Assembly: GCA_015233675.1 (NCBI GenBank)
Contig: JADFXH010000003.1
Location: 153,279-217,278 of the forward strand
DNA from: Candidatus Omnitrophota bacterium
GTDB taxonomy: Bacteria; Omnitrophota; Gorgyraeia; Zapsychrales; Fredricksoniimonadaceae
DNA length: 64,000 nt
Direction of reading: 5' to 3'
Shown one piece after another: positions 1-64,000 of the stretch. The stretch's first letter is position 1. Each line of letters opens with the position of its first letter. A program made the translations under genes and the position numbers. The notes beneath the pieces are model-generated. The model had not been told where the DNA came from, did no database searches, and worked only from the letters and a program-made list of their open reading frames with translations.

Positions 1-1122
1 GAACAATTCAACTTGTACAGTCAACAGGCCCGCGAGCAGATGCGGCGGATTGATAACCTCTCCGGGGTGCCCGAGGGATTGAGGGCTTCTTTTGAAGGGA
101 TGCGCGAGCAAACAAAGGCTTATGACAGTACGGTAAAGGGCGTTTTCAAGGAAGTTGAAAAGGGCGGGTTTCAATTATCGCTGGAAGATTTGGACCGCAC
201 GGATACCCGGCAGAAAGTTTTGACTAAGCATGTCCAAATAATCGTTTCTCAGGTGTGGGGGCTGGTCCATGAGTCCACCAACAGGAGTCAGCGCTGGCAT
301 CAGCAGTCTAAAGCAATATTTTGGTTTAGTTTATTGCTCACCGTGACATTGGGACTGTTGTTGTTTGCGTTTAAAAAGAATTTGGATGAGATTAGCAAAC
401 AAAAGAAAGACCTGGAGAAATTAAATAAGGAGCTGGACAGGTTTGTCCATACGGTCAGTCATGATATAGCAGGACCATTAACAACAATTGTTGGTTATGC
501 CGCTTATCTGGAAAGTCATTATGCCCAGCAATTGGATAAACAGGGCCGCGATTGCATTAGCGGCGTACGTAAAGGAGCAACGAGACTGAATGTGTTGATT
601 AAGGACATGTTGGAATTGACCAGGATGTCGCGGATTAAAAGCCCCTATTCCCGGGTTTTGATCCAAGAGGTGATAGACGCGGCTATAGCCAACTGCGATT
701 TTATGGTCCGTCAGGCATCCGCCAAAATTGAGGTAATTGGAAAGATGCCGGAGATTGTTTGTGATCGCATCAAAATCACGGCGGTGTTCTTTAACCTTTT
801 CAGCAATGCAGTCAAATTTGTTAAGCCGGGAGAGACTCCGGTGATTAAAATCAGCTGGAAAGAAACCCGTGATGGGCATGAATTTTATGTTGAAGATAAC
901 GGTATCGGTATTGACCTGCAGCATCACAAGGAAATTTTTGATATTTTTAAACGGCTGCATCCGGAAGACCAATATGGCGGGTCAGGGGTGGGGTTGGCTA
1001 TTGTCAAAGCTGCCGTGGAAGACCATGGGGGGCGTGTCCGTGTGGAATCAGTCCCCGGCAAAGGCGCAAGATTTATTTTTACTATTCCGAAAAATCTTAT
1101 AGCTTATAAACCTTTATACTAA
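1..1122 (+). CDS. sensor histidine kinase, 5' end outside the window (TTG at 13 is only the first in-window start)
   Basis: Frame is open back to base 1. One TM segment AIFWFSLLLTVTLGLLLFAF, H-box HTVSHDIAGPL, N-box FFNLFSNAVKF, G1 box DNGIGI, G2 box GSGVGLAIV. Confidence 0.85.
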   Translation, partial: EQFNLYSQQAREQMRRIDNLSGVPEGLRASFEGMREQTKAYDSTVKGVFKEVEKGGFQLSLEDLDRTDTRQKVLTKHVQIIVSQVWGLVHESTNRSQRWHQQSKAIFWFSLLLTVTLGLLLFAFKKNLDEISKQKKDLEKLNKELDRFVHTVSHDIAGPLTTIVGYAAYLESHYAQQLDKQGRDCISGVRKGATRLNVLIKDMLELTRMSRIKSPYSRVLIQEVIDAAIANCDFMVRQASAKIEVIGKMPEIVCDRIKITAVFFNLFSNAVKFVKPGETPVIKISWKETRDGHEFYVEDNGIGIDLQHHKEIFDIFKRLHPEDQYGGSGVGLAIVKAAVEDHGGRVRVESVPGKGARFIFTIPKNLIAYKPLY

Positions 1123-1231
1123 ATATATTTAAACGCCAGTTTTCTAATACCTTCCTTAATAAAGTGACAAATTTCTTTATGTAAGATATACTTAATTTAG
1201 GTAAAAACTTTATTATTTAAATTGATATCTT

Positions 1232-2953
1232 ATGCAAAAAGGTTTCTTCATATTAATTTTCATATTGTTTGCCGGTGATGTCTTTGCCGGGACAACTTCC
1301 CTGACTACATATTATCCGCCACCCACCGCGGCTTATAACAAAATTAAATTATCTACCAGCATTATCGCAACTTTTACCGCCCCCTCTAACTGCCAGGCAG
1401 GGGATAATACTACAATTTTTTTAGACAGTACCGGTCAATTAAATCAATGTAGCGGGATATTTAGTACCGCAAATAATTATTGTTCATTTAATAACAATGC
1501 TAATAATGGAACACTCATTGCAGACAGCACCGGGACCTTGCATGTGTGCATGAACGGACAGACTGCTATCTTTCCCCAAGAGTGTTACAACAGCTTCTGT
1601 TCTTATAATAGTTCAACATATTCTGTCCCTCCCGATAGTTGTATTAATCCCGGTACTGGAAGTCTCTGTCAAGCAGGATTTATAGTTACAGAGATTGATT
1701 CAAACCATGATTTGTATGAATGCTTTAAAACATCACAAAAAACCACCATTGTTTCTCACGTCTGTTGTTCAGGTATTTCTACAACTCAACCCATCCTTCC
1801 CGGTAATGGTATTGGGTGTGACACTGGAACAGGAACGGGAACCGGTACAGGAACCGGCAGTGGAACTGGGACAGGAACCGGCAATGGAACGGGAACTGGA
1901 ACCGGCAGTGGAACTGGGACAGGAACCGGCAGTGGAACGGGAACTGGAACCGGCACCGGTGGGACTGGAACCGGTGGCACTGGAACTGGAACAGGCACGG
2001 GGACCGGAGGGACAGGGACTGGCACTGGAACTGGAACGGGCACCGGAGGGGCAGGGACTGGAGGGACAGGGACCGGCACTGGAACCGGCACCGGTGGTAC
2101 TTGCGGTGATTATGGCCAGCCATGCTGTTCCGATGGCTCTTGTAACGGGAACGGGCTGTGGTGTAATACTGGTTGGTGTGTTTGTGATTCTTGGAACCGC
2201 TCTTCTTCTTGTGTAGCAACATGCGGCGGTTTAAATCAACCGTGCTGTTATGATAACAATTGTGAGAGCGGTGTTATTTGTTCAGCAGGTATATGTACAG
2301 GGTGTCCCGCAGGAGAGGCTCCTATTATGCAAAGTACTGCGATGTGGTGGGGGCATAGCCATTGTGTCCCATGCGGCGGTTCTGGTCAACCGTGCTGTGA
2401 AAGTGGAATTTTTAATAATGGTCCTCTTTCTCATATTATGTATGGCGCATGTTCTCTTAACGGGGGGAGATGTCAATTTGGAGCGAATATGGGTGTCTGT
2501 TGTTTAGACGCACGATACAATCCAGACGGAACCGTCCTACAACCCCAACAAACCGCATGTACGGAAAATGGTAATGACACTTCTAGTTTTGCATGCTGTA
2601 ATCCCGGAGAAAATTGTGTAAATGGGCAATGTCTCTCCACATGCGGCGCTCCTGGTCAACCTTGCTGTAATGTTGGCGGCCATACTTGTAATACCAGTTT
2701 GGGTTCGGGTTCGACTTGTTGGGCGGAAACAAGTGGTACTTCCGGGAATGGCATGATGTGCTGTCTCCCGACCGAGGTGCCATCAGGCGCGTCGGGAGAT
2801 GTGGGCTGTATCAAAGACGCTGCTAATGTTCCTTATCAATGTTATATATCAATGGATATCTGCTGTTCCCCTTCACAATTCGCATGTAACACTTATAATG
2901 GGATGATATGCTGTGACAACGGAAAAACTTGTCAAAATGGGCAATGTGTCTAA
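1232..2953 (+). CDS. secreted Cys-rich repeat protein with a long (Gly-Thr)n tract; family not recognised
   Basis: Signal peptide MQKGFFILIFILFAGDVFAG. GT-dipeptide tract at aa 198-290. The C-terminal half has repeated Cys-rich units opening with TCGDYGQPCC, TCGGLNQPCC, PCGGSGQPCC, TCGAPGQPCC. Confidence 0.7.
   Translation: MQKGFFILIFILFAGDVFAGTTSLTTYYPPPTAAYNKIKLSTSIIATFTAPSNCQAGDNTTIFLDSTGQLNQCSGIFSTANNYCSFNNNANNGTLIADSTGTLHVCMNGQTAIFPQECYNSFCSYNSSTYSVPPDSCINPGTGSLCQAGFIVTEIDSNHDLYECFKTSQKTTIVSHVCCSGISTTQPILPGNGIGCDTGTGTGTGTGTGSGTGTGTGNGTGTGTGSGTGTGTGSGTGTGTGTGGTGTGGTGTGTGTGTGGTGTGTGTGTGTGGAGTGGTGTGTGTGTGGTCGDYGQPCCSDGSCNGNGLWCNTGWCVCDSWNRSSSCVATCGGLNQPCCYDNNCESGVICSAGICTGCPAGEAPIMQSTAMWWGHSHCVPCGGSGQPCCESGIFNNGPLSHIMYGACSLNGGRCQFGANMGVCCLDARYNPDGTVLQPQQTACTENGNDTSSFACCNPGENCVNGQCLSTCGAPGQPCCNVGGHTCNTSLGSGSTCWAETSGTSGNGMMCCLPTEVPSGASGDVGCIKDAANVPYQCYISMDICCSPSQFACNTYNGMICCDNGKTCQNGQCV
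1823..2101 (+). repeat. 6-bp-periodic GGNACN tract encoding (Gly-Thr)n with occasional Ser/Asn/Ala
   Basis: Direct reading: ggaacaggaacgggaaccggtacaggaaccggcagt... runs uninterrupted for about 279 bp. The tract also creates spurious antisense PV-repeat ORFs. Confidence 0.95.
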
Positions 2954-3077
2954 TGCGGCGGGTTCCGGGCAGCCTTAATTATAAAACAGCTATTGAAGCC
3001 CTGTCCTTTTTAAGATAAAATACAATTTAAAATTAAGAATTAAATATGTTCATCTAAAGTCTCCTTAAACAGCAAGG

Positions 3078-4010
3078 ATGTTAATGAAGCAGTATGTCGT
3101 TGGTGTGGATGTTGGCGGCACCAATATTAAATTGGGAATCGTAGGCCCTTCTGGACAAGTAATTGTCAGAAACAGTTTTGCCACAAAGCCTTTTGCTTCA
3201 AGCCGAATTAAATTGATCTCTGCTTTGGCCAGCCAAATCGAAGCCAGCATTGTATCTTCCGGCTTAATCAAGAAACAAATTGCCGGAGTAGGCGTCGGTC
3301 TGCCCGGGCTTGTTGATTATGAGAAAGGCATTGTCCGGTTTCTGCCCAATATTCCTGGCTGGCGGGAAGTTCATTTAAAATCTATTCTTCAAAAAAAAAT
3401 TAAACTCCCTGTTTTTATCGACAATGATGTAAAAATAATTACTTTAGCAGAGTCCCAATTCGGTGCGGGGCGTGGAGTTAGGAATTTGGTTTGTTTGACT
3501 TTAGGCACGGGGGTAGGGGCGGCCTTGATTTTAAACGGCCAGCTTTACCGCGGGGAAGACAATGCTGCCGGTGAGTTAGGGCATATGCCGCTTAATGAAC
3601 ATGGGCCCAAATGCAATTGCGGGGGTTTCGGGTGTTTTGAAACTTATGTGGGTAATCGCGCTTTGTTTGCTTTGGCCTCCCGCGTGATGGGCAGGCCCGG
3701 TATGACCACTGAGACAATGTTTGCCTTGGCCCAAAAGGGAAATAAAAAAGCCCTTGTTTATTGGAAAATGGCAGCGAAACAAATTGGTAATGGGTTAGTC
3801 GGCATTGTCAATTTATTAAATCCCCGCCTGATCATTATTGGCGGAGGAGTCTCAAATAATGAAAAATATTTATTCAAGACTATCACAGACACCATTCGTC
3901 TCAGGGCCATGGGGCTGCAGGGATCAGCGTTTAAAATCAAACGTGCTAAATTTAAAGACGATGCCGGGATTATCGGTGCGTATGTATTGGTGACAAATGC
4001 GCAAAGGTAG
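3078..4010 (+). CDS. ROK-family glucokinase / sugar kinase
   Basis: ATP-binding N-terminus GVDVGGTNIKLGIV. ROK zinc cluster HMPLNEHGPKCNCGGFGCFETY. Confidence 0.85.
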   Translation: MLMKQYVVGVDVGGTNIKLGIVGPSGQVIVRNSFATKPFASSRIKLISALASQIEASIVSSGLIKKQIAGVGVGLPGLVDYEKGIVRFLPNIPGWREVHLKSILQKKIKLPVFIDNDVKIITLAESQFGAGRGVRNLVCLTLGTGVGAALILNGQLYRGEDNAAGELGHMPLNEHGPKCNCGGFGCFETYVGNRALFALASRVMGRPGMTTETMFALAQKGNKKALVYWKMAAKQIGNGLVGIVNLLNPRLIIIGGGVSNNEKYLFKTITDTIRLRAMGLQGSAFKIKRAKFKDDAGIIGAYVLVTNAQR

Positions 4011-6219
4011 TTTTTATATTTTATGGATCGCGGCCGGCCTTTTGGCGTGCGGCTCTTTTTTATTGCTGACGCAGGAAGCTGGGGCAATAAAATTCCCGAT
4101 GCCGGACATTAAAGGCCAGTTTAAAAAACAAGACCTGCATACTACTTCGCAGGTGACATTGCAGGCTGATCAGGTCAGCTTTTCTTCGGCCGATAACAAA
4201 GCCCATGCCCGGGGCAATGTAGTGGTCAACAGCAAGGACCAGCAGTTGTTTTGTGACCAATTGCAGCTGGACCGTACTGTCCAGGAAGTGGTGGCCGAGG
4301 GGGATGTGTATCTTGATACGCCTAAAGAGAATGTGATTGCCCAGGGACTCACGTATAATTTTGACGATGGCACCGGCGAGTTTCGTGATGCCAGGGTGTA
4401 TCTTGATCCGTACCTGATTAAGGGACAAAAGATCAATAAGATCTCAGATGACTATATGACCATGGATGAAGGTTATATGACTTCCTGCGATCTGGATGAG
4501 CCTCATTACCGCATGGGTGCCCACCGCATGGATATTTACCAGCATGATAAGGCCATTATTCACGGCATGAAGATTTATTTAGGTAAGGTGCCGGTGATGT
4601 ATTTGCCTTATTATGTGCAGAACCTTAAAAACCGTCCGATCATAACTTTTGTACCGGGTGATAAGAAAGACTTTGGTTTGTTTTTGTTGACCACTGCGCG
4701 TTTTCAGGCAGGGGAGCACATGAAAGTGACCCTGCATTTAGATACTCGCGAACGTGACGGGTTTGGGGAAGGGTTTGATGTCCATTATAATACGCCTAAT
4801 TTCGGCAGCGGCCTTGTGAGCGCCTATTATACGGATGAAAACCAAATTGCCAGCCATCATTTATGGGATTTGTACAACAGCCAGGGAGTTAAGGTCGGGC
4901 CGACGATGCATCATGAGCGCTATCGAATCATATGGCGTCATCAATGGCGGATCGACAAGAATACCGATGCCGTTTTTCAATATTACAAGATCCATGACTA
5001 TGACATCCTTAATAATGGTTTCTTGAAAACATATTTCCCGCGGGACTATCAACAGAACGCCCAGAATTCCAACTATGACACTTATTTTATATTGACGCAT
5101 AGCATGCCGCACGGCACGCTTACCTTCGACGTTGACACTAGCCGGGAGAATCGTCCGCTGCGCGGCATTGAGCGCATTCCGGAGGTCAAGTACGTCCTTA
5201 ATAATCAACAGATCGGTAAAACCGGGTTTTATGCTAAAAGCGCCAATACGTTCTCGGACTTGAGTTATCAGAATTATCCCAAGACAGTTAATGAGAAGAC
5301 CATGCGTTTTGATTCGAACAATGATATTTCGCATCCTTTTAAGATCGGGTTTATTTCATTTAATCCTCACCTGGGAGGAGAAGAAACGTATTATAGCCGT
5401 ACGGCCAATATATCTCAGAGCAACATCATCCGCGGCATGTTTAGGGGCAGTTTGGATATGAGCACCAAGTTTTATAAGGTCTGGGACTATCATACAAATT
5501 TTGCGGGATTGAATATAAATGGCCTGCGTCATGTCGTAACTCCGACGATCACGTATTTGTATCAGGCCCGCCCCACCTTTCCGGCGTCTAGTCTTAATCA
5601 ATTTGATCCGTCCATTGATAATCTCTATAGGATCCATCAATTTGCATTTGGGCTGGAAAATAAATTGCAGACTAAACGCGACGGTCAAGTCGTAGACCTG
5701 TTAAGATATTTAGTCACTGTTAATTATGGGCTGAAGGGAACTACCGGACACAGAGGGTTCGACCCGTATGATACCCTTCTTGATTTTAATCCTACCAACT
5801 GGTTGACCCTTCACAACGATAATGAATACGATTTCCACGCAGGGCATTGGAATGCCGAGAATTTCGACGGTGTGATTCACGTCAATGGGTGGTCTTTTTC
5901 TCTGGGGAACCGCTATACCCGTGATGAAGGCGATCAGCTGACTACTGAATGGGATTACACGATCAACCCCAAGTGGAAGTTTAAGATATACAACAGTTTC
6001 CCCCTGACCCAGGCAACACAGGGAGCCACCGGCGCCAGAGATAATCAATATATCCTGACGCGTGATTTGCATGAATGGGAAATGGACTTAGGCATTGATC
6101 GGATGGAGGGACAGGGTTCAACATTTTATGTTATGTTCCGTCTAAAATTGTTCCCGGATATGAAGATGAATTTCTTTAGAAGCACCTTCCAGCCATCCAG
6201 GCCTGGTTCACAGAGTTAG
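3997..6219 (+). CDS. lptD: LPS-assembly outer membrane protein LptD (OstA family)
   Basis: N-terminal signal/anchor and an OstA-like N-domain (ADQVSFSSADNKAHARGNVVV...FCDQLQLDR). Then TSCDLDEPHYRMGAHRMDIY...GKVPVMYLPYY, and a long beta-rich C-terminus. Confidence 0.85.
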   Translation: MRKGSFYILWIAAGLLACGSFLLLTQEAGAIKFPMPDIKGQFKKQDLHTTSQVTLQADQVSFSSADNKAHARGNVVVNSKDQQLFCDQLQLDRTVQEVVAEGDVYLDTPKENVIAQGLTYNFDDGTGEFRDARVYLDPYLIKGQKINKISDDYMTMDEGYMTSCDLDEPHYRMGAHRMDIYQHDKAIIHGMKIYLGKVPVMYLPYYVQNLKNRPIITFVPGDKKDFGLFLLTTARFQAGEHMKVTLHLDTRERDGFGEGFDVHYNTPNFGSGLVSAYYTDENQIASHHLWDLYNSQGVKVGPTMHHERYRIIWRHQWRIDKNTDAVFQYYKIHDYDILNNGFLKTYFPRDYQQNAQNSNYDTYFILTHSMPHGTLTFDVDTSRENRPLRGIERIPEVKYVLNNQQIGKTGFYAKSANTFSDLSYQNYPKTVNEKTMRFDSNNDISHPFKIGFISFNPHLGGEETYYSRTANISQSNIIRGMFRGSLDMSTKFYKVWDYHTNFAGLNINGLRHVVTPTITYLYQARPTFPASSLNQFDPSIDNLYRIHQFAFGLENKLQTKRDGQVVDLLRYLVTVNYGLKGTTGHRGFDPYDTLLDFNPTNWLTLHNDNEYDFHAGHWNAENFDGVIHVNGWSFSLGNRYTRDEGDQLTTEWDYTINPKWKFKIYNSFPLTQATQGATGARDNQYILTRDLHEWEMDLGIDRMEGQGSTFYVMFRLKLFPDMKMNFFRSTFQPSRPGSQS

Positions 6220-6305
6220 TCATATCTGTAATATAAACAGGACTGCCGTCGTCTTTTGGCACGCGTGTTATTGAATAAGCAATTGTATAAACAGGGAGCT
6301 AATGA

Positions 6306-7631
6306 ATGAAAATTACTATTATAGGTTCAGGTTATGTGGGGTTGGTCACGGGGGTTTGTTTGTCTAATATCGGGCATCAGGTGATTTGTGTAGATAATAA
6401 TCCCGATAAGATTAAAACTTTAAAAAAAGGGCGTTTGCCGATTTATGAGCCCGGATTGCTTGAACTGATGAAAGAATGCGTCAAAAAAAAGCGGCTTTCT
6501 TTTACAGGCTCCATCGGGGACGCAACTAAAAGTTCTCAAGTGATCTTTTTAGCTGTTCCAACCCCTCCCAAATCCAATGGGGACGCTGATATGACCTATG
6601 TGGAAAATGTGGCACGCCAGATCGCACAGCACATGGATTCTTATAAACTTATTGTAGAGAAATCAACTGTGCCGGCAGAAACGGGCAAGAAAATCCGCCG
6701 TACCATCAATTTGAATCTGGCTAAGAAATATAAACATGGCAATAAAATCCTATTGGATTTTGATGTGGCCTCAAACCCTGAATTCTTAAAAGAAGGCAGT
6801 GCGGTACACGATTTCATGAACCCTGACCGTATTGTTATTGGGGTGGAGTCCAAAAAAGCAGAGCAGCTTTTAAGGGAAATTTATAAGCCCTTAAAGCCTA
6901 AAATTCTGGTGACTAATATTGCCTCCGCCGAAATGATCAAACATTCCTCCAATTCATTCTTGGCCATGAAAATTTCTTTTATCAATGCGGTGGCCCAAAT
7001 TTGTGACCGGGTGGGGGCAGATGTTCTTAAAGTGGCTGAAGGCATGGGACTAGACAAACGTATCGGCCGGCAGTTTTTAGATGCGGGGGTTGGTTATGGG
7101 GGCAGTTGTTTTCCCAAAGATGTGGACGCGTTTATCCGTTTGAGCGAACAAAACGGATATGATTTTTCTTTATTAAAAGAAGTTCGGCGCATTAATGATC
7201 AGCAGCGCCATTGGTTTGTGCGTTTAGTAGAAGAAAAGTTGTGGAACATCAAGGACAAGACCATCGGCGTTTGGGGCGTCGCATTTAAACCGAACACCGA
7301 TGATATTCGCAGCGCCGCGGCCCTGGAAATTATTCAACTTCTGCAGGCTGAAGGAGCTAAAATAAGAGTTTATGATCCTAAGGCGCTGGAGAACGCCAAA
7401 AAGATTCTTCATGGAGTTACTTTCTGTGATAATGCCTATACGGTCGTTGAGGGCTGTGACTGCCTTTTACTTTTGACCGAGTGGCCGGAATTTAAAGATA
7501 TTGATTTTGTTCAGATCCGTGATGCCATGCGACAAACCGTGATCTTTGACGGCCGTAATTTTCTAGACGCGTTATATTTGCGGGGCATAGGATTTGAATA
7601 TTTTGGGACGGGCCGGGGCAAGGCTTTGTAG
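6306..7631 (+). CDS. ugd: UDP-glucose 6-dehydrogenase
   Basis: Rossmann motif [16 protein letters not shown]. Catalytic Cys motif [11 protein letters not shown]. About 440 aa, typical length. Confidence 0.95.
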
Positions 7632-7668
7632 AAAACAGGGCATCAAACTTGACCAGGAAGGATTTAAA

Positions 7669-8610
7669 ATGTCTAAGAAAATAGTTTTAATCTCCGGAGG
7701 GGCCGGCTTTTTGGGAAGTCATTTATGCGATTGGTTTATTGAGCATGGCTTTAAGGTGATTGCGGTGGATAATTTGATCACAGGGTCGCTTAATAACGTG
7801 GCGCATTTGAGGAAAAATAAAGATTTTAAATTTATGAAACAGGATGTCTCCAGGCCGTTTAAAGTTTCCGGGCGGATAGATTATGTGATGCATTTCGCTT
7901 CACCTGCCTCACCGGTCGATTACATGAATCATCCTATTGCCACCATGCTCGTCGGCAGCTATGGCACCCATCATTTGCTCGAAATTGCCCGTGCCAAGAA
8001 AGCAGTTTTCCTGATGGCGTCTACGTCTGAAGTTTACGGGGACCCTTTGGTCCATCCTCAAAAGGAGAGTTACTGGGGGAATGTGAACCCAAATGGGCCT
8101 CGCAGTATTTATGACGAAGCCAAGCGTTACGCCGAAGCAGCTGTTTTTGCTTATAAGCGTACATATAAGATGGATATAAAAGTTGTACGGATTTTTAACA
8201 CCTATGGGCCCCGGATGCAGATTAAAGATGGGCGGGTGGTGCCTAATTTTATCGACCAGATATTAAATCATCAGCCCTTGACTGTTTATGGCGATGGTAA
8301 ACAGACGCGTTCATTTTGTTATGTGGATGATTTAGTGGACGGCATAACAAGGTTGCTTTTATCTAAAATCTCGGGTCCTGTTAATATCGGCAATCCCCGT
8401 GAATTTACAATTTTAGAATTCGCCCGGCTTATCCGGACGAAATACAACCCTAAAGCTAAAATCATCTTTCAGCCCCTTCCTCAGGATGATCCTAAACAGC
8501 GGCGGCCGGACATCTCTTTGGCCCGTAAAGAATTGGGGTGGGAACCGAAGGTTGATTTGGAAGACGGTATCGGACGGACCATGGATTGGTTTGCGAAGAA
8601 TTACCGCTGA
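7669..8610 (+). CDS. uxs: UDP-glucuronate decarboxylase (UDP-xylose synthase)
   Basis: [27 protein letters not shown] (YxxxK), NTYGPRM. ATG 7669 is preceded by AGGAAGGA. The longer 7594 start overlaps ugd and is unlikely. Confidence 0.9.
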
Positions 8611-8647
8611 GGGTATATATTAACGCTAGTTTGACATAACGCATGCG

Positions 8648-8824
8648 TGGAAGCGTCTAAACTATGTTTTTGGTGACACGGGTTATTTTGGCCGTCTGCT
8701 GTGGTTTAGAACAAATTTTTTCTAAAGATTCTCTTCATTTGGAAAAAATTTGTTCTAAAACCTTGCAGACATCTGGCCAAAAAACCCTTAATGTGTCACC
8801 AGAAACATAGTTTAAACGCTTCCA
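8648..8824. repeat. foldback element A (long imperfect hairpin; pairing may extend to 8633-8834)
   Basis: The left arm TGGAAGCGTCTAAACTATGTTTTTGGTGACAC...TTTAGAACAAATTTTTTC pairs with the right arm GAAAAAATTTGTTCTAAA...GTGTCACCAGAAACATAGTTTAAACGCTTCCA. The loop is about 19 nt. Same family as element B. Confidence 0.8.
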
Positions 8825-8865
8825 TCCTTATGTCGCATTCACGCGCATCTGACAGGAGAGGCAGA

Positions 8866-9477
8866 GTGGTTACTAAAGATGACATAGTTGCCTTTGAAAA
8901 GGAGGTTGCAGATATTTTTGCAACCGGAGTCATTCGCGCTCCGGTGCATTTGCGCGCAGGGCGTGAAGATGCCCTGATCGCCATCTTTAAAGAGCATGCG
9001 ATCGGCAATGATGATTATGTGTTTGGTTTTTGGGATTCCCATGAATTGGCCCTTTTAAAAGGAGTGCCCCGCGAGGAGTTAAAGCAGGCGATCCTCGATG
9101 GGAAAAGCATATCCCTGTGTTTCCCCGAATATAAGTTGCTTTGTTCCGGTATCGTCGGAAGCCTCATGGGCACGGCGGCCGGGGTCGCTTGGGCTTTGAA
9201 GAATCAGGCTAAAAAAGGACGGGTATTTTTGTTTTGCGGGGACATGTCTGCGGAAACGGGCATTTTCCACGAGGCTGTCAAATATGCCTATAATTTTGAT
9301 TTGCCTGCCACTTTCGTTGTTTGCGATAATGGAGTGAGTGTCATGACCGATACCAGGGCTGTTTGGGGATGCCCTGAACCATGGTTTAAGGGCACTAAAT
9401 ATGAAAGTAAGATCATTTATTTTAAATATACCAACGGTTATCCGCATTCGGGGCTGGGGAAGTTGATAAAGTTTTAA
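8866..9477 (+). CDS. TPP-dependent enzyme, pyruvate-dehydrogenase E1 alpha-like subunit, half-size
   Basis: TPP-binding motif FCGDMSAETGIFHEAVKYAYNFDLPATFVVCDNG (GD...N). GTG 8866 follows AGGAGAG. The alternative ATG 8830 lies inside the hairpin of element A. Confidence 0.65.
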   Translation: MVTKDDIVAFEKEVADIFATGVIRAPVHLRAGREDALIAIFKEHAIGNDDYVFGFWDSHELALLKGVPREELKQAILDGKSISLCFPEYKLLCSGIVGSLMGTAAGVAWALKNQAKKGRVFLFCGDMSAETGIFHEAVKYAYNFDLPATFVVCDNGVSVMTDTRAVWGCPEPWFKGTKYESKIIYFKYTNGYPHSGLGKLIKF

Positions 9478-9488
9478 TGGATTGAAGC

Positions 9489-9652
9489 GTATGGCAATAT
9501 TATTCTCGACACGGGCTATTTTCGCCGTCCGCTACGGTTTACGGCAATTTTGTTCTATAGCATCCTTAGTGTATTTGGAACAAAATTGCCGTAAAGCCTT
9601 GCGGACATTTGTCGAAAAATCCCCGAATGTGTCGAGAATAATATTGCCATAC
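9489..9652. repeat. foldback element B (same family as A)
   Basis: 24-bp perfect outer stem GTATGGCAATATTATTCTCGACAC / GTGTCGAGAATAATATTGCCATAC. 18-bp inner stem TTTACGGCAATTTTGTTC / GAACAAAATTGCCGTAAA. The internal-loop sequence is conserved with A. Confidence 0.8.
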
Positions 9653-9701
9653 ACTTTGCCAAGGGGCATTTAAATTTCAAAGAACATCAAAGGCTATATA
9701 T

Positions 9702-10277
9702 ATGAAATACTTCGACGAATTAAAAAGGACCATGGAGTGGCTTTGCCAGCAGCCCAAGGTGATGTTCGTAGGACAAACAGTTGCGGGCCCGGGAACATTT
9801 ATGTTTCAAACCCTGCGCGACTGCACCAAGGAGCGCTGTCTGGAAATGCCTGTCAATGAAAGTTTTCAGATGCAATTTGCCGTTGGCCTGGCATTGTCCG
9901 GATATGTGCCTGTTTCGGTTTACCCGCGGCAGAATTTTTTACTGTTGGCCGCCTCTGACATGGCCAATATGCTCGATAAAATGCCTTTGATCTCCGGCGG
10001 CAAATGGCCATTGAAGGTGATCATCCGTGTCGCCACAGGCCCCGACGCACCCGTTCATCCCGGTCATCAGCATATCGGTAATTATGCAAAAGCTTTCCGT
10101 GAATTATTTGATTGGATTGAAGTCGTGGAGCTTAACTCTGCCGAGGAAATTTTTCCGGCCTATACTCATGCGTTGACCCGAGAGGACGGCAAATCTACCT
10201 TGATTATTGAGCACGGTAATTTTTATAATGAGGAATATTACGCCAAAGGTATGGTCACAACCCAGGCACCACATTAA
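9702..10277 (+). CDS. TPP-dependent enzyme, E1 beta-like (pyrimidine-binding domain only)
   Basis: VMFVGQTVAGPGTFMFQTL...EMPVNESFQMQFAVGLALSGYVPV resembles the transketolase Pyr domain. At 191 aa it lacks the usual C-terminal domain. Confidence 0.65.
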   Translation: MKYFDELKRTMEWLCQQPKVMFVGQTVAGPGTFMFQTLRDCTKERCLEMPVNESFQMQFAVGLALSGYVPVSVYPRQNFLLLAASDMANMLDKMPLISGGKWPLKVIIRVATGPDAPVHPGHQHIGNYAKAFRELFDWIEVVELNSAEEIFPAYTHALTREDGKSTLIIEHGNFYNEEYYAKGMVTTQAPH

Positions 10278-10284
10278 TAATCCC

Positions 10285-11220
10285 ATGCGCCGCGATTCCA
10301 GAATATTTATTGTTGGACATAATGACAGCATTGAAAATGCCCTTAAAAGTTATTTTCAGGCGCAGGGTTTTTCGCAGGTCCTTTCTAATACCCAAGACCG
10401 CGTCAATGTGCTGGATCAATGGCAGGTCGATAAGTTTTTTAAAAAGTTTAAACCCGAGTATGTTTTTTTAGGATCACTTCGCTCAGGGGGTATCGCGGCC
10501 AATCAAAAGTTCCCGGCGGAATTTATTTACGAAAATTGCCGGACGCAAGACTTAGTGATTGAGGCTTCCCATCGTTATAAAGTCAAAAAATTGCTATATT
10601 TTTCCAGCTCCTGCGTGTATCCCAAATTAGCCAAACAGCCCATGAAGGAATCATCCTTGTTGACAGGGCCTTTAGAGCCAACCAGTGAAGCCTACGCTGT
10701 CGCTAAAATTGCGGGTATAAAAATGTGTCAGGCTTATAGAGCACAATACGGTTTTAAGGCAATCGTCGCAGTTCCCGCAACCCTTTATGGCCCGGGCAGT
10801 GATACAGATATCGAATCTGCGCATGTCTTAGGTGCTTTAATTGCAAAATTTCATAAGGCTAAGAGTGAGGGGGCAAGTGAAGTCGTTGTCTGGGGCAGCG
10901 GTAAGCCGCGCCGGGAATTTTTGTATGTTGATGATTTTGTCAGCGCCTGCCTGTTTTTGATGGATCATTATGACGGCCCTGATGTGATAAACATCGGCAG
11001 CGGTGTCGACGTGACGATAAAGCAATTGGCCATGATGATCAAAAAGGCAAGCGGTTTTAAGGGGAAAATTATCTTCGATGCCTCCAAGCCCGATGGAACC
11101 ATGCGCAAACTTATGGACAATACCCGTATGCGCAAGCTGGGCTGGAAGGCAAAGGTCAGTTTAGAAGAGGGCATTGAGACAACTTATCAGTGGTATATTC
11201 ATAAGTCCGTGAATGGATGA
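10285..11220 (+). CDS. GDP-L-fucose synthase family (Fcl/ColC-like) 4-keto-6-deoxy sugar epimerase/reductase, atypical
   Basis: Colinear with Fcl: SSSCVYPKLAKQPM, EPTSEAYAVAKIAG (YxxxK), VVWGSGKPRREFLYVDD, DASKPDGTMRKL. The N-terminal Gly-rich loop reads GHNDSIE. Confidence 0.85.
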   Translation: MRRDSRIFIVGHNDSIENALKSYFQAQGFSQVLSNTQDRVNVLDQWQVDKFFKKFKPEYVFLGSLRSGGIAANQKFPAEFIYENCRTQDLVIEASHRYKVKKLLYFSSSCVYPKLAKQPMKESSLLTGPLEPTSEAYAVAKIAGIKMCQAYRAQYGFKAIVAVPATLYGPGSDTDIESAHVLGALIAKFHKAKSEGASEVVVWGSGKPRREFLYVDDFVSACLFLMDHYDGPDVINIGSGVDVTIKQLAMMIKKASGFKGKIIFDASKPDGTMRKLMDNTRMRKLGWKAKVSLEEGIETTYQWYIHKSVNG

Positions 11221-11336
11221 ACAGCTATTATGTGTTCGGTCCATTCAGGAATTTTCTGAGTACATAGTCGGCGGGTGGATTGGATTTAACATTAAAGCCG
11301 AGGCAGGTCCCGCTTGCATAGTAAAATGCATGTTAT

Positions 11337-11531
11337 GGATTCCCGCTTTCGCGGGAATGACAAGGAATGCAGCGGGAGTGACAAATGGATTCCCGCTTTC
11401 GCGGGAATGACAAGGAATGCAGCGGGAATGACAAATGGATTCCCGCTTTCGCGGGAATGACAAGGAATGCAGCGGGAATGACAGTTTATTTTAGTTCAGG
11501 AATGACAAGGAATGTCGTGGGAATGACAAGG
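11337..11531. repeat. tandem array of a 50-bp REP-like unit (3 near-identical copies plus degenerate tail)
   Basis: The unit GGATTCCCGCTTTCGCGGGAATGACAAGGAATGCAGCGGGA(A/G)TGACAAAT occurs at 11337, 11387 and 11437. Each carries the hairpin TTCCCGC-TTTC-GCGGGAA. Degenerate GGAATGACAAGG pieces run to about 11531. Confidence 0.9.
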
Positions 11532-11563
11532 GTAAGGAAGGTTTGTAAAAAGAAAGGGAATGT

Positions 11564-12496
11564 ATGAAAATTTTAGTGACAGGTGCAGCAGGATACATCG
11601 GTTCCGTTTTGGTGCCGCGGTTATTGGCCGAAGGGCATCAGGTGATCGCTTTGGACAATTTTATGTACAATCAGTCATCGCTCTTGGATGTCTGTCATCA
11701 TGAAGGTCTGGTTATTGTGCGTGGGGATACGCGGGACAGAAATTTGATGGTCAAATTAATGAAGAATGCGGATGGCATTTTCCCATTGGCCTGCCTGACC
11801 GGTGCCCCTTTATGCGCGAAAGAGCCCATGGCCGCACAGGCCATTTTGCTGGATGCGATTAAGATGATCCTTGAAATTCGCAGTAAAGAGCAAATGGTTA
11901 TTTTTCCAACGACCAACAGCGGCTATGGAGTGGGTGAGAAAGGCAAACATTGCACAGAAAATACTCCTTTGCGGCCCATTTCTTTGTACGGTAAATTAAA
12001 GGTGGATGCGGAAAATGCTATTCTTGATGCGGGTAACGGAATTACCTTGCGATTGGCCACGGCTTTTGGGATTTCTCCCCGCATGCGTCTGGATTTATTG
12101 GTCAATGATTTTACCTATCGCGCAGTCTACGATAAGTTTGTGGTCCTTTTTGAAGCCCATTTTAACCGTAATTATATTCATGTCCGGGATATTTCCAAGG
12201 CCTTTATTCATGCCTTGAATAATTTTGACAAGATGAAAAACCAACCCTATAATGTCGGCCTAAGCGACGCTAACCTAACCAAGCTCCAGCTATGCCAGGA
12301 AATTAAGAAATTAGTACCTGATTTTTATTTTGTAGAAGCCACTATTGGCGAGGATCCGGATAAGCGTGATTATATCGTCAGCAATGAAAAAATCGAGAAC
12401 ACGGGATTCAAAGCCGACGTTTCCCTGCAAAAAGGGCTTCAGGAATTGATCAAAGGTTATCAGGTAATTAAACGTAATCAGTTTGCCAATATTTAA
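11564..12496 (+). CDS. NAD-dependent epimerase/dehydratase (extended SDR)
   Basis: MKILVTGAAGYIGSVL Rossmann motif and YGKLK (YxxxK). 310 aa. Confidence 0.85.
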   Translation: MKILVTGAAGYIGSVLVPRLLAEGHQVIALDNFMYNQSSLLDVCHHEGLVIVRGDTRDRNLMVKLMKNADGIFPLACLTGAPLCAKEPMAAQAILLDAIKMILEIRSKEQMVIFPTTNSGYGVGEKGKHCTENTPLRPISLYGKLKVDAENAILDAGNGITLRLATAFGISPRMRLDLLVNDFTYRAVYDKFVVLFEAHFNRNYIHVRDISKAFIHALNNFDKMKNQPYNVGLSDANLTKLQLCQEIKKLVPDFYFVEATIGEDPDKRDYIVSNEKIENTGFKADVSLQKGLQELIKGYQVIKRNQFANI

Positions 12497-12520
12497 GATT
12501 CCCGCTTTTGCGGGAATGAC
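12497..12520 (+). repeat. single REP-like hairpin (same family as the 11337 array)
   Basis: GATTCCCGCTTTTGCGGGAATGAC directly after the SDR stop codon. Confidence 0.7.
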
Positions 12521-12533
12521 GGGGTGGATTGTG

Positions 12534-14048
12534 ATGAAACAGCTGGATGCTCTGTTTGTATGCGCCAATGCGTCTAAAAAGATTTATCAGGATTTAGCTA
12601 AGGATTTTTCCGCGATCGAGCCTCCGATTTGGGCAGGCATGCTGGCCAATCATTGCCGCCTCAAAGGGTTTTCCGTCAATATTTTGGATTGCGAAGCTTT
12701 GCGTTTGGATGAGGAACAATCCGCATTGGCCATCGAAAAATTCCAGGCGCGTCTGGTCTGTTTGGTGGTATACGGCCAACAGCCTTCGGCCAGCTCTCAG
12801 AATATGGCCGGAGCCACGAGCCTGGCAGATGCGGTCAAAAAACTGGCGCCTGAATGCAAAATTATATTTGTGGGCGGGCACATCGCTGCGCTTGCGCGTG
12901 AAGTTTTGGAAAAACATGTGAGTATTGATTTTGTCTGCCAGAATGAAGGCGTTTATACTATTTCTAATTTGTTAAAAACAAATTTAAAAGACCATTTGGA
13001 CAAAGTTGATGGTTTAGGTTTTCGCTGCCAGGGGGGCGTTGTTTTAAACAAGCCTTCTCCTATCGTCACCCGTGAGGATTTATCACGTGAACTTCAGGGC
13101 ATTGCCTGGGATTTGCTGCCGGTTAATAGTTATCGAACTTCCCTATGGCATTCTTATTCAAACAACTCCAATCGTCAGCCTTTTGCGGCTTTGTATACGT
13201 CTTTAGGCTGCCCCATGAAATGTTCTTTTTGTATGATTAATATCATTAACCGTCAGGAAAACGAATACTCCGACGGCTCTGCTGTATTCCGTTATTGGGA
13301 ACCAGAGCATATTATTAAGGAATTCGATTATTTTGCCTCACAAGGCATTACCAATATTAAGATTGCTGATGAGTTATTTGTGCTTAACGCCAACCATTTC
13401 CTTAAACTTTGTGAATTGATCATTCAGCGCGGGTATAAATTTAATATCTGGTGCTATTCAAGGATAGATACAGTGCGTGACCAATATCTGGCTGTTTTAA
13501 AAAAAGCCGGCGTTAATTGGCTTGCTTTGGGTATTGAAAGTGGTAATGCCCGGGTGCGCAAAGACGTGACCAAAGGCCGTTTTGAAGATGTGGATATCCG
13601 CGCGCAAGTCAGCAAGATCCGTGAGCATGGCATTAATGTTATCGGTAATTATATTTTTGGCCTGCCTGAGGATGATTTAAGCAGTATGCAGATGACTTTG
13701 GATTTGGCCGTGGAGATGAATACCGAGGAAGCTAATTTTTATTCAGCCATGGCCTACCCGGGCAGTCCCTTATACGGTATTGCTAAAAAAGAAGGTTGGC
13801 AGTTGCCTTCGAGCTATGAAGGGTTTTCTCAACATTCTTATGAAGGACAACCCTTGCCGACTAAGTATTTAACAGCCGAACAAGTTTTGTCCTTCAGGGA
13901 TGAGGCTTGGATGAAATATCATACTAATCCTAAATTCCTAGAACTCCTTAAACAAAAATTCGGCCAGGCGGCGGTAGATGAGACAATTAAATCGACCAAG
14001 ATCAACTTAAAACGTAAGATCTTAAGGAAGGAGACTTTGATTAAATGA
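12534..14048 (+). CDS. B12-binding radical SAM enzyme (class B, methyltransferase-type)
   Basis: Cobalamin-binding-like N-domain, then the radical SAM cluster motif GCPMKCSFC (CxxxCxxC). ATG 12534 avoids translating the REP hairpin. Confidence 0.85.
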   Translation: MKQLDALFVCANASKKIYQDLAKDFSAIEPPIWAGMLANHCRLKGFSVNILDCEALRLDEEQSALAIEKFQARLVCLVVYGQQPSASSQNMAGATSLADAVKKLAPECKIIFVGGHIAALAREVLEKHVSIDFVCQNEGVYTISNLLKTNLKDHLDKVDGLGFRCQGGVVLNKPSPIVTREDLSRELQGIAWDLLPVNSYRTSLWHSYSNNSNRQPFAALYTSLGCPMKCSFCMINIINRQENEYSDGSAVFRYWEPEHIIKEFDYFASQGITNIKIADELFVLNANHFLKLCELIIQRGYKFNIWCYSRIDTVRDQYLAVLKKAGVNWLALGIESGNARVRKDVTKGRFEDVDIRAQVSKIREHGINVIGNYIFGLPEDDLSSMQMTLDLAVEMNTEEANFYSAMAYPGSPLYGIAKKEGWQLPSSYEGFSQHSYEGQPLPTKYLTAEQVLSFRDEAWMKYHTNPKFLELLKQKFGQAAVDETIKSTKINLKRKILRKETLIK

Positions 14049-15046
14049 TTATTTCGCGCACTCCTTTTCGCATGTCTTTTTTCGGCGGAGGCACTGATTA
14101 CCAGGGCTGGTATAAAGATCACAACGGCGCTGTTATTGCTACGACCATTGATAAATATTGTTATATTACCTGCCGTTACCTTCCTCCCTTTTTTGAACAC
14201 AAATCCCGTATCATTTATTCCAAGATGGAGCATGTGAGGGAGTCTATTGATGAGATCGACCATCCGTCGGTGCGTGAAGTATTGCGGTTTTTGAAAATTA
14301 ATGAAGGTGTTGAGATCCATCATGACGGGGATTTACCGGCACGCACCGGTTTAGGGTCAAGTTCCTCTTTTACCGTCGGTCTGCTTAATAGCCTTTATGC
14401 TCTCAAAGGCCAAATGGTCACTAAAGAGAGGTTGGCGCGTGAAGCTATTCATGTGGAACAGGACATGATCAAGGAAAACGTCGGATGTCAGGACCAAATG
14501 CAGGCAGCTTACGGCGGATTCAATTTGATCGAATTCGGAGGATCCAATCATCTGCGTGTTCAGCCGTTAACAATATCGTCCGAGAAATTGGACCTTTTAC
14601 AGGACCATTTGATCTTATTTTTTACGGGATTTTCCAGGGAGGCTTCGACTGTCGCTAAGTCACAAATCGAGAATATCCCCCAAAAAAAGGTGGAATTGTC
14701 CCGCATGCATGAAATGGTGCGTGAGGCGGTGGATGTTTTAAATGGGAAAGATCTGTTAAAATTTGGACGTTTGCTTGATGAAAGCTGGAAGCTCAAACGC
14801 ACCTTGTCAGATAAAATTTCCAGCCCCTACATAGATGATTTGTACGCAGCGGCGATGAGGGCAGGTGCGCTCGGAGGCAAATTGTTAGGGGCCGGCGGAG
14901 GCGGCTTTGTGCTGATTTTTGTGGAGCCTTCCAAGAAAGACAAAATACGCAAGGCACTCAAAGGCCTTTTGGAAGTCCCTTTTAAATTTGAAAATTTAGG
15001 CAGTCAGATCATCTTTTATCAACCCTACAGCGGATTGGTTAAATAA
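14045..15046 (+). CDS. GHMP-family sugar kinase (HddA / fucokinase-like)
   Basis: N-terminus MIISRTPFRMSFFGGGTDY. GHMP motif PARTGLGSSSSFTVGLL. C-terminal GAGGGGF. Confidence 0.8.
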   Translation: MIISRTPFRMSFFGGGTDYQGWYKDHNGAVIATTIDKYCYITCRYLPPFFEHKSRIIYSKMEHVRESIDEIDHPSVREVLRFLKINEGVEIHHDGDLPARTGLGSSSSFTVGLLNSLYALKGQMVTKERLAREAIHVEQDMIKENVGCQDQMQAAYGGFNLIEFGGSNHLRVQPLTISSEKLDLLQDHLILFFTGFSREASTVAKSQIENIPQKKVELSRMHEMVREAVDVLNGKDLLKFGRLLDESWKLKRTLSDKISSPYIDDLYAAAMRAGALGGKLLGAGGGGFVLIFVEPSKKDKIRKALKGLLEVPFKFENLGSQIIFYQPYSGLVK

Positions 15047-15047
15047 T

Positions 15048-15758
15048 ATGTTTCCGGACGCAGTTATCCTGGCCGGCGGTTTAGGCAAACGTCTTCAATC
15101 GGTTACCGGCGGTGCCCAGAAGGTTTTGGCCAAGATCGGCGATAAGCCGTTTTTGGAAATACTGATTGATTATATTGCGTCCCAGGGAGGGGTGCGGTTT
15201 GTTTTATGTGTAGGCCATGGCAGTGAAGAGGTTGAAGAATATTTTAAAGATAAATATACCGACCGCGAGATTGTTTTTTCAAGGGAAGAATCTCCCTTAG
15301 GCACGGGAGGGGCCATCAAGCAAGGGGCCAGGCATGTTACAACAGATCATTTTTTGGCAATGAACGGAGATTGTTTTTGTGTGATTGATTACAATCGCTT
15401 GATAGCGTTTCATCAAAAACAAAAAGCTCAGGCCACTTTAGCGGTGACTCTTATGCCGGATGCCCGTGATTACGGGACCATTGAAATCAGCGAGAGGCAA
15501 ACAGTTGAGGCGTTTAAAGAGAAGCTGCCGACGGTTAAAGAGGCTTTTATCAATACAGGGACATACTGTTTTAATCGGGAAGTGTTTTCTTTAGTTGACA
15601 CGCCATCTAAATTTTCAATTGAATATGATTTTTTCCCGCAGTTGGTGGGACAAGGGTTCTACGCTTTTAAAGTAGAAAACCGTTTTGTTGATATCGGAAC
15701 TCCTGCGCGTTATCACTGGGCACAGGAACATTTGAAGGAAATTCGATATGGATTTTAA
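15048..15758 (+). CDS. sugar-1-phosphate nucleotidyltransferase (HddC/ManC-like)
   Basis: AVILAGGLGKRL signature and a 236-aa single-domain NTP-transferase. Confidence 0.85.
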   Translation: MFPDAVILAGGLGKRLQSVTGGAQKVLAKIGDKPFLEILIDYIASQGGVRFVLCVGHGSEEVEEYFKDKYTDREIVFSREESPLGTGGAIKQGARHVTTDHFLAMNGDCFCVIDYNRLIAFHQKQKAQATLAVTLMPDARDYGTIEISERQTVEAFKEKLPTVKEAFINTGTYCFNREVFSLVDTPSKFSIEYDFFPQLVGQGFYAFKVENRFVDIGTPARYHWAQEHLKEIRYGF

Positions 15759-16935
15759 CAAAGCTACCGCTGTTAATGACGGGCAGGAAGCCGCAAAGGC
15801 AGGATATAAAGTGCCTTTTGGGACAGTGTCGATCACCCCGTTGGCCCAAAAACTTATTGATGAGGCGATCCAGCGGCGTTGGCTTACAAAAGGTAAATAC
15901 GTTAAAGAATTTGAAGATAAATTCGCCGCACTTTTCGGCGTGAAATACGGGATCGCGGTCTCCAGCGGTACAGACGCAGATGCCATTGCCTGTGCGGTGC
16001 TTTATGATTTTGGTGCAAAGCGCGGGGATGAAATCATTGTCCCTGCGTTGAGCTTTGTCGCGACAGGCAATGCCGTTTTACAGGCTGGATTTACCCCCGT
16101 TTTCGTCGATGTAAATCGTGAGACTTTAAATATAGACCATGAAAAAATCGAAAAAGTCATCACTCCCAAAACACGTGCCATTATGCCTGTTCATTTGATG
16201 GGTAAGCCCGCAGCCATGGACGAGATCATGACCATTGCGCAAAAACATAAGCTGTATGTTATTGAGGATGCGGCTGAGGCGCATGGCGCCGAATATAAGG
16301 GGAAGAAAATAGGGGCCATTGGTGACATGGCTTGCTTTTCATTGTACGCGGCGCATATCGTGACGACTATCGAAGGGGGAATGATCATTACTAATAATGA
16401 GCAAATGGCCCAGGCGGCCCGTTCTTTGCGCAACCACGGCATTGAAGGTAAATTTCAATTCAAGCGGATTGGGTTTTCCTCCAAGATGAATGAGATCGAG
16501 GCTGCGGTAGGCTTGGGCAATCTTGAGATTTTTCGCGAGATCCTGGAAAAGAGACGGGCTAACGTGCGTCATTTGATCAGGCATTTTTTAAAGTTTGATA
16601 AATATTTCTGGTGCCTTAAAGAAGAGGCTCATGAAATTCTTGGCCCGCATGCATTCTCGATCATTCTCAAGCCCGGGGTCAATTTTACTAAGGATGAATT
16701 TGTGACTTATTTGGAGAAAAAGGGTGTCGATTCAAGGAATTTGTTCTATTCTATTGCCACCCAGACAGAGAGCTATCAATTCATGGGGCATAAACTGGGA
16801 GATTTTCCCCAAGCTGAATATTGTTCCGACCACGGGACGCATATCGGATGCCATCAGGGTATTGATATCAGTCAATGCGATTATATGGTTGATGTTGTTT
16901 CGGAATTTTTAATCTCTAAAGGGGGATACCATTAA
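15748..16935 (+). CDS. DegT-fold NDP-4-keto-6-deoxy-sugar 3-dehydratase (ColD/E1-like; His replaces the PLP Lys)
   Basis: DegT/DnrJ/EryC1 fold. The Schiff-base position reads CFSLYAAHIVTTIEGG, versus CFSFYPTKSLGACGDAG in the paralog at 20785. Confidence 0.75.
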   Translation: MDFNKATAVNDGQEAAKAGYKVPFGTVSITPLAQKLIDEAIQRRWLTKGKYVKEFEDKFAALFGVKYGIAVSSGTDADAIACAVLYDFGAKRGDEIIVPALSFVATGNAVLQAGFTPVFVDVNRETLNIDHEKIEKVITPKTRAIMPVHLMGKPAAMDEIMTIAQKHKLYVIEDAAEAHGAEYKGKKIGAIGDMACFSLYAAHIVTTIEGGMIITNNEQMAQAARSLRNHGIEGKFQFKRIGFSSKMNEIEAAVGLGNLEIFREILEKRRANVRHLIRHFLKFDKYFWCLKEEAHEILGPHAFSIILKPGVNFTKDEFVTYLEKKGVDSRNLFYSIATQTESYQFMGHKLGDFPQAEYCSDHGTHIGCHQGIDISQCDYMVDVVSEFLISKGGYH

Positions 16936-17864
16936 TGGCCGTCCAAATTAAAACGAATGACCCGCTAGTTTCAGTTATTATCCCCACATATAACCGGTCA
17001 CGTGTTTTGCCCAGGACCCTTTCTAGTTTAAAAAGACAAACCTATAAGAATTTAGAAGTAATTGTTATTGATGATGCATCAACAGATGATACGGAAAAAG
17101 TGGTGAAATCTTTTGAGCGGGATTTAAATCTTGTTTATTTTAAGAATAAAATCAATCTGAAAATTCCTGCCCGTAGCCGTAATATCGGACTAAAAAAAGC
17201 CAGCGGGGAATACTTTGCATTATTAGACGATGATGACGAATTTCTTGAAAAGAAGATAGAAATACAGTTAAGAACCGCGCAATCTCTGGATGAAAAAGCA
17301 TTTATTTTGTGCAATGGGTTCACTATCGGCAAAAAGAGCCGCTATTTTGTTGATATAGAAAAGCCCAGCGGATTTATTCCAAGGGGCAAAGGGATTTTCC
17401 CGGCCAGGTACAAGCTGCCCTTCCCGTCATCATGGTTTTTCCATCGGGAATTAGTCGATAAAATTGGTTATTTTGATGAAGATATGTTTACATACGATGA
17501 TGTCGATTATTCTATACGCCTGATGGCGGAATATCCCGCTTATATGGTTAATCAATGCCTGGTTAATTGGCATACGTCGTATCCTGCTTTGTCGGGATTG
17601 TCGATGGAACATATTGAAGCAAGGAAATATTTTCTTAAAAAACATTTAGATTGGATTAGAGAAGACCGGTTCTGTTTATATAAGTTTTACTGGTCTCTGG
17701 GAAAAGACTTTAAACAGTTAGGAAGAACAACGGAAGCTATTCAATATTTTAAAAAGGCATTCTTCGTTAAACCGTATAAACTTGAAGCGGCGGGGAAGAT
17801 AGTCGGCCTGTTGTGCAAGGATATCGTCGCTAAAACTAAAATGCAGGGGGTTCACAAGTTATGA
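16935..17864 (+). CDS. glycosyltransferase family 2
   Basis: VSVIIPTYNRSRVL, VIDDASTDDT, LLDDDDEF (DxD). Confidence 0.85.
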   Translation: MAVQIKTNDPLVSVIIPTYNRSRVLPRTLSSLKRQTYKNLEVIVIDDASTDDTEKVVKSFERDLNLVYFKNKINLKIPARSRNIGLKKASGEYFALLDDDDEFLEKKIEIQLRTAQSLDEKAFILCNGFTIGKKSRYFVDIEKPSGFIPRGKGIFPARYKLPFPSSWFFHRELVDKIGYFDEDMFTYDDVDYSIRLMAEYPAYMVNQCLVNWHTSYPALSGLSMEHIEARKYFLKKHLDWIREDRFCLYKFYWSLGKDFKQLGRTTEAIQYFKKAFFVKPYKLEAAGKIVGLLCKDIVAKTKMQGVHKL

Positions 17865-18706
17865 AAATCAGCGGTACTACGATTGTGCGTAATGCCGTCA
17901 AATACGGGTACCCTGTCGTGGAAGCGGTACGTTCGGTTTTGCCTATTTGTGATGAATATATTATTAATGTCGGAGACTCTAGTGACGGCACGCTTGAATT
18001 GATTAAATCCATAAAAGACCCAAAGATCAAGATTGTTGAACGCGTATGGAACATGTCTGCCGGAAAAGAAGTGCTGTCGGATGAAACTAATTTTGCCATT
18101 AGTCAATGTAAGGGAGATTGGGTTCTTTACAACCAGACAGATGAAGTTCTTCACGAGAGAGATCTCCCCGGCATTAAGGAATACATGAAGAGGTATCTTA
18201 ATGACCCCAAGGTGAATGCGCTTCAATTTCGTTGGGTCCATTTTTACGGCAGTTTTTTCCGTTATCGGATTGATGCGGGATGGTTTCAGAAACAAGTCCG
18301 TGTTATTAAAAATAATGGCTTATGCAGGTCGCATGATGACGCATGGGGGTTTAGGCATCAAGACGGGACATCGTTAAAATCGGTTAAGACGCCTTTTTTT
18401 ATTTATCACTATGGGTGGGTCCATGACCCGCAGATAATGGCCAGTAAAATTAAGAACGCATTTGCTATTGGTTATTGTCCTAAGTTGAATGAGAAAGAGA
18501 AAAAGCCTGCATATGATTATGGGGACCTTTCTCGTTTTCCTGTTTTTTTTGGCACTCATCCGGCGGTTATGAACCATTTAATCGGGAAGCATGCTCTAAG
18601 CCAGCAAGATTGGCAAACAATCGTCGCGCAGTATTGGTGGAACCCTCTCTTGTGGTTTAGGGTCCGTTATAAAACCGGCCGGCGTGTTAAGGAAAAGATT
18701 ATCTAA
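17861..18706 (+). CDS. putative glycosyltransferase (GT-A-like)
   Basis: The N-terminus ISGTTIVRNAVKYGYPVVEAVRSVLPICDEYIINVGDSSDGT resembles GT2-like proteins. The call is weaker. Confidence 0.55.
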   Translation: MKISGTTIVRNAVKYGYPVVEAVRSVLPICDEYIINVGDSSDGTLELIKSIKDPKIKIVERVWNMSAGKEVLSDETNFAISQCKGDWVLYNQTDEVLHERDLPGIKEYMKRYLNDPKVNALQFRWVHFYGSFFRYRIDAGWFQKQVRVIKNNGLCRSHDDAWGFRHQDGTSLKSVKTPFFIYHYGWVHDPQIMASKIKNAFAIGYCPKLNEKEKKPAYDYGDLSRFPVFFGTHPAVMNHLIGKHALSQQDWQTIVAQYWWNPLLWFRVRYKTGRRVKEKII

Positions 18707-18731
18707 AACGGGGCAGAAGCTAAAAAAAATT

Positions 18732-19712
18732 ATGCATATTTTAATAGCTAATAATAGCCGTATCATTATACCCGTTAAGGAGTATGGAGGCACAGAACGG
18801 CATATTTGGTGGCTGGGTAAAGAACTAGTGAAATTGGGGCATGAGGTAAGCTATTTAGTTGCGCAAGGGTCTTCGTGTCCCTTTGCTAAACGTGTTTTAT
18901 TTTATGATCCTAACCGTCCTGTACAAGAACAAATTCCCGATGATGTTGATTTTGTCCATTTGCATTTTCAAATCCTAGGGACCTTAAAGAAACCTTATGT
19001 GATCACACATCACGGTAATTTCCACCAAGGAGCCTTTGACTTAAATACAATTTTTGTCTCCAGAAATCACGCGATGCGTCATCAATCGACGTCTTTTGTT
19101 TTCAATGGCATGGATCCCGATGAATACGGCGAGGTTAATTTCGATAAGAAACGCCAGCATTTATTATTTTTAGCCTATGCCAAACGGCCGGAAAAGAATT
19201 TAAAAGACTGTGTGCACATTGCCTATCATACGGGGGAGCGCTTGGCAGTTATCGGCGGCAGGCGTAGATTTGATCATAACGGATGGGCCTGGTGGGTTAA
19301 TTATTACGGCAAAATAGACAGAGAGTCGAAGAATAAGATCCTTAATTCATCAAAAGCCCTTTTATTCCCGGTTTTGTGGCATGAGCCCTGCGCCTTAACA
19401 CTGATAGAAGCGTTGTATTTTGGTTTGCCGGTATTTGGCACAACCTATGGCTGCCTGCCAGATCTAATACCTAATGAGGTTGGTTTCCTTTCTAATTCAA
19501 GGCAGGCATTAATTGATGCCGTTAAAAGGATGGGGCCGTTCAACCCCAGGAAGATCCATGATTATGCTTGTGATCAATTTAGCGTTAAAAGAATGACACA
19601 AGACTATTTGAAAAAGTATGAGATTGTCCTTAATGGCCAAACATTGAATTTGAAGGCCCCAAGACAACCTGACAATTATATTAAAGATGAGTTGTTGCCC
19701 ATGTATCCGTGA
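18732..19712 (+). CDS. glycosyltransferase, GT-B fold (GT4-like)
   Basis: MHILIANN...YGGTERHIWWLGKEL N-domain, and C-terminal LFPVLWHEPCALTLIEALYFGLPV (E-x7-E-like region). Confidence 0.65.
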   Translation: MHILIANNSRIIIPVKEYGGTERHIWWLGKELVKLGHEVSYLVAQGSSCPFAKRVLFYDPNRPVQEQIPDDVDFVHLHFQILGTLKKPYVITHHGNFHQGAFDLNTIFVSRNHAMRHQSTSFVFNGMDPDEYGEVNFDKKRQHLLFLAYAKRPEKNLKDCVHIAYHTGERLAVIGGRRRFDHNGWAWWVNYYGKIDRESKNKILNSSKALLFPVLWHEPCALTLIEALYFGLPVFGTTYGCLPDLIPNEVGFLSNSRQALIDAVKRMGPFNPRKIHDYACDQFSVKRMTQDYLKKYEIVLNGQTLNLKAPRQPDNYIKDELLPMYP

Positions 19713-20788
19713 GTTATTCGATGAATTTTAAGAAAATTCTGATTATTAATCCTTATGGTATAGGGGATGTGCTCTTTACCACGCCGGTTATCAGTAACTT
19801 ACGGCGTGCTAATCCTAATGCCGTCATAGCATATTTAGCCAACAGCCGTACCGCGGATTTTCTTAAACATAATCCGGATATCAATAAGATTTTTGTATAT
19901 GACCGCGATAAATTTGTCGAAGTTTATCGCCAAAATCCTCTGAAATTTGCGCAGAAATGGGCTTTATTATTTAATGATATCCGTTGTGAGAAATTCGATG
20001 TCGTTTTTGATTTTTCGCTAAACAATATGTTTGGATTCTTATCTGCTGCCAGCGGCATAAAAAGACGTATAGGGTTTAATTACCGCGGTCGAGGGCAATT
20101 TTTAACTGGTAAGATCAAATTGGCAGGGTTTGAAGATAAGCATGTAGTGGATTATTTTCTGGATTTATTAGGTCTTGTAGATGTTCCGGTAGTGGAGAGA
20201 CATTTGACCCTTGCTGTTCCTTCCCAGGATTGCAGTTGGGCTAAAGACTGGATCCTTAAAAGTGGCATAGACGTCCGTAAACCTTTGGTGGCAGTGTTCC
20301 CCGGTGGTGGCGAAAGTTGGGGGAAGCAGGCTAGATACAGGCTTTGGGGCGCCGCTAATTACGCTCAATTAGTGGACAAAGTCATTGAAAATTTCGACGC
20401 TGCCGTTATACTGTTAGGAGATTCGAAAGATAAGGATTTGTGTCGGGAAGTTTCCCGCTTGTCACACTTTGCTTTGTATGATGCGGCGGGACAAACTTCT
20501 TTACTGGGATTGGCAGCGCTCTTTAAAAAATGCCGGGCGGCCATTATCAACGATGCGGGGGCTGTGCACGTGGCAGCGGCCCTCGGAGTCAAGGCTCTGT
20601 CAATTTACGGCCCCGTAGACCCGAATGTGTACGGTCCGTATCCTCCCGTAGAACACATGACTGTTCAAAAGGGTTTGCCTTGTCAGCCATGTTATCGTCG
20701 TTTTCGTATGCCGTATTGCAGTCATATAAGCTGCTTGCGTGATTTATCCGTCGAAGAAGTTTACAGAAAGGTCCAAAGTATCTTATGA
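19709..20788 (+). CDS. glycosyltransferase family 9 (LPS heptosyltransferase-like)
   Basis: ILIINPYGIGDVLFTTPVISNLRRANPNA and C-terminal INDAGAVHVAAALGV are typical of GT9. Confidence 0.85.
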   Translation: MSYSMNFKKILIINPYGIGDVLFTTPVISNLRRANPNAVIAYLANSRTADFLKHNPDINKIFVYDRDKFVEVYRQNPLKFAQKWALLFNDIRCEKFDVVFDFSLNNMFGFLSAASGIKRRIGFNYRGRGQFLTGKIKLAGFEDKHVVDYFLDLLGLVDVPVVERHLTLAVPSQDCSWAKDWILKSGIDVRKPLVAVFPGGGESWGKQARYRLWGAANYAQLVDKVIENFDAAVILLGDSKDKDLCREVSRLSHFALYDAAGQTSLLGLAALFKKCRAAIINDAGAVHVAAALGVKALSIYGPVDPNVYGPYPPVEHMTVQKGLPCQPCYRRFRMPYCSHISCLRDLSVEEVYRKVQSIL

Positions 20789-21888
20789 GTATTCCCTTTA
20801 TTGATTTTAAAGAACAAAACCGTTTGATTCAAGGTGAGGTTGATTCAGGGTTTAAAAAAGTATTTGAAAAGGGTGATTACATTTTAGGAGAGCAAGCCCG
20901 TATTTTTGAATCGGCTTTTTCCCAATTTTGTGAAGTTCATTACGGAGTAGGAGTTAATTCCGGTACAGATGCTTTGCATCTGGCCTTGGTCGCTTTGGAT
21001 ATTAAAGAAGGGGATGAAGTTATCCTCCCGACCCATACATTTATTGCCACCGCATTGTGCGTTTCTTTTTGCCGCGCCAAACCGGTTTTTGTGGATGTTG
21101 ATACGGATACCTATAACATTGATCCTAAAGCGTTTCAAGCGGCGATAACGAAAAAAACAAAAGCGGTCATTCCTGTGCATATTTACGGGCAGCCGGCCAA
21201 TATGGATGAAATTGTTGCGATTGCCCATAAACACGGCATTAAGATCGTCGAGGACGCAGCTCAGGCGCATGGCGCGCGTTATAAGGGCAAGCGCGTTGGA
21301 TCAATGGGGGATGTGGCTTGTTTTTCTTTTTATCCAACCAAGAGTTTAGGGGCCTGCGGGGATGCCGGGATGATCGTGACAAACAACAAAGATATTTATG
21401 AAAAAGCGCTGATGCTCCGCGATTATGGACGTCAGGGGCGTTATGAACATAAGATCAAGGGAACCAATTCGCGTTTAGATACGCTTCAAGCCGTGGTCCT
21501 TAATGCTAAATTAAAATATTTAGACCTTTGGAACGATATGCGTGCGAAAAATGCCGCCTATTATGCGGAACTTCTAAGGCCTCTTAAAGAAGTAATCACT
21601 CCTATTACTAAGGAAGACCGTACGCATGTGTTTCAGACCTATGCTGTCCTTGTCCCTAATCGCGATAAAGTCGTTGAAGCGATGAAAGCGCAGGGTGTCA
21701 GTGTGCTCATTCATTATCCGATTAGTTTGCACCTGCAGGAGGCTTATGAGGACTTGGGCTATAAAAAAGGCGATTTCCCTATAGCTGAAAAAGTGGCTTG
21801 TGATGTTATGAGTTTACCGATGTTTCCGCATATGACCAAGGAACAAATCGAAGTTGTGGTTGCGGCCTTGAAAAAGTCTTTATCGTAA
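20785..21888 (+). CDS. DegT/DnrJ/EryC1-family sugar aminotransferase (PLP Lys present)
   Basis: GVNSGTDALHLAL, VEDAAQAHGA, FSFYPTKSLGACGDAG. Confidence 0.9.
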   Translation: MSIPFIDFKEQNRLIQGEVDSGFKKVFEKGDYILGEQARIFESAFSQFCEVHYGVGVNSGTDALHLALVALDIKEGDEVILPTHTFIATALCVSFCRAKPVFVDVDTDTYNIDPKAFQAAITKKTKAVIPVHIYGQPANMDEIVAIAHKHGIKIVEDAAQAHGARYKGKRVGSMGDVACFSFYPTKSLGACGDAGMIVTNNKDIYEKALMLRDYGRQGRYEHKIKGTNSRLDTLQAVVLNAKLKYLDLWNDMRAKNAAYYAELLRPLKEVITPITKEDRTHVFQTYAVLVPNRDKVVEAMKAQGVSVLIHYPISLHLQEAYEDLGYKKGDFPIAEKVACDVMSLPMFPHMTKEQIEVVVAALKKSLS

Positions 21889-21921
21889 AAGACCGCAGGG
21901 GCCAGTAAAGAAAGGCTTACA

Positions 21922-22707
21922 GTGACTTTACCGCTGAGCGTTGTTGTTATTGCAAAAAATGAGCAGGGTCGGATCAAGGATTGCCTTGATAGTGTCCATG
22001 GTTGGGCAGATGAAATAGTGGTGGTGGATGATGAGAGCACGGATGATACGCGTTCTATTGTTTTGAAATACACAGATAAAATATTTACCCGTCATATGGA
22101 TTTAGAGGGGAAACAGCGTAATTTTGGGGCTTCAAAGGTAAAGAATGACTGGATTTTGCTTTTGGATTGTGATGAACGAATGACGGATGATCTTAAGAGT
22201 GAGTTAGCCGTTGCATTGAAAGAAGGGGATCCTAAAATTGCAGCTTATTGGGCTCCGCAGATTAATTATTTAGGGGATGTGCAGTTAAATCATGGAGGTT
22301 GGTCCAATCTCCATATCCGTTTATACAATAAAAATTATGTGAGATGGTCTGAGGCGGATTATGATGTCATTCATCCCGGTCTCAACTTTTCAGACGGGTA
22401 TCGCGGCGCGAATTTGAAGGCAAAGACGATCCATTATAGTTTCCGCAGTGTGGAGGATTTTATCGCCAAGATCAATCGTTATTCGACTTTGGAAGCAACC
22501 AAATGGTACTTGGACAAGCGGAAAATGTCTTTTGGTAAAGCAATGTGGCGTTCGTGGGACCGCTTTTTCAGGCGTTTTATCGCGAAGAAAGGCTATAAGG
22601 ACGGTTATTATGGTTTTGTTGCGGCGGTCTTAAGCGGTTTTCATGAATTTGCCGCATACAGCAAGTACAGGGAAATTCAGGAAAAAAAGTATTATATCAA
22701 CAGATAA
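21922..22707 (+). CDS. glycosyltransferase family 2 (LPS-core type)
   Basis: GTG start. LSVVVIAKNEQGRIKDCL, VVVDDESTDDT, LLLDCDE. Confidence 0.8.
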   Translation: MTLPLSVVVIAKNEQGRIKDCLDSVHGWADEIVVVDDESTDDTRSIVLKYTDKIFTRHMDLEGKQRNFGASKVKNDWILLLDCDERMTDDLKSELAVALKEGDPKIAAYWAPQINYLGDVQLNHGGWSNLHIRLYNKNYVRWSEADYDVIHPGLNFSDGYRGANLKAKTIHYSFRSVEDFIAKINRYSTLEATKWYLDKRKMSFGKAMWRSWDRFFRRFIAKKGYKDGYYGFVAAVLSGFHEFAAYSKYREIQEKKYYINR

Positions 22708-22766
22708 ATAATAGAGTTCCTTAACTCTTCTTTTTTATAAAAAGGGAAGGCCTCGCTGAGTTCGTT

Positions 22767-23354
22767 ATGAAGGTTATTTTTCTCGATAGAGATGGCGTTA
22801 TCAATGAGTTTCCGGGCAACGGCTCTTATGTGACAAAGGTCAAAGATTTTCATTTTATACCCGGATCTTTGGAAGCGATCCGCGCTTTGACCCAAAGCGG
22901 GCATAAAATATTTGTTATTTCCAACCAGGCTGGAGTGGGTAAGGGTGTTTATTCCCTAGCTAAACTTAAACGCATTGATGCCAAGATGATAAAAGCTGTG
23001 GAAAAAGCCGGCGGTAAGATACGTAAAAGTTTTTATTGCACGCACCGTTCGGATGCCGGCTGCGACTGCCGTAAACCCGGCATAGGGTTATTAAAAAAGG
23101 CGCTCAAGTCTCTTAATAAAACTATTGTCCATGCCCAAAAGGCTTTTTTCGTCGGAGATACTGAGGGTGATATCAAGACCGGGCACAATGCCGGCTGTAA
23201 AACCATTTTTGTCCTTTCAGGCCGCGAAGACCGCCTCTATATGCGCAAATGGACGGTCAAACCTGATTATATAGTCAAAGATTTGAAAGCAGCCGCTAAA
23301 ATTATCCAAAATGAAAATTCTAGTCATACACGCAACAGCAGGAGCAGGGCATAA
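22767..23354 (+). CDS. gmhB: D-glycero-D-manno-heptose 1,7-bisphosphate phosphatase
   Basis: HAD motif I FLDRDGVIN, zinc-loop CDCRKPGIGLL, FFVGDTEGD. Confidence 0.85.
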   Translation: MKVIFLDRDGVINEFPGNGSYVTKVKDFHFIPGSLEAIRALTQSGHKIFVISNQAGVGKGVYSLAKLKRIDAKMIKAVEKAGGKIRKSFYCTHRSDAGCDCRKPGIGLLKKALKSLNKTIVHAQKAFFVGDTEGDIKTGHNAGCKTIFVLSGREDRLYMRKWTVKPDYIVKDLKAAAKIIQNENSSHTRNSRSRA

Positions 23355-24393
23355 AAAAGCAGCAGAGGCTATTTACCTCGGCTTAAAAGCTAAGGGAGGC
23401 CATGACGTTCGTCTGCTTGACGCGTTGGATTACACCAATCCTTTTTTTAAGAAGAACTATCCCTGGTTTTATTCCTTTTTAGTCACACGACTGCCTTGGG
23501 CCTGGGGGTTTTCCTTCGGCTTACTTGACCTTCCTTGGATGCAGCCATTGGTCCGAAGTGTGCGTCGCCTGTACAACGGCTTTAATGCCCGGCCATTGCA
23601 GGAATTTTTAATACAGGAACAGTTTGACGCTGTGATCACGACTCATTTTTTGTCGGCGGAAGTCGGCGCTTATCTTAAACGCAAAGGGAGAATTAAATCC
23701 AAGATCATTTGCGTCGTGACGGATTTCGATGTGCATCGCATCTGGGTGAATAAGGGCATTGATGTTTATACAGCGGCCTGTGAATACACCAAAAATAAAT
23801 TGATTGCCTTAGGAGTGCCGTCGGAAAAGATTTTTACGACCGGCATTCCGACGGATTCCAAGTTTGGCTTACATCCGGATATAGTTGCATTAAAGAAAAA
23901 ATTAGGGCTTCATGAGGGCATACTGACGATTCTCATCGCGACAGGGTCTTTTGGCATTGGGCCGGTAGAAGAGCTTATGGAATTACTTGCACAGTATCAA
24001 CTGCTGATTGTTTGCGGGCATAACCGGGATACATATAAACGTTTAAAGCCTTTGGCGAAAAAGAACGCGCATGTTTTGGGATTGGTTGATAATATGGATG
24101 AGTTAATGTCTGTTTCGAATGTCATGGTGACTAAACCCGGAGGGCTGTCTATTTCGGAAGCATTGGTAAAAAGATTGCCGATGGTATTTTTTAGCGCCAT
24201 CCCCGGGCAGGAAACTAATAATATCAAGGTATTAAGCAGTTATGAAATATCACAAGGTCAATGTTCTTTGCCTCAGATCGTCCAGACCATTCATGAGTGG
24301 GATTCTCACCCTGAAGCTTTAGATGCTTTGCGCCATCGTATGAGCGAATTGTCCAAACCCAACGCTGTCGCAGACATCATCGCCTTACTATGA
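23311..24393 (+). CDS. MGDG-synthase-like diacylglycerol glycosyltransferase (GT28)
   Basis: MKILVIHATAGAGHKKAAEAI N-terminus and C-terminal VTKPGGLSISEAL. Confidence 0.75.
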   Translation: MKILVIHATAGAGHKKAAEAIYLGLKAKGGHDVRLLDALDYTNPFFKKNYPWFYSFLVTRLPWAWGFSFGLLDLPWMQPLVRSVRRLYNGFNARPLQEFLIQEQFDAVITTHFLSAEVGAYLKRKGRIKSKIICVVTDFDVHRIWVNKGIDVYTAACEYTKNKLIALGVPSEKIFTTGIPTDSKFGLHPDIVALKKKLGLHEGILTILIATGSFGIGPVEELMELLAQYQLLIVCGHNRDTYKRLKPLAKKNAHVLGLVDNMDELMSVSNVMVTKPGGLSISEALVKRLPMVFFSAIPGQETNNIKVLSSYEISQGQCSLPQIVQTIHEWDSHPEALDALRHRMSELSKPNAVADIIALL

Positions 24394-26168
24394 TCGCTCA
24401 AGTTGTTTTTGATTTGCCTCTCGATGGCCCCTTCGATTATTTGATCCCTGAGCATTTAATCCCTCAAGTTGTGCCAGGAACATGCGTTAAAGTGTCATTT
24501 GGAAACAAGACCAAAATTGGTTTTGTAGTCGGGATACTTTCTCAAAGCACATTTACAAAATTAAAGCCTGTAATGTCTTTGCAAGATTCCTCTGTGGTGT
24601 TTAGCGGCCTAGACTTATCTTTTGCGCATAAATTTTGTGCTTATTACGGCTGTAGTTTAGGTGAAGCGCTTGGGACGATGCTCAGGAACAAAACAGATCA
24701 CAGCCCTTGTGTCTGTCGAGACCATAAGCCGATGGCTTCTTTATATTGCTGCCGGCCCGACAGTTACGCTGTTAAAATTCAGGAAATCATAGACGGATAC
24801 ACAGATTCTGCGTCATTGGCTGGCAGTTTGTCATCCCCGCGAAAGCGGGAATCTTGTTTTTTGATTCTTGCGCCCGATATCTTCAGGAGCCAGACGCTTG
24901 CTTTACAGCTTAAGGGAAATTGTATTTTCAAGATAGGCATGCGATCTTCGGTGTTCGAATGCGACGGGCGGTATGATTGCGTCATTATGGTTGATGAAGA
25001 AGACCCCTCTTATAAGCAGGAATCAATGCCGATGTATGAAACGCGCCATGTTCTCTTGATGCGCTATGAAATGTACGGGTTTGATATTGCTTTTGTGGGT
25101 GTATCTCCGTCGGTAGAATTGATATCCATGGCCCGTGAAAAACAGATCAAGACCACTGAAAAGCTGGATGTAAGTTTACCCCCGGCGAAGGTGGTTGATT
25201 TATCTAATTATAAATTCATCCCTGGGCTGCTTTCCCCGCCGGTACGTGACGCGCTGGAGGCGGCATTGAAAGCAGGCAAAAAAAGTATTCTAGTTTTAAA
25301 CCGTAAGGGGTCGTATCGTTTGACCCGTTGTATTGATTGCGCAGAAATTCTAAAATGCAGCCATTGCGACAGCCCCTTGATCTATTCAAGGTCAGAAGGG
25401 AAGTATTTATGCCGTCATTGTACTTATACGGCCGCCGGGGACACGGTTTGCCCGAAATGCCATAAACCCAGCTGGCGGTCAGTCGGCATCGGGGTTGAAC
25501 AATTACAAGCAGAGTTAAAAAAATATTTTCCTCAGGCGAAAATTCTGGCCTTTGAGCGTACTACAAAACCGGCAATGAAGAGCCCTGAGACGAAACAATC
25601 TGTTTTTGATTTTGATATTTTAATTTCTACTAAGGCTGTCTTGCGTTTTCAAGGAAGGTGGCAGGCGCACATGGCGGCATTTATTGATTTTGATGCGGAA
25701 TTAAATCGTTTAGACATGCGTTCTGCTTTTAATGCTTTTAGTTTTGCTCTTCATATCAGCAGTATGGCGCTTGAAGCGGTATATATCCAGACTCGCAAGA
25801 GCCCTCATTATGTGCTGCGAAGCCTTTCTTGCGGTAAAACACAGGTATTTTATGATGAGGATTTGAAATTAAGAAGAGAATGTGGATTCAGCCCGTTTAA
25901 ACACTGGATTAAGATAAGTTGGCGGGGTAAATCAGAAAAATCAACACACCAAGCCGCCTGGCAAGTGTATAATAATTTAAACCAAACAGTAAATTACACC
26001 GTAACGCCCCCCTTGGCTGATGAGGTGGGCCGAAAACGCGACCAATTTCGTTTTAATGTGATGGTGCAGGCCAATCATGTGCCTCAAGCCATGATGTTTA
26101 TAAAATCTACCCTGGCTTCGATCAAACGCCACAGCAGGGTGATTGTTTCTTTGAATGTAGACCCTTAA
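24390..26168 (+). CDS. priA: primosomal protein N' (PriA)-like, helicase motifs degenerate
   Basis: PriA N-terminal DNA-binding domain (VVFDLPLDGPFDYLIP...GTCVKVSFGNKTKIGFV) and Cys-rich zinc region CIDCAEILKCSHCDSPL...CRHC...CPKC. DEED replaces DEEH. No GxGKT is present. Confidence 0.75.
   Translation: MIAQVVFDLPLDGPFDYLIPEHLIPQVVPGTCVKVSFGNKTKIGFVVGILSQSTFTKLKPVMSLQDSSVVFSGLDLSFAHKFCAYYGCSLGEALGTMLRNKTDHSPCVCRDHKPMASLYCCRPDSYAVKIQEIIDGYTDSASLAGSLSSPRKRESCFLILAPDIFRSQTLALQLKGNCIFKIGMRSSVFECDGRYDCVIMVDEEDPSYKQESMPMYETRHVLLMRYEMYGFDIAFVGVSPSVELISMAREKQIKTTEKLDVSLPPAKVVDLSNYKFIPGLLSPPVRDALEAALKAGKKSILVLNRKGSYRLTRCIDCAEILKCSHCDSPLIYSRSEGKYLCRHCTYTAAGDTVCPKCHKPSWRSVGIGVEQLQAELKKYFPQAKILAFERTTKPAMKSPETKQSVFDFDILISTKAVLRFQGRWQAHMAAFIDFDAELNRLDMRSAFNAFSFALHISSMALEAVYIQTRKSPHYVLRSLSCGKTQVFYDEDLKLRRECGFSPFKHWIKISWRGKSEKSTHQAAWQVYNNLNQTVNYTVTPPLADEVGRKRDQFRFNVMVQANHVPQAMMFIKSTLASIKRHSRVIVSLNVDP
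24830..24853 (-). repeat. REP-like hairpin copy inside the priA-like CDS (inverted orientation)
   Basis: GTCATCCCCGCGAAAGCGGGAATC is the reverse complement of the REP core with one mismatch. It is translated in frame as SSPRKRES. Confidence 0.7.
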
Positions 26169-26213
26169 GTGTGCGGCCTAAAGAATCCTTTGCAGAGAAA
26201 GGAACAGGGAATA

Positions 26214-27155
26214 TTGAAAATTATTTTCTTTGGAAGTGACGATTTTGCTGCAATACATCTGCAACATCTCTTGAAGGAGGAGGGGCATGATATCCTTTGT
26301 TGTGTCACCGGCCCTGATAAACAGCAGGGCAGGGGGATGAGGATTGCCAGTTCACCCATTAAACAAATAGCCGCAGAACACCATATTTCTTGCTTGCAGC
26401 CTTTGTCTTTAAAAGAGAGCTTTGTAGCCGATACTTTGAAGTCTTTTAAGGCGGATATTTTTGTAGTGGTTGCGTATGGGCGCCTCTTGCCACAGGCAAT
26501 TTTGGATATCCCCAAAATGCTTTGCATGAATGTGCATGGCTCGCTTCTTCCCAAGTATCGCGGGGCAGCACCTGTTAATTGGGCTATTCTTAATGGAGAA
26601 AAAGAAACTGGCGTGACCATACAGAAAATGGCTTTTAAACTCGATGCCGGCGACATTATAGCGCAGGAAGTGATAAGTATTGATGACGATGAAAATGCCG
26701 CTCAATTGCGCGAACGCATGGCCTTGGCAGGGGCCAAGTTATTGGTTAAAGTTTTAAAAGAATATCCCTTGGGCCAATTCTCATTAAGTCCCCAGGATGA
26801 AACCCTGACGACCTGGGCACCTAAGCTGACTAAGGAGATGGGAAAAATCGATTGGGGAAGCCAGTCGCGATCAATTATGAATCAGGTGCGGGGTCTTCAA
26901 CCTTGGCCGGGAGCATACACATTTTATAATGGTAAAATGCTTAAAATTATTCAAGTTGGGACCACGACAGAGGGTGTCGGCAACTGTACTCCAGGGCAGG
27001 TGGTAAAGATCGATAGAAACGGTTTTTATGTTGCTTGTTTAGACAAATGTCTCTTAATCAAAGAACTTCAGCCTACAGCCGGCAAGGTGATGCATGCAAA
27101 TAGCTTTGTGGCAGGGTATAAAATTTCTCAGGGGTCCTTATTGAGCCCTTCGTGA
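26214..27155 (+). CDS. fmt: methionyl-tRNA formyltransferase
   Basis: LKIIFFGSDDFA..., HGSLLPKYRGAAPVNWAI (the formyltransferase SLLP motif), and a C-terminal Fmt domain. The TTG 26214 start is inferred; GTG 26169 is also possible. Confidence 0.9.
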   Translation: MKIIFFGSDDFAAIHLQHLLKEEGHDILCCVTGPDKQQGRGMRIASSPIKQIAAEHHISCLQPLSLKESFVADTLKSFKADIFVVVAYGRLLPQAILDIPKMLCMNVHGSLLPKYRGAAPVNWAILNGEKETGVTIQKMAFKLDAGDIIAQEVISIDDDENAAQLRERMALAGAKLLVKVLKEYPLGQFSLSPQDETLTTWAPKLTKEMGKIDWGSQSRSIMNQVRGLQPWPGAYTFYNGKMLKIIQVGTTTEGVGNCTPGQVVKIDRNGFYVACLDKCLLIKELQPTAGKVMHANSFVAGYKISQGSLLSPS

Positions 27156-27210
27156 TTAATTTTTATTTCGTTGGTTTTATCTTAAACTTGTTTATGGTAT
27201 AATTTCACTC

Positions 27211-28185
27211 GTGTCTCAATTAAGAAAAGATCCTATTGTCGGCCGTTGGACCATTGTTGCCACTGAGAGGGCTCGACGTCCGGCAGCATTTGTAGATCCT
27301 CAATCTACAATAACTGACCGTAAGCAGTGTCCTTATTGCCAGGATACAGCATCCAAACGCATCTATGAGTCGCGTGGGGTAAAGGTGATCAATAGCCCCA
27401 GACCCGTTTTGAATGAAAGCAAGCCTTTCGAGAGTCACGCACACGGGCTATATGATGTAGCTCACAGTTACGGCAGCCATGAAATTGTCGTGGAAACCCC
27501 TGAGCATGTCGCGAATATGGCGGATTTGCCACAGGAGAAAATCAAAACTGTCATGCAAACTTACGCACTGCGCATGCAGGCACACCGCAAGAACCCTTTT
27601 ATTGAATATGTTTTAGCATATAAAAATTATGGTGTTGCCGCCGGCAGTCAAAATATCGGGCACTCCCGTTCGCAGATCATGGCGGTACCGGTTTTACCCA
27701 TGCGCGTTAAAGATAAAACCAGCGGGGCAAAAAAATATTTTGATTGTCATGAACGATGTCTTTTTTGTGATATAGTAAGCCAGGAATTAAAATATAAGGA
27801 GCGCGTGGTCGTCGAGAATGAGCATTTTGTGGTCATCACTCCCTTTGCTTCACGGTTCCCTTTTGAAACCTGGATCCTGCCTAAGAATCATCATTGTGAT
27901 TTTGCTGACGGAATTAATGGCTACGAAAATGACTTGGCGGCCATTATGAAAGATATTTTATTGCGTTTGAAAAGAGGATTAAACGACCCTGCATATAATT
28001 ACATGATACAGAACTCTCCCGTCAAAAATCCGCTTTCTTTTAAAGATAATTATCATTGGCATATTGAAGTAATGCCAAGATTAACACGGGTGGCCGGATT
28101 TGAAAGAGGCACCGGTTTTTATATTTGTCCCATCCCTCCGGAGATGACGGCAGCTTTTTTAAGAGAGGTTGATATTCATGCCTGA
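27211..28185 (+). CDS. GalT-family (HIT superfamily) nucleotidyltransferase-like paralog 1, HxHxQ degenerated to HSRSQ
   Basis: DPIVGRWTIVATERARRP, CPYCQD, SHEIVVETPEH, IGHSRSQIMAVP, CLFCDIV, YHWHIEVMPRL. Confidence 0.8.
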   Translation: MSQLRKDPIVGRWTIVATERARRPAAFVDPQSTITDRKQCPYCQDTASKRIYESRGVKVINSPRPVLNESKPFESHAHGLYDVAHSYGSHEIVVETPEHVANMADLPQEKIKTVMQTYALRMQAHRKNPFIEYVLAYKNYGVAAGSQNIGHSRSQIMAVPVLPMRVKDKTSGAKKYFDCHERCLFCDIVSQELKYKERVVVENEHFVVITPFASRFPFETWILPKNHHCDFADGINGYENDLAAIMKDILLRLKRGLNDPAYNYMIQNSPVKNPLSFKDNYHWHIEVMPRLTRVAGFERGTGFYICPIPPEMTAAFLREVDIHA

Positions 28186-29173
28186 ACTTAGACGAGATCC
28201 GGTGTTTGGACGTTGGGTGATCATGGACAGCAAGCATTCAAAGGGGCCTTTGGATTTTTCTAAAGAGGACAATACTCCCACCCGGCAGGAAATCTGTCCG
28301 TTTTGTCCCGGGCGGGAATATCAGACCCCCCATGAAGTTGACGCGGTACGTCCATCTAACAGTCCTGCTGATACGTCTGGATGGATGGTCAGGACAGTGC
28401 CTAATAAATTTCCGGTTTTGAATTCTGACGGAAATTTTCAAAAGGAAGGAATGGGCATTTATGACCAGATGACCGGCATTGGCGCTCATGAAGTTTTGAT
28501 CGAAAGTCCCGATCATGATAAAAGTCTTACCGAGTTAACTAAAGAAGAAATGAAAGCGGTGATAAGCCAGTACCAGTCACGTTTCCGTCAATTGTCAAAG
28601 GACAGCCGGTTTAAATATGTGGTGATTTTTAAGAATTTTGGCGCTTCTGCCGGGGCTACCATTGAACACACCCACAGCCAGATTATAGCTTTACCCATGG
28701 TCCCTAAAACAGTGCTGGAGGAGCTTAAAGGGGCAGAGGCCTATCATCAATCCCACGGTCGTTGCGTATTTTGCGATATGATCTCCCAGGAGTATCAGGA
28801 TAGAGAGCGCATCGTCGTGGAAAATAACAGTTTTCTGGCATTTTGCCCTTATGCGCCCCGTTATGCTTTTGAGACTTGGATCATCCCCAAAGGGCACAAT
28901 GCTGATTTTGTTCATGCGGATGATATCACCCAGACGCATTTAGCGCAAATTTTGCAAGACGTTCTTAAAAGGATCAAGAACGTTTTAGGCAATCCTTCGT
29001 ATAATTATTATTTGCATACGGCTCCTTTAGGGTATGTTAAGTGGGCGTGTTATCATTGGCACATCGAAATTATCCCGAAGCTGTCCCGTAGCGTTGGTTT
29101 TGAGTGGGGCGCCGGACTACATATTGTTCCTACATTCCCTCAAGATGCGGCCCGCTATTTAAGGGAAGCCTGA
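28178..29173 (+). CDS. GalT-family hexose-1-phosphate nucleotidyltransferase / ADP-glucose-phosphorylase-like paralog 2 (motifs intact)
   Basis: DPVFGRWVIMDSKHSKGP, CPFCPGRE, AHEVLIESPDH, EHTHSQIIALP (HxHxQ), CVFCDMI, YHWHIEIIPKL. The ATG overlaps the upstream stop. Confidence 0.85.
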   Translation: MPELRRDPVFGRWVIMDSKHSKGPLDFSKEDNTPTRQEICPFCPGREYQTPHEVDAVRPSNSPADTSGWMVRTVPNKFPVLNSDGNFQKEGMGIYDQMTGIGAHEVLIESPDHDKSLTELTKEEMKAVISQYQSRFRQLSKDSRFKYVVIFKNFGASAGATIEHTHSQIIALPMVPKTVLEELKGAEAYHQSHGRCVFCDMISQEYQDRERIVVENNSFLAFCPYAPRYAFETWIIPKGHNADFVHADDITQTHLAQILQDVLKRIKNVLGNPSYNYYLHTAPLGYVKWACYHWHIEIIPKLSRSVGFEWGAGLHIVPTFPQDAARYLREA

Positions 29174-29255
29174 AATTTAATCCGAAAATCAATCAGCCTT
29201 CTTAATTGACAATTCGGAACTTTTAAGTAAAATAGGGGTCTTGTTTTAGATTTAT

Positions 29256-29331
29256 GCCGAGATAGCTCAGGTAGTAGAGCGCAGGACTGAAAATCCTGGC
29301 GTCCCCAGTGCAAGTCTGGGTCTCGGCACCA
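29256..29331 (+). tRNA. tRNA-Phe (GAA), CCA encoded
   Basis: Hand-folded cloverleaf: acceptor GCCGAGA/TCTCGGC, D-arm GCTC-AGGTAGTA-GAGC, anticodon arm CAGGA-CTGAAAA-TCCTG, T-arm CCCAG-TGCAAGT-CTGGG, discriminator A. Confidence 0.9.
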
Positions 29332-29340
29332 TTCTTTTTT
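29313..29340 (+). repeat. attL core (direct repeat copy 1, inside tRNA-Phe 3' end)
   Basis: AGTCTGGGTCTCGGCACCATTCTTTTTT, identical to 35588-35615. Confidence 0.9.
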
Positions 29341-29377
29341 AGGGCAATTTCATAACATATTTAAGTTGAAGTTTTTA

Positions 29378-29420
29378 GACGTAATTCCTTCATTTTCGAA
29401 GGAGTTGCGTCTTTTTTATT
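29378..29420 (+). terminator. rho-independent terminator-like hairpin plus T-run
   Basis: GACGTAATTCCTTC-ATTTTC-GAAGGAGTTGCGTC (14-bp stem with two G-U pairs) followed by TTTTTTATT. Confidence 0.55.
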
Positions 29421-29470
29421 GCTTTGGATGTGTTTGCGTCCATTTATATGTTTTTGTTTATTTAGGATTT

Positions 29471-29491
29471 TTAACGTCACGTTAACGTCAC
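29471..29491 (+). promoter_or_regulatory. candidate integrase arm-type site (left)
   Basis: TTAACGTCACGTTAACGTCAC is a direct dyad of TTAACGTCAC. It matches 35503-35523 at 18 of 21 positions in the same orientation. Confidence 0.4.
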
Positions 29492-29932
29492 AAGGTTTAA
29501 TGTGGCGTTTTTTGTATTACCGCATTGGTGCCTCTATGTTTTGCGGGATAAAAATCAAACTTGGACTGACATGGGGTCAGGGGTTAAAGTTTTCCCAAAA
29601 CAAACTGGATCAAACTTTCCGAACGACCGAAACTAACGTTCTTGGGTGAGATGGCAAAGATGCAAAGCCATTCAAGAAGCCTGGGCGGTGCGAGGGAAGG
29701 AATAGTTAAGAAAGGCTTTTGACTGCAACCCACCTGCATAATGCAGTCAGATTTCAACTTAACGAATAGTAAGATTTCAATTGACGCATTAAAGGTTAAT
29801 GCAGAAAGGGGAAAAGAATGTCTCCAAAAGATAAAGAGTTAAGAAGGGCGTACGCCAAGTTTAATGAACAAATAAAGGGACGCATTAACCATAAGGGTAA
29901 TTTTATCCCAACCCAACCAAAGGAGTATAACA

Positions 29933-30544
29933 ATGAAAAACGTCGGAATTTACGCAAGGGTCAGCACCGAAGATCAAACATCAATCCAGCAATTAGAGCA
30001 GTTACGGAATTATTGCGAGCAGAAAAAGCTAAACGTATATTCCGAGTATGTTGATGAGGGGGAGAGCGCCTTAAAAACAAATCGTCCAGAATACCAAAGG
30101 CTTTTAGAAGATGCACGTAAGCGAAAAATTGATACAATTCTGGTTTATAAATTGGATCGTTTTAGCCGGAGCCTTAAAGAGTTGGTCAACACGATTAGCA
30201 ACATAAAAGAATACGGGGTTAATTTTGTCAGCTTTATGGAAAAGGATTTTGATACAACTTCTGCCACTGGCCAGCTTATGTTTCACATCGTTTCCGCTTT
30301 TGCCCAGTTTGAAAGGGATATGATCTCGGAAAGAACGAAATTGAAACTTAATTATTTAAAAAGCAAGGGAATCAAATTGGGAAGGCCGCAGAAAGCGGAT
30401 TTCCAGCGTGTATCCAATTTAAGGGCACAGGGGCTTTCTTTAGGCCAAATTGGTCGGGAAATAGGTTGCGATAAGTCCACGGTATGTAAGGCGTTGAAAA
30501 AGGCCAATTACATTGGAAACAACGGCAACTGTGTTGCGGTTTAG
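29933..30544 (+). CDS. serine recombinase (resolvase/invertase family)
   Basis: MKNVGIYARVSTEDQ catalytic Ser motif, LDRFSRS, and C-terminal HTH GLSLGQIGREIGCDKSTVCKAL. Strong SD AAGGAG. Confidence 0.9.
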   Translation: MKNVGIYARVSTEDQTSIQQLEQLRNYCEQKKLNVYSEYVDEGESALKTNRPEYQRLLEDARKRKIDTILVYKLDRFSRSLKELVNTISNIKEYGVNFVSFMEKDFDTTSATGQLMFHIVSAFAQFERDMISERTKLKLNYLKSKGIKLGRPQKADFQRVSNLRAQGLSLGQIGREIGCDKSTVCKALKKANYIGNNGNCVAV

Positions 30545-30632
30545 GTGCTATTTTGTGATAAATTGATTTTGAATAGCTTTTTTAAATAAATTTAAGGTGG
30601 CAAGTTATTAGTATCTAAATAGTTTAGACCAT

Positions 30633-30848
30633 TTAGAATTTTAAAAGTTGAGATATTGTAATGCCGAGTGCCTTGGCGATTCTTTCAATCGTGGTAAGTC
30701 TAATATCGGGAGGGGTTTTCCCTTCAATTCTTTGAATGTATTTATAGCTTGTTTTAATAGCCTCGGCTAATTCTTCTTGCGTCATTCCACGCTTTTGTCG
30801 AACTTCTTTGACTTTCTTCCCAAAATTAATGTTGATCAGATTTGACAT
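30633..30848 (-). CDS. XRE-family HTH transcriptional regulator
   Basis: FGKKVKEVRQKRGMTQEELAEAIKTSYKYIQRIEGK. The internal ATG at 30848 is preferred over the 112-aa ORF. Confidence 0.8.
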   Translation of the reverse strand: MSNLININFGKKVKEVRQKRGMTQEELAEAIKTSYKYIQRIEGKTPPDIRLTTIERIAKALGITISQLLKF

Positions 30849-30903
30849 ACACCATATTATCGTATGGTGTTTTAATCTCTGACACCCCCTTAATTGATGG
30901 TGT
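30849..30903. promoter_or_regulatory. two 22-bp operator-like palindromes in the divergent XRE/lipoprotein intergenic region
   Basis: ACACCATA-TTATCG-TATGGTGT at 30849-30870 is perfect. ACACCCCC-TTAATT-GATGGTGT at 30882-30903 matches at 6 of 8 arm positions. Confidence 0.5.
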
Positions 30904-30980
30904 ATGATTTTTATAAACTTTAGCTTTAAATAAACTTGTCCTTTTGATTCTTGGGGACAAGTCCAATTCAAGGGGGTTAA

Positions 30981-31484
30981 ATGAAAAGAACGCTCGTTTT
31001 ATTGTTTTGTTTAGGGTTATGTGGATGCGCAGTCAATAATGAAACATTGATAGCCCAAGAAAATACGATTCAAGAATATTTAAATAATCCGGATGAAGAT
31101 GCCCTCATCGTGGTAACGAGTCAATCAGGATTAAACATTCCAATTGAATGTCAGGTAGGGGTGAATTCACTTAACAATCCATCTGGCAATACTGGGAATC
31201 ATCAAACAGGAACGCCTTTTGTAATGAGGATTCCTACGGGGGAATCAATGAAGAAGAACGTCAGTCTTTATAATTCTGTAAAACCGGATGAAAAACAAGC
31301 CTTCATACTTCAAATTACTCCGTATATCCCGATAATTAACGTATCTTGTCAGTCAATGGAAGGGGGGTTGAATGGGAAGATTTATTTTGATGGTAAAATA
31401 GTAACTTCTTATGAATCCCCTTCTAATGTTGGAATGGTCGCGATGATGTATAAACTCCCTTTGGAAGAATTAGTATCGAAATAA
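30981..31484 (+). CDS. hypothetical lipoprotein
   Basis: Lipobox LLFCLGLCGCAV. SD AAGGGGG. No recognisable domain. Confidence 0.6.
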   Translation: MKRTLVLLFCLGLCGCAVNNETLIAQENTIQEYLNNPDEDALIVVTSQSGLNIPIECQVGVNSLNNPSGNTGNHQTGTPFVMRIPTGESMKKNVSLYNSVKPDEKQAFILQITPYIPIINVSCQSMEGGLNGKIYFDGKIVTSYESPSNVGMVAMMYKLPLEELVSK

Positions 31485-31622
31485 AAGTACCCGTTAATAA
31501 AACATTCGTTTAATCTGCTCCCCTGTGATTTAATAAATTGCAGGGGATTTTTATTTGGAGTATGATTTAAAAAGTCTAAAATCTGGGCATTGATATGTCA
31601 CGTATTTTAAATAAGGAGCTTT

Positions 31623-32474
31623 ATGGAAAATTGTAAACTCGGAAATATAACAAAAGTTATCGTCGTAATAGGGGCTGGATCAATCGGCCAAGCAATTACG
31701 CGACGAGTCAGTGCAGGTAAGCGCGTTGTTCTCGCTGATTTGCGTCAAGACAACGCCGATACGGCAGCAAAAACTTTGAGTGATGCTGGTTTCAGTGTGA
31801 GTACCGCAAAGGTTGATGTGTCATCACGTGCGTCCGTTCAAGCCTTGGTTAAGACTGCTGCTTCTCATGGAGAAATTTTCGGTGTCATCCATGCAGCCGG
31901 AGTTTCCCCTTCACAAGCATCACCGGAAACGATCTTGAAGGTTGATCTTTATGGAACAGCGCTTGTACTTGAAGAATTTGGCAATGTTATCGCGCAGGGG
32001 GGGTCTTGTGTTGTTATTTCTTCACAGTCGGGGCATCGCCTGCCGCCGCTTTCTGTTGAGCAGAATAGGGCGCTTGCAACGACGCCAGTTGATGAATTGC
32101 TTAAACTTCCAATTCTTCAACCCGATCAAGTGACTGATCCTCTTCGTGCTTACCAGATTTCAAAACGCGCAAATTCTCTGCGGGTAATGGCAGAAGCGGT
32201 CCGGTGGGGCAAGCGCGGTGCGCGAGTCAATTCTATTAGTCCCGGCATTATTATTACACCACTCGCTAATGATGAATTGAATGGGCCGCGCGGCGCTGGC
32301 TATCGACGTATGATTGAAGTGTCTGCCGCTGGCCGAGCCGGTACTTCAGACGAAGTAGGAAATGTTGCTGCGCTTCTCATGGGGCCTGACGGTGCGTTTA
32401 TCACCGGCAGTGATTTTCTTATGGATGGTGGGGTTACTGCTGCTTATTGGTATGGTGAACTTGCTTCAAAATGA
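31623..32474 (+). CDS. short-chain dehydrogenase/reductase
   Basis: VIGAGSIGQAI, SSQSG, YQISKRAN (YxxxK), PGIIITP. Confidence 0.85.
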   Translation: MENCKLGNITKVIVVIGAGSIGQAITRRVSAGKRVVLADLRQDNADTAAKTLSDAGFSVSTAKVDVSSRASVQALVKTAASHGEIFGVIHAAGVSPSQASPETILKVDLYGTALVLEEFGNVIAQGGSCVVISSQSGHRLPPLSVEQNRALATTPVDELLKLPILQPDQVTDPLRAYQISKRANSLRVMAEAVRWGKRGARVNSISPGIIITPLANDELNGPRGAGYRRMIEVSAAGRAGTSDEVGNVAALLMGPDGAFITGSDFLMDGGVTAAYWYGELASK

Positions 32475-32489
32475 AGAAAGAGAAATAAA

Positions 32490-33083
32490 ATGAAAATACT
32501 AATTATCAATGCTCACCTCAATTATTCCGGCTGGTCTGAGGGTAAACTTAACACTACCTTTAGGGAACTCGCAAAGACATTTTTCACGGAGCGTGGACAT
32601 CAGGTCATTGAAACTTTTATCGAGCGTGGCTATGATCCGCAGGAAGAAGTGCAAAAACACGTGGCGGCTGACGTGGTCATTCTACAAATGCCGGTAAACT
32701 GGTTTGGTGCACCGTGGATTTATAAGAAATATGCGGATGAAGTCTTTAATCTCGGCTTATCATCAAAAGTTTTGCTGGAAGATGATGGTCGTACACGCAA
32801 AGACCCAAGTAAGCAATATGGAACGGGCGGCAAGATGCAGGGGAAGAAGTTTATGATCTCTGCGACGTGGAATGCTCCGCGAGAAGCCTTTGACAATCCT
32901 AAAGGCGTATTAATGGGCGGCAAGGGAACGGTAGATCTGTTTCTTAATATCACGTCCAACTACAAGTTCTGTGGCTACGACATTCTGCCGGATTTTGGGA
33001 TTTTCGATATTTTTAAGAACCCAAATGTCCCTGGCGCTCTGGAAGCCTACAAGCGGCATTTGGAGAAGTATTGCCTGAAATAA
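32490..33083 (+). CDS. flavodoxin-like-fold NAD(P)H:quinone oxidoreductase (MdaB-like)
   Basis: [22 protein letters not shown]...[19 protein letters not shown] resembles the MdaB / NAD(P)H dehydrogenase (quinone) family. Confidence 0.8.
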
Positions 33084-33099
33084 GGAAGGATATAAATTT

Positions 33100-33495
33100 A
33101 TGGAAATCAAAAGAAGTGGTTCACAACCATCTACTAAAGGCCCTGCGGATTATTTTACGGGTACAGTGCGCGTTGACCCGCTGTTCCAAGTCAAAGAGCC
33201 TGCACGGACGGCTGGAAACAGCGTTACTTTTGAGCCCGGCGCTCGAACGGCCTGGCATACGCATCCATTAGGCCAGACGTTAATCGTAACCGCAGGTTTA
33301 GGCCGTGCGCAACGTTTAGGAGGGCCAGTTGAAGAAATTCGGCCAGGCGATGTCATTTGCTTTGCACCAGGCGAAAAGCACTGGCATGGAGCTACCCCAA
33401 CTACGGCCATGACGCATATTGCCATTCAAGAACAGCTTGATGGTAAGGCGGTGAACTGGATGGAAAAGGTCATTGACGAACAGTACCAAGGCTAA
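33100..33495 (+). CDS. cupin-domain protein
   Basis: Cupin motifs [17 protein letters not shown] and [17 protein letters not shown]. Confidence 0.8.
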
Positions 33496-33685
33496 AAAGT
33501 TATTAAATAATTTTTGACTTTATTCAGCAATCGACCGCAGGGGGTAGATGTTGAAAAAAGGAGATAAAAAGCGCTATAGCAAATGCTTCATTTTTGGCCT
33601 ATTGAATAAAGGGACGTTTATTCAATAGCAAAAAAGGCTTTTATTTGATCTGCCCAGCAATAGGGGAAAGGCACTTCTTTTAAGC

Positions 33686-34114
33686 TTATTCTTTATTTTT
33701 AGGCTTTTGGGCTTGCTTTAAAGTTTTGTTGAATGTGGTTTGGAATTCTTTGTACGCTTTAATTAAAGCTTGTGAAGTTTTTGGGTCAAAAGAAGGGGCC
33801 TTTATAGCAGCAAATGCTTTATTTAAAGGTTTCATTGCTTCTGAAAATTTTTCAAAAGATTTTGTAACACTTGCCATATACTGCTCATACTTTTCAGGGT
33901 CCTTTTCCTTCAAGTAATCATCAATTATTATGTCTTCGTTTAAATTGAGGGCTTTTATAATTCTTTCCATTACTTCCAAAGATGGAAGTTTATTGTGTTT
34001 TTCGATTTGAGTGATATAGACAGGATTTACTTGAACCTTATTGGCTAATTCATAGACTTTAAGTCCAAGTTCCTTCCGGCGTTTTCTAATTTTTTGCCCC
34101 AGAGGTATTAGCAT
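33686..34114 (-). CDS. XRE-family HTH regulator with extended C-terminus (repressor-like)
   Basis: LGQKIRKRRKELGLKVYELANKVQVNPVYITQIEKHNKLPSLEVMERIIKAL. It is divergent from the excisionase/integrase pair. Confidence 0.75.
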   Translation of the reverse strand: MLIPLGQKIRKRRKELGLKVYELANKVQVNPVYITQIEKHNKLPSLEVMERIIKALNLNEDIIIDDYLKEKDPEKYEQYMASVTKSFEKFSEAMKPLNKAFAAIKAPSFDPKTSQALIKAYKEFQTTFNKTLKQAQKPKNKE

Positions 34115-34190
34115 AAAAACAGTGTAACAAATGCCATACTAACAAACAAGTTATTTTTTGTTTGACTTTATTTGGTTTTGTTTATAAGAT

Positions 34191-34208
34191 ACTAACTAAT
34201 CAGTTAGT
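34191..34208. promoter_or_regulatory. operator-like palindrome between the repressor-like gene and xis
   Basis: ACTAACT-AATC-AGTTAGT. Confidence 0.3.
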
Positions 34209-34229
34209 TAATAAAGGAGGGAAAACGAT

Positions 34230-34412
34230 ATGAGCAATCTTTTAACGCCAGAAAATATTTGCCAAAGGTATGGGGTAAGCATTTGGACTGTTTATCAATG
34301 GACTTCGAAAAGTTTGATCCCACATTTAAAAATAAGGGGAATGGTTCGTTTTAGAGAAGAAGACATTGAAAAGTGGGAAAGCAAAGGGGCCGTACAAGTA
34401 AATTTATTATGA
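34230..34412 (+). CDS. excisionase-type HTH DNA-binding protein
   Basis: LLTPENICQRYGVSIWTVYQWTSKSLIPHLKIRGMVRFREEDIEKW is Xis/MerR-like. Its stop overlaps the integrase ATG (ATGA). Confidence 0.7.
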   Translation: MSNLLTPENICQRYGVSIWTVYQWTSKSLIPHLKIRGMVRFREEDIEKWESKGAVQVNLL

Positions 34413-35506
34413 GAAAACGATTCAGAACACCGAGTATTTATAAACGCGGTCAGTGGTGGTGCTTTAAAATCACTAATTCTTTCGGTAAAAGGATTGAAAT
34501 AAAGTCGGTTTCCGAGAGAGAGGCAAAAATGAAGCGGTCAGAAACCACGCATCAAGTTATGAGCGAAGTGAATGGCTCTTTTACTTATCGAGTAAGCATT
34601 AACCAGGGAATTGAGTATTGGCGGCAACTCAAAAAGAACACAGTAGTTGTGCGTTCCCTTAATCGCTACGATGGAATCATGGATAATTTCAAAGCATTTA
34701 TTAGAGAGAAATATTCTCGGTTTAAATATTTTGATGAAACCCAGGAAGATGACTGCTTTGCCTTGAATTATAGAAATTACAGGATTAAGCAAGGTAGAGC
34801 GTCTAAAACAGTTCACGATGAAGAGAGTATGCTGTCGGATTTGTATAAGTTGTTAATTAGAAAGAAAAAAATAAGCAATATAAATCCTTTTAGTGATCTT
34901 GAACCATTATTAGTTGAGCCTGTCCAAAAGAGACGAGTAATACCTAACGATGAATTAATAAAGTTTTTTAATTTAGCCAAACATGACAGCGGTAAAATTT
35001 TTTGGTATGGACTATTTATGACTTTATATATGACAGGAATGCGTCGAGATCAAGTTAGGCTTATGGAAAAGTCTTGGGTTAATTTTGAAACAGGCCATTT
35101 TGAGTTTCCTCAGACAAAGACAATGAAAGGGAAGGTAATCTCAAAAACTATTCCAATACATCCAGAGTTGAAGTCTATATTGGCAGAAGCAATTTTAAAA
35201 TCAAAAAGTTTGTATGTTTTTCCAAATCGGGATAGCAAAGTATTACCCAAGAATGCGATTAGGGATAGGATGCAAAGAATATGTGCTGCTGCCAACATTA
35301 TGAAGTCAACGCCACATGATTTTAGGCATACTTGGAGCACAAAGGCCAGAATGTCTGGCATGTCCAATGAAGCCCGTAGAGAAATTGGCGGTTGGAGTTC
35401 GGACGAGGTGATGAATAGCACCTATACACATTATCCTGAACAAAAGGTACAGGACGAATATTTCGGAGTCAAATTCTTGGATTTTATGAGCAGTTCAAAA
35501 GCTTAA
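34409..35506 (+). CDS. tyrosine-type site-specific integrase
   Basis: C-terminal catalytic region TGMRRDQV..., HDFRHTWSTKA, GGWSS...YTHY. Confidence 0.9.
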   Translation: MRKRFRTPSIYKRGQWWCFKITNSFGKRIEIKSVSEREAKMKRSETTHQVMSEVNGSFTYRVSINQGIEYWRQLKKNTVVVRSLNRYDGIMDNFKAFIREKYSRFKYFDETQEDDCFALNYRNYRIKQGRASKTVHDEESMLSDLYKLLIRKKKISNINPFSDLEPLLVEPVQKRRVIPNDELIKFFNLAKHDSGKIFWYGLFMTLYMTGMRRDQVRLMEKSWVNFETGHFEFPQTKTMKGKVISKTIPIHPELKSILAEAILKSKSLYVFPNRDSKVLPKNAIRDRMQRICAAANIMKSTPHDFRHTWSTKARMSGMSNEARREIGGWSSDEVMNSTYTHYPEQKVQDEYFGVKFLDFMSSSKA

Positions 35507-35523
35507 CGTCACGCTATTGTCAC
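35503..35523 (+). promoter_or_regulatory. candidate integrase arm-type site (right)
   Basis: TTAACGTCACGCTATTGTCAC overlaps the integrase stop codon. Confidence 0.4.
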
Positions 35524-35587
35524 AACAAAGGGGTAGAAATGCTGCAAATATGTGGTAATATAAGGCTTTCCAACAAGCCGATGATTG

Positions 35588-35615
35588 AGTCTGGGTCTCG
35601 GCACCATTCTTTTTT
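35588..35615 (+). repeat. attR core (direct repeat copy 2, partial tRNA-Phe 3' end)
   Basis: AGTCTGGGTCTCGGCACCATTCTTTTTT. Confidence 0.9.
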
Positions 35616-35644
35616 GTAAGTCAAAGTCTTAACACCGTTTTTAA

Positions 35645-36577
35645 ATGTCCGCTCACAAACGTAAAATCATACCCAAAAAAGGCTCGACACCGGGGATACA
35701 CCGGAAGAAATGTTGCATTTGCGGGAAGCCGGTCTGCACAGATCGTGCAGAATATTGCCTGGTCTGCCGTGATTTTGCTATACGTATGTCGGTCGAACGT
35801 CTGCCCCAAGCGAGCATTCAGGATATTTGGGAGTCTGTGCGCAAAAATGGCTATGTCTGTTTCTACACCGGCATGGCGCTGGATATGAGCAGTCCTACAA
35901 GCCCATGGTACGGGGTCTTGGATCATTGGATTCCGGGTGATAACAGGAAGGTGGTTCTGACATCCGCCTTGTTCAATGAGATGAAATCAGACCTCTCTGA
36001 GGTGGAATTTTGGTATTATGTAGAGGAGTTATACAATTTTAAAAAGAACGGTACCCCGATTAGAAAGAAAAGGGTGGTTTACTGGCAGGGGCTTGTGGGG
36101 CCGGGCAGGGGAATTTACAAAGAAGGCCCGACGCCAAAGATCCACGGGAAGAAATGCTGTATCTGCCGCAAACCGGTTTGCAGCAATCATTCAAAATATT
36201 GCAGCATCTGCCGTCAATTTGCCGCACACATGCGGGTTGCTCGATTACCTCCATTGACGGTTCAAAGTATTTGGGCGTATGTGCGTCAGCATGGGTATGT
36301 CTGTTACTACACCGGCATGGCGCTGGATATGAGGCATCGTAAAAGCCCGTGGTACGGCGTCTTGGACCATTGGATTCCGGGTGATAATAAGAAAGTTGTC
36401 TTGACGTCCGACTTGTTCAATGAGATGAAATCGGACCTTTCGGAGAAGGAATTTTGGTATTATATAGAACAATTATACCATTTTAAAAAGAACGGGACCT
36501 CTATTAGAAAGAAAAGGCTGGTTTACTGGGAAAGGCTTGTCTTGAATTTGAAGCCCATTATTTCAGGCATTATTTGA
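35645..36577 (+). CDS. internally duplicated Zn-ribbon + HNH-like protein (two roughly 150-aa copies in one chain)
   Basis: Each half has KKCCIC(G/R)KPVC...YC(L/S)(V/I)CR(D/Q)F, then YTGMALDM...SPWYGVLDHWIPGDN(R/K)KVVLTS.LFNEMKSDLSE.EFWYY. Confidence 0.6.
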   Translation: MSAHKRKIIPKKGSTPGIHRKKCCICGKPVCTDRAEYCLVCRDFAIRMSVERLPQASIQDIWESVRKNGYVCFYTGMALDMSSPTSPWYGVLDHWIPGDNRKVVLTSALFNEMKSDLSEVEFWYYVEELYNFKKNGTPIRKKRVVYWQGLVGPGRGIYKEGPTPKIHGKKCCICRKPVCSNHSKYCSICRQFAAHMRVARLPPLTVQSIWAYVRQHGYVCYYTGMALDMRHRKSPWYGVLDHWIPGDNKKVVLTSDLFNEMKSDLSEKEFWYYIEQLYHFKKNGTSIRKKRLVYWERLVLNLKPIISGII

Positions 36578-36798
36578 TTATTAATTTTCTGGATAAATAT
36601 CGAAGTGAATTAATTAAAGAGGTTTTTTTGGGCGAGGCCCCCCGTGACCTTGGTATTAAGCGGGAACTTATGGACAGTCTTTGTGTTTTGCCGTTTTCGT
36701 TGGAACAGGTTGATAGTCAAGGGGACAAAAGTTATAATTTTTTATATCGCGAAGTTATCGACACCACTTGGGCCAAGATAAACGCACGTTTAAACTAG
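36574..36798 (+). CDS. hypothetical small protein (TTG start, weak)
   Basis: ORF only, overlapping the upstream stop. No motif recognised. Confidence 0.25.
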   Translation: MIINFLDKYRSELIKEVFLGEAPRDLGIKRELMDSLCVLPFSLEQVDSQGDKSYNFLYREVIDTTWAKINARLN

Positions 36799-36900
36799 GA
36801 ATTGGACATCCTGCAATATTGCTAGGTTAGGATATTTTGGAATGGGTATGGCTAAAATATTTTCAGATATTTCCCTAAAGCGTTTTAAATATAAATTCTT

Positions 36901-38480
36901 ATGATATTAAGGCTAGAGGCACATAAAGTTATTGTTGCTATTTTTTTTGTCATATTCCTTGGCGTGGGCATTTTTATTGTCAAGGATTATGGGATGTCTT
37001 GGGATGAGCCAGGGCAAAGAGAAAATGGCATTGTCGCCTTTGATTATGTTATTAAAGGAGACCAAAAGTTACTAAAGTATGCCCATAGAGAGTACGGTAC
37101 GTTTTTTGAAACAGTTTTAGTCGTTTTAGAAAAGGGGCTGCATCTTACTGATAATTCCAGAGCTCTTTATTTGATGAGGCATTTTGTTACGTTCTTATTA
37201 TTTTATTTGGGGACGTTTTTTTCTATTTATTATGCACAAGAATTTTTCGTAGTTGGCAGACAGGTTTGCTGGGGTGTTTATTCTTAGTTCTAAGCCCCAG
37301 GATTTTTGCCGATGCGTTTTATAATTCAAAAGATATTGCGTGTTTATCGGTATTTATCATATGCACCTATACTTTGATTAATTATTTGGAAAACAAAACA
37401 TTTGTTAACGCCTTTATTCATGCGATTGCGTCCTCCATGCTCATCGACATTAGGGTCGTCGGAGGGATAATCCCTGCGCTTTCCTTGCTTTTTACTTCCG
37501 TAGATATTTTTTTGATGGGTTTAAAAGGAACAAATTTTTTAAGAGTATCTTTGAGTTTGTTGGCGTACTGTTTCTTTTTAATTATCTTTACAATGCTTTT
37601 TTGGCCGTTTTTATGGACATCACCCCTAAATAATTTTTTTTACGCTTTATCATCAATGGCCCATTATGCGTGGCCGATCGGCTTAGTTTTGTATTTGGGT
37701 CAATATATCAGGGCTGTCCATGTGCCGTGGCATTATATCCCCGTATGGATTGCCATTTCAACGCCCTTAGTCTATGTTTTTACTTTTTGTATCGGGTATT
37801 TAAAAATAATAATGCTCCTATGGAAAAATCCCGGGCAATTTTATCGAGACAATAAGAGTGAACTGATAATTTTATTGTCATTTTCGTTGCCCGTACTAAC
37901 CGTTATTCTGCTTAAGTCTGTTCTCTATGATGCCTGGAGGCAATTATTTTTTGTTTATCCTTATTTTTTAATTATTTCCTTAATAGGATTACGAGAAATA
38001 TTTGGTTTTGTTAGCCGGAAATCAGGCAGTATCCTTATTCAGAAAATGTGTGTTATTTTGGTATCGCTTAATTTGATTTCTGTGGCTTCTTTTATGATTA
38101 AAATTCATCCTTATCAAAATATTTATTTTAACCGTTTAGCCGGACGAAACATGAAAGAAGTAAAAGACAAATTTGAGTTGGATTATTGGGGGCTAACATT
38201 CACCAAGGCATTAGAGTATATTGTGACTCATGATCCGGACCGTTCTATCAGAATTTTTGTCGATCATCGTGCCTATTTGGGGGATAGTTTTGATGGTGTG
38301 AACACACAGATGCTTAAGGCCAGTGATAGGAAACGGCTGGTATTCGTTAAAAATCCAATGGAAGCAAAATATTTTATGAGTAATTACCGTTGGCACAAGG
38401 AAGAATATCCTTTTGGGAATGAATATTATTCAATTAGAGTAGACGGGGCAGCAATTGTAGTTGTTTATCGGTTTTATTGA
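36901..38480 (+). pseudogene. GT-C fold glycosyltransferase (ArnT/PMT-like) split by a frameshift at a T7 run
   Basis: ORF 36901-37287 (FIVKDYGMSWDEPGQ...) and ORF 37266-38480 are consecutive parts of one polytopic protein. One extra T at 37216-37222 would read ...LGTFFFYLLCTRIFRSWQTGLLGCLFLVLSPRIF. Confidence 0.75.
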
Positions 38481-38626
38481 TAGCCTCCCAAGATGCCCTG
38501 CAAAGGTTACAACGGGAAGTTTTAACGATTATGTGGGCAAAGGCCATATACAAAAAATGTGTAGCTATTTACAATACAATAAATTTATAATATAAAATTC
38601 AATATATTTGCTACTAAGATAAATAT

Positions 38627-38640
38627 GAAAATATATTTTC
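38627..38640. promoter_or_regulatory. perfect 14-bp AT-rich palindrome upstream of rubrerythrin (possible PerR/Fur-type operator)
   Basis: GAAAATATATTTTC lies 20 bp upstream of the ATG. Confidence 0.3.
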
Positions 38641-38659
38641 AAAATAGAAAGGGAAAGAA

Positions 38660-39280
38660 ATGAAAAAAGAGCTCAGGGAAAAATTTGCGGGATACAGGGC
38701 AGGTAAAACATTAAAGGGGACCAAGACACAAGAGAATCTTCTTAAAGCCTTTGCCGGAGAGTCGCAGGCCAGGAACAGGTATGTAATGTTTGCTCAAAAG
38801 GCACGGGAAGATGGGTATGGTCAGATTGCGGCAATTTTTGAGGAAACGGCCCATAATGAGCAGGTGCATGCACAGACATTCTTTGCGTTTTTAGAGGGAG
38901 GCCCGCTGGAAATTACAGCAACTTATCCGGCTGGCATTGTCGCTGAGACTTATGATAATTTGCTTGCTGCCGCGTCAGGGGAGTATGAAGAGTTTGAGGA
39001 GATATATCCGCATTTTGCCGATATTGCTGAAAAGGAAGGATTCCCTAAGATTGGGGCCCAGTTTAGGATGATTGCAAAAATTGAAAAAGAGCATGGGGAT
39101 CGTTATCGTAAACTGGCGGTAAACGTTAAGGATGGGAAAATATTTGTAAAAGACGAAGAAACTGTATGGATTTGCCGTGAATGCGGACATATCCATATCG
39201 GCAAGCAAGCGCCGGCTTTTTGTCCGGCCTGCCAAAACAGCAAAGATGTTTTTCAGGTAAAAGAAAGCAATTATAAATAA
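38660..39280 (+). CDS. rbr: rubrerythrin
   Basis: Diiron four-helix motifs (FAGESQARNRY, ETAHNEQVHA, AASGEYEE, IEKEHGDRY) plus a C-terminal rubredoxin-like CRECGH...CPAC. Confidence 0.9.
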   Translation: MKKELREKFAGYRAGKTLKGTKTQENLLKAFAGESQARNRYVMFAQKAREDGYGQIAAIFEETAHNEQVHAQTFFAFLEGGPLEITATYPAGIVAETYDNLLAAASGEYEEFEEIYPHFADIAEKEGFPKIGAQFRMIAKIEKEHGDRYRKLAVNVKDGKIFVKDEETVWICRECGHIHIGKQAPAFCPACQNSKDVFQVKESNYK

Positions 39281-39283
39281 GGG

Positions 39284-39562
39284 ATGGAGTCTATTTATAA
39301 GGTCATGAACATGAAGGGAAGCGATAAAGAATTAGTTGTTTTAAGTAGTATGTCCTTAGGACAAAAAGGCAGGGTCGTAGCTTTTTCTTTTGATACTGAA
39401 GAAGGTGAACGAGTTCATGAGATTGGATTATCCCTCGGTGAGCAGTTTGAAGTTGTGCGCCTGCATCCCCAGGGAGAAACGATCGAAATAAAAATCCGCG
39501 GATATTTCGTTTCTATAGGCAAACAAGAAGCAGGCCATATTAAGGTTAAGCCTCTCTTTTAA
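39284..39562 (+). CDS. feoA: FeoA-domain protein
   Basis: LSSMSLGQKGRVVAF...RVHEIGLSLGEQFEVVR...IKIRGYFVSIGKQEAGHIKVKPL has the SH3-like FeoA pattern. There is no feoB in the window. Confidence 0.7.
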   Translation: MESIYKVMNMKGSDKELVVLSSMSLGQKGRVVAFSFDTEEGERVHEIGLSLGEQFEVVRLHPQGETIEIKIRGYFVSIGKQEAGHIKVKPLF

Positions 39563-39775
39563 GATTCCCGCGTATCAAAGGAATGGCGACAATTTGTTTA
39601 GTATTATGGGAGAGAGGAATTTTATAGAAAAAATTAAGTATTTTTTATAGTGTTGTAACTATATTATCTTCAATATGTTGTATAGCGTTATGCGGGCTCT
39701 CTAATTTGCAAACTTCAAAATATATGTTATCCTTTCATCAGTAAACGTTTTCCCGAAAAACTACGGAGATTAACT

Positions 39776-42700
39776 ATGTTCAAAAGAATTTTGAACTTGA
39801 TAATTATTTTTTGTTTTCTTTTGACCGCCTTAGGCCCTCTGCCCAAAGCCCATGCCGATTCTGTTTTAGGCCTGCCTGCCCCCGGAACCATGGTCAATTT
39901 AAGTCCTGCCTATGAGCCTGTGATCATAAAAGGCCTGACTGTTCACAAAGATAATCCTTTCTTGTTTGATTTTATAGTGGATGTGGGCCAAGATAAGATG
40001 TCCGGTGAGCCTTTAAAAAAAGAAGGTGAAAAGCTCATTAAGTACTTTTTAGCCAGTTTAGCTATCCCTGACAAAGATGTTTGGGTCAACCTATCTCCAT
40101 ATGAGAATAGCAAAATTATTCCTGAAGCGTTGGGTCAGACCGACATGGGCCGTGACCTTTTGGAACAGGACTATATTTTAAAACAAATCACCGCTTCCCT
40201 TATTTATCCGGAGAAACAGTTAGGCAAGGCCTTCTGGGATAAGGTCTACGCCAAGGCCCAACAGCAATATGGCACAACTCAAGTCCCGGTCAACACGTTT
40301 AATAAGGTCTGGATCATGGCCGACAGGGCAGAAGTCTTTGAACACAACCAAACCGCCTTTGTGGTAGACCAACATTTAAAGGTAATGCTGGAAGAAGATT
40401 ATCTGGCCTTGCAAAAGCACCAAAGCCAAATAGGGACACCAACCAGGGGACATGTCCCCGAAGGGGCCGTGTCCCCAAGCAGGCTGCCAAGCAATGAAGC
40501 TCTGGAACTGAAAGCACCCCAGGGAACAAGCCGCTTGCCAAGCAACTCCTTAGCCAGTCAGATTGTCAAAGAAATAGTTCTTCCCGAACTCGAAAAAGAA
40601 GTCAACGCCGGTAAAAACTTCGCCAATCTGCGCCAAATTTTTAACTCTATTATACTTTCCAGCTGGTACAAGAAAAACCTTAAAACGGCATTGCTTAATC
40701 AGGTCTATGCAAATAAAGCCAAGGTCAAAGGTATTGATTTAAATGATCCGACAGTCAAACAGCAAATTTATGAACAATACCTGAAAGCCTATAAAAAGGG
40801 CGTGTTTAACTATATTAGGGAAGACGTTAACGCAGCCGGATCTGCAATCCCTCGTAAATACTTCTCTGGAGGGTTTTTAATCGAAGGCACTCCTGCGGCA
40901 AATCCTGCGATGACAACAGATGAAGTTGTATTATCCAATTCTTTGCCGGATAGGGAAATGGTTGACATTAATACCGGCGTTGATACAAGGGATCCCGTCG
41001 CGGCGGTGACGTCCAAATCTAAAGAGGCAATGACGGCCTTGGATCAACTGAAAGATGATCTAAAGAATGACGTTTTCTCATGGGACGATGTCAGTTTTGT
41101 GCAAGTCTGGGCCAATGACGATGATGAGCAAAGAAACATGCGCCTCTGGTCTAATCGCCAAGAAGCGAATTTTCCCACCTCATTGGACGATCTTCTTCGC
41201 AAGCTGCCAAAGCCCGATAGTATCAAAATCATTAATCTTAGTTTTTCCAACAAAGTGGTCGACGGAGCCAGTTTTAAGAGATACGAGCCAATCAGTAAAG
41301 CGATGACGCCTGACGCGGCGATGGAAAGCAAGCAGACAATTCTCGGTGGGCTTGAGTTTCTTGTAAAGCAATTGGGCGAAATTCTTTTAAAGCCCCGATC
41401 ACCTCGTTCGGTTGAGGCTGTTTTTCTTAGTCCTAATGACCAGAAATATGATTTTCAAAATCGGCCTTGGGGTGAATTTACTCTTCAGGCTAAGGGAAAG
41501 CTTAAGACATGGTTGAATGCCCTTCATGAGGCAAGCGTTAAGGCAGATATTACTTTTAGTTTGGATCTTTTACGTCAACAGGCAGAAACCCCCGATGCCG
41601 ATTTTATTCAAGCCCTGAATAGAGTCCCGGATGTGTTGAAATTTTTTAAAGGGAAAAAAGAAGAATCTGATGACATGTTGTTTAGTGACATGGCTGTTCA
41701 ATTTGGGAAGTTTGCGGTTGTAAGTGTTGCCAGGAGAGGATCTGAAGTGAGCCGTGTTGTTATTGAGAAGGCCGAGGGTTTGGCCAATTATCAAGGTAAG
41801 CAAGTCAAACTGGTTGTTTTTCAGCTGCAGGAAATGGGCCTTGACGCGGCGATGACGACGAAAGAATTTCTCAGAGAACTCTACGGGCAATTAGAAAGCC
41901 AATTGATAGAACAGAAAGGTTTTAATGCGTATACACCAGAGGAAGTGAGGGCACGGTTGTTAAAGTTCCCTGAGGAAGGGGAAGTAAAGAGAATTGTTAA
42001 AAAGTATGGAGATGCCTATCATCATCAGGAGTTGACCTTTATTACAATGGCAGATGGTTCATTGAAGATTTTTTATTATGAAGGAGGGGAGGCCAATAGG
42101 CCGTGGAGCGCGGGAGTGACCAAGATAACTCTGAGCGCGGAAAACGGCGTAACGGAATCTCTTGATGATGGGCCACAAACGCTATTATTACCAAACACAG
42201 AAAGACCTGTCGGCATCCTGATAGATGGGCATCGTGAACCTTATATCGTTATCGGGAAAGAAACGGAAAATCGTTTAATGAGGGGTAAAAAATATCTTCC
42301 GGAGCATTTGTTCTCAGAGAAAGAGGCGATTAAAGAAGCGGCGTATGGTAAGGGACAGTCTATTTCAAAAGAAGTTTTTAGTGTAGTATCTGATAAGGAG
42401 AAGGGCGTTATTTTTGACTGGTTAATGGGACACGGTTATTTTGTGGAAAGTGAAGGGCAAGAAGGCCATACCAAACCTCTAACCAGCGTTTTAAGGGCAG
42501 GGTTAAAAGATCAGTACCCTTCTTATTATGAAAAAATCTTGGGAATTTTGGAACATGGCCATGAAGCCATCTTTTTCAAGATGGCTGACGTTTCAACCGA
42601 CTCGGCGATGCGGGGGGGGCTAAGTTTATGGGAAAAAGTCGAAGTGCCGCGCGGAGAGAAATTAAATTTTGAAATTGGAGGGATGGGCCGCAATATTGAT

Positions 42701-43672
42701 ATAAAGAATAACGACGGGCATGCTGTTGTTTATACAGGATTTATGGGAGGGGACATAAAGAGAGTGTATGAAGGCCAAAAGTTTGAGACTGAAGATAAAG
42801 ATTTAAATGTTAGCGTTAAGAATGGGAAAGTGTATGTACAAAATATTTCCAGAGCAGCGGTAACTTATCACGACGCGGCGATGGAATCTTCTGAAGGGGT
42901 TGAGAGAAAATTTCCCGAAATATTTGATCACCTTAAAGATGCGATGGGTGTTTTATTTGAGGTGAGTGATATATACAAGAGTCAGTTGCCGGACGAAAAA
43001 AAGCGTCTTGTTAAGGAGAGTATTGAAACCGCCATTAAAGGTAATTACCCGGAGATTGCTAGGCGACACGACATGCCAGGAGCCAAGATGGGTCAAATGG
43101 TGAATTTTATAATTTTACGTTATTTAATGCTTAAGATGGCAGAGACACAAAATAATTTGAGCAGGACTTATGGGAAGAATTTTACGAGGTGGGTTGTTGA
43201 CCGCTGTTGGTTTATTTTACAACCGCGAATAGATGACATCTTTAAATTTATACTTGATGGATGGCAACCGCAGGGAGATGATGTATACCCTTTAATGGAG
43301 ATCACCCACAGGGTTAGCGAGCCTGATTCAGGCGCAAGTAATACGGCGAAAGGGGCAGCAATTGTAGTGTTATCCATGCTTCTGCCGGCGACAGCTCTTG
43401 GCAAAGCAATGGCTCGCAATGGTGATCCAGCAATGACGAAGCAGAGAGCTTCAGTCGCGAACTCCGTCAACGGCGGTATCGACTTGAACACCGCCAACGG
43501 CATGGATTGGAAAGTAAGCCGCGACGGACCTGGCGTCCAGATGAGCGTTGATCCGGCCCTGATTGCGCGAATCCAGCGCGAAGGCATCAATTGGCTCTCC
43601 CCGGTTATTTTTAAAATGACGCCGGTTGCCAGCATTTGGCCTTTAGTGGGACTCCAGGCGCCTGTGAAGTAA
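39776..43672 (+). CDS. giant secreted modular protein 1 (1298 aa); shared head and tail with 49386-54239
   Basis: Signal peptide MFKRILNLIIIFCFLLTALGPLPKAHA. The head runs to IPRKYFSGG (about aa 366). Modules are separated by D-x-A-M motifs. The tail starts at GGIDLNTANGMDW. Confidence 0.85.
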   Translation: MFKRILNLIIIFCFLLTALGPLPKAHADSVLGLPAPGTMVNLSPAYEPVIIKGLTVHKDNPFLFDFIVDVGQDKMSGEPLKKEGEKLIKYFLASLAIPDKDVWVNLSPYENSKIIPEALGQTDMGRDLLEQDYILKQITASLIYPEKQLGKAFWDKVYAKAQQQYGTTQVPVNTFNKVWIMADRAEVFEHNQTAFVVDQHLKVMLEEDYLALQKHQSQIGTPTRGHVPEGAVSPSRLPSNEALELKAPQGTSRLPSNSLASQIVKEIVLPELEKEVNAGKNFANLRQIFNSIILSSWYKKNLKTALLNQVYANKAKVKGIDLNDPTVKQQIYEQYLKAYKKGVFNYIREDVNAAGSAIPRKYFSGGFLIEGTPAANPAMTTDEVVLSNSLPDREMVDINTGVDTRDPVAAVTSKSKEAMTALDQLKDDLKNDVFSWDDVSFVQVWANDDDEQRNMRLWSNRQEANFPTSLDDLLRKLPKPDSIKIINLSFSNKVVDGASFKRYEPISKAMTPDAAMESKQTILGGLEFLVKQLGEILLKPRSPRSVEAVFLSPNDQKYDFQNRPWGEFTLQAKGKLKTWLNALHEASVKADITFSLDLLRQQAETPDADFIQALNRVPDVLKFFKGKKEESDDMLFSDMAVQFGKFAVVSVARRGSEVSRVVIEKAEGLANYQGKQVKLVVFQLQEMGLDAAMTTKEFLRELYGQLESQLIEQKGFNAYTPEEVRARLLKFPEEGEVKRIVKKYGDAYHHQELTFITMADGSLKIFYYEGGEANRPWSAGVTKITLSAENGVTESLDDGPQTLLLPNTERPVGILIDGHREPYIVIGKETENRLMRGKKYLPEHLFSEKEAIKEAAYGKGQSISKEVFSVVSDKEKGVIFDWLMGHGYFVESEGQEGHTKPLTSVLRAGLKDQYPSYYEKILGILEHGHEAIFFKMADVSTDSAMRGGLSLWEKVEVPRGEKLNFEIGGMGRNIDIKNNDGHAVVYTGFMGGDIKRVYEGQKFETEDKDLNVSVKNGKVYVQNISRAAVTYHDAAMESSEGVERKFPEIFDHLKDAMGVLFEVSDIYKSQLPDEKKRLVKESIETAIKGNYPEIARRHDMPGAKMGQMVNFIILRYLMLKMAETQNNLSRTYGKNFTRWVVDRCWFILQPRIDDIFKFILDGWQPQGDDVYPLMEITHRVSEPDSGASNTAKGAAIVVLSMLLPATALGKAMARNGDPAMTKQRASVANSVNGGIDLNTANGMDWKVSRDGPGVQMSVDPALIARIQREGINWLSPVIFKMTPVASIWPLVGLQAPVK

Positions 43673-43677
43673 GAGCC

Positions 43678-43719
43678 AGTTGGCCAGGGACAGTTGGCCA
43701 GGGACAGTTGGCCAGGGAC
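43678..43719. repeat. 3 x 14-bp perfect tandem repeat directly after the giant gene 1 stop
   Basis: AGTTGGCCAGGGAC x3. Each unit contains the TGGCCA palindrome. Confidence 0.9.
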
Positions 43720-43876
43720 CGTTTCTGTATAAACTGATGTAGTTCTAGAAGTTTTGGCAGAAGTGTCCCCTTGAAGTGTGTAATTATGTGCATGAAAATT
43801 CGGTAAAGGCCAACGTGGTCAGGAGCCAGGAGCCGTGAAGATTATGCCTATAATAGCGCATATAAATATTTGAGTA

Positions 43877-44320
43877 TTGAGAACAAGGAAGTTAGTAGAT
43901 GATGGCAATCACCGGGGACACATCTACCGGAAGCTGCAAACTGATAAAGGTTTAGGCAGAAACGGTTCAGCTTTCAAGTTCAGCTTTCAAAAAGAAAATT
44001 TATTTCAGAAGCATGAATTTCAACCGGCGTTCTCCCGCTGGACTCTTGATAGAAAGGGACATATTACAAAGATTATTCATGTCCCGGGCAAAAAACAAAG
44101 GGGAAATGGCGTGGGCGGTATTGATCTGACCCTGGCCAATATGAATTTGCAGACACAAAACAGTGACGGTGAAATTAAATTCCATCTTGACCCTGCACAG
44201 CTTATGCAATTACAAAACGCCCCTGGCTTTGTGCCGGTGATTATCAATATCCAGCCGATGACGGACCTTAGGCAGTTTCTTGGCTTAGATGTCCAACAAA
44301 GAGCTTCCGCAGCGAGTTAA
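43877..44320 (+). CDS. orphan tail-domain ORF (possibly a remnant of a third giant gene)
   Basis: TTG start with no clear SD. The C-terminal 65 aa, GGIDLTLANMNLQTQNSDGEIKFHLDPAQLMQLQNAPGFVPVIINIQPMTDLRQFLGL, match the tails of both giant proteins. Confidence 0.4.
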   Translation: MRTRKLVDDGNHRGHIYRKLQTDKGLGRNGSAFKFSFQKENLFQKHEFQPAFSRWTLDRKGHITKIIHVPGKKQRGNGVGGIDLTLANMNLQTQNSDGEIKFHLDPAQLMQLQNAPGFVPVIINIQPMTDLRQFLGLDVQQRASAAS

Positions 44321-44442
44321 ATTGATATTAGAAGAAAATCATTCTCGACAGCCCTTGAGCGGTGTGGTATAAATAACTTTCGATTTCATGACTTGAGCGC
44401 ACTGATTGATGGCTCATCAAACCATCGGGATGACGTTTCTAT

Positions 44443-44515
44443 GCTGGCGTAGCTCAGTTGGTAGAGCAGCGCATTCGTAATGCGCAGGCCGGGGGTTCGA
44501 AACCTCTCGCCAGCT
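44443..44515 (+). tRNA. tRNA-Thr (CGU), no encoded CCA
   Basis: Hand-folded: acceptor GCTGGCG/CGCCAGC, D-arm GCTC-AGTTGGTA-GAGC, anticodon arm GCGCA-TTCGTAA-TGCGC, T-arm GGGGG-TTCGAAA-CCTCT (two G-U pairs). Confidence 0.9.
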
Positions 44516-44522
44516 TATTTTT

Positions 44523-46283
44523 ATGCTCACACGTGCCGCAGTCATTATTGTCTTAGGGTTCATCGCTTACGGCTTTATGCTGCCCTCGCCCTTTAGGGTC
44601 ATGGACGACCGCATATCCATCGTCGAGAACGCGGCGATCAAGTCCGTCAAAAACATCCCTGGGATCTTTCGTGAGGGCTATTTCCATGACCAATCGTATT
44701 ACCGGCCCCTGATCAATCTTAGTTTCATGGGAGAGTACCGGCTTTTCGGACTTAATTCTTTTTTTTATAATCTCGATAATCTTATCCTGCATATTTTAAA
44801 CGCGCTTTTGGTTTTTCTTCTGGTATCCAGGCTGACAAATAGTGATACGACAGGTTTTTGGACAGGACTTTTGTTTGTCATCCACCCGGTGCAATGGGAG
44901 GCGGTGTGTAATGTTCCGGGCAGGGCCATTCTTTTAAGCGCTTTTTTCACATTGAGCAGCTTCCTATTGTTTTTGGAATTTTATAAAAATCGTCGTGCTT
45001 TCTTTGGCTTTCTGGTATTGGTTGTGTTTTCTTTGGGATTATTATGCAAAGAATCCGCGGGAGTTTTTCCTCTGGTCGTCATGGCTTACCTTTCATTGGA
45101 TAAAACAAAATGCTGGCCGGAGAAATTAAAATGTTTATGGCCTTTTGTTGCAGGGATCACAGGGTACTTGATTTTACGGCAATATTTAGGCATTACTGAT
45201 GTGCATCGGGCAGGAGCTCCAAAGCTTTTGATCTTGGGGTTTGTGACATTTTTACGTTCGGTGATCACAGATTTGCGTTTGTTTGTATTTCCGGTGGATT
45301 TGCACTATGACCGTTGCCTGACGTTGATACAGTCTTTGAAACAACCGCAGGCACTGGCGACTTGTTTCTTTTGGGGCGCGGCCCTGATCATTTTTGTCCG
45401 TTATTATCGTAAGATTAACCCTATATTATTATTTTTGCTGGGATGGTTTTTTATTGAGCTGTTGCCGGTCTCGCAATTGGCCGCTATTATCTTAGTGGGT
45501 GCAGGCCGTGTATCGACTGCAGAGCATTTTTTATATTTAGCCTGCATCCCTGTTTTAACTGGCATGGTGATGGCTTTTCGATGGGCGTATGAACTTAATG
45601 CCAGGAAAGCTTTCGTAAACCTTCTTTTATTGAAATTTCTGGCCGGCGGATTTTTAGTATTCTTATTAATAACTGCCGTTGAGCAGAGTATTTATGCTTC
45701 CAATGAGTTTAATATGATCAACCGTTCATTGGCTTTTGAACCAAACAATCCGCGCCTTCAAGGTGCCATGGGGATATTAAGTGTTTTCAGGAAGGATATC
45801 CCTGATGCTGAGAAATATTTCCGGGCGGCGATCAAAGCAGAGCCTTCAAATCCGGCTTATCATATCGCTTTAGGCACAGCTTTATGCCAGCAGGGAAAAT
45901 GGATTGAAGGGTTGGCCCATTTTGTTGTTTTTGATCCGGGTAAGGATAAAGCTTTGGTCCAACACGAGGAAGATCTGACTATGGCGCATATCCGGCAAGA
46001 ACTAAGCCAGGGAAAGAATTTTGATGCCCGCGGGTGGTTGACGATAGGGATTTATTATGCTAAAACTAATCAGGAAAATCAAGCCATTGAGGCATTCTTA
46101 AAAAGTGCCAGTTTAAATCCCGGACAGGTAGATGCCTGGTTCAATCTAGGTTCATTGTATGAAGGTCAGAAAAATTGGCCGGCGGCAAGGATGGCATATA
46201 AAAAATTATTAGCTCTTAACGATTTGACTGTTTTCCAAAGGGATTTTGGATACAAACATTTAACTGCAATTGAGGGCCGCTAA
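44523..46283 (+). CDS. TMTC-like GT-C membrane glycosyltransferase with C-terminal TPR repeats
   Basis: N-terminal FRVMDDRISIVEN...YYRPLINLSF...GLNSFFYNLDNLILHILNALLVF (DUF1736/TMTC-type pattern). About 10 TM segments, and C-terminal TPR-like repeats (AYHIALGTALCQQGKW..., AWFNLGSLYEGQKNW...). Confidence 0.75.
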   Translation: MLTRAAVIIVLGFIAYGFMLPSPFRVMDDRISIVENAAIKSVKNIPGIFREGYFHDQSYYRPLINLSFMGEYRLFGLNSFFYNLDNLILHILNALLVFLLVSRLTNSDTTGFWTGLLFVIHPVQWEAVCNVPGRAILLSAFFTLSSFLLFLEFYKNRRAFFGFLVLVVFSLGLLCKESAGVFPLVVMAYLSLDKTKCWPEKLKCLWPFVAGITGYLILRQYLGITDVHRAGAPKLLILGFVTFLRSVITDLRLFVFPVDLHYDRCLTLIQSLKQPQALATCFFWGAALIIFVRYYRKINPILLFLLGWFFIELLPVSQLAAIILVGAGRVSTAEHFLYLACIPVLTGMVMAFRWAYELNARKAFVNLLLLKFLAGGFLVFLLITAVEQSIYASNEFNMINRSLAFEPNNPRLQGAMGILSVFRKDIPDAEKYFRAAIKAEPSNPAYHIALGTALCQQGKWIEGLAHFVVFDPGKDKALVQHEEDLTMAHIRQELSQGKNFDARGWLTIGIYYAKTNQENQAIEAFLKSASLNPGQVDAWFNLGSLYEGQKNWPAARMAYKKLLALNDLTVFQRDFGYKHLTAIEGR

Positions 46284-46288
46284 ACTTT

Positions 46289-47548
46289 ATGTGGGATTTT
46301 ATCAGTGACAGAAAAAGCAGGGATTTTTTCCGGTTTTGGTTTGCCCAGCTGATCTCCCAATTCGGCGACAGGGTCTATCAAATGGCTTTGGTGGGCTTAA
46401 TGGCAGTACGCCACCCAGGGTCGGTGGTGGAAATGGCCAAGTTGCTTTCTTTTACCATTATTCCGGTATTTATCGTAGGCCCCATCGCGGGGGTTTATAT
46501 CGACCGTTGGGACAGGCGCAGGACCCTTTTTGTCTGTGATTTTATCCGGGGGATATTGGTATTATTAGCTGCTTTTTATCTGATACATTTGCATGACATT
46601 TGGCCGATGTATGTGGTTGTATTTATCATTTTTTCATTCAGCCGGTTTTATGTGCCGGCAAAAATGTCCTTTATTCCTGAAATAGTTCATGAGGATGATT
46701 TGCATATTGCTAATTCTTTGGCCACCACCAGCGGCATGATCGCTTTAGTGTTGGGGGCATTATTAGGCGGCTTGATTGTTGAATATACCGGGTCTTTTGG
46801 GGGCTTTTGCTGGGATGCCATGTGTTATTTCCTGTCAGGGGCTTTGGTTTTCTCTATCGCTACATTAAGGCGCGGGTTCCCGAACAAAAGCGAGATCATC
46901 GCCGGTACAAAAGATATGCTGCAGTCTCAAAAGAGCGTTTGGCATGAAATCATGGAGGGTATCCGCTATATCCGGTCTCAGAAAGAAATAGGTCTGATTT
47001 TATTGATGATGTCTATACTTTTTGCCGCGGCGGGGGCGATTTACGTGGTAATTATCGTGTTTATTCAACAGGCTTTCCATAGTGTTACCAAGGACCTGGG
47101 GTTTTTGGCAGTACCGTTAGGGTTAGGATTATTTCTTGGAAGCTTAAGTTATGGGAAGTGGGGGAGAAATGTTGCCGCCTTTAAAATTATTTTTTGGTCG
47201 CTCATAACAGGAGGGGCCATGGTGGTCCTGTTTGCCTGTATGGTTGAGTCAACACATAACCGTTTTTTGGCGTTGGGATTATCTTTGGTGTTAGGTTATG
47301 TGGTTGGGCCTGTGATGATCGCTTCTAATACCGTCGTCAATAAAGTATGCACTATGGAAATGTCCGGTAAAGTTTTTGCGGCACTGGAGTTTGTCATGCA
47401 TTTGTCATTCTTGTCGGCCATGCTCGTAAGTGCTTTTTTAGCCGAGCATATCGAGCGCGTTTGGATTTTAGTGGCGGTCGGTGGTATATTCATGGTGGTC
47501 GGTATGGTTGGATTGTATTCTCGACCTTTGGCCTCAAAGAAAGCTTAA
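46289..47548 (+). CDS. MFS transporter
   Basis: About 12 predicted TM helices. N-terminal FRFWFAQLISQFGDRVYQMAL and loop motif YIDRWDRRR. Confidence 0.8.
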   Translation: MWDFISDRKSRDFFRFWFAQLISQFGDRVYQMALVGLMAVRHPGSVVEMAKLLSFTIIPVFIVGPIAGVYIDRWDRRRTLFVCDFIRGILVLLAAFYLIHLHDIWPMYVVVFIIFSFSRFYVPAKMSFIPEIVHEDDLHIANSLATTSGMIALVLGALLGGLIVEYTGSFGGFCWDAMCYFLSGALVFSIATLRRGFPNKSEIIAGTKDMLQSQKSVWHEIMEGIRYIRSQKEIGLILLMMSILFAAAGAIYVVIIVFIQQAFHSVTKDLGFLAVPLGLGLFLGSLSYGKWGRNVAAFKIIFWSLITGGAMVVLFACMVESTHNRFLALGLSLVLGYVVGPVMIASNTVVNKVCTMEMSGKVFAALEFVMHLSFLSAMLVSAFLAEHIERVWILVAVGGIFMVVGMVGLYSRPLASKKA

Positions 47549-47549
47549 G

Positions 47550-48173
47550 ATGAACAGTAAACAGGGGATATTAAATTTTGCGGTCTTGGCTTCCGGGCGT
47601 GGCAGTAATTTGCAGGCGATCATCAAAGCTATTAAGTCCGGGAAAATAAAAGCGTATTTAAAGGTTGTTATTTCCGATAAGAAAGAAGCTTATGCGCTGG
47701 AACATGCTAAGCAGGCAGGGATCCCCGCCCTTTATATCAATCCCAAGGATTTTCATGATCGTGAAGCGTTTGACCGGGCTGTCGTTGAACGCTTGCACGA
47801 GTTCAAAATAGATTTTGTTGTCCTTGCCGGTTACATGCGCCTGCTGGGTAGCTATTTCATCCGTCAATACCCTGATAAAATCCTTAATATCCATCCTTCT
47901 TTGCTTCCTGCGTTTAAAGGTTTGCATGCAATGGAAGATGCCTTTAATTATGGTGTTAAAGTCACGGGCCCGACCGTGCATTTTGTCATAGATGGCATGG
48001 ATGAAGGCCCGATTATTCTGCAGGAACCTGTGACTGTTGGTCCTCATGACACATTTGAGTCTCTTAAAGAGAAGATCCATCAGGCAGAACATCGTATTTA
48101 TCCTGAAGCGATTGACCTTTTTGTCCGTGGCTGTTTAAAAGTTGAGGGCAGGAAGGTCAAACTGTTTAGTTAA
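47550..48173 (+). CDS. purN: phosphoribosylglycinamide formyltransferase
   Basis: FAVLASGRGSNLQAII, VVLAGYMRLL, NIHPSLLPAFKG. Confidence 0.9.
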   Translation: MNSKQGILNFAVLASGRGSNLQAIIKAIKSGKIKAYLKVVISDKKEAYALEHAKQAGIPALYINPKDFHDREAFDRAVVERLHEFKIDFVVLAGYMRLLGSYFIRQYPDKILNIHPSLLPAFKGLHAMEDAFNYGVKVTGPTVHFVIDGMDEGPIILQEPVTVGPHDTFESLKEKIHQAEHRIYPEAIDLFVRGCLKVEGRKVKLFS

Positions 48174-48224
48174 AAATCCGCTCTCTTTGGTATCATTAAA
48201 TAGAAAAAATTCAAACTGTCCATT

Positions 48225-48701
48225 ATGAAGAAACTATTTAAGATACGCGCCGTCACTTTAATTGAGATAATTATCGTGTTTATGATCATAGGCATTCTTA
48301 CGGCTATTGCGTTGCCTATTATGTTCACTTCGGTAGTTCGCTCGGAGTCAGCTGAAGCGGTTTTAAACATAAAAAACTTTAAAGACCTAGTGGAGCTCTG
48401 TGGGGTCAAGAATAATTACGATTTTACTCAATGCTCGAGTATAGTTAGTTCATCTAATAATTCTTCAGCACATTTTACATATCAACTTACTCTTGGGAGT
48501 CAGCATCAGTTTATATTGACTGCAGTGCTGAGCCCTTCTGATAACAATGCGAACTCTTCACCGCAGTGTTTTGGGGGCGGCGTAGGCATAGGTGCCGGCA
48601 GTAGCAGCAGCTCGATTTCGTTATGCCGCGGCTGGATAATAGATCCTTCTAAGCCGACATTCGTTATAACCGGTGAAGGGGTTTTTAATGGAGTGTTGTA
48701 G
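48225..48701 (+). CDS. type IV pilin-like protein with atypical leader junction (A|VTLIE)
   Basis: MKKLFKIRAVTLIEIIIVFMIIGILTAIALP is a class III signal-like sequence with Glu at +5, but Ala at -1 and Val at +1. Confidence 0.6.
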   Translation: MKKLFKIRAVTLIEIIIVFMIIGILTAIALPIMFTSVVRSESAEAVLNIKNFKDLVELCGVKNNYDFTQCSSIVSSSNNSSAHFTYQLTLGSQHQFILTAVLSPSDNNANSSPQCFGGGVGIGAGSSSSSISLCRGWIIDPSKPTFVITGEGVFNGVL

Positions 48702-48766
48702 TGAATAATAGTGCTTACTAATAATATGGGGGAAAACCGCATTGGTATTTTGCGGCTGATCATAAA

Positions 48767-49042
48767 CTAAATACCCTTGTAAACATCTCCTCTTGAAGCT
48801 ATCTTCACAATAAGTACAACTATCTCTTTTTTAAATACTTCGTAAATGACCCTGAATTCTCCAATACGATACCGGTATAACAATTCCTGTGGGCGCGTTT
48901 TTAATCGTTTAATATTGGGGCCGTAATAGGGATCCTTCTCCAGCTCTTCAAAGCAATCATCAAGGCGCTTGGCAAAATCTTTTGAGCAAGCCGCATAGAA
49001 CTTCTTTGCCTTGGAAGATAATTCGACCTTAAATTTAGCCAC
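48767..49042 (-). CDS. RelE/ParE-family toxin
   Basis: 91 aa. LLYRYRIGEFRVIYEVFKKEIVVLIVKIASRGDVY is the typical RelE/ParE C-terminal pattern. Confidence 0.8.
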   Translation of the reverse strand: MAKFKVELSSKAKKFYAACSKDFAKRLDDCFEELEKDPYYGPNIKRLKTRPQELLYRYRIGEFRVIYEVFKKEIVVLIVKIASRGDVYKGI

Positions 49043-49277
49043 GTTTTACAGATCTCCAGGAAACGCTCTTACCGGTCTTAAATTCTTTTCGGGCAGTATT
49101 AATATCATTCCAATCTTCAGAAGACAACGTTTCGTCCACTCTCTCTTTAAGAAGTTCTCGAACAAAAGCTGACATGGATTTATACTCATCAGCGCAAACT
49201 TTCTTAACGCGACGATAAAGCGGTTCCGGAATCCGAACCAATAATTCTTTTGACATTGTAACAGGCATAAGTGACAC
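49035..49277 (-). CDS. ribbon-helix-helix (CopG-like) antitoxin
   Basis: LLVRIPEPLYRRVKKVCADEYKSMSAFVRELLKERV. It overlaps the toxin start by 8 nt. Confidence 0.75.
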   Translation of the reverse strand: MSLMPVTMSKELLVRIPEPLYRRVKKVCADEYKSMSAFVRELLKERVDETLSSEDWNDINTARKEFKTGKSVSWRSVKRG

Positions 49278-49321
49278 CTCCTGCTAAAAGTATATCACTC
49301 TGATATACTTTTGCAAGGAGG
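49277..49321. promoter_or_regulatory. 45-bp near-perfect palindrome, probable autoregulatory operator of the toxin-antitoxin pair
   Basis: CCTCCTGCTAAAAGTATATC-ACTCT-GATATACTTTTGCAAGGAGG. It abuts the antitoxin start. Confidence 0.6.
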
Positions 49322-49385
49322 AACACACTTGCACGACATAAATTGGCAATATTTAGACCTACCAGGTATACTTTCACTATAAACG

Positions 49386-52300
49386 ATGAAAAAACTAATC
49401 TCTGCCTTTATTCTCTTGTGTTTTATTGCCACAGGCATAATAGGCCCTTGCCCTGTTTATGCCCAGGACTTTATTTTGCCTGTTCCCGGCCAAATGGTAG
49501 CTTTAAGTCCTGCTTTCAGCCCCGCGGTGCTTAAAGGCATTAAATTGGATCCTAAGAATCCTTTCCGGTTTCATTTCTTCGTTGAAAGCGGGGACAGTAA
49601 ATTAAAACGAGAGGATCTTAAAAACGAGTCCTCGAAACTGATCAAATATTTTCTGGCCTCTTTGACCATTCCTGAGAAAGACCTGTGGGTCAACCTCAGT
49701 CCTTATGAAAAAGACCGCATAGTCCCGCAAGAATTCGGCCAAACAGAAATGGGCCGTGACCTTCTGGCAGAAGATTATCTCTTAAAGCAAATCACCGCTT
49801 CATTGATCTATCCCGAAAGCCATTTGGGCAAAGAATTTTGGCAGAAGGTTTATGGCCAGGCTCAATCCAAATACGGGACAACCAATATACCAATTAATAC
49901 ATTCAATAAAGTCTGGATAGTTCCGGAAAAGGCAGTTGTTTATGAAAACGGGGGAGTGGCATTTGTATTGGAAAACCATTTGAAGGTGATGTTGGAGCAA
50001 GATTATTTGTCATTATCAAAACACCAAGGCCAAGCAGGGGCGCCAAGGAGACATGTCCCCGAAGGGGGCGTGTCCCCAAGCAGGTTGCCAAGCGACTTAG
50101 GGTCAAATGTGAAAGCGCCCCAGGGAACAAAGCATTTGCCAATCAACACATTAACCAGCCAGATCATCAAAGAAATTGTCATCCCCGCCCTCACCAAAGA
50201 AGTCAACGAAGGCAAGAACTTTGCCCAACTGCGTCAGGTCTTTTATTCCCTCATCCTTGCTACATGGTATAAAAAGAAGATCAAGGACAGCCTTCTCAAT
50301 AAAGTTTATTCCAATCAAAATAAAATTATGGGCCTTTCGCCAAGCCGACTGCCAAGCAAGGCAGGGTTGAATGCGAAAGCGACCCAGCGGAACGAACCTA
50401 CCGACATTGAAGCCATATATCAACAATACCTCAAAGCCTTTAAAAAAGGTGTTTACAGCTACATCAAAGAAGAACCGGATTCATTAACCAATCAAACAAT
50501 TCCAAGGAAATATTTTTCAGGTGGGGTAGTGGGTTCTGAAGTGTCCCGAGCCATCATTTATAAAGATCGTGCACAGATTACTTATTCCGACATTGTTCTT
50601 TTAAACAGATCGAATTTATTAGATATTACTGCAGACGCCGGATTAATAAATCCGCAGCGTATTTCGAAATCAGATGAGGCGATGAATGCTCGGGAAGAAG
50701 CCAAAAATGCTGTCTTATATAATTTAAATCAACGTATCGAAAAATCAGAATTTATTCAAGAGAGGCTAGCGCTTACGAAAACAAGGCGATCTTTTTTGGA
50801 CCTTTTTAATGATCATGCCTATTCTGATTTAACTATTAGATTAATAGCAATGTTTATACATGTCCCTGGGATCGAAGGGATAATCTCAAGATTAAAAACA
50901 CAAAACGGAGGCAATCGACTAGGGGTTTTTGAGGAATTGTTTCATGCTTCATTGCTTGTCAATGAGGGTTTTGAAATAACAGGATTTGATCTAACTATAA
51001 AAAGCATTTCACAAGATGTTTTATTACAAACAGATTTATTGGCTAAAAAAGATCAGGAATATTATTTTGTTGAGGTAAAACACTCAAATTCCAGTAAAGA
51101 ACCTGATGACTTGGCAAGTTATTTTAGAAAGACCTCTCAAAAAAATAATAAGTTTGAAAACTATGGGGGTTTCTTTGAGGATTTGAAAAAAAGGGGGGAA
51201 CATTCCTTTTATTTCAGTCAATTGAGACAAAAAATTGGAAGAGCAGCTCATGATTTAATAGATAAAATTAAAAATAATCAGAAATATGAACCAAAATTTA
51301 TATTAAGCATTTCTTTAGTTTTTAAGGAAGAGGTTTCTCAACAAGACAGAGATAGATACATGTTCAAACTTGCCCGCTCTCCGATTCTTCATATGGATTG
51401 TTTTAAAGCGGACATGATACCAACTATCATTGTCCGTCCTTTTATCAATGCAGGGTTAGCCGCAAATAATAGAATAATTATTTCAGGAGGATTAGAGGAG
51501 AAGATATTGCGAGCAGACAATGAGATTCAACTCAAAGAGGATTTGGAAAGCATATTAAATAAGAGTTATTTTGTTAAAGCTGTTAAGGTCATTGATGTTT
51601 TCGGAAAAGAGAACGTTGTGGATGTATTGATGTTTCGAATAAACGATTTGGAGAAAGTATTTGGTTCCGATTTCATTAAATTAAGACATATAAGGGAAAT
51701 AACAATTTACTATCTTTTAAAAGATCAGGCCATGGATAGCAATGCTGTAATATCTAAACCGGTGGACAGGGCGATGAATAGCGAGCCTCTGAAAATTAAA
51801 CCGTTAATCGTTTTACCGGTAAAAACTCATGTTCCTCAAGAAATTATAGATTATTTTCAAAATAATTATGATGAGATCAAAGTGTTAGAGGATCTCCAGG
51901 ATGAAAATTTAGATTCTCAAACGCGGGTGTTGTTTAAAAACAAGGCATTTCCCCCGGGGCAAATCCGTGTTTTGTTTCTTAACGCTTTTATGGATTCAAG
52001 ACTTAAGGGGACAAAATACCTCGATGGTGGAGACTGGCGTTATGAATTCAGACGCTCTGAGATTGGCGGGACCCCCGTAAGCAGGGAGCCCGACTCCGGC
52101 GCGGCCATAATGCCGCCGGATGGAGCGATGAATGCAAAAGAAGAATCAAGGATCCAGGACCGCAAAGATAGATATGAAACGGCAGTGGCGATTATGGAGC
52201 ATGGCGGCCCCTTGAACATTCTAGGCGCTTTTCAGGGGATTGTTTCCGATTTAGGCCCTTTACGCAGGCAAGAGCTTTTTCCCATATTATCAGAGAACAA

Positions 52301-54239
52301 GAAGTTGCCAGAATTGCTAGTAAATGAAGTAAAGAGATATTACCAAATTGGCGGAAATATGTATGATCTTTATAAGAAGTCGCTGCCAGTGACGGACCTT
52401 GAAGGATCTGAAAAAATATTTAATGATTGGCTTGCGTCACTCCAGGAAATTTTAATAAAACACTGTTCTGAATTGAAAAGGCCGGGTTTTGATGAAGAGA
52501 TCGACAGGCTGGTCAGCGATCCCGAAGAGTCTAAAGCTATGAAGCACTTCAGGAGTGATGCGCTTTCCAGTATCGAGAGATGGGTCTTTAATTTCGAAGC
52601 GATACGGGCACTTTGGAATAGAAACAGGCCGAAACAGCATATCCGGCTTGACACATGGCTTAAACGCAACTGGGAGACTAAACAAAAAAAGCATGAAGTT
52701 GTTTCTCATCCTCCTGTTGGAAATTTGCCTGAGGTCCTGATCCATGAGGCAGCTCTTCATTTAGTCCTTGAGAGGATCATTTCAAACGGATTCAAGGAAA
52801 TCGAAAATCAAGAGGCTTCTCCTGGGGAAGGGTTGGAGAAGGTGGATATTTATCCTGAAGCCTTCAAAAGTCAAGACGGCAGGGACTGGATACGTGTCAA
52901 TATCATAAGCCCCGGGAAGATACCCGAAGAGGCCCTTATAATGGATGAATCGCGCAAACGGCAAAAAATCTTTGCTCTGGATCCAAATCGCCCGTATTTT
53001 AGTCATGGTGTAGCCATGCCGTTTTCATGGCTTCTGATGGAGAGTCTTGGCGGCACAATATATGCGCAGAACATTAATCAAGAAGGCCGTCCTTATACAA
53101 AAGTTACTGTTGAATTCCCCTCAAGGCCGGCGGATGGGGCGATGAAAGTGCAAAAACAAAATGAGGCCGGTATTGGTTTGAACCCCGCAATGATTACAGT
53201 CGAAGAAGCATTGCAAAAAATAACAGCGATTGTTGAAGAAGAGATAGCCCGGACTAAAAAGGGATATCCGGACATGGCAAAATGGTTTATTCCTTATGCT
53301 AAAGCCGGATACAGTGATGAAGAATTAAGGACGCTGGTTATCAAAGCAAGTAAGCGTAAAAATGGGCGGGAAGGCAACAGGGTGAATACGATTCTAGTTG
53401 ACGATCAAAAAAAAGCAATTCAGGAAGGAGTCCGTCAGGTTGTTAAAAACAATGAAGACCATTTGGTCATTACTAGTTTTGGCCCGGGAGCGATGTTCAA
53501 CGAGCCGCTTAATTGTTTGAGGCTGGCTTTAGGCGAATTAAAATTATTAAAGCATGATATTACTACGATTACTGTCCGCATTTATGATGACGACCCCTAT
53601 ATTTTAACCGCCGCCAGTCAGCGCCATCCGAACCTTGAGGAATCCATCAGGCGGATAGGGGAAGAAAATGGATGGCAGCATAAGCTGAATCTCGAGGTTT
53701 ATTATGGGGAAACAGGTGGGGGAAATAAGAAAATTTGGAAGGCCATGGCTCTGCCTTCAAATATAACCTTATTGCGGCATAATTGGTTTTACTTATATCG
53801 AAACGGGAAGAAAAATTTAGAAGCGCTGACAAGGATCTTAAGAGAAAAAATAGAAGCCGGGGCGTTGATTATCGATGAACGCTTATATACGGAAGGGTTC
53901 TTTCTTAACGAAATCATCCCAAACGCCGCGATGATGACAAGCAAAGAAGCGTTGGAGAAATTAAGACCGATCATCGAACGAGAACCCGGAAGGGATAAAA
54001 ACAAATATCCCAATGTAATGCCGGTGCCTTTAAAAGGGGGTATTGATTTTAACCCTGCTAAGATGGGTATGCAGGTCAAGAAAGAGGGGGCAGATTTTAA
54101 ATTTGATTTTAACGGCACCCAAATCGACGCCGCGCAAGTGACTGGCGCCACGTTTACCATCAAACAAATGACCCCTGTAACCGATCTAATCGCAGTTTTA
54201 GGCATATCAATTTTAAATAAATCCTTGGCTATACAATAA
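49386..54239 (+). CDS. giant secreted modular protein 2 (1617 aa); shared head and tail with 39776-43672
   Basis: Signal peptide MKKLISAFILLCFIATGIIGPCPVYA. The head runs to IPRKYFSGG. Modules include a PD-(D/E)xK-like and a GHKL-ATPase-like segment. The tail starts at GGIDFNPAKMGMQ. Confidence 0.85.
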   Translation: MKKLISAFILLCFIATGIIGPCPVYAQDFILPVPGQMVALSPAFSPAVLKGIKLDPKNPFRFHFFVESGDSKLKREDLKNESSKLIKYFLASLTIPEKDLWVNLSPYEKDRIVPQEFGQTEMGRDLLAEDYLLKQITASLIYPESHLGKEFWQKVYGQAQSKYGTTNIPINTFNKVWIVPEKAVVYENGGVAFVLENHLKVMLEQDYLSLSKHQGQAGAPRRHVPEGGVSPSRLPSDLGSNVKAPQGTKHLPINTLTSQIIKEIVIPALTKEVNEGKNFAQLRQVFYSLILATWYKKKIKDSLLNKVYSNQNKIMGLSPSRLPSKAGLNAKATQRNEPTDIEAIYQQYLKAFKKGVYSYIKEEPDSLTNQTIPRKYFSGGVVGSEVSRAIIYKDRAQITYSDIVLLNRSNLLDITADAGLINPQRISKSDEAMNAREEAKNAVLYNLNQRIEKSEFIQERLALTKTRRSFLDLFNDHAYSDLTIRLIAMFIHVPGIEGIISRLKTQNGGNRLGVFEELFHASLLVNEGFEITGFDLTIKSISQDVLLQTDLLAKKDQEYYFVEVKHSNSSKEPDDLASYFRKTSQKNNKFENYGGFFEDLKKRGEHSFYFSQLRQKIGRAAHDLIDKIKNNQKYEPKFILSISLVFKEEVSQQDRDRYMFKLARSPILHMDCFKADMIPTIIVRPFINAGLAANNRIIISGGLEEKILRADNEIQLKEDLESILNKSYFVKAVKVIDVFGKENVVDVLMFRINDLEKVFGSDFIKLRHIREITIYYLLKDQAMDSNAVISKPVDRAMNSEPLKIKPLIVLPVKTHVPQEIIDYFQNNYDEIKVLEDLQDENLDSQTRVLFKNKAFPPGQIRVLFLNAFMDSRLKGTKYLDGGDWRYEFRRSEIGGTPVSREPDSGAAIMPPDGAMNAKEESRIQDRKDRYETAVAIMEHGGPLNILGAFQGIVSDLGPLRRQELFPILSENKKLPELLVNEVKRYYQIGGNMYDLYKKSLPVTDLEGSEKIFNDWLASLQEILIKHCSELKRPGFDEEIDRLVSDPEESKAMKHFRSDALSSIERWVFNFEAIRALWNRNRPKQHIRLDTWLKRNWETKQKKHEVVSHPPVGNLPEVLIHEAALHLVLERIISNGFKEIENQEASPGEGLEKVDIYPEAFKSQDGRDWIRVNIISPGKIPEEALIMDESRKRQKIFALDPNRPYFSHGVAMPFSWLLMESLGGTIYAQNINQEGRPYTKVTVEFPSRPADGAMKVQKQNEAGIGLNPAMITVEEALQKITAIVEEEIARTKKGYPDMAKWFIPYAKAGYSDEELRTLVIKASKRKNGREGNRVNTILVDDQKKAIQEGVRQVVKNNEDHLVITSFGPGAMFNEPLNCLRLALGELKLLKHDITTITVRIYDDDPYILTAASQRHPNLEESIRRIGEENGWQHKLNLEVYYGETGGGNKKIWKAMALPSNITLLRHNWFYLYRNGKKNLEALTRILREKIEAGALIIDERLYTEGFFLNEIIPNAAMMTSKEALEKLRPIIEREPGRDKNKYPNVMPVPLKGGIDFNPAKMGMQVKKEGADFKFDFNGTQIDAAQVTGATFTIKQMTPVTDLIAVLGISILNKSLAIQ

Positions 54240-54308
54240 AAATAGCCTACATTTCAATATGTTGACGTATTTGTCCATCTCTGAACACTAAACAATAACC
54301 GCAGGGAT

Positions 54309-55349
54309 TTATTGGTCTTTGAAAGTTGTTTTTCCGTCTTCGAAAATGATGTGGATTAGCTTGCCTTTTGAATTTGCGCCATTGTCTTTCATTTTGTCTT
54401 CGCCAAAGAAAGCCAGCTGCTTGGGGGTTAGGATCATTTTCTTTCTTGCCCTTATATCATTCGTGCGTACCTCTTTAAAATCTTTAAAACGATAATAATG
54501 GTTGGTGTCGGCAATAACGCCCAGGATTGCTTCTTCATAACTCTCCTGGGGCGGGAAATCGCTTTGGGTGAATTTGAAACGGATGCGGTTGATCATTTGC
54601 TTGGTCAGAAAATCCGGCATGAGGATATCAGTATATTCCAGATGCTGGCCGATCTCGTCGCCGATATAATTCGTACTGCCTTTGGATTCCTGCAAGACGC
54701 GTTTACTGAACTCATCATACGGGATGCCCTCTACAGAAGCCATGCGGTAATCTTCCAAATAAAAAGTATAACGGGCCTCGATACCTTTTTTAATATCCGT
54801 GATGCACATCACGACAAAAGAGATGGGCGTATGGGGATCCAGCAGGGTTTCGGTGACAGCGGTAAACAAATTATTATAAAGTTTATTAAAATAATCCGTG
54901 CCTTCGTTACGGATACCTTCGTTTTGCAGGGAAGATTTGGTTTTGGGGATGATATCATATTCAAAATGAAAAATTTTGTCTTTATATGAACCATCTATAT
55001 AGAGCAGATCGTATTTGGCAACTTTTTTGAGAGGGTCAGGCGGGGATGGGCTTTCAGCCGCGAAATCAAAAAGCGGCTTATTGGTCGGCGCATAGATCCA
55101 GAATGTCTTTCCGACGATACGGGTGATTACATTGAGACTATAATCTTTTCGGCACTTTTGCTCGTATTTTTTCTGTAAATCCGTTGGGGCAGTGTGAGAG
55201 ATGGCGATTTTTTTTGACACACAGCCGCCCATAGCTGTGAGCATGCACAAGAGCAAACACAAGGCCAATACAGCTTTAGGAAGCTGCCAAGATCGGGCGT
55301 GAGGTGGGTTTAATGCCGAATTTTTGGAAAATAGCTTCAATTTCATCAT
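54309..55349 (-). CDS. hypothetical lipoprotein downstream of the FtsH-like gene
   Basis: Lipobox LLCMLTAMGGC. The annotated ATG overlaps the FtsH-like 3' end by 74 nt, so the true start is uncertain. Confidence 0.55.
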   Translation of the reverse strand: MMKLKLFSKNSALNPPHARSWQLPKAVLALCLLLCMLTAMGGCVSKKIAISHTAPTDLQKKYEQKCRKDYSLNVITRIVGKTFWIYAPTNKPLFDFAAESPSPPDPLKKVAKYDLLYIDGSYKDKIFHFEYDIIPKTKSSLQNEGIRNEGTDYFNKLYNNLFTAVTETLLDPHTPISFVVMCITDIKKGIEARYTFYLEDYRMASVEGIPYDEFSKRVLQESKGSTNYIGDEIGQHLEYTDILMPDFLTKQMINRIRFKFTQSDFPPQESYEEAILGVIADTNHYYRFKDFKEVRTNDIRARKKMILTPKQLAFFGEDKMKDNGANSKGKLIHIIFEDGKTTFKDQ

Positions 55350-57765
55350 ATTCTAATTCACCTTTAGCCAAAAGTTCTTGGGCGAAATAGTCCATCAGTT
55401 GGCGGTTTGTATTCAGGATGCCAGCAACTTCTGATAAACATTCCTGCAGGATGCTTTGTACATCATCATCCAGAATTTCTTTTGTTTTTTCTGAAATAAA
55501 AGACTGGCCTTGAAAACCTACCAGATCGTCCCAATTGCCGATGCGGCCGGATTTTCCCATTCCGTATTGCCAGACCATGCTATGAGCGAATCCCATGGCC
55601 AATTGAAAATCAGCGCTGACGCCGGAACCGGTAGTCGCGTATTTAATGTTTTCTGCGGCGTAAGAGGCCAATAAAACTTTAATTTGGGCCTGGAACCATT
55701 CTTTTTTACGGATATGTACTTCTTCCCGGGGGCGGGGCGCGACGAACCCCAGCGCGCCTTTGCGCGGGATAATGGTTGCTTTGATGACATCGTCGGTTGG
55801 GTGCAGCATGTAACCGATGATGGCATGACCCGATTCATGGTATGCTACCCATTCTTTTTCCGCGGGGCTTAAAATCGTGTTGGATTTAGCGCCATAAAGG
55901 ATGCGGTCATAGGCATCAGAAAGGTCTTTATTGTTAATATGTTCACGTTTTTCGCGTAGCGCGATCAGTCCTGCTTCCCTGATCATGCTGTCAATGTCCG
56001 AAGGAGAGAACCAAAGTGTTTTTCGGCCGAGCATTTCGGGGTTAACGCTGTCATCAATAGTAACCTTGGTCAGGTAGAATTTAAACAGATCAATACGTTC
56101 TTTTAAGTTTGGAAGGTTAACGTAGATTTTTCGTTCAATGCGCCCGGCTCGCAAAATAGCTGGGTCCAATTTATTTTCGGAGACGTTGGTGGCCGCGATG
56201 ACAACGATGTTATTCTCCTGTTGTCGTAGGCCGTCGATTTCAGTCAGGAATTGATTAATGGTGGCATTATGTGAAATCCCCCCGCCGTATCCTCGCTCTT
56301 CGACGCGATGGGTGGCAAAGGTATCGATTTCATCGAAGAAAACAATGCATCCGCCTTCAGCCTTGGCCAACTGACGCGCTTCTTTGAAAATATTCTTCAT
56401 TTTCCGGGCGCCTTCGCCGACATAAATGCCGACCAGATCACTGCCCATGGCCGAAATAAAAGGGAATCCGGATTCCGTGGCCATAGCTTTGGCCAGGTAG
56501 GTTTTTCCGCAACCAGGGGGCCCGAGCAATAAAATCCCCTTGACAATTTTTCCGCCTACACTTTTGACGCGGTTACGGTCCTTCAAGAGGTCAACGAGCT
56601 CCCAGGCCTCTTCCTTAGCGCTGGTCATGCCTATGACTTCATCCCATTTGACATTGACTTTATTGGAAAGGATTTTTTCTTCGCCGGTTTTTTCTATGTT
56701 GGACATCACATCGCCCATGGCCTTAAGAATATCTTCCTGTGTGACGGCAGGGCGCCTGTCCCTCATGACTAAAACACTGGCTTCGCGGACCATATTATGG
56801 ATATCCGCCGGTGAAAACCATTGGGCTTTTTCAGCGACGAAAGGAATGTCGATAGCAGGGTCGCTGGCAACTTTTTTAAGATAATAGCTTATCAGGGCTT
56901 CGCGTTCTTTGGCCGTTGGTTTTTCAATGGTAATTTTGCGGTCAAAACGGCCTGAACGCATGATGGCGGTGTCCATCTTTTCCGGAGGCAAATTGGTAGC
57001 CGCGATAACTACGATATGGTTTTCACGTTTTCTTAAGCCGTCAAGTTCGGTGAGGAATTGATTGATAGTGGCATTATGCGAAATGCCTCCGCCAAATCCC
57101 TGATCTTCTACCCGGGGAGTGGCAAAAGCGTCGATTTCATCAATAAAAATAATACAGCCGCCTTCGACTGCTGCCAATTGGCGGGCTTTTTTAAAGAGGG
57201 ATTTGATGCGTGCCGCGCCCATTCCCATAAAGATCGCCACAAATTCACTGCCTACCGCTGATAAGAAGGGCAGTTTGCATTCAGAGGCCATGGCCTTGGC
57301 TAAATAGGTTTTTCCGCAGCCCGGAGGTCCGACCATCAAAACGCCTTTAATCATGGTTCCGCCCATGGCTTTGACTTTACTGGCATCCTTGATAAATTGT
57401 ACAATTTCCCAGGCATCGCGTTTGGCATTTTCCATGCCAATGACGTCATCCCATTTGACATCCGCGCGAGCGGTTTCGGCGCTGTCTTTACTGAGCATCT
57501 TAGACATGCCGCCGCCCATCATAAAGTACATTTGGAAGTATGAAAAAAGTATGGCTTGGATAACGCTGATGACCAGAAACACCACTAAATAGATGCCCAT
57601 TTGGGCCATCATGTTTTTACGGTAAAACCCTTCCATGCCAAAGAAGCTGGTTCCTCCATAATACATAAAAACAAATAAAAAAGTAATCAGACCCGCCCCA
57701 ATGGCATAGAGCATGATACCTTTCCAATAGACACGGATAAATTTAAAAAAACGATTTTTCATCAT
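55276..57765 (-). CDS. FtsH-like membrane metalloprotease with two tandem AAA+ modules
   Basis: Two N-terminal TM helices. D1 has GPPGCGKTYLAKAMA / IIFIDEIDAF / ATNLP...RSGRFD. D2 has GPPGCGKTYLAKAMA / IVFFDEIDTF / ATNVS...RAGRIE. An M41 domain with HESGHAIIGY follows. Confidence 0.85.
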   Translation of the reverse strand: MMKNRFFKFIRVYWKGIMLYAIGAGLITFLFVFMYYGGTSFFGMEGFYRKNMMAQMGIYLVVFLVISVIQAILFSYFQMYFMMGGGMSKMLSKDSAETARADVKWDDVIGMENAKRDAWEIVQFIKDASKVKAMGGTMIKGVLMVGPPGCGKTYLAKAMASECKLPFLSAVGSEFVAIFMGMGAARIKSLFKKARQLAAVEGGCIIFIDEIDAFATPRVEDQGFGGGISHNATINQFLTELDGLRKRENHIVVIAATNLPPEKMDTAIMRSGRFDRKITIEKPTAKEREALISYYLKKVASDPAIDIPFVAEKAQWFSPADIHNMVREASVLVMRDRRPAVTQEDILKAMGDVMSNIEKTGEEKILSNKVNVKWDEVIGMTSAKEEAWELVDLLKDRNRVKSVGGKIVKGILLLGPPGCGKTYLAKAMATESGFPFISAMGSDLVGIYVGEGARKMKNIFKEARQLAKAEGGCIVFFDEIDTFATHRVEERGYGGGISHNATINQFLTEIDGLRQQENNIVVIAATNVSENKLDPAILRAGRIERKIYVNLPNLKERIDLFKFYLTKVTIDDSVNPEMLGRKTLWFSPSDIDSMIREAGLIALREKREHINNKDLSDAYDRILYGAKSNTILSPAEKEWVAYHESGHAIIGYMLHPTDDVIKATIIPRKGALGFVAPRPREEVHIRKKEWFQAQIKVLLASYAAENIKYATTGSGVSADFQLAMGFAHSMVWQYGMGKSGRIGNWDDLVGFQGQSFISEKTKEILDDDVQSILQECLSEVAGILNTNRQLMDYFAQELLAKGELEYDEIEAIFQKFGIKPTSRPILAAS

Positions 57766-57877
57766 AAGTTCGTCCTTGAGAATATGTTATAAATCCTGTC
57801 AGAAATCACATAATAGTAAAGTATAACATATAAACAAAAAATCCTCCTCAAAATGTTTAATCCTTTTTGAAGAATGA

Positions 57878-58849
57878 TTAATGAGTTACTGCTATCAGCT
57901 TTGATTTCACCTTTTCCACTACATCAGCGGGTGCTGGGGTTGTGCTGACAGGAGGGATACTTTGAGAAGTAACTGTCTGGTATTTTGTGGCTTGAGCCTG
58001 CTGCTGGACAGGGATGACAAGCGCTTCGCGGGCCGCTAACATTGCGGCCAGAGTATCATTTTGTTGATTCTGCCGCGCAATGCTTTGCGAAACTTTGCTG
58101 TTGGATGGTATTGGATTTATAGTAGGCAGATTGGATTGGTTGCTGTTTCCCGTATTGCTTCCCGAATTGCCTCCCGAGTTGCTTCCGGAATTATCTCCCG
58201 AATTGTCTCCCGGGGTATTCCCTGAATTGTCCCCTGCGGTATTCTCTGAATTGGTTATAAGATTAGTTGCTGAATTAACCTCAGAATTGTTCCCTGAGTT
58301 ATTTTCGGCATTAGTCCCCGTATTATTTTCAGCACTGTTATTTATATTGTTTCCTAAGTCAGTTCCCATGCCGCTTTCCGAATTAATTTCGGAATTATAT
58401 TCCGTATTATATGTTGCGTTGTCATCAGGATTATTGGTTTTGGTGGTTTCTGAATTGTTTTCAATGTCAATGCCTGAATGGTTTGCCCCATTAATTTCTG
58501 GATTATTCTCGGGACTGTTCTTCCCTTGGGCAGTATTAGCACCTTGCTCTGTTGTCCCTTGGAGGGCTTGCCCATTCAAAGGGTTCTTGCCTGGCAGCGT
58601 GCTGCCAAAGACTGGATTATTTTGGTTTGAAGTGTTAGTCCCGCTGGATGTTCCTCCGGCGGATGTCCTGTGGTTTCCTATTCCTATTATATTCAACAGG
58701 AATTGGAAAAGATTGTCAGTTGAGGAAACATTTGAAACGGTGGATGTAGTGACATTTTTTGATGTTTGGTGTCCCCAATAGAAGGCGCTCATCAGGACGA
58801 GGATAATCCCTATCATCCCTATTATCGGTAATTTATTTTTTTTATTCAT
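57878..58849 (-). CDS. membrane-anchored Asn/Ser/Gly/Thr-rich low-complexity protein
   Basis: N-terminal TM LPIIGMIGIILVLMSAFYW, then NSGNNSEVNS...GDNSGNTPGDNSGDNSGSNSGGNSGSNTGNSNQSN. Confidence 0.6.
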   Translation of the reverse strand: MNKKNKLPIIGMIGIILVLMSAFYWGHQTSKNVTTSTVSNVSSTDNLFQFLLNIIGIGNHRTSAGGTSSGTNTSNQNNPVFGSTLPGKNPLNGQALQGTTEQGANTAQGKNSPENNPEINGANHSGIDIENNSETTKTNNPDDNATYNTEYNSEINSESGMGTDLGNNINNSAENNTGTNAENNSGNNSEVNSATNLITNSENTAGDNSGNTPGDNSGDNSGSNSGGNSGSNTGNSNQSNLPTINPIPSNSKVSQSIARQNQQNDTLAAMLAAREALVIPVQQQAQATKYQTVTSQSIPPVSTTPAPADVVEKVKSKLIAVTH

Positions 58850-58867
58850 TTAGCACCTTAACATTTC

Positions 58868-60376
58868 CTATAATTCAGTAATGCTTAATTTGCTGTAGAC
58901 TGCCTGTCCTGAACTATTGATCATAGGAGGAAATCCCGGTGGAGATATTTTCGCAAGCCTGGGATCATAGGATTGTATTTGGTTCCATCCTCCCCACAAA
59001 TTCCCGGATAGGTCCATTTCGCCTGTTGCCCCGCAAACATAATTGATCAAACTGCCGAACTGGTCCATGACCGCAGTATTAGCGTCTCCCCTGTAAACCC
59101 ACCACTGGTCCACTTGAAATGAGCCTGTCATTGCCATCATGACAGCAGATAGTTCCAGCTGATTTGGGGCAGAGGCCTCGATCACCGTGACATTATTTTG
59201 AGCTACCAAACCAAGCAGATCTTTGCTGTTAGGGTCTCCACCTGTACTCCCAAGTCTGGGAGGGGGATCATTATAGGCAACGTTGCCTGATATGTATATA
59301 TTCTGGTCTGCCGCAACCGTTAACTGCCCGCTGACAGTTCCCTGCACAGTGACATTGCCGTCGTTTTGAGAGGGGGCATTGCAAGCAGGGATAGTACTCG
59401 TGCTTTGTATGTACACGACTCCATTAGCGGGAGGGGGAAGGGTCGTGTTGTTATAGGACGCTATGGTTTTACAACTGGGATCAACAACTTTTCCGGTGAC
59501 AGTAATGGTGCCGTCGGGATTAAAGATAACTGTGCTAGGGATACAGCCGCCGCTGGGACAGCTGGTACTAGGGCCGCTCGAATTGGCTGGGCCGCCGGTT
59601 AAGATTAATCCTTGTCCGTCCGCGGCCACTGAATTGATCAGTTGTAATGTGGTTTGAGGAGGCAAGGTGACTTGAGAGGCATTATTTGTTATAGTGTCAG
59701 GAAAAATTATATTCGGATCACTCGCCAGCGGATTCGACGAAGGAGCTAAACCGTAATAATAGTTAGGCGTGGTCCCGCCGTCCCCATTAGCTTCTGCAAC
59801 CACGCCGTTGAAAATAGGATTACCAAGGATATTGAGCGTCCCATTAGTCTGTACAGGCCCGGTGGTTATCATTTCCAAGCCCGGCAGGCCAACCCCTACC
59901 CACCACAAACCTCCCCCAAAGGCAGGGTTACTTTCAGTCTGACTCCAGTAAGCATACTTAGATATTGATGCCCAGCTTATTTTTAATTGCAAAGTTTTTG
60001 TCGCGTTGCCGAAAGTGCCGGTAGAAATTATCGTATAATTAGTTGCCGGAACAGATGAAAGAGCAAGCGTAACAGTATAATGTCCGGAGCTGGTGCCTAT
60101 CGTGTATGTTCCGCTATCAGTGGCGGGTGATGGGATAAAAGGAGTGTTGGGGTTGGGAATAATGATATTACGGCCGGCTTGCGCTATGCGCTCGTAAGCA
60201 TCTGCCAGACCTGCTTCAGCGACATAGTATGCTTTCTTTTGATTGGCGGTGCGGTTGGCCAGGGTAAGACCGTTAGCAACAACCATTATATAGACCGCCA
60301 TGAATGATACGATCAAAAAAAGGAATATCAGGGAAAAAGTCAGTGCAAATCCTTTATTTTGGCTCAGGTTGAGCAT
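58868..60376 (-). CDS. PilX-like minor pilin / pilus-tip-type protein
   Basis: N-terminus NKGFALTFSLIFLFLIVSFMAVYIMVVANGLTLANRTANQKKAYYVAEAGLADAYERI matches the PilX N-domain pattern. It has no Glu at +5. The C-terminal region is large and Gly/Thr/Asn-rich. Confidence 0.65.
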   Translation of the reverse strand: MLNLSQNKGFALTFSLIFLFLIVSFMAVYIMVVANGLTLANRTANQKKAYYVAEAGLADAYERIAQAGRNIIIPNPNTPFIPSPATDSGTYTIGTSSGHYTVTLALSSVPATNYTIISTGTFGNATKTLQLKISWASISKYAYWSQTESNPAFGGGLWWVGVGLPGLEMITTGPVQTNGTLNILGNPIFNGVVAEANGDGGTTPNYYYGLAPSSNPLASDPNIIFPDTITNNASQVTLPPQTTLQLINSVAADGQGLILTGGPANSSGPSTSCPSGGCIPSTVIFNPDGTITVTGKVVDPSCKTIASYNNTTLPPPANGVVYIQSTSTIPACNAPSQNDGNVTVQGTVSGQLTVAADQNIYISGNVAYNDPPPRLGSTGGDPNSKDLLGLVAQNNVTVIEASAPNQLELSAVMMAMTGSFQVDQWWVYRGDANTAVMDQFGSLINYVCGATGEMDLSGNLWGGWNQIQSYDPRLAKISPPGFPPMINSSGQAVYSKLSITEL

Positions 60377-60978
60377 GTGTGATCCCTCAATAAAACAAAG
60401 GTTGATGCTGAACCGCTGGCAGCCACCCTGTTGTTTGTTGTCCCCATCGGTACATTTGCTGTCAAGGCGACATCAATTTCAGCGACATTGGGCAGTGTTT
60501 TACCATTGTATGTCGCATATGAAAAACGCAGTGTCTTGCTGTTAGTTGCCTGGTTGAAAAAAGAGCTCCCTGCGGGCGCAGAGTAAATTACGTCATAGCC
60601 TAGCGGATTTGATGTTGGGTGATGGTACAGGACCTGGGTGTTTGTAGGGTCTAATGTGTACCAGCGCGCTGTTGGGTCAGAAGCAGTGCAAAGGCTATTT
60701 TGGCAATAATAAAGTATATTAGGATCATTGGTGATGTAAAAAGAATAACCTGTGGCTAAACGAAAGACCCCTCCACCGGGCTCTGTTCCTCCTTCAATGA
60801 TTTTGTTGATTACTATATCTGCTCCGTCCTGGAGGATTTGTCCGGATATCCCGGCAGAGTAAGACTGACTGGATGCATTATAAAAACCATATACGCCGGT
60901 CAGCAAAAGTACGGAAAAACTGACCGCCATTAGCATTTCGAGTAAGGTAAAAGCTTTGTTGTTCATCGTTGTACGCAT
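60364..60978 (-). CDS. prepilin-type N-terminal cleavage/methylation domain protein (PilW-like)
   Basis: MNNKAFTLLEMLMAVSFSVLLLTGVY, with Ala at -1 and Glu at +5. Confidence 0.7.
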   Translation of the reverse strand: MRTTMNNKAFTLLEMLMAVSFSVLLLTGVYGFYNASSQSYSAGISGQILQDGADIVINKIIEGGTEPGGGVFRLATGYSFYITNDPNILYYCQNSLCTASDPTARWYTLDPTNTQVLYHHPTSNPLGYDVIYSAPAGSSFFNQATNSKTLRFSYATYNGKTLPNVAEIDVALTANVPMGTTNNRVAASGSASTFVLLRDHTCST

Positions 60979-60982
60979 AGGC

Positions 60983-61537
60983 TTAATTCAGCATAGAATC
61001 ATTAACTATGATGTCCGTAGCATAATTTTCAGTCATAGGAACTTGGAGGTTGACTATTTGTTCAGTCCACTTTATCTGGACTGTTAAATGAGCTATAATA
61101 TAGTACGAGTACGGGGCTCCGATAGAAGGAGCAAAAACTGCAGTTGGAGAAGCTGTTTTTATTCCGGTATTATTAGTGTAAACTACCGGAGCCACGGTAA
61201 CGGTCGCATTGCCGCAAAAAAGATTTGGATTGCTGTTGCAATCGGTATTGCTATAATCACCTTTTGTGTCCAGTGCCACCCTTCCGATGAGTGGGGTTGA
61301 GTTTGGGTTCACAGCGGCCAGTTGAGGCGCAAAGTAACTAACTGGCTGCTGGCGTTGTGTTTCGATTAATTGCTGGGCTACATATGCGGCCTGGATTTTG
61401 TGTTTGGAATAGGAAGCTAATAACTGACTATTGGTGAGCATGCTTGCCACAAAGGGGAGAAAAACAACCATGATCCCCATGCTGACAAGCACCTCAACGA
61501 GGGTGAACCCGTTTTTTTTGTTATTAAAATTATCCAT
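60983..61537 (-). CDS. prepilin-type N-terminal cleavage/methylation domain protein (PilV-like)
   Basis: MDNFNNKKNG|FTLVEVLVSMGIMVVFLPF has a canonical G|FTLVE. The internal ATG 61537 gives a 10-aa leader. Confidence 0.75.
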   Translation of the reverse strand: MDNFNNKKNGFTLVEVLVSMGIMVVFLPFVASMLTNSQLLASYSKHKIQAAYVAQQLIETQRQQPVSYFAPQLAAVNPNSTPLIGRVALDTKGDYSNTDCNSNPNLFCGNATVTVAPVVYTNNTGIKTASPTAVFAPSIGAPYSYYIIAHLTVQIKWTEQIVNLQVPMTENYATDIIVNDSMLN

Positions 61538-61904
61538 ATATTTTACTGATCTTTCATGATTTTTAATCTCCAAGTATAATCCCTCCTAAATTGTACAGGT
61601 ATTCCACTTGGTCGCAATAAAAAACCCGAATGTTTCTCAAAGGATCTCGAGAAGCAGTCGGGTCATAAAATTTATAATGAATTGCCGTCAGCAGCTCGAC
61701 TGCCATATCCTGCTTGGCTAAAAATACTTTCGCGTTTAGCTTCGCAGAGACTTAGGCTCGATCCTTTGCGTCACCAGCTTTCACTGGTTTTGCCACATAC
61801 TCTAATAAGAGTATGCCACATATTTATCAGCTGTCAAGGGGCTTGACTGTGCATCCAATCTATGTTAGATTACGTTTTCTTATTAGACGTCATAATAATA
61901 TTAA

Positions 61905-63197
<1,293 letters not shown>

Positions 63198-63470
63198 ATG
63201 CTTAAAAACGCTCTTTCACTGTTTATTTTGACGGTCATTATCCTAGCTCTGTTTTTGCCGTCTTATTCGACGATGCAGGATTTAAAGCAGAAAAATTTTG
63301 AGTATGCCCGCAGGATTACGGCATTGGAAGAGAGGAACAAAAAGTTTGAAGAAGAAAGACGCCTGTTACAAACCGACCCTGATTATGTGGAAAAAGTAGG
63401 CCGACAAACGATGGGGTTGGTTCGTCCGGGAGAGACAGTGTACAGGATCGTTCCGGCAGGTCAGAAATAA
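63198..63470 (+). CDS. ftsB: septum formation initiator family protein (FtsB/DivIC)
   Basis: N-terminal TM, a coiled coil, and DPDYVEKVGRQTMGLVRPGETVYRIV. Confidence 0.7.
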   Translation: MLKNALSLFILTVIILALFLPSYSTMQDLKQKNFEYARRITALEERNKKFEEERRLLQTDPDYVEKVGRQTMGLVRPGETVYRIVPAGQK

Positions 63471-63511
63471 TGTCATCCTCGAATGTTTTAATCGGGGATC
63501 CAAAAGAATAT

Positions 63512-63588
63512 CGCGGGGTGGAGCAGCCCGGTAGCTCGCCAGGCTCATAACCTGGAGGTCATAGGTTCAAATCCTGTCCCCGCAACCA
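63512..63588 (+). tRNA. initiator tRNA-fMet (CAU), CCA encoded
   Basis: Close to E. coli tRNA-fMet as I remember it, with the C1-A72 mismatch (CGCGGGG...CCCCGCA) and anticodon loop CTCATAA. The anticodon stem has 2 of the 3 canonical G-C pairs. Confidence 0.9.
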
Positions 63589-63787
63589 TCACAAAGCATG
63601 AGGAGTCAGTGACTTAGGTCATTGGCTCCTTTTGCTTTTTCCCGCCGGATTGTCCCGTGCTAGCACTGTGCTAGCAAAATAATCTTCCCCGCATGATTTC
63701 AAAAACTGCTTTTGCGTTGGTTTTAAATCTTTATTGTTGGTTGTAGTTTTGGTATGATGAACCAAATCAAGAAAATTTGAGGAAAAA

Positions 63788-64000
63788 GTGCATATCAAAC
63801 CACCCATCGACAACTATCCTTACAAGAGAAAATTTCCCAGACCAATAGAGGTTTTTGGTAACGGAGATTATTCAGGGTATTTTGTGCGTGGTCAGATTCT
63901 TGATTTTCCTTATGAAAGTTATGGCCCCGTAGGGAAGAAGTTAATCTTTTATCATCAGCTTCGATTACTGGTTCTAGTTAGCAGGGTATACAAAGATCAG
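63788..64000 (+). CDS. hypothetical protein, 3' end outside the window
   Basis: Open frame from GTG 63788 (preceded by GAGGAAAAA) to the window end: VHIKPPIDNYPYKRKFPRPIEVFGNGDYSGYF... No motif recognised. Confidence 0.25.
   Translation, partial: MHIKPPIDNYPYKRKFPRPIEVFGNGDYSGYFVRGQILDFPYESYGPVGKKLIFYHQLRLLVLVSRVYKDQ

Follow-up and report, generated by a model that had tools for sequence, protein, structure and literature searches.

The two hairpins that flank the E1-alpha-like gene in this Candidatus Omnitrophota genome (elements A and B) are probably diverged members of an undescribed, non-autonomous foldback family that resembles MITEs and REPINs. Copies were found in unrelated operons of two phyla, and A and B therefore look like small mobile DNA and not like a gene-specific regulator. 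We found no repeat family described for Omnitrophota in the literature. Positions refer to the window, which is the whole 64-kb stretch of DNA that was analysed.

Two foldback hairpins on either side of the E1-alpha-like gene

Element A (8648-8824, + strand) and element B (9485-9656, + strand) were each detected as a complete foldback hairpin by inverted repeats, folding and a covariance model. Both are near-perfect hairpins of about 175-180 nt that share one architecture and one orientation, as the initial annotation had proposed. The latter placed B at 9489-9652; the element is present there, and its stem starts at 9485 and extends to 9656. Element A is built from a basal block (GGAAGCGT/ACGCTTCC), a variable outer stem, a conserved core, an inner stem and an apex. 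Its outer arms (8648-8679/8793-8824) are 32 nt long and 94% complementary, and its inner arms lie at 8694-8726/8738-8770. The outer arms of B (9485-9512/9629-9656; 28 nt) are 96% complementary, with inner arms at 9527-9555/9578-9606. Folded as RNA, A reaches -104.7 kcal/mol (z = -17.6 against dinucleotide shuffles) and B reaches -93.4 kcal/mol (z = -13.4, same comparison). The covariance model scores 182.9 bits (+) and 67.1 bits (-) on A and 179.6 bits (+) and 71.1 bits (-) on B; across copies, the forward strand gives 150-195 bits and the reverse strand 44-78.

The left half of the core of A (8675-8709, + strand; GACACGGGTTATTTTGGCCGTCTGCTGTGGTTTAG) was delimited by pattern match and by columns that are invariant when 8 or 14 copies are aligned, and the right half (8757-8797, + strand) carries two conserved bulges, ATCT of 4 nt and TTAAT of 5 nt. 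The internal regions had been described as asymmetric. They do form a conserved core, but its two halves are mostly paired together, and the asymmetry is confined to a 1-nt bulge in the left arm and the 4- and 5-nt bulges in the right arm. Similarly, the loop of about 20 nt reported for both elements fits B (~22 nt) but not A (~11 nt). The left-core sequence GACACGGGYTATTTTSGCCGTCYGCT has two exact occurrences in the 64-kb window, with 0 expected. As direct repeats, the cores of A and B are 75-79% identical, and a basal GAAGCGT block is common to both. The outer stems have almost no sequence in common, and the inner stem of B also differs from that of A.

A truncated third copy, consisting of the left outer arm only (GGATGAACAGCTATTATGTGTTCGG), was found at 11215-11239 (+ strand). 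It matches the outer arm of a copy located after parE in another genome (L007) at 23 of 25 bases, is unique within the window (0 expected by chance), and contains the stop codon of the gene at 10207-11220; after it comes an array of short palindromic repeats. The covariance model revealed no additional copies in ~63 kb of the window.

The elements lie in blocks inserted into a compact operon

The gene between the elements (8866-9477, + strand, GTG start) encodes a 203-aa thiamine-pyrophosphate-dependent E1-alpha-like subunit (Pfam E1_dh). Its product shows 83-92% identity to Omnitrophota homologues across 100% of its length, and by this comparison the gene is intact and native to the operon. 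The E1-beta-like gene, with a transketolase pyrimidine-binding domain, follows at 9702-10277 (+ strand) and uses a new start codon downstream of B.

We compared the region with four orthologous Omnitrophota loci (L010-L013, 55 kb), in which the covariance model detected no copy of the element. In two of them (L011 and L012) the epimerase gene runs 11 nt into the E1-alpha gene, and the E1-alpha/E1-beta gap is 1 nt; the corresponding gaps are 8 nt and 1 nt in L010, and 65 nt and 74 nt in L013. As the orthologous operons are element-free and have overlapping or close genes, A and B sit in inserted blocks, and alignment with these relatives identifies them as insertions into an operon whose counterparts have overlapping, abutting or closely spaced genes.

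Block A (8603-8865, + strand), defined against L010, L011 and L012, adds ~263 nt. It comprises a new epimerase stop codon (TGA, 8608-8610), a left flank of ~38 nt with ACGCATGCGT, the hairpin, and a right flank of ~41 nt in which the ribosome-binding site GGAGAGG stands just before the GTG start at 8866. Block B (9478-9701, + strand; ~224 nt) runs from the E1-alpha stop (TAA, 9475-9477) to the E1-beta ATG at 9702 and stands in place of the first 6-7 E1-beta codons found in relatives, where the junction reads TAATATG with 1 nt between the genes. The relatives share ~90% amino-acid identity and are too diverged to give exact insertion ends.

The insertions may have broken the original translational coupling of the operon, and the inserted blocks would now supply the stop codon, ribosome-binding site and start codons. 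The operon mRNA is predicted to carry two ~85-bp hairpins, which are candidate RNase III or stability sites. Such mRNA effects are plausibly a by-product of the elements and not the reason for their existence. The suggestion that A and B form an operon-specific RNase III or insulator device that sets alpha/beta stoichiometry is not supported, given that orthologous operons lack the elements and copies occur elsewhere.

A family dispersed over unrelated operons of two phyla

In total, 19 DNA copies were collected and ~30 more were detected as spurious small open reading frames (ORFs), in Omnitrophota and Planctomycetota. DNA pattern scans contributed 8 copies among the matches listed, and searches of metagenomes yielded 33 small spurious ORFs across copies, 32 of them new. 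The family is scattered over unrelated operons in both orientations, and intact and decayed copies coexist. Copies were located between hisB and hisH (L006), after parE (L007), between uvrA and a TPR gene (L008), between genes for a DUF6515 protein and a response regulator (L002), between a MurG-like gene and a peptidase gene (L003), between a GATase gene and nadE (L014), between nuoG and nuoH (L016), in a polysaccharide cluster (L018), and at dnaJ/dnaK (L020), oppA/oppB (L024) and leuA/leuS (L025). Four copies are degenerate (L014b, L018b, L019 and L025); together with the solo arm at 11215-11239, they are signs of a life cycle and speak for a mobile element. Most loci hold a single copy, paired copies being present in the window, in L018 and in L020, and no arrays of the element were seen at any locus collected. 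Outside sites chosen for carrying a copy, the density is below 1 per 50 kb. A plasmid collection searched with BLASTN in distant mode gave no matches. One genome-scan match (L001) was a chance match within a gene, and two viral-contig matches to the right-arm and left-arm patterns (L004 and L005) were in coding sequence and are no true copies.

Across the family, the hairpin measures ~175 nt, or ~215 nt counting imperfect basal extensions. The outer stem, 20-35 bp long, varies in sequence yet is self-complementary in each copy; it leads to the core (left GACACGGGnTATTTTnGCCGTCnGCTACnGTTTAC, right GTAAAnCCTTGCnGACnTnTGnCnAAAAAnCCCnnAATGTGTC, where 1, 4 and 5 nt bulge out), to an inner stem that also varies, and to an apex, of which at least three versions exist. 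The mean non-consensus fraction is 0.36 at the ends versus 0.14 in the core. The inverted repeats at the ends exist within each copy and are shared between copies only by subfamilies. At the palindrome boundaries we found no consistent direct repeat or target-site duplication, where the palindromic ends could mask TA or AT; as judged by eye, the motif RCGCA(T) is over-represented close to the ends, being present in 5 of 15 left and 8 of 16 right flanks. The 37-nt apex of A is identical to that of a copy in a Planctomycetales metagenome-assembled genome (MAG), and this, a point against the mobile reading, needs either horizontal transfer or strong selection.

All 18 copies that could be oriented lie between co-directional genes, and are therefore co-transcribed. 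This position counts against a mobile element, since it would also suit a selected mRNA role. The elements would then be cis-acting structured RNAs, for processing (e.g., an RNase III site), stability or translational insulation, recruited into operon junctions, possibly horizontally, with their pairing kept by selection on the RNA fold. Sense copies indeed exceed antisense copies (12 versus 6), and the genes on either side have stayed intact, with start codons and a ribosome-binding site newly in place. However, a third of the copies run antisense to their operon, the gene contexts are unrelated, and orthologous operons evidently work without the element. Decayed copies also occur. We consider a selected RNA of this kind unlikely on balance, a judgement that also takes in the base-pairing data below.

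Pairing is maintained through double-sided changes

The stems of A and B differ in sequence, yet each copy stays self-complementary, and the compensatory pattern that had been noticed in these two copies extends, above controls, to those from other genomes. Double-sided changes were found in 34 of 61 pairs and 94.7% of cells are paired. The covariation score is 0.421, versus 0.144 in shuffles (reached in 0 of 500) and ~0.08 in slid controls, and double-sided differences outnumber single-sided ones (1176 versus 402). Pairing is thus maintained through double-sided changes.

Strong covariation with conserved bulges is a point in favour of a selected RNA fold, as are a few apex pairs that are conserved as U-G on the + strand. 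Against it, G-U enrichment is absent on either strand: mismatch cells in the stems comprise 6 GT, 16 AC and 27 others of 776, counts that are not independent of one another. The + and - strands also fold equally well. Known RNA families gave no match, so that the elements remained outside Rfam in both searches: a permissive scan of the window region returned only noise of the microRNA-precursor hairpin type, far under threshold, and a gathering-threshold scan of nine other copy-bearing loci found no match on the element. A hammerhead match (HH10; 22 bits versus a threshold of 75) was treated as noise. The 6S, SRP and Y RNAs and retron ncRNA were set aside, with no Rfam signal, no large central bubble and unrelated contexts, and no reverse transcriptase gene was seen near the elements. 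Promoter and terminator scans were at or below shuffle expectation, and we rejected an independent transcription unit for lack of signal above background.

One frame is open over most copies, and gene callers predicted the resulting 44-87-aa ORF 33 times. Every copy that has the commonest apex type keeps this frame open. A genuine small protein gene is nonetheless extremely improbable. Variation is not in excess at the third codon position (0.127, compared with 0.145 at the first and 0.173 at the second), and amino-acid changes are radical and follow the covariation of the base pairs, with F/L/W/S on one arm and E/Q/P/G on the other; we rejected the coding reading on these grounds. The ORFs also begin at differing positions, stop codons close the frame wherever the second apex type is present, and no Pfam domain was recorded for any of the ORFs.

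Comparison with known mobile elements and structured sites

Classical MITEs are marked by terminal inverted repeats that stay conserved and by duplication of the target site (TA; 5 bp in the case of bcr1). The MITEs closest to our family form long hairpins: ERIC (~127 bp, Enterobacteriaceae), Correia (104-157 bp, Neisseria) and bcr1 (~155 bp, Bacillus cereus group). Like these three, the family described here is small, non-coding, palindromic and intergenic, often lies right after stop codons and within operons, occurs in both orientations and varies in presence between related genomes. Its members are shorter than 400 bp, encode no transposase, are dispersed and are absent at the orthologous sites L010-L013. 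Bacterial MITEs can form long stem-loops at gene 3' ends and be co-transcribed, and compensatory base-pair changes are possible in them, as in bcr1, a likeness to our elements (PMC3184786). The family is nevertheless atypical for a MITE because its termini are variable, there is no clear target-site duplication and copy number is seemingly low. Terminal inverted repeats conserved between copies were not found; conservation is lowest at the outermost ends, contrary to what classical terminal inverted repeats show, and is concentrated in an internal block. Members, moreover, occur in two phyla. No near-identical copies were found at separate loci to indicate recent transposition. This agrees with the earlier judgement that A and B are not a recently copied MITE, as does the lack of obvious target-site duplications; near-identical copies bearing such duplications, which would have indicated a plain MITE, were not encountered.

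REPs (20-40 nt) and REPINs (~100 nt) number tens to hundreds per genome, lie beside a recognisable RAYT gene and are mobilised by RAYT transposases (IS200/IS605-like Y1). Our elements resemble them in that the hairpin would be the functional unit, a short conserved motif lies by the foot of the stem, no consistent target-site duplication was found, paired positions evolve symmetrically, and the enzyme would act in trans, encoded elsewhere. They differ in the ~175-nt hairpin and the seemingly low copy number; a 20-40-nt hairpin with a conserved tetranucleotide in tens to hundreds of copies was not observed. No RAYT gene was seen in the 64-kb window or in the loci of up to 20 kb, and no transposase among the scanned window ORFs. 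With a stringent 22-nt left-arm pattern (20 fixed bases), six true matches were listed from the genome and metagenome collections; all were short hairpins, and none of the six flanked a transposase gene. That neither a transposase or partner nor an autonomous element with matching arms was found counts against the mobile reading.

The same-orientation bracketing of one gene raises the question of structure-specific recombination sites, either attC-like, with E1-alpha as an excisable cassette, or as units of NIME-type arrays bounded by dRS3-like repeats. As in attC sites, the elements are imperfect palindromes, oriented and gene-flanking, of a kind recognised as folded single strands, and structure and extrahelical bases are conserved above sequence. 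Copies tend to pair up (window, L018, L020), and a tyrosine recombinase is encoded 25 kb downstream. However, this recombinase matches only generic Xer-type models, far under cut-offs, and is not an integron integrase; IntI and a cassette array are both absent. Read from the sequences, the R'' (RYYYAAC) and R' (GTTRRRY) boxes are absent from the outer ends of A and B and are not common among copies. E1-alpha occupies the same place in element-free relatives and is therefore no imported cassette. With the R boxes absent and the bracketed gene native, the attC reading was rejected.

A resemblance to NIMEs (dRS3 - RS - dRS3) is seen in L007, where the hairpin lies between two dRS3-type repeats (ATTCCC-N8-GGGAAT) with ~240 nt spacing; such a repeat is found 5-25 nt upstream of five copies. 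The full arrangement occurs only in L007. The repeats nearest to A and B are at 11339-11458, and none adjoins either element. Loci are mostly single-copy without arrays, and the pairs in L018 and L020 are inverted. RS elements, moreover, range from 19 to 214 bp and are not known as long conserved hairpins, and NIMEs are reported to be specific to Neisseria (PMC1797815). Recombination sites of either type are accordingly very unlikely.

Among regulatory elements, the EAR RNA mediates processive antitermination within the eps operon of Bacillus, and our elements recall it as structured intergenic elements in a polysaccharide operon. Unlike EAR, the family has no Rfam match, is not confined to polysaccharide operons and also occurs antisense.

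Implications for Omnitrophota genomes

For the preferred reading, a non-autonomous mobile foldback family, we propose that the hairpin, folded as single-stranded DNA, as a cruciform or as RNA, and its sequence-specific core would be the substrate of a mobilising enzyme acting in trans. If the hairpin is such a substrate, only lineages with paired stems would keep spreading. Template switching from arm to arm may contribute to the near-perfect complementarity. A bolder version, which we offer tentatively and hold to be unlikely, would make the family a phylum-crossing, structure-defined class of mobile hairpins whose core is recognised by an enzyme on single-stranded DNA or RNA, with arms kept perfectly complementary, also in sequence outside the part that copies share, by active arm-to-arm copying and not by slow compensatory selection, and perhaps serving as a portable mRNA-processing site.

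Omnitrophota are uncultured and their genomes poorly annotated. Gene callers make dozens of spurious hypothetical proteins from the element, and the covariance model could be used to mask such ORFs. Tightly coupled Omnitrophota operons tolerate insertions of ~220-260 nt, which then hold new stops, ribosome-binding sites and starts. A long hairpin keeps near-perfect pairing in these genomes despite full turnover of its stem sequence, and the family is a clean natural case for weighing structural selection against mechanistic symmetrisation of palindromes. Without a mobilising enzyme it would be one more MITE-like family of moderate interest; if a dedicated enzyme is found, the bulged core would define a new system by which a protein recognises a hairpin.

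Two hairpins bracket the E1-alpha-like gene

Using an inverted-repeat search of positions 8400-9900, we detected element A, with outer arms at 8648-8679 and 8793-8824 (32 nt, 94% complementary) and inner arms at 8694-8726 and 8738-8770, and element B, with outer arms at 9485-9512 and 9629-9656 (28 nt, 96% complementary) and inner arms at 9527-9555 and 9578-9606. As RNA, both form nearly unbroken hairpins of ~85 bp each (A, -104.7 kcal/mol, z = -17.6; B, -93.4 kcal/mol, z = -13.4), which bears out, with small corrections, the paired hairpins that the initial annotation had placed around this gene. The internal regions that it described as asymmetric are mostly paired with each other, and the asymmetries are bulges of 1 nt in the left arm and of 4 and 5 nt in the right arm. 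The opposite strands are equally foldable (A, -100.2 kcal/mol; B, -93.5 kcal/mol), and A also folds as single-stranded DNA (-64.4 kcal/mol, z = -14.9). The conserved left core GACACGGGYTATTTTSGCCGTCYGCT has exactly two matches in the window versus zero expected. Aligned in register, A and B share 75-79% identity across their cores; their outer stems show no sequence relationship.

The hairpins are insertions at two operon junctions

Both elements lie within a long polysaccharide-biosynthesis operon that encodes UDP-glucose dehydrogenase (6306-7631), an NAD-dependent epimerase/dehydratase (ending at 8610), the E1-alpha-like protein (8866-9477; 83-92% identical over its full length to proteins of Candidatus Omnitrophica MAGs) and a beta subunit with a transketolase-pyrimidine domain (9702-10277), together with additional epimerases, a radical SAM protein, a GHMP kinase and a nucleotidyltransferase. 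The E1-alpha identities place the window in an Omnitrophota genome. We compared the two junctions with those of four orthologous operons (L010-L013). In both L011 and L012 the epimerase gene overlaps E1-alpha by 11 nt, and 1 nt separates E1-alpha from E1-beta; the corresponding gaps are 8 and 1 nt in L010, 65 and 74 nt in the more distant L013, and 255 and 224 nt in the window.

At the first junction, homology with the relatives ends after ...TGGTTTGCGAAGAAT and restarts at GTGGTTACTAAAG, the E1-alpha start (ATG at this site in the relatives), and therefore ~263 nt (8603-8865) are extra in the window. Within this block lie a GGAGAGG ribosome-binding site and a new epimerase stop codon. The second junction has ~224 nt (9478-9701) in place of TAATATG and the first 6-7 E1-beta codons, and E1-beta has a new ATG (9702) with AAAGG before it. 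Since the relatives' junctions are compact and a covariance-model search of L010-L013 found no copies of the element, A and B are insertions. In the closest relatives the junction is compact, and its genes are probably translationally coupled. Other small hairpins (AACGCTA-type repeats) occupy exactly the same two junctions in L013 (9936-10000 and 10613-10686), and repeats of several families seem able to land there.

Copies are dispersed between unrelated genes

With a 22-nt left-arm pattern (20 fixed bases), one scan of species-representative genomes turned up L002, a genuine copy in a Planctomycetales MAG, and L003, another in an Omnitrophota MAG, with one further match dismissed as chance, and a single scan of a metagenome collection added four (L006-L009). 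Viral contigs and plasmids yielded no copies. Because the same reading frame is uninterrupted in most copies, proteins could be searched with a pseudo-peptide profile (A3), which matched 33 small "hypothetical proteins" in the protein collection, 32 of them new. The contigs of seven of these proteins were retrieved, six as DNA and the seventh as gene tables alone; the covariance model, run on the DNA, added copies L014, L014b, L016, L018a, L018b, L019, L020a, L020b, L024 and L025. The DNA copies total 19 (15 intact and four degenerate). The GACAC/GTGTC helix covaries too, with peptide variants corresponding to GGAAC/GTTCC, GGCAC/GTGCC, GAAAC/GTTTC and CACAC/GTGTG, which is why the exact-pattern scans missed most of the family.

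The open frame raised the possibility of a small protein. Variation at codon positions 1, 2 and 3 is 0.145, 0.173 and 0.127, with no third-position excess; the amino-acid changes (F/L/W/S paired with E/Q/P/G) just mirror base-pair covariation, and the frame is closed in copies of the second apex type. We rejected this reading. Rfam scans of the window region and nine other copy-holding loci found no family at threshold on any copy, and promoter-like and terminator-like sites were at or below shuffle expectation. A cobalamin riboswitch upstream of a TonB-dependent receptor gene at L018 (19910-20031; 31.8 versus the gathering threshold of 31.5 bits) is unrelated to the hairpins.

Copies are located between hisB and hisH, 3' of parE, and between uvrA and a TPR protein gene, DUF6515 and a response regulator, a MurG-like glycosyltransferase and a peptidase, a GATase gene and nadE, nuoG and nuoH, an epimerase and a GT4 glycosyltransferase, dnaJ and dnaK, oppA and oppB, and leuA and leuS. 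All oriented copies lie between co-directional genes (12 sense, 6 antisense), and several overlap the stop codon of the preceding gene or start right at it; the TAA is inside the outer stem in L014, beside nadE. Copies tend to occur in pairs (A/B, 830 bp apart; L018a/L018b, ~250 bp; L020a/L020b, ~190 bp) whose partners belong to different subfamilies and are mutually inverted in L018 and L020. This distribution is as expected of a dispersed insertion element and does not fit a riboswitch-like or operon-specific regulator.

Stems evolve by compensated change

RNAalifold on eight copies gave 61 pairs, 27 with double-sided changes. The model alignment of 14 copies has 94.7% of its cells paired, and double-sided change is seen at 34 of the 61 pairs. 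Its covariation score, 0.421, compares with 0.144 in shuffles (0/500 reach 0.421) and ~0.08 in slid-register controls, where pairing falls to 38-48%; the compensatory stem changes first proposed from A and B are thus real. Across all sequence pairs, double-sided differences number 1176 versus 402 single-sided, and the closest pair, L006 and L007 (hisB/hisH and parE loci), differs by three compensated and two single changes.

The element is directional (150-195 bits on the forward strand versus 44-78 on the reverse). G-U tolerance, a typical mark of RNA under selection, is seen on neither strand, since wobble pairs are scarce in these stems (727 Watson-Crick, 6 G-T, 16 A-C and 27 other mismatched cells). 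In several copies the palindrome runs past inter-copy homology, as in the perfect 35-bp outer arm of L018a. Such efficient pairing is consistent with strong selection, in lineages still spreading, to keep the substrate paired. Arm-to-arm template switching, a known mechanism of quasi-palindrome correction, may be a further source of near-perfect pairing.

Ends, lesions and neighbouring repeats

Outer stems are shared within four subfamilies (L006, L007 and L019; L009, L014b and L024; A and L018b; L003, L014, L016 and L018a) and hence belong to the copied unit. An RCGCA(T) motif is enriched at the stem foot or just outside it (5/15 left and 8/16 right flanks by eye, versus ~3% expected); flank comparison revealed no consistent direct duplication. 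All four degenerate copies (L014b, L014 17821-18077; L018 10394-10590; L019 1270-1455; L025 9990-10154) have a lesion in the left arm directly after GGGATAT; that of L014b is an insertion of ~80 nt, itself bounded by ATATTCCC...GGGAATAT, a pattern that points to insertions nested at the bulged A.

Of a third copy, the window retains just the left outer arm, at 11215-11239 (23/25 bases identical to the L007 arm); its core and right arm are absent. This arm contains the TGA stop of the gene at 10207-11220 and is followed by a short-repeat array. The repeat, a short palindrome ATTCCCGC(TTTC/GAAA)GCGGGAAT, fits ATTCCC-N8-GGGAAT, as do the dRS3 repeats of Neisseria NIMEs (PMC1797815). Window copies lie at 11339-11358, 11389-11408, 11439-11458, 12498-12517 and 24833-24852, the array in the operon of A and B having a 50-nt period, and the repeat occurs also at L006, L007, L016, L019 and L020. 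In L006, L007, L020a and L020b it is 5-25 nt upstream of the hairpin's left end in constant relative orientation. L007 has three, at intervals of 249 and 238 nt; two of them enclose the hairpin, an arrangement that resembles a NIME unit. A small GIY-YIG-like ORF (3520-3800, MDYYVYILASKKNGTLYIGVT..., called by eye) begins right at the third, and this repeat family may be linked to a GIY-YIG nuclease. The 1-kb spacer upstream of dnaK in L020 contains two hairpin copies, three short palindromes and three tandem 38-nt repeats (10757-10870, TGACACATACCCTAYGACTACGAARAAATAGGGAATAT).

Between 30 and 40 kb of the window, GC falls to ~0.39 and several ORFs without family match lie beside a serine recombinase with a resolvase domain (29933-30544) and a generic tyrosine recombinase (34373-35506); this stretch is probably an integrated mobile element ending the polysaccharide cluster.

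Relation to known repeats

Among known elements, the nearest counterparts are bacterial MITEs that form hairpins (ERIC, Correia, bcr1), with REP and REPIN also close. The family resembles MITEs in size, non-coding character, dispersal and presence/absence variation, and bcr1 likewise shows compensatory changes (PMC3184786); unlike in MITEs, its termini are not conserved. At some loci ATTCCC-N8-GGGAAT repeats lie beside or around the element, which is not the case at A and B, and NIMEs are reported as Neisseria-specific (PMC1797815). An integron attC origin was rejected: R boxes are absent, E1-alpha, the gene bracketed, is native to the operon, and no tyrosine recombinase lies nearby other than the generic one at 34373-35506.

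The best account of A and B is that they belong to a new and atypical family of mobile foldback repeats, and the proposal that they are a device made for the alpha/beta pair was not borne out. An enzyme acting in trans would mobilise the hairpin in folded form (single-stranded DNA, cruciform or RNA). Processing and translation effects on the operon mRNA are a plausible candidate consequence.
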